This document shows positions 1-15,714 of a stretch of DNA of 15,714 nt, one piece after another. Below the pieces are notes generated by a model, which ran no database searches, was not told where the DNA came from, and worked only from the letters and a program-made list of their open reading frames with translations. The stretch comes from a virus (lineage: Duplodnaviria > Heunggongvirae > Uroviricota > Caudoviricetes), in the IMG/VR virus record IMGVR_UViG_2778261414_000014; one strand, given 5' to 3'. The position numbers and the translations under genes are program-made. Position 1 is the stretch's first letter, and each line of letters starts with the position of its first letter.

Positions 1-33
1 TAAAGCTAAGTTCGGACTGAAAGGAGCAAGTGT

Positions 34-336
34 ATGACGGGCAAAGAGGCAATTATTCATTACCTGGGGACGCATAAGAGCTTCTGTGCACAGGACGTTG
101 CCGCGGTAACAGGTGCAACCGTAACCAGCATAAATCAGGCTGCGGCTAAAATGGCGCGGGCAGGAATCCTGGTCGTTGATGGTAAGGTCTGGCGAACGGT
201 GTATTACCGGTTCGCTACCAGAGAAGAACGGGAAGGAAAGGTGAGCACGAATCTGATTTTTAAGGAGTGTCGCCAGAGTGCCGCGATGAAACGGGTATTG
301 AGGGTATATAAAAGAACATCAATGGGTACACAATGA
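34..336 (+). CDS. ren: Ren-like protein (lambda ren homolog, 100 aa)
   Basis: ATG at 34 preceded by SD AAGGAG (21-26); stop TGA 334-336. Translation MTGKEAIIHYLGTH...ATREEREGK matches my recollection of lambda Ren almost along its full length. Position at the end of a replication region and upstream of nin-type genes fits lambda order. Confidence 0.7.
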   Translation: MTGKEAIIHYLGTHKSFCAQDVAAVTGATVTSINQAAAKMARAGILVVDGKVWRTVYYRFATREEREGKVSTNLIFKECRQSAAMKRVLRVYKRTSMGTQ

Positions 337-403
337 TGAAACAGGTGAGTTGAGTTCAAACTGTAGTACAATTCTCTCCAGTTTGAACAGGAAAGAATAT
401 TCT

Positions 404-736
404 ATGAACCCTTATATTTATCTTGGTGGTGCAATACTTGCAGAGGTCATTGGTACAACCTTAATGAAGTTTTCAGAAGGTTTTACACGGTTATGGCCAT
501 CTGTTGGTACAATTATTTGTTATTGTGCATCATTCTGGTTATTAGCTCAGACGCTGGCTTATATTCCTACAGGGATTGCTTATGCTATCTGGTCAGGAGT
601 CGGTATTGTCCTGATTAGCTTACTATCATGGGGGTTTTTCGGCCAACGGCTGGACCTGCCAGCCGTTATAGGCATGATGTTGATTTGTGCCGGTGTGTTG
701 GTTATTAATTTATTGTCACGAAGCACACCACATTAA
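404..736 (+). CDS. emrE: Small multidrug resistance (SMR) efflux transporter EmrE, 110 aa
   Basis: Track ORF 350-736 contains MNPYIYLGGAILAEVIGTTLMKFSEGF...LLSRSTPH, essentially identical to E. coli EmrE as I recall it. Start placed at the internal ATG at 404 (110 aa, the EmrE length) rather than the upstream in-frame ATG at 350. Four hydrophobic segments with conserved Glu in TM1. EmrE is known to lie in the DLP12 prophage of E. coli K-12. Confidence 0.9.
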   Translation: MNPYIYLGGAILAEVIGTTLMKFSEGFTRLWPSVGTIICYCASFWLLAQTLAYIPTGIAYAIWSGVGIVLISLLSWGFFGQRLDLPAVIGMMLICAGVLVINLLSRSTPH

Positions 737-980
737 AAATAATTTCTTTTAAAAGACTGCAATATGGCGGTTCATATCTTTACATGGGCCGCTTTTGTTA
801 ATGTTTTTAGTTTTTGTGTATTCTTTTGTGCCTTCAAGATTATTGCGTAAGCAAATTGCAATACGATTATTGTTGTATATTCAAGATAATGTGATCTTAA
901 TTGTCTTTTTAAATAAAAATTAAACAAAAATTATATCCCACCACTAAGGTTTATAAAAGCATACGTTAGCAGGTGTCACC

Positions 981-2108
981 ATGAAAAAAGCCATAGCATA
1001 TATGCGATTTTCATCACCAGGTCAGATGTCTGGCGACTCATTAAACCGACAGAGAAGACTTATTGCTGAATGGTTAAAGGTAAATAGTGATTATTATCTT
1101 GATACCATAACATATGAAGATTTAGGATTAAGTGCATTCAAAGGAAAGCATGCACAATCAGGAGCTTTTTCGGAATTTTTAGATGCTATAGAGCATGGTT
1201 ATATATTGCCAGGAACTACATTGTTAGTTGAAAGTCTGGACAGACTTTCAAGAGAAAAAGTCGGTGAAGCGATTGAACGTCTGAAATTGATTTTGAATCA
1301 CGGTATTGATGTTATAACTCTTTGCGACAATACAGTCTATAATATTGACTCTTTGAATGAGCCATATTCATTAATAAAAGCCATACTTATAGCACAAAGG
1401 GCAAATGAAGAAAGCGAGATAAAGTCAAGTCGGGTTAAATTATCATGGAAGAAAAAACGGCAGGATGCACTGGAATCAGGTACGATTATGACGGCGTCTT
1501 GTCCGAGATGGCTCTCCTTAGATGACAAAAGAACGGCTTTTGTTCCAGACCCCGACAGGGTGAAAACTATTGAGCTAATTTTTAAACTCAGGATGGAAAG
1601 GCGCTCATTGAATGCAATAGCCAAGTATTTAAATGATCATGCTGTAAAGAATTTCTCAGGAAAAGAAAGTGCATGGGGACCTTCTGTAATTGAAAAATTA
1701 TTAGCGAATAAAGCTCTGATAGGTATATGCGTACCTTCATATCGTGCAAGAGGGAAAGGGATAAGTGAAATCGCTGGCTATTATCCCAGAGTCATATCAG
1801 ATGATTTGTTTTACGCTGTACAGGAAATTCGGTTGGCACCTTTTGGTATTAGCAATAGTAGCAAGAATCCTATGCTAATAAATCTACTTCGAACAGTTAT
1901 GAAGTGTGAGGCTTGTGGTAATACCATGATTGTTCATGCGGTATCTGGAAGTTTGCATGGCTATTATGTTTGTCCGATGAGAAGATTACATCGATGTGAC
2001 AGGCCATCAATAAAGAGAGATTTGGTTGATTATAATATCATTAATGAATTTTTAATTGTAGCAAAATTCAACCAGTTGAAAACAAGAAAGATGCTAATGA
2101 AACTTTAG
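981..2108 (+). pseudogene. ybcK: Large serine recombinase (YbcK-like), N-terminal 375 aa; reading frame broken by a frameshift near 2046-2057
   Basis: N-terminus AIAYMRFSSPGQ carries the resolvase-type catalytic Ser motif; a central recombinase region and a Cys-rich zinc-ribbon-like stretch (CEACGN...YYVCPMRRLHRCD) follow. The ORF stops at TAG 2106-2108 after a short tail, while a second frame stays open from 2048 to 2503 and encodes the coiled-coil-like C-terminal part expected in large serine recombinases. Confidence 0.7.
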
Positions 2109-2503
2109 AGTTAAAAATTATTGAGCTTCAGATGAAAATTAATAATTTAATCGTTGCATTGTCTGTCGCGCCTGAAGTTACCGCTATAGCAGAGAAAATA
2201 AGACTATTAGATAAGGAATTACGAAGAGCTTTGGTATCATTGAAAACTTTGAAGAGTAAAGGTGTAAATTCATTCAGTGATTTTTATGCTATTGACTTAA
2301 CCAGTAAAAATGGACGAGAGTTATGCCGTACACTTGCCTATAAAATATTCGAAAAAATCATAATTAATACGGATAATAAAACCTGTGATATCTATTTTAT
2401 GAATGGCATTGTTTTTAAACACTATCCTTTAATGAAAGTAATATCCGCCCAGCAGGCGATAAGTGCTCTCAAATATATGGTTGATGGTGAGGTTTATTTT
2501 TGA
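2048..2503 (+). pseudogene. ybcK: C-terminal portion of the same serine recombinase, in a shifted frame (track ORF 2132-2503)
   Basis: This frame is open from the stop at 2045-2047 and reads IFNCSKIQPVENKKDANETLELKIIELQMKINNLIVAL... The two pieces together total about 505 aa, the expected size of a large serine recombinase. Restoring one T in the run at 2048-2052 (GAATTTTTAATT) would make one continuous ORF. Confidence 0.55.
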
Positions 2504-2622
2504 GTAATAATCACTTTTTCAACCGTGCTATGGTATGAAAGTAAAGTAACTACTATGATATTAACTATCGAGCAAGAATATCCCCAGGCACTCAACAGGG
2601 CGCAGGTCAACGTGAATCGGTC

Positions 2623-2814
2623 ATGACACGACACCGATTTTGCGGAATCAATGTTGCTTATGAATACAACATCCCGCTTAGTACATGTTCAACACATCAG
2701 CAAATTTTGAACTGGGTGTGGCACTTAACTGAAAAAACATGGATGACACAAAATGTTACTCGTCGCTTCATTGAAGTAGCTTGTGGATATCACAAGCTAG
2801 ACTATCGCCAATGA
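2623..2814 (+). CDS. Hypothetical small protein (63 aa), possibly a gene remnant
   Basis: ORF only; no convincing RBS and no similarity I recognise. Lies in a ~500 bp AT-rich spacer between the recombinase and ybcN. Confidence 0.2.
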   Translation: MTRHRFCGINVAYEYNIPLSTCSTHQQILNWVWHLTEKTWMTQNVTRRFIEVACGYHKLDYRQ

Positions 2815-2857
2815 TATTCAATTTTTGATTTTTTAGTATCAACCTTCCATAATAATG

Positions 2858-2886
2858 TCACCGGAGCTTGAACAACTCCGGTGACT
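2858..2886. other. Perfect 10-bp inverted repeat (GTCACCGGAG / CTCCGGTGAC) with a 9-nt loop
   Basis: Seen directly in the sequence. Weak T-content downstream (CTTCTG), so a possible terminator or protein-binding site. Confidence 0.3.
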
Positions 2887-3004
2887 TCTGCGCATTTAAG
2901 GGGACTTAAATGCGACCACAATCTGAACTCCTTACCTTGTCACAGATGCAGAAATGCACCTGCGATGTCTTGCATCCAGCGTTTGATCTCTGCGGAGGTG
3001 AAGC

Positions 3005-3460
3005 GTGAACCTCCCACAAGATGGCATCAAATTACATCGCGGTAACTTCACCGCTGTCGGTCAGCAGATCCAGACTTATCTGGAAGACGGCAAATGCTTT
3101 CGCATGGTGCTTAAACCGTGGCGCGAGAGACGCAGTCTTTCCCAGAATGCACTCAGCCACATGTGGTACAGCGAAATCAGTGAATACCTCATCAGCAGGG
3201 GGAAATCGTTCGCTACTTCAGCATGGGTAAAAGATGCTCTCAAACACACATACCTCGGTTATGAAACCAAGGACCTGGTTGATGTCGTAACCGGCGAAAT
3301 CACTACTATCCAGTCGTTACGCCATACCTCCGATCTTGGTACCGGAGAGATGTATGTCTTCCTGTGTAAGGTTGAAGCCTGGGCGATGAATATTGGCTGC
3401 CACCTGACTATTCCACAGAGCTGCGAGTTCCAGCTGCTGCGTGACAAGCAGGAGGCGTAA
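3005..3460 (+). CDS. ybcN: NinB/Orf-family recombination protein (YbcN-like, 151 aa)
   Basis: GTG start at 3005 with SD GGAGG at 2993-2997. Size and position (first nin-region gene) correspond to lambda NinB/Orf and to E. coli DLP12 YbcN. Followed by ninE with an overlapping stop/start (TAATG). Confidence 0.8.
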
Positions 3461-3630
3461 TGGCTACACCGCTTATTCGTGTCATGAACGGACACATCTA
3501 CAAAGTACCAAATCGTCGTAAGCGTAAACCTGAGCTGAAGCCATCCGAAATACCAACACTGCTCGGATATACCGCCAGCCTGGTTGATAAAAAATGGTTG
3601 CGACTGGCAGCAAGGAGGAATCATGGCTGA
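3460..3630 (+). CDS. ninE: NinE-like protein (56 aa)
   Basis: Not in the supplied track because it is under 60 aa. ATG 3460 overlaps the ybcN stop. I translated it by hand: [56 protein letters not shown]. Basic small protein in the canonical ninE position. Confidence 0.65.
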   Translation: MATPLIRVMNGHIYKVPNRRKRKPELKPSEIPTLLGYTASLVDKKWLRLAARRNHG

Positions 3631-3913
3631 TTTGAGAAAAGCAGCGCGTAGTCGGGAATGCCAAGTAAGAATCCCTGGCGTATGTAATGGCAACCCTGAA
3701 ACGTCTGTACTGGCACATATCCGGCTGACTGGATTGTGCGGCACCGGTACCAAACCGCCAGACTTGATTGCCACCATTGCATGTTCTGCCTGCCACGACG
3801 AAATCGACCGCCGCACACATTTTGTCGATGCTGCATATGCAAAAGAATGCGCGCTGGAAGGTATGGCGAGAACACAGGTTATCTGGCTGAAAGAGGGGGT
3901 TATTAAGGCGTGA
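3623..3913 (+). CDS. ybcO: YbcO-like nin-region protein (96 aa, Cys-rich, putative nuclease, DUF1364)
   Basis: ATG 3623 with strong SD AAGGAGG (3612-3618). The track ORF begins upstream at 3584 but the SD supports 3623. Translation [23 protein letters not shown]... has several Cys/His, as in the DLP12 ybcO product. Confidence 0.75.
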
Positions 3914-4272
3914 ATACCTACAGCATCACATTACCCTGGCCTCCGAGCAATAATCGCTACTACCGGCATAATCGCGGGCGCACGCACATCAGCGCAGAAG
4001 GGCAGGCATACCGTGATAACGTCGCCCGAATCATCAAAGGCTCCATGCTGGATATCGGCCTGGCTATGCCAGTGAAAATCCGTATTGAGTGCCACATGCC
4101 GGATCGCCGTCGCCGTGACCTGGATAATCTGCAAAAAGCCGCTTTTGACGCACTCACCAAAGCAGGTTTCTGGCTGGATGATGCTCAGGTCGTTGATTAC
4201 CGTGTTGTGAAGATGCCCGTTACCAAAGGTGGGAAGCTGGAGCTGACCATCACCGAACTGGGGAATGAATGA
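3910..4272 (+). CDS. rusA: Holliday junction resolvase RusA (120 aa)
   Basis: GTG start overlapping the ybcO stop. Translation [26 protein letters not shown]...[13 protein letters not shown]...[11 protein letters not shown] matches the RusA family (catalytic Asp-rich motif) and is nearly identical to E. coli RusA as I remember it. Confidence 0.9.
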
Positions 4273-4409
4273 TGTTTGAGTCTTATATGGCAGAACGTCT
4301 TCGCCACCGCTGGATGCGCCTGCGCTTATATCGTTTTCCTGGTTCTGTTTTGACCGATTACCGGATACTGAAGAATTACGCCAAAACACTGAAAGGAGCT
4401 GCCGCATGA
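4269..4409 (+). CDS. ylcG: YlcG-like small protein (46 aa)
   Basis: Under 60 aa so absent from the track. ATGATG start at 4269 overlaps the rusA stop; stop TGA 4407-4409 overlaps the start of the next gene. Hand translation [46 protein letters not shown]. Same rusA-ylcG-Q arrangement as in DLP12. Confidence 0.5.
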
Positions 4410-5095
4410 ATACCCAATATTTACAGTATGTCCGCGAGCAACTCATTGTGGCTACCGCTGATTTGAGCGGAGCAACGAAAGGACAGCTTGAAGCCTGGCT
4501 GGAGCATGCACAATTTGATACTGGTACATACAAACGAAAGAAGCCGCGCATTCTGGATGAGGTAACTGGCAGGATGATTACGCTGGATAATCCGCCGATT
4601 TCCGGTAAGCAGTCGTACGCAAAAGGTTCATCCATTGCACTGGTCAGCCAGGTTGAGTTCTCAACCTCGTCATGGCGCCGCGCGGTTCTGTCTCTCGAAG
4701 AACATCAGAAAGCGTGGTTGCTGTGGAGTTACAGCGAAAGTGTTCGCTGGGAACATCAGGTCACCATAACGCAGTGGGCATGGAGCGAGTTTAAGACTCT
4801 GTTGGGTACCAGGAAAATTGCAGGTAAGACACTGGAACGTTTGAAGAAGTTGATCTGGCTGGCGGCACAGGATGTGAAGAACGAGCTGGCAGGGCGTAAG
4901 ACCTATGAATACCAGGAGCTGGCATCACTGGTGGGAGTGACATCAAAAAACTGGTCTGAGACATTTACTGAACGCTGGGTTGCAATGAAACACATTTTTC
5001 TACAGCTTGATAGCCAAGCTTTATTGCTTTTAACGAAAACACGTTCAAAACAAAAGACCACATTTTCACAGCAAGATATTGCAAAACTGGATTAA
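4406..5095 (+). CDS. Putative late-gene antiterminator Q (229 aa), assigned mainly by position
   Basis: ATG 4406 with SD AAGGAG (4392-4397); translationally coupled to ylcG (ATGA). Sits exactly where lambdoid phages carry Q: after rusA/ylcG and before a terminator-rich leader and the lysis cassette. It does not resemble lambda Q or the short Q21-type proteins that I can recall, so the family is unassigned. Confidence 0.5.
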   Translation: MNTQYLQYVREQLIVATADLSGATKGQLEAWLEHAQFDTGTYKRKKPRILDEVTGRMITLDNPPISGKQSYAKGSSIALVSQVEFSTSSWRRAVLSLEEHQKAWLLWSYSESVRWEHQVTITQWAWSEFKTLLGTRKIAGKTLERLKKLIWLAAQDVKNELAGRKTYEYQELASLVGVTSKNWSETFTERWVAMKHIFLQLDSQALLLLTKTRSKQKTTFSQQDIAKLD

Positions 5096-5163
5096 AAATC
5101 ATATATTTTATGTAAATCTGATATTTTGCCAATGTTGTACGCACTGGCAGTAATCCAAATTCA

Positions 5164-5200
5164 AGCCCGAGGTTTAAAGCCTTGGGCTTTTCTGTTTCTG
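5164..5200 (+). terminator. Intrinsic terminator 1 in the Q-lysis intergenic leader (tR'-like)
   Basis: Stem AAGCCCGAGG (5164-5173) pairs with CCTTGGGCTT (5181-5190), one G-U wobble, 7-nt loop, followed by TTCTGTTTCTG. Confidence 0.6.
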
Positions 5201-5276
5201 AACGGTGAGTAGCCTTCCAACCTACCCCAGCCAGGGGGTCTTCAGCTGTTGAGTTGATATTGCTTAGCCCTCTGTT

Positions 5277-5302
5277 GCCAGCTACATGCTGGCTTTTTTA
5301 TT
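5277..5302 (+). terminator. Intrinsic terminator 2 in the Q-lysis intergenic leader
   Basis: Perfect stem GCCAGC (5277-5282) / GCTGGC (5288-5293), loop TACAT, followed by TTTTTTATT (5294-5302). Confidence 0.7.
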
Positions 5303-5404
5303 CCAGGCTTGTGGGGAGCATCAACTCCGTGCTTTGTCGTTAAATTACCCCGTGAGCCTGATTTCTGACATTTAACGTCCCGGCCTTTTGTCGGCGGCGA
5401 AACA

Positions 5405-5722
5405 TTGGCTATTCATATGCACGAAAAAGAGAGCCTTGCCGGAGCGTTCTGGCTCGTTTTGCTGATCATCGCAGGTTGGGGCGGTCTGGTCCGCTACCTG
5501 ATAGATGTGAAGCAGAGTAAAGCAACGTGGAGTTGGATAAATGCTCTGGCTCAAATAGTGGTATCAGGATTCACCGGTGTTATTGGTGGCCTGATCAGCA
5601 TCGAAAGTGGATTCAGTATTTACATGATTCTCGCGACAGCGGGGATTAGTGGTGCGATGGGTTCGGTTGCACTGACGTACTTCTGGGAACGACTGACAGG
5701 GGTGAAAAATGCAAAATCTTAA
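5405..5722 (+). CDS. Holin with three predicted transmembrane segments; possible dual start (TTG 5405 / ATG 5417)
   Basis: Three hydrophobic stretches (AGAFWLVLLIIAGWGGLV, WINALAQIVVSGFTGVIGGLI, FSIYMILATAGISGAMGSVAL) and a charged C-terminus ([11 protein letters not shown]); immediately precedes and overlaps the endolysin gene. The first ATG is at 5417 (101 aa); the track uses TTG at 5405 (105 aa). Confidence 0.75.
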   Translation: MAIHMHEKESLAGAFWLVLLIIAGWGGLVRYLIDVKQSKATWSWINALAQIVVSGFTGVIGGLISIESGFSIYMILATAGISGAMGSVALTYFWERLTGVKNAKS

Positions 5723-6185
5723 TCCTCAGCGTAAAGCCTTCCTCGATATGTTGGCGTGGTCAGAAGGAACGGATAACGGGCGACAACCGACACGTAACCA
5801 CGGTTATGATGTTATTGTTGGCGGCGAACTGTTTACTGATTACTCCGATCACCCTCGCAAACTTGTCACGCTACACCCCAAACTCAAATCAACAGCCGCC
5901 GGACGTTATCAGCTTCTTTCACGCTGGTGGGATGCTTACCGTAAACAGCTTGGTTTGAAAGACTTCTCCCCCAAAAGCCAGGACGCAGTGGCATTGCAGC
6001 AGATTAAAGAGCGTGGTGCTTTACCTATGATTGATCGCGGTGATATCCGTCAGGCAATCGACCGTTGCAGTAATATCTGGGCTTCACTGCCGGGCGCTGG
6101 TTATGGTCAGTTCGAGCATAAGGCTGACAGCCTGATTGCAAAATTCAAAGAAGCTGGCGGAACGGTCAGAGAGAGTGAGGTATGA
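5709..6185 (+). CDS. R: Endolysin, lambda R-type lytic transglycosylase (158 aa)
   Basis: Translation ...[145 protein letters not shown] is nearly identical to lambda R as I recall it. Start overlaps the holin 3' end. Confidence 0.92.
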
Positions 6186-6643
6186 GCAGAATAACCGCGA
6201 TTATCTCCGCTCTGCTCATCTGCATCATCGTCTGCCTGTCATGGGCTGTTAATCATTACCGTGATAACGCCATTACCTACAAAGCCCAGCGCGACAAAAA
6301 TGCCAGAGAACTGAAGCTGGCGAACGTGGCAATTACTGACATGCAGATGCGTCAGCGTGATGTTGCTGCGCTCGATGCAAAATACACGAAGGAGTTAGCT
6401 GATGCGAAAGCTGAAAATGATGCTCTGCATGATGATGTTGCCGCTGGTCGTCGTCGGTTGCACATCAAAGCAGTCTGTCAGTCAGTGCGTGAAGCCACCA
6501 CCGCCTCCGGCGTGGATAATGCAGCCTCCCCCCGACTGGCAGACACCGCTGAACGGGATTATTTCACCCTCAGAGAGAGGCTGATCACTATGCAAAAACA
6601 ACTGGAAGGAACCCAGAAGTATATTAATGAGCAGTGCAGATAG
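6182..6643 (+). CDS. Rz: Spanin inner-membrane subunit Rz (153 aa)
   Basis: ATG overlaps the R stop (ATGA). N-terminal transmembrane segment followed by a coiled-coil-like periplasmic domain; same length as lambda Rz and high similarity to it. Confidence 0.88.
6402..6584 (+). CDS. Rz1: Spanin outer-membrane lipoprotein subunit Rz1 (60 aa), embedded in Rz in the +1 frame
   Basis: Translation [60 protein letters not shown] has a lipobox (VVGC) and a proline-rich mature part, almost identical to lambda Rz1. Confidence 0.85.
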
Positions 6644-6668
6644 AGCTGCCCATATCGATGGGCAGCTC
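6643..6668. terminator. Near-perfect palindrome between convergent Rz and bor (putative bidirectional terminator)
   Basis: GAGCTGCCC (6643-6651) pairs with GGGCAGCTC (6660-6668); the 8-nt loop contains ATCGAT. No clean T-tract on either side, so terminator function is uncertain. Confidence 0.4.
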
Positions 6669-6674
6669 ATGCAA

Positions 6675-6968
6675 TTATTGTGAGCAATACACACGCGCTT
6701 CCAGCGGAGTATAAATGCCTAAAGTAATAAAACCGAGCAATCCATTTACGAATGTTTGCTGGGTTTCTGTTTTAACAACATTTTCTGCGCCGCCACAAAT
6801 TTTAGCTGCATCGACAGTTTTCTTCTGCCCAATTCCAGAGACGAAGAAATGGTGGGTGATGGTTTCCTTTGGTGTTACTGCTGCCGGTTTGTTTTGAACA
6901 GTAAACGTCTGTTGGGCACATCCTGTAATAAGCAGGGCCAGCGCAGTAGCGAGTAGCATTTTTTTCAT
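6675..6968 (-). CDS. bor: Bor outer-membrane lipoprotein (serum-resistance moron, 97 aa)
   Basis: Translation MKKMLLATALALLITGCAQQTFTVQNKPAAVTPKETITHHFFVSGIGQKK... has a signal peptide and lipobox (ITGC) and is near-identical to lambda Bor. Opposite strand to the lysis genes, as in lambda. Confidence 0.92.
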   Translation of the reverse strand: MKKMLLATALALLITGCAQQTFTVQNKPAAVTPKETITHHFFVSGIGQKKTVDAAKICGGAENVVKTETQQTFVNGLLGFITLGIYTPLEARVYCSQ

Positions 6969-7101
6969 GGTGTTATTCCCGATGCTTTTTAAAGTTCGCA
7001 GAATCGTATGTGTAGAAAATTAAACAAACCCTAAACAATGAGTTGAAATCTCATATTGTTAATATTTATTAATGTATGTCAGATGCGAAGGATCGTCACT
7101 G

Positions 7102-7167
7102 TATTCCCGGATTAACTATGTCCGCAGCCCTGACAGGGAAACTCCTCTGCGGGAGTGTCCGGGAATA
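7102..7167. other. Nested inverted-repeat structure (9-bp outer stem, 6-bp inner stem) in the bor-ybcV intergenic region
   Basis: Outer TATTCCCGG (7102-7110) / CCGGGAATA (7159-7167); inner CCGCAG (7122-7127) / CTGCGG (7147-7152); CCCTG.CAGGG in between. No flanking T-tract. Confidence 0.35.
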
Positions 7168-7259
7168 ATTAATAACGATGCACACAGGGTTTAGCGCGTA
7201 CACGTATTGCATTATGCCAACGCCCCGGTGCTGACACGGAAGAAACCGGACGTGATGAT

Positions 7260-7670
7260 TTAGCGTGGAAAGATTTGTGTAGTGTTCTGAATGCTCTCAG
7301 TAAATAGTAATGAATTATCAAAGGCATAGTAATATCTTTTATGTTCGTGGATATTTGTAACCCATCGGAAAACTCCTGCTTTAGCAAGATTTTCCCTGTA
7401 TTGCTGAAATGTGATTTCTCTTGATTTCAACCTATCATAGGACGTTTCTATAAGATGCGTATTTCTTGAGAATTTAACATTCACAACCTTTTTAAGTCCT
7501 TTTATTAACACAGTGTTATCGTTTTCTAACACAATGTGAATATTATCTGTGGCTAGATAGTAAATATAATGTGAGACATTGTGACGTTTTAGTTCAGAAT
7601 AAAACAATTCACAGTTTAAATCTTTTCGCACTTGATCGAATATTTCTTTAAAAATGGCAACCTGAGCCAT
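7260..7670 (-). CDS. ybcV: DUF1398-family small protein (YbcV/YdfO-like, 136 aa)
   Basis: Track ORF 7260-7793 extends to an upstream TTG. The ATG at 7670 has a good SD (GGAAGG, 8-nt spacer) and gives 136 aa. The C-terminal half (...[34 protein letters not shown]...[48 protein letters not shown]) matches my memory of E. coli YdfO/YbcV. AT-rich. Confidence 0.7.
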
Positions 7671-7955
7671 TGGTAAAACCTTCCATGTGATACGAGGGCG
7701 CGTAGTTTGCATTATCGTTTTTATCGTTTCAATCTGGTCTGACCTCTTTGTGTTTTGTTGATGATTTATGTCAAATATTAGGAATGTTTTCAATTAATAG
7801 TATTGGTTGCGTAACAAAGTGCGGTCCTGCTGGCATTCTGGAGGGAAATACAACCGACAGATGTATGTAAGGCCAACGTGCTCAAATCTTCATACAGAAA
7901 GATTTGAAGTAATATTTTAACCGCTAGATGAAGAGCAAGCGCATGGAGCGACAAA

Positions 7956-8162
7956 ATGAATAAAGAACAATCTGCTGATGATCCCTCCGTGGATCTGATT
8001 CGTGTAAAAAATATGCTTAATAGCACCATTTCTATGAGTTACCCTGATGTTGTAATTGCATGTATAGAACATAAGGTGTCTCTGGAAGCATTCAGGGCAA
8101 TTGAGGCAGCGTTGGTGAAGCACGATAATAATATGAAGGATTATTCCCTGGTGGTTGACTGA
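7956..8162 (+). CDS. ybcW: Hypothetical small protein (YbcW-like, 68 aa)
   Basis: ATG 7956 with SD GGAG (7943-7946, 9-nt spacer). AT-rich, divergent from ybcV. Same size and location as DLP12 ybcW. Two antisense track ORFs overlap it but lack an RBS. Confidence 0.55.
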
Positions 8163-8326
8163 TCACCATAACTGCTAATCATTCAAACTACTTAACCTGT
8201 GACAGAGCCAACACGCAGTCTGTCACTGTCAGGAAAGTGGTAAAACTGCAACTCAATTACTGCAATGCCCTCGTAATTAAGTGAATTTACAATATCGTCC
8301 TGTTCGGAGGGAAGAACGCGGGATGT

Positions 8327-15714: not shown

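Follow-up and report, generated by a model that had tools for sequence, protein, structure and literature searches.

Does a serine recombinase gene that lies beside a drug-efflux gene in a lambdoid prophage mark a cassette that the recombinase once moved? The question is raised by a 15,714-nucleotide stretch of tailed-phage DNA (IMG/VR record IMGVR_UViG_2778261414_000014; hereafter, the window), in which emrE and ybcK lie between ren and ybcN, the gene at the position of ninB. An initial annotation proposed that an SMR efflux pump, a large serine recombinase and a 63-aa orphan ORF form an independently mobile cassette that entered the nin region through the recombinase. We consider it likely that the region is a mosaic accessory block of the DLP12/4A7 type, situated in a variable slot of a defective prophage at icd, and not a recombinase-driven cassette.

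Identity, composition and gene content

The window is 99.8% identical to E. coli O157:H7 SS52 and, on the evidence of its sequence, represents a defective lambdoid prophage that E. coli O157:H7 carries at icd. The prophage has a truncated O gene and its own integration genes: a lambda-type tyrosine Int (Arm-DNA-bind 6e-26, Phage_integrase 5e-24) and Xis adjoin icd. With these genes at icd, the recombinase of the block is not the integrase of the whole prophage, a possibility that the initial annotation had raised against its own proposal. Phage 4A7 likewise carries its own int and xis.

The initial annotation had described the DNA between ren and the gene in NinB position as AT-richer, and this was confirmed, with a G+C content of about 36% against about 50% in the flanks. 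The value is 0.362 over 301-2822 (the block spanning about 301-2824), compared with 0.513 in 1-300, 0.507 in ybcN and 0.498 from ninE to Q. Codon positions gave the same picture, in that third-position G+C was far lower in emrE (0.351) and ybcK (0.289) than in ren (0.515), ybcN (0.599) and rusA (0.603).

The block contains emrE, a YlcJ-like small ORF, ybcK and a 63-codon ORF (Table 1). The efflux pump, the recombinase and the 63-aa ORF had thus been listed correctly, but the YlcJ-like ORF (40 aa here vs 49 aa in K-12) was missing from the list, and the 63-aa ORF is no orphan. It corresponds to the 3' two-thirds of an 88-aa ORF that another prophage has after ren; it carries no PGAP annotation and is probably a remnant. 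A search of Rfam over 1-3500 gave no credible match. The emrE–ybcK block is an already-annotated accessory block of DLP12-type lambda-like prophages, and it appears in the annotation of hundreds of O157:H7 genomes as well as of the K-12 reference.

Table 1. Features from ren to ybcN in the window (all on the plus strand)
Feature	Position	Strand	Basis or remark
ren	34..336	+	ORF list; PGAP 'protein ren'; junction alignment; G+C of 301-336 = 0.333
emrE module common to fliE-side remnant	327..744	+	BLAST to L008, 91.9% over 327-744
emrE	404-736	+	110 aa, intact; Pfam PF00893 Multi_Drug_Res 2.1e-35; Glu14 present
emrE end and 3' UTR	731..793	+	15-nt CATTAAAAATAATTT at 731-745; hairpin then T-run at 766-793
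ylcJ-like small hydrophobic ORF	801..923	+	PGAP CDS; Pfam YlcJ 3.4e-20
ybcK, large serine recombinase pseudogene	981..2503	+	Resolvase, Recombinase and Zn_ribbon_recom domains
Post-ybcK remnants	2504..2603	+	BLAST; P22_AR_C Pfam match on the intact EC291 gene
63-codon ORF	2623..2814	+	homolog of 88-aa prophage ORF, 5'-truncated
Leader of ylcH-ybcN-ninE-ybcO-rusA operon	2825..2886	+	promoter scan; fold; X92588; kept in all variants
ylcH-like 33-codon ORF	2910-3008	+	PGAP
ybcN, NinB-position gene	3005-3460	+	NCBIfam PRK09741 272 bits; Pfam NinB 1.1e-4, just below cut-off

Slot junctions and modules

Alignment places the junctions of the slot at 301/302, within the 3' end of ren, and at 2824/2825, at the -35 element of the ybcN-operon promoter. 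Homology to phages with other cargo ends at 301/302, which assigns the final 12 codons of ren to the foreign DNA. The island had been drawn at 337-3004; foreign DNA runs from about 301/302 to 2824, and 2825-3004 is conserved backbone. That this DNA is accessory, foreign in composition and not universally present was borne out by close relatives, which hold other genes between the same junctions: an acyltransferase with a lipoprotein; DUF4145 with theta; the 88-aa ORF with P22AR-C and theta; and an inverse autotransporter with an esterase. Both junctions therefore also bound cargo without a recombinase. Presence in only some close relatives, a fixed slot and foreign composition (G+C 0.36 vs 0.50) are traits that the block has in common with accessory genes of the kind termed 'morons'. 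The island edges, which the initial annotation had suggested aligning for duplicated or att-like sequence, contained no att-like or flanking repeats beyond chance and are general slot junctions.

A perfect 10-bp inverted repeat reported near the right edge, at 2858-2886, is real, although its arms start one position earlier (2857-2866 and 2877-2886; RNA fold -21.2 kcal/mol, z = -3.95). It is not an island feature, since it belongs to the conserved backbone leader, where the promoter-like elements TTGATT (2825) and CATAAT (2853), with a spacing of 17, are also found. At this position, the 1996 record of phage 82 (X92588) annotates a -35, a -10 and a 'possible regulator-binding site'. As a candidate att site the repeat was rejected, because it occurs in the ybcN-operon leader of every variant, island-free phages included.

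Within the slot, the best-defined gene is emrE. Its product scores 121.6 bits in Pfam (cut-off 23.7) and 240 bits with NCBIfam SMR_efflux_EmrE (cut-off 226), and its four helices, length of about 110 aa, scores above curated thresholds and essential Glu14, which can be read in the translation (MNPYIYLGGAILAE), are those of EmrE in the SMR family. The leader contains a 13-nt inverted repeat (354-388), and a consensus promoter scan found no match to an emrE promoter in 337-403. The hairpin and T-run downstream look like a terminator. The 15-nt sequence at the end of emrE is kept in all lineages and occurs once in the window. Among 5426 complete E. coli genomes, 3693 (68%) carry emrE and only 1426 carry ybcK; about 2281 have emrE-ybcL-ybcM without ybcK, as a chromosomal remnant on the fliE side. 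EmrE in lambda phages has been described as accessory cargo (PMC6969025). The gene is phage-borne or phage-derived in both genomic contexts, and infectious lambda-like phages still carry it. A comparison of emrE alleles was uninformative as to donor vs recipient lineage, the alleles being all 3-6 nt apart. As the only intact cargo gene of the block, emrE is, judging from family membership, most likely a lysogenic-conversion gene that exports cationic drugs or biocides; its expression in the lysogen is something that we infer.

Downstream of ybcK the block becomes fragmentary. Positions 2504-2569 are common to 4A7, EC291 and Turner, and 2565-2603 is an internal fragment of a P22AR-C gene, what a 226-bp deletion relative to EC291 has left of it. 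The segment with the 63-aa ORF is confined to the O157 lineage (310 genomes).

These distributions bear directly on the proposal that the whole 2.5-2.7 kb block is one cassette put into the nin region by the serine recombinase. Foreign composition throughout and the position of a recombinase gene next to a resistance gene speak for it, but the components assort independently, emrE-ybcK being far more widely distributed than the O157-only segment, so that the distribution data already contradict it. Its edges are generic slot junctions, its inverted repeat is backbone, flanking repeats are absent, and the lone pair of filled and empty arrangements (see below) is an out-of-register join. We regard a single cassette as extremely improbable, and no trace was found of any past movement of the block by the recombinase.

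More likely, the block comprises modules that assort separately, namely emrE with its 3' UTR and terminator, ylcJ-ybcK, the P22AR-C fragment and the truncated ORF of the 88-aa family. Illegitimate and homologous recombination, the usual source of lambdoid mosaicism, would have brought them together, and no junction calls for a site-specific recombinase. The junctions look illegitimate: the right join of 4A7 truncates a decayed P22AR-C gene, and the window has the 226-bp deletion.

ybcK and the search for its sites

YbcK matches Resolvase (5.8e-19), Recombinase (1.4e-14) and Zn_ribbon_recom (9.6e-8) in Pfam. None of the catalytic residues R9, S11, Q15, D87, R88 and R91 varies among 17 or among 24 family members, and the zinc-ribbon cysteines C309, C312, C331 and C339 are invariant in the family alignment. 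In a structural model of the intact protein (pLDDT 79.8), helices 368-395 and 401-428 follow the zinc ribbon as a coiled coil, and Foldseek searches with full-length intact YbcK returned the SPbeta, PhiC31 and Bxb1 integrases (E 2e-18 to 5e-14). The predicted fold of intact alleles is that of a genuine large serine integrase. With a dN/dS of 0.075, intact ybcK is, by this measure, under strong purifying selection in the phage population. An enzyme so selected, with all catalytic and zinc-binding residues kept across genera, should have DNA substrates; none were found, a point against the mosaic reading. Among 35 papers that mention ybcK, none was found to report a recombination assay of YbcK (integration, excision or inversion).

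The copy in the window is broken. Relative to K-12 and phage 4A7, 4 bp (TTGC) are deleted between 2048 and 2049, so that the frame is lost after codon 356 and the gene is split into ORFs at 981-2108 (375 aa) and 2132-2503 (123 aa); PGAP labels it 'frameshifted'. The coiled coil and C-terminal domain are lost with it. It is found in about 21 of 1418 genomes, and EDL933 has the same prophage with an intact gene. With ybcK inactivated and no recognisable substrate sites adjacent, the block would be immobile here. A Rho/NusG-dependent terminator has been described upstream of ybcK (PMC4150792), and it is proposed that this terminator, in the ybcK leader, would silence the gene in K-12.

Relatives of YbcK with 40-60% identity occur in lambdoid nin regions of several genera, and those of other genera lie in nin regions without an SMR gene. 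They are solitary genes, usually below the surrounding G+C, in varied prophage and plasmid contexts. Such a distribution, together with an intact, selected gene of full integrase architecture, would suit a small self-mobile serine-integrase element consisting of ylcJ-ybcK alone, perhaps with P22AR-C as a helper, which inserts or once inserted downstream of emrE. Since insertion would then have been just 3' of emrE, emrE would be the target and not the cargo, and the window would hold a fossil in which the recombinase is broken and the far end is lost. Also in favour of such an element, 4A7-type phages and emrE-esterase phages (L110, L113, L116, L120; strain Rb-50) are set apart by a single discrete insertion or deletion of about 2.07 kb, which in 4A7 is a ylcJ-ybcK unit of 2073 bp with CATTAAAAATAATTT as a perfect 15-bp direct repeat at both of its ends. 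The 'empty' arrangement of emrE followed by the esterase was seen in four IMG/VR contigs and two genomes, and K-12 differs from the fliE-side remnant by a similar 2.08 kb.

These repeats were nevertheless rejected as attL, attR and attB. A sensitive alignment identified the sequence that borders the right-hand copy on its left as the decayed 5' part of a truncated P22AR-C gene, and because this gene is intact in EC291 and Turner and decayed in 4A7, the 4A7 right-hand join is a secondary truncation and not an element end. The lone filled/empty pair is accounted for by an illegitimate out-of-register join that truncated the P22AR-C gene. An earlier candidate, in which the flank of the right-hand repeat mimicked the emrE 3' end, was dropped, as it had rested on a low-scoring gapped alignment. 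The 15-bp repeat and 22 similar nt beyond it are the conserved emrE end and 3' UTR; K-12, EC291, Turner and O157 have no second copy; dyad symmetry in the putative sites was no higher than in shuffled sequence; and the approximately 2281 emrE ends at the fliE site are never occupied. Circle (attP) junctions were not found in IMG/VR or JGI metagenomes, a search of low power in which the positive control itself yielded only 6 attR-type contigs. Discrete recurring ends with matching empty sites, as a mobile cassette would have, were thus not found, and we judge a self-mobile ylcJ-ybcK element unlikely.

Other candidate ends were considered as well. A 13-nt repeat that flanks ylcJ-ybcK in K-12 is AT-rich and not kept in O157, and was taken as chance. 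A search for empty sites of YbcK relatives on Duffyella and Pantoea plasmids never found the two flanks joined to each other. At three unrelated loci, a diverged partial copy of a backbone sequence borders the recombinase segment. The partial gene duplicates in L101 (DUF1367) and L035 (P) may be target-restoring ends, but the L101 junction contains 40 nt of unrelated filler, and the Atlantibacter left flank differs.

A further explanation assigns YbcK to the phage: it would recombine sites that lie elsewhere, or it would capture new cargo directly 3' of ybcK, integron-like but with serine chemistry. In every lineage, variable cargo starts 9 to 66 bp past the ybcK stop codon, with at least five different continuations seen, and the recurrence of the gene in nin regions across genera accords with such a role. 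In both E. coli and Atlantibacter, ybcK is co-oriented with the early rightward operon and therefore would be read in lytic growth, and the gene is under selection although most lineages have no candidate second site. Against this, the slot is equally variable in ybcK-free phages, no repeated cassette-border sequence was seen, and the junctions examined are truncations and deletions. PADLOC defence models found no match in YbcK, YlcJ, EmrE, YbcL, YbcM or the 63-aa ORF. A phage or capture function of this kind appears very doubtful to us, although the cargo starts after ybcK, together with the backbone duplicates, could hint at a role of the enzyme in these joins. We find it quite improbable that the enzymes of this family, orphan large serine integrases of lambdoid nin regions in Enterobacterales, either mobilise themselves as gene-sized elements of about 2 kb or catalyse capture and exchange of downstream cargo.

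Under the mosaic reading that we prefer, the window itself is of little consequence, as the block is widely annotated and the recombinase is dead here. What matters more is that a biocide and drug efflux gene present in over two thirds of complete E. coli genomes is still found on infectious phages, and that about one in four E. coli genomes has YbcK. Depending on what its sites are, YbcK could prove to be a selfish passenger, a function in phage recombination or a new integrase of practical use; if true, cargo capture by YbcK would be a serine-recombinase counterpart of the integron within phage genomes.

Comparison with known systems

The closest known arrangement is emrE-ylcJ-ybcK-ybcL-ybcM of DLP12 in K-12, which lies in a like backbone (P, ren ... 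ylcH, ybcN, ninE, ybcO, rusA, ylcG, Q). Its emrE, ylcJ and ybcK are alike, with 97.9% DNA identity over window positions 123-2512. The two differ after ybcK, where DLP12 has ybcL-ybcM and the window has remnants of P22AR-C and of the 88-aa ORF; ybcK is intact in DLP12 and has the 4-bp deletion in the window; and DLP12 has intD, whereas the window prophage is at icd with a different Int. The viable phages 4A7, Lambda_4C10, Perceval, 1W and 3W (genus Bievrevirus) carry ren-emrE-ylcJ-ybcK in the same place with 96% identity, and phages of the 4A7 type integrate at icd with Int and Xis of the same type as the window prophage. In these functional phages, ybcK is intact and is followed by the decayed P22AR-C fragment and then by an esterase gene on the opposite strand. 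The order emrE-ylcJ-ybcK is also annotated in the viable phage Turner.

With the SPbeta SprA/YokA, PhiC31, Bxb1 and Listeria A118-type integrases, YbcK shares the order of catalytic serine domain, long helix E, recombinase domain, zinc ribbon and coiled coil (Foldseek E 2e-18 to 4e-10; SprA profile match E = 1e-5), at only 14-20% identity. Unlike these enzymes, it has an extra beta-rich C-terminal domain (458-507) and is not the integrase of its own phage, and no attP, attB or directionality factor was found for it. With the nin-region 'morons' of intestinal lambda phages, the block shares foreign composition, a site between conserved early genes, a terminator-like hairpin at the 3' side and patchy presence. 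It differs from them in that one slot holds a stack of several unrelated modules, one of them a recombinase gene and not a host-fitness gene.

The prophage and the limits of the foreign DNA

The DNA between ren and ybcN is a genuine, foreign, accessory island, and it represents an already-annotated composite region produced by ordinary lambdoid mosaicism. Escherichia coli O157:H7 strain SS52 matches window positions 1-3500 at 99.8% identity. In an annotated E. coli O157:H7 record, the lambdoid prophage adjoins icd and carries its own lambda-type tyrosine integrase and excisionase, and a Pfam search likewise assigned the integrase to the tyrosine type. The serine recombinase encoded in the island is thus distinct from the prophage integrase and does not serve in that role for the whole prophage. 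A truncated replication gene O comes directly after the excisionase gene, so the prophage is defective. O is followed by P, ren, emrE, a small ORF, a "frameshifted recombinase family protein", a 33-codon ORF and ybcN, and then by ninE, ybcO, rusA, ylcG, Q and the lysis and head genes. Directly upstream of the window (compared locus L001, 12551-13339), O lacks the N-terminus and lies directly against the excisionase gene, which indicates that the immunity and early-left regions have been deleted and that the prophage is not inducible by itself.

The AT-richness of the block was confirmed by G+C, which is 0.362 in 301-2822 as opposed to 0.513 in 1-300, 0.507 in ybcN and 0.498 from ninE to Q. At third codon positions, G+C falls to 0.351 in emrE and 0.289 in ybcK, versus 0.515-0.603 in ren, ybcN and rusA. 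Alignment to related phages and prophages with other cargo ends at 301/302, within the last 12 codons of ren, and resumes at 2824/2825. The 10-bp inverted repeat near the right edge was rejected as an island end, since it is retained in all variants with and without the island; it belongs to the backbone. It is predicted to fold well. In the phage 82 entry of 1996, the -35 and -10 elements are already marked at these same places, together with a "possible regulator-binding site", preceding orf33 and orf151 (ylcH and ybcN). A second AT-rich patch (G+C 0.31-0.32) is located between the lysis and packaging genes and is probably another accessory insert.

Positions of features in the window
Feature	Position	Remark
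13-nt inverted repeat (GTTCAAACTGTAG / CTCCAGTTTGAAC)	354-388	emrE leader
emrE	404-736	passes curated EmrE threshold
YlcJ-like small ORF	801-923	missed by the initial annotation
TTCAAGAT(T/A)AT, direct copies	826-843, 873-890	47 bp apart, upstream of ybcK
ybcK	981-2503	large serine recombinase
TTCAAGAT(T/A)AT, inverted copy	1093-1102	within first 40 codons of ybcK
4-bp deletion in ybcK	between 2048 and 2049	compared with K-12 and phage 4A7
Promoter-like site TTGATT-17-CATAAT	2825 (first base)	found by promoter scan
Perfect 10-bp inverted repeat	2857-2866 / 2877-2886	directly after promoter-like site
AT-rich patch	7351-7800	late region around ybcV/ybcW

Variable cargo and the search for recombination sites

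The same junctions enclose an acyltransferase and lipoprotein; DUF4145, theta and a hypothetical gene; an 88-aa ORF, P22AR-C and theta; or an inverse autotransporter and esterase. Where emrE-ylcJ-ybcK is present, it is followed by ybcL-ybcM in the defective K-12 prophage DLP12, by the esterase in the lambda-like phage 4A7, by P22AR-C and other ORFs in EC291 and phage Turner, and by remnants in the window. The slot varies whether or not the recombinase is present, and emrE, ybcK and the other parts assort independently. The initial annotation was therefore right about foreign accessory DNA, but its suggestion that emrE, the recombinase and a 63-aa ORF could be one cassette moved by that recombinase is not supported. 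Nor is the 63-codon ORF an orphan; it is a 5'-truncated homolog of the 88-aa ORF that another prophage has directly downstream of ren. The segment carrying it was found in 310 complete genomes, in effect the O157 lineage, and in no phage record.

Repeat searches of the window and K-12 returned just short AT-rich matches. In 4A7, a perfect 15-bp repeat, single-copy in the window, stands at both ends of a 2073-bp unit (ylcJ, ybcK and 280 bp); it covers the final codon of emrE and the stop after it. An "empty" arrangement, in which emrE leads directly into the esterase terminator, was found in four IMG/VR contigs and two complete genomes, and the flanks of filled and empty forms match at 59/60 and 60/60 positions. 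EC291 and Turner have an intact P22AR-C gene, and a more sensitive alignment showed that its first 55 codons make up the DNA to the left of the right-hand repeat in 4A7. The 4A7 copy is decayed: it is without a start codon, has a 5-nt gap and ends 7 nt before the repeat. With a truncated gene at the right end, the repeat was rejected as a pair of recombination sites. It and the 22 similar bases that follow are then no more than the conserved emrE end and 3' UTR. The most likely origin of the 4A7 arrangement is out-of-register recombination of an emrE-ybcK-P22AR-C phage with an emrE-esterase phage. Dyad symmetry in candidate sites did not exceed that of shuffles, and circle junctions, a test of little power, were not found in IMG/VR or JGI metagenomes.

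emrE in two genomic contexts

emrE is the only intact cargo of the island, and we infer that it is a conversion gene from family membership and published notes on EmrE in lambda phages. The emrE module (327-744) was detected in 3693 of 5426 complete genomes. In approximately 1400 it is at least 95% identical and has ren upstream; in approximately 2281 it is 90-95% identical and adjoins fliE as emrE-ybcL-ybcM, without ybcK. Most E. coli copies lie outside DLP12-type prophages. At the fliE-side locus of strain 613 (L008, 5001-7252), diverged scraps of the ybcN leader and Q 3' end are followed by IS1, and retention of these pieces identifies the locus as a prophage remnant. It looks like an old, widely fixed one, ~8-9% diverged from DLP12. 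The 13-nt inverted repeat of the emrE leader accompanies the module in both contexts and matched no Rfam family.

YbcK and its relatives

ybcK was detected in 1426 of the 5426 genomes. The putative recombinase, with Resolvase, Recombinase and zinc-ribbon domains, is inactivated here: the deletion splits the gene and cuts the protein after residue 356, with loss of the coiled coil and C-terminal domain. The deletion allele occurs in ~21 of 1418 genomes (the TW14359, EC4115, SS52 group), and EDL933 has the same prophage with ybcK intact. The TTCAAGAT(T/A)AT copies, whose pattern also occurs in K-12, may form a binding array for a regulator or a recombinase, or may have arisen by chance because the DNA is AT-rich.

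Full-length relatives (40-60% identity) usually have a lower G+C than their surroundings. Lambdoid prophages of Atlantibacter and of metagenomes carry them in nin regions that lack an SMR gene; a Pantoea prophage has one next to P, Yersinia has one lodged between two prophages, and plasmids of Pantoea and Duffyella carry them as stand-alone genes. At two loci, part of a backbone gene is found a second time, in diverged form, beside the recombinase segment. In a metagenomic lambdoid nin region (L101), the first 60 codons of a DUF1367 gene recur as an orphan copy ~150 bp upstream of a YbcK relative, and the full gene lies 1.1 kb downstream (6652-6853 and 9633-9831; 85% identical in DNA, 97% in protein). 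In a Candidatus Pantoea alvi prophage (L035, 7256-7693 and 10152-10859), an opposite-strand relative separates full P from an orphan copy of P residues 77-223. Unequal recombination of the 4A7 kind probably explains these duplicates. In Yersinia enterocolitica (L099, 3464-9232), a 56%-identical relative stands alone between the tail-fibre/autotransporter end of a lambdoid prophage and a P2-like ogr end, a context quite unlike the nin region. Several metagenome contigs with a 61%-identical relative (L125-L127) start just 300-400 bp upstream of the gene, which may reflect sequence polymorphism there in the sampled populations.

What intact YbcK does is the only aspect of this locus that may yet prove new. 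In K-12, ybcK is silenced by a Rho/NusG-dependent terminator in its leader (PMC4150792), and a tolerance effect upon overexpression is the sole phenotype in the literature (PMC7181518); our literature search found no recombination study of ybcK. The dN/dS between K-12 and 4A7 alleles is 0.075, and the catalytic Arg, Ser, Gln and Asp and four zinc-binding Cys are invariant across alignments of 17 and 24 family members. The sole solved relative found by sequence search was SPbeta SprA (E = 1e-5). The structure predicted for the intact E. coli allele (pLDDT 79.8) comprises a catalytic domain, long helix E, recombinase domain, zinc ribbon and a coiled coil made of two long helices, plus an additional beta domain at the C-terminus, and it matches over its full length the solved serine integrases of SPbeta, PhiC31, Bxb1 and Listeria.

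What the first reader, a model, noticed from the sequence alone, without database searches (positions are those of the whole stretch)
2040..2060. Large serine recombinase disrupted by a 1-nt frameshift in a T-run
The 375-aa ORF has the serine-recombinase catalytic N-terminus, recombinase domain and zinc ribbon, but ends 20 codons after ...DYNIINE. A second frame, open from 2048, encodes the coiled-coil-type C-terminus that large serine recombinases use for synapsis and directionality. The two frames join at GAATTTTTAATT (2046-2057); one extra T would give a single ~505-aa protein. Interpretation: a pseudogenised large serine recombinase, or a sequencing error in an intact one. A recombinase lacking its coiled-coil domain would probably be inactive or deregulated.
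Basis: partly seen in the sequence, partly recalled or inferred. Interest (0 to 1): 0.5.

Follow-up and report, generated by a model that had tools for sequence, protein, structure and literature searches.

The report
Recombinase pseudogene with IS629 excision scar
A prophage recombinase gene (ybcK) of E. coli O157:H7 is broken by a real 4-base deletion, most likely the scar left when an IS629 insertion sequence was excised; it is an ordinary, lineage-specific pseudogene that public annotation already flags as frameshifted.

Summary
ORF 981-2108 (375 aa) carries the Resolvase, Recombinase and Zn-ribbon domains. The -1 frame, open at 2048-2503, encodes the last 151 residues of YbcK, the 508-aa large serine recombinase of DLP12-type lambdoid prophages.

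The lesion is not a 1-nt slip in a T-run. It is a 4-bp deletion (TGCT; placement ambiguous within 2048-2051) relative to the intact gene.

It is not a sequencing error. The same allele occurs in 22 of 5,426 complete E. coli genomes, all of those named O157:H7 (EC4115/TW14359/SS52 group). 1,116 genomes have the intact junction. NCBI's annotation pipeline (PGAP) already marks the gene 'frameshifted'.

Six related O157:H7 genomes carry IS629 exactly at this point (ATTAATGAAT^TGCT, target-site duplication GAAT). A seventh genome has lost GAAT, immediately left of the same point. The excision-enhancer gene iee is intact in six deletion-allele genomes. I therefore read the deletion as an imprecise IS629 excision scar.

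At least 19 of the 22 genomes also carry an intact ybcK copy in another prophage, so little function is likely lost.

Verdict: real, explained, already known in kind; low interest.

The parts
981..2503 (+). Whole ybcK pseudogene (large serine recombinase, 1523 bp instead of 1527 bp).
   Evidence: Identical over all 1523 bp to the SS52 gene that PGAP marks 'recombinase family protein, frameshifted'. It differs from the intact allele at the same locus in O157 strain CDC#03-98 by one synonymous SNP (1679) plus the 4-bp deletion.
981..2108 (+). 5' reading frame: 356 native YbcK residues (catalytic domain, recombinase domain, zinc ribbon), then 19 out-of-frame residues and a stop.
   Evidence: ORF list and translation. 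Pfam PF00239, PF07508 and PF13408. Family-invariant R9, S11, D87, R88, R91 and nearly invariant Cys309/312/331/339 are present.
2048..2503 (+). 3' reading frame (-1 relative to the start) encoding YbcK residues 358-508: coiled-coil hairpin and small C-terminal domain. No longer translated from the ybcK start.
   Evidence: Translation. Alignment to K-12 and other YbcK sequences. AlphaFold model of intact YbcK has helices 368-397 and 402-429, then a helix, three strands and a helix.
2046..2053 (.). The scar, GAATTTTT. GAAT (2046-2049) is the 4-bp target that IS629 duplicates in sister strains. The 4 missing bases (TGCT; equivalently TTGC or GCTT) belong between 2049 and 2050, with alignment ambiguity over 2048-2051.
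   Evidence: Alignments with intact alleles. IS629-occupied allele ATTAATGAAT[IS629, 1310 bp]GAATTGCTTTTT in F7386 and five other genomes. Second scar ATTAAT^TGCTTTTT in CEC96047.
340..2850 (.). Context: a low-GC (30-40%) cargo island, emrE (404-736) plus ybcK, inside roughly 50% GC phage DNA between ren and ybcN. ybcL-ybcM of K-12 are absent here.
   Evidence: Composition profile, annotation of the near-identical SS52 locus, BLAST against K-12 DLP12.

Best explanation
The feature is a dead copy of ybcK, the large serine recombinase carried as cargo in the nin region of DLP12-type lambdoid prophages. A 4-bp deletion after codon 356 shifts the frame, so translation stops 19 codons later. The product lacks the coiled-coil motif and the C-terminal part of the DNA-binding region.

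The most likely origin of the deletion has two steps. First, IS629 inserted at ATTAATGAAT^TGCT, duplicating GAAT, in an ancestor within O157:H7 clade 8. Second, it was excised imprecisely by the IS629 transposase plus the excision enhancer IEE. The excision removed the element, one GAAT copy and the adjoining TGCT, and the ends were rejoined at a 1-2 nt T microhomology.

Shown: the deletion, its distribution, the IS-occupied allele, the second scar, and intact iee in the lineage.
Inferred: the order of events (IS first, then scar) and the involvement of IEE.

The loss is probably neutral, because the same genomes keep an intact ybcK in another prophage.

The confidence of 0.78 applies to the whole statement including the IS629-scar origin. 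That the feature is a real pseudogene caused by a 4-bp deletion I hold at above 0.95.
For: Lesion and its distribution:
- The lesion is a 4-bp deletion.
- The deletion allele is in 22 of 5,426 complete genomes, all of those named O157:H7; the intact junction is in 1,116.
- PGAP annotates the gene as frameshifted.
- Homologues at 41-61% identity are single ORFs of about 505-522 aa covering the whole query.

IS629 at the same point:
- IS629 (1310 bp, target-site duplication GAAT) sits exactly at the deletion point in six genomes.
- CEC96047 has a different 4-bp loss (GAAT) immediately on the other side of the same point.
- My rough estimate is that a random 4-bp deletion in a 1527-bp gene abuts a given point with probability about 0.5%, and here it happened twice.

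Relatedness of the strains:
- All 23 genomes whose paralogous copy is 100% identical to TR01's are either deletion-allele or IS-occupied strains (one search compared).
- A published core-genome tree clusters 9.1Anguil and Balcarce14.2 (IS-occupied) with TW14359 and SS52 (deletion allele) within clade 8 (PMC8553066).

Machinery:
- iee is intact and 100% identical to the Sakai gene in TR01, JEONG-1266, SS52, SS17, TW14359 and EC4115.
- IS629 copies are present nearby in these genomes.

Dispensability:
- An intact paralogue is present in at least 19 of the 22 genomes.
- IS629 has hit this ybcK copy at two further sites in other O157 strains, which is consistent with a dispensable gene.
Against: - Both 4-bp deletions are flanked by short direct repeats (TT..TT and AAT..AAT), so plain replication slippage could also produce them.
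- The IS-first and independent-events scenarios need the same number of events. Only the positional coincidence separates them.
- I did not build a genome-wide phylogeny to show that the scar clade is nested within or sister to the IS-occupied clade.
- CEC96047 does not share the copy-2 SNP of the other two groups, so its IS history may be separate.
- Excision was not observed experimentally.
- No function of YbcK is known, so 'neutral loss' is an inference.
Confidence: 0.78

Rival explanations
1. Spontaneous 4-bp deletion by replication slippage between the TT..TT repeats of TTGCTT, unrelated to IS629. The IS insertion in sister strains and the CEC96047 deletion would be independent events at a fragile AT-rich spot.
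For: The deletion is flanked by a 2-nt direct repeat and the CEC96047 deletion by a 3-nt repeat. IS629 has inserted at several sites in this AT-rich gene, so insertions here are not rare.
Against: It requires three independent events within about 8 nt of a 1527-nt gene in closely related strains. None of the 1,116 genomes with the intact junction belongs to the subgroup that holds the two derived alleles. One end of each deletion coincides with the IS boundary or its duplicated target, as expected for IS-adjacent deletions (PMC9943667).
Confidence: 0.17
2. Sequencing or assembly error in an intact gene.
For: The site lies next to a T5 homopolymer. One record (SS17) shows T6, which restores the frame. 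The window itself is a mosaic not found contiguously in any complete genome.
Against: The missing bases are TTGC, not a homopolymer length change. The same allele is in 22 complete genomes deposited as separate assemblies. The SS17 assembly has many more homopolymer differences than its relatives: 139 against 7-26 relative to SS52 (PMC5552260). Its T6 is therefore the more likely error.
Confidence: 0.02
3. The split gene is still expressed usefully. Either the 375-aa protein lacking the coiled coil acts as a deregulated recombinase, or ribosomes slip -1 on A_TTT_TTA (2048-2054) to make a 507-aa protein (…NEFFNCSK…).
For: The catalytic, recombinase and zinc-ribbon parts are untouched, and no other inactivating change has accumulated. 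A TTTTTA run lies at the junction.
Against: The allele is a very recent derivative of an intact gene (one synonymous SNP), so no frameshift signal can have evolved. The heptamer is not a canonical X_XXY_YYZ site (my reading of the sequence). RNA downstream has no unusual structure (z = 0.56). The truncation removes about 150 conserved residues that every homologue keeps. IS629 has destroyed the same copy in other strains.
Confidence: 0.03

Closest known systems
YbcK (b0544) of the E. coli K-12 cryptic prophage DLP12
   Same: Same gene. It is about 99% identical in DNA, with the same upstream neighbours (ren, emrE) and the same downstream nin genes (ybcN, ninE, ybcO, rusA, ylcG, Q).
   Different: The window copy lacks 4 bp and is split into two frames. 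ybcL-ybcM are absent and replaced by about 280 bp of unrelated sequence.
Large serine recombinases / serine integrases (PhiC31, Bxb1, Listeria A118/LI integrase)
   Same: Domain order is the same: resolvase catalytic domain, recombinase domain, zinc ribbon, coiled-coil hairpin. The best structural matches are full-length serine integrase-DNA complexes (9dxd E 9e-19, PhiC31, Bxb1, 4kis).
   Different: Sequence identity is only 13-21%, and there is no sequence-level PDB hit. No att sites, partner directionality factor or activity are known. In DLP12-type prophages the gene is internal cargo, and in K-12 the prophage has its own integrase, intD. In other genera the homologues sit at a prophage edge.
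IEE-promoted IS629 (IS1203) excision scars in enterohaemorrhagic E. coli
   Same: A small deletion lies directly next to an IS629 insertion site, with a short microhomology at the junction, in a lineage that carries IS629 and an intact iee (PMC9943667).
   Different: The excision is inferred from natural allele states, not observed. Whether IEE took part is not shown.

Membership tests
Large serine recombinase (LSR) | N-terminal resolvase-type catalytic domain with the serine nucleophile and conserved Arg/Asp residues | tested here: met
   PF00239 E 5.8e-19. R9, S11, D87, R88, S90 and R91 are invariant in a 34-sequence family alignment and present in the window ORF.
Large serine recombinase (LSR) | Recombinase domain (PF07508) followed by a zinc-ribbon domain with four Cys | tested here: met
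   PF07508 E 1.4e-14 and PF13408 E 9.6e-8. C309, C312, C331 and C339 are nearly invariant.
Large serine recombinase (LSR) | Coiled-coil motif after the zinc ribbon, in frame with the rest of the protein | tested here: not met
   The intact orthologue has a predicted helical hairpin at 368-397 and 402-429. In the window this part is in the -1 frame, after a stop at 2106-2108. The gene belongs to the family by descent but can no longer encode a complete member.
Large serine recombinase (LSR) | Overall fold matches solved serine integrases | tested here: met
   Foldseek top hits, all with probability 1.00: 9dxd, 9dxf and 9dxh (serine integrase complexes), 9tep and 9rah (PhiC31), 9iu2 (Bxb1), 4kis. 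The model has mean pLDDT 81.
Large serine recombinase (LSR) | Site-specific recombination between defined att sites | not testable with these tools
   No att sites or activity are known for YbcK. The 25 listed titles and abstract openings of 35 papers mentioning ybcK showed no recombination function.
IS629 excision scar (IEE-promoted) | The same site is occupied by the IS in close relatives | tested here: met
   Six genomes have IS629 at ATTAATGAAT^TGCT with target-site duplication GAAT. They cluster with deletion-allele strains (PMC8553066).
IS629 excision scar (IEE-promoted) | A deletion endpoint coincides with an IS end or its duplicated target | tested here: met
   The window allele is the left flank up to GAAT joined to the right flank minus TGCT. 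The CEC96047 allele has lost exactly GAAT. Alignment ambiguity is 2-3 nt.
IS629 excision scar (IEE-promoted) | IS629 transposase and iee are present in the lineage | tested here: met
   iee is full length and 100% identical in TR01, JEONG-1266, SS52, SS17, TW14359 and EC4115. IS629/IS1203 copies are annotated in the same genomes. This was not tested in the unknown source genome of the window.
IS629 excision scar (IEE-promoted) | The scar allele derives from the IS-occupied allele (order of events) | tested here: inconclusive
   The two allele classes share a subgroup, but no rooted genome-wide tree was built, so nesting is not shown.

The most novel reading that the evidence does not exclude
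The break is not simply a loss. Either the 375-aa YbcK lacking the coiled coil is a stable, deregulated recombinase, or the T6 allele in strain SS17 is a genuine in-frame revertant (507 aa, LLF replaced by FF). The second case would imply selection to keep this orphan prophage recombinase working.
Probability: 0.04. Interest if true: 0.45.

Novelty: already known. Interest (0 to 1): 0.18.

Why it matters
It matters little for biology at large. It is one more decaying cargo gene in a defective O157:H7 prophage, and RefSeq already labels it frameshifted.

Its modest value is as a clean natural allelic series at one nucleotide position: intact, IS629-occupied, and two different excision scars. 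This illustrates how IS629 and the excision enhancer IEE create small frameshifting deletions in enterohaemorrhagic E. coli. It also gives a simple marker for the EC4115/TW14359/SS52 subgroup of clade 8.

It is also a caution. A frameshift beside a homopolymer is not necessarily a homopolymer slip or a sequencing error.

Tried and rejected
- Sequence search of intact YbcK against PDB chains gave no hit at E <= 0.01. Fold comparison was needed instead.
- Pfam on the downstream frame alone found nothing.
- An Rfam scan of the whole window found nothing at gathering thresholds.
- Folding the RNA downstream of the junction, to look for a frameshift stimulator, gave -9.4 kcal/mol, z = 0.56, no better than shuffles. 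I rejected programmed frameshifting.
- A search for the whole window in complete E. coli genomes found no contiguous match. This exposed the mosaic nature of the window rather than its source.
- A literature search for ybcK (35 papers; I saw only the titles and abstract openings of the 25 listed) showed no evidence on recombinase function.
- I considered whether strain F7386 (IS-occupied) and 7386WT/7386Nal (scar allele) are one isolate caught in both states. The names probably belong to different collections (my recollection; a literature search did not settle it), so I did not use this.
- I considered the SS17 T6 allele as a true revertant. I rejected it as the likelier reading because that assembly has an excess of homopolymer differences.

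Full report
**What is in the window**

ORF 981-2108 on the + strand encodes 375 aa. It ends 19 residues plus a stop after ...DYNIINE. The -1 frame is open from 2048 to a stop at 2501-2503. Pfam finds Resolvase, Recombinase and Zn_ribbon_recom in the 375-aa product and nothing in the downstream frame.

**Identity of the gene**

The region lies between ren/emrE and ybcN-ninE-ybcO-rusA-ylcG-Q. This is the nin region of a DLP12-type lambdoid prophage. The locus is 99.9% identical to E. coli O157:H7 SS52, where PGAP annotates 981-2503 as 'recombinase family protein, frameshifted'.

In K-12 the orthologue ybcK (b0544) is one ORF of 1527 bp, 508 aa. The two window frames align to it end to end.

Homologues at 41-61% identity in Atlantibacter, Yersinia, Pantoea, Erwinia, Kluyvera and Citrobacter are single proteins of about 505-522 aa covering the whole query. 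The undivided gene is therefore the conserved state.

**Nature of the lesion**

Alignment with intact alleles shows AATGAATTGCTTTTTAATTG in K-12, in the O157 strain CDC#03-98 at the same locus, and in the paralogous copy. The window has AATGAATTTTTAATTG. Four bases are missing. They can be written as TTGC, TGCT or GCTT because of flanking Ts, and they belong between window 2048 and 2051.

The net effect is a -1 frame offset, which is why one extra T would restore a frame. The event itself was not a 1-nt change in the T-run.

Apart from this deletion, the pseudogene differs from the intact O157 allele by one synonymous SNP at 1679. The inactivation is therefore recent.

**Not a sequencing error**

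A 50-mer that can only match the deletion allele is present in 22 of 5,426 complete E. coli genomes. All of those named are O157:H7 strains, including EC4115, TW14359, SS52, TR01 and JEONG-1266. The corresponding intact junction is present in 1,116 genomes.

One record, SS17, has T6 instead of T5. This gives an in-frame 507-aa protein. That assembly shows 139 homopolymer differences relative to SS52, against 7-26 for TW14359 and EC4115 (PMC5552260). I regard the T6 as a probable homopolymer error.

**What the truncation removes**

I built an AlphaFold model of intact YbcK from a 34-sequence alignment (mean pLDDT 81). It has the following parts:
- the catalytic domain;
- a long E helix;
- the recombinase domain;
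- zinc-ribbon strands at 307-330;
- a helix at 346-358;
- two long antiparallel helices at 368-397 and 402-429;
- a small domain of one helix, three strands and one helix at the C-terminus.

Foldseek against the PDB returns full-length serine integrase complexes first (9dxd E 9e-19; PhiC31, Bxb1, LI integrase 4kis). A plain sequence search of PDB chains found nothing.

The frame breaks after residue 356, so the coiled-coil hairpin and everything after it are lost. From established knowledge of serine integrases, the coiled coil mediates synapsis and directionality control. A protein cut here would probably be inactive. That last step is inference, and no activity of YbcK is known.

**Origin of the deletion**

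In one search some O157:H7 genomes showed IS629 (annotated IS1203) inside this gene. In F7386 the junctions read ATTAATGAAT[IS629, 1310 bp]GAATTGCTTTTTAATTG. This is an insertion into the intact sequence with a 4-bp target-site duplication, GAAT. Six genomes have this exact junction: F7386, 147, 148, 149, Balcarce_14.2 and 9.1_Anguil.

The window allele equals the left flank up to GAAT joined to the right flank without TGCT. The four missing bases lie immediately to the right of the insertion point.

A seventh genome, CEC96047, reads ATTAAT^TGCTTTTT. It has lost exactly GAAT, immediately to the left of the same point. It also carries IS629 at another position of the gene. This second scar allele is unique to that genome.

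So three different derived states meet at one nucleotide position in closely related strains.

**Relatedness and machinery**

All 23 genomes whose paralogous ybcK region is 100% identical to TR01's are either deletion-allele or IS-occupied strains. Other O157 genomes differ by one mismatch (one search compared).

An independent core-genome tree places 9.1Anguil and Balcarce14.2 in one clade-8 cluster with TW14359 and SS52 (PMC8553066).

The excision-enhancer gene iee (Sakai ECs_1305) is present, full length and 100% identical, in TR01, JEONG-1266, SS52, SS17, TW14359 and EC4115. IS629 copies lie in the neighbouring prophages.

[quoted passage not shown] It also states that IEE joins ends at microhomologies (PMC9943667; see also the bioRxiv review 10.1101/2023.06.07.543989).

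I therefore conclude, at roughly 0.8, that the 4-bp deletion is the scar of an imprecise IS629 excision. The remaining rival is independent slippage between the TT repeats. It needs the same number of events but leaves the double positional coincidence unexplained.

**Consequences**

At least 19 of the 22 deletion-allele genomes carry a second ybcK in another lambdoid prophage. That prophage has the K-12-like emrE-ylcJ-ybcK-ybcL-ybcM arrangement. The copy is 100% identical to the intact 508-aa copy of TR01.

IS629 has also disrupted the window-type copy at nt ~183 in Z1813/Z1814 and at nt ~639 in CEC96047.

Together these points indicate that this copy is dispensable and is decaying neutrally.

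I rejected programmed frameshifting for three reasons:
- the allele is a very recent derivative of an intact gene;
- the site is not a canonical slippery heptamer;
- the downstream RNA folds no better than shuffled sequence.

**What YbcK-type proteins do elsewhere**

In Atlantibacter, Yersinia and Erwinia, homologues at 51-59% identity lie directly after the tail-fibre-assembly gene at the edge of a prophage. In Atlantibacter this is next to ssrA-smpB. That position suits a prophage integrase.

In DLP12-type phages the gene is internal, inside a 30-40% GC island together with emrE, and K-12 DLP12 has its own integrase, intD. This suggests the E. coli gene is inherited cargo or a remnant rather than the prophage's integrase. 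This paragraph is inference from context only.

**Verdict**

Public annotation already flags the feature, and both the gene family and the mutational process are known. Interest is low.

Noticed in passing
window 1-15714; junction about 8486-8765: The window is a mosaic of two O157:H7 prophages. Positions 1-8765 are 99.875% identical to the SS52 prophage at 1.557 Mb. Positions 8486-15714 are 100% identical to the EC4115 prophage at 1.19 Mb. No complete RefSeq E. coli genome holds the window contiguously. The order (left part of the downstream prophage joined to the right part of the upstream one) is what a tandem duplication or unequal crossover would give, or an assembly chimera.
   Followed up: partly
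window 9171-9178: In EC4115, and apparently in the other best-matching O157 genomes (whose matches are likewise split into two or three pieces with ISEc8 annotated under them), an ISEc8 (IS66 family) element interrupts this late region exactly here. The window has the empty site with a single copy of the 8-bp target. It is either the pre-insertion state or a precise excision.
   Followed up: partly
window 9340-11326 and about 15042-15305: The terminase large-subunit gene is split into two overlapping frames (9340-9681 and 9632-11326) and is annotated 'frameshifted' in EC4115. The major capsid gene is truncated and runs straight into a tail gene. The prophage is defective for more reasons than ybcK.
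   Followed up: partly
window 402, 889, 897, 938, 964: These bases differ from SS52 and CDC#03-98, the two alleles of this prophage copy aligned here, and no genome in the collection matched 900-2600 exactly. They match the state of the paralogous copy (K-12 and TR01 copy 2). This looks like a short gene-conversion tract upstream of ybcK.
   Followed up: partly
window 2543-2822: About 280 bp with no match in K-12 DLP12 replace the 1.8-kb ybcL-ybcM segment that follows ybcK in K-12 and in the paralogous O157 copy.
   Followed up: no
window about 340-2850: emrE and ybcK sit in a 30-40% GC island flanked by roughly 50% GC phage genes, consistent with foreign cargo inserted between ren and the nin genes.
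   Followed up: no
L011 1451-2760; L012 1020-2329; L015 564-1873: IS629 has inserted into this same ybcK copy at three or more different sites in O157:H7 strains: gene nt 1069/1070 (duplication GAAT), about 639 (AAT, opposite orientation) and about 183 (AGG).
   Followed up: yes
L005 1501-1551 (SS17, NZ_CP008805): SS17 has T6 where the other 21 deletion-allele genomes have T5, giving an in-frame 507-aa 'recombinase family protein' (WP_038430923.1). It is probably a homopolymer error, given 139 homopolymer differences of that assembly relative to SS52. A true revertant is not excluded.
   Followed up: partly
L007 8001-9530 with tmRNA at 10070-10432; L009 8001-9530; L013 8001-9548: YbcK homologues in Atlantibacter, Yersinia and Erwinia lie directly after tail-fibre-assembly genes at a prophage edge. 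In Atlantibacter this is next to ssrA-smpB, which suggests the family includes working prophage integrases.
   Followed up: partly
one search hits H309-H311 (strains 111, 112, FDAARGOS_293): In three O157 genomes the iee gene itself matches in two pieces with an IS3-family/IS1203 transposase annotated between them. The excision enhancer appears to be interrupted by the kind of element it removes. PGAP now names the gene product 'TOTE conflict system archaeo-eukaryotic primase domain-containing protein'.
   Followed up: no
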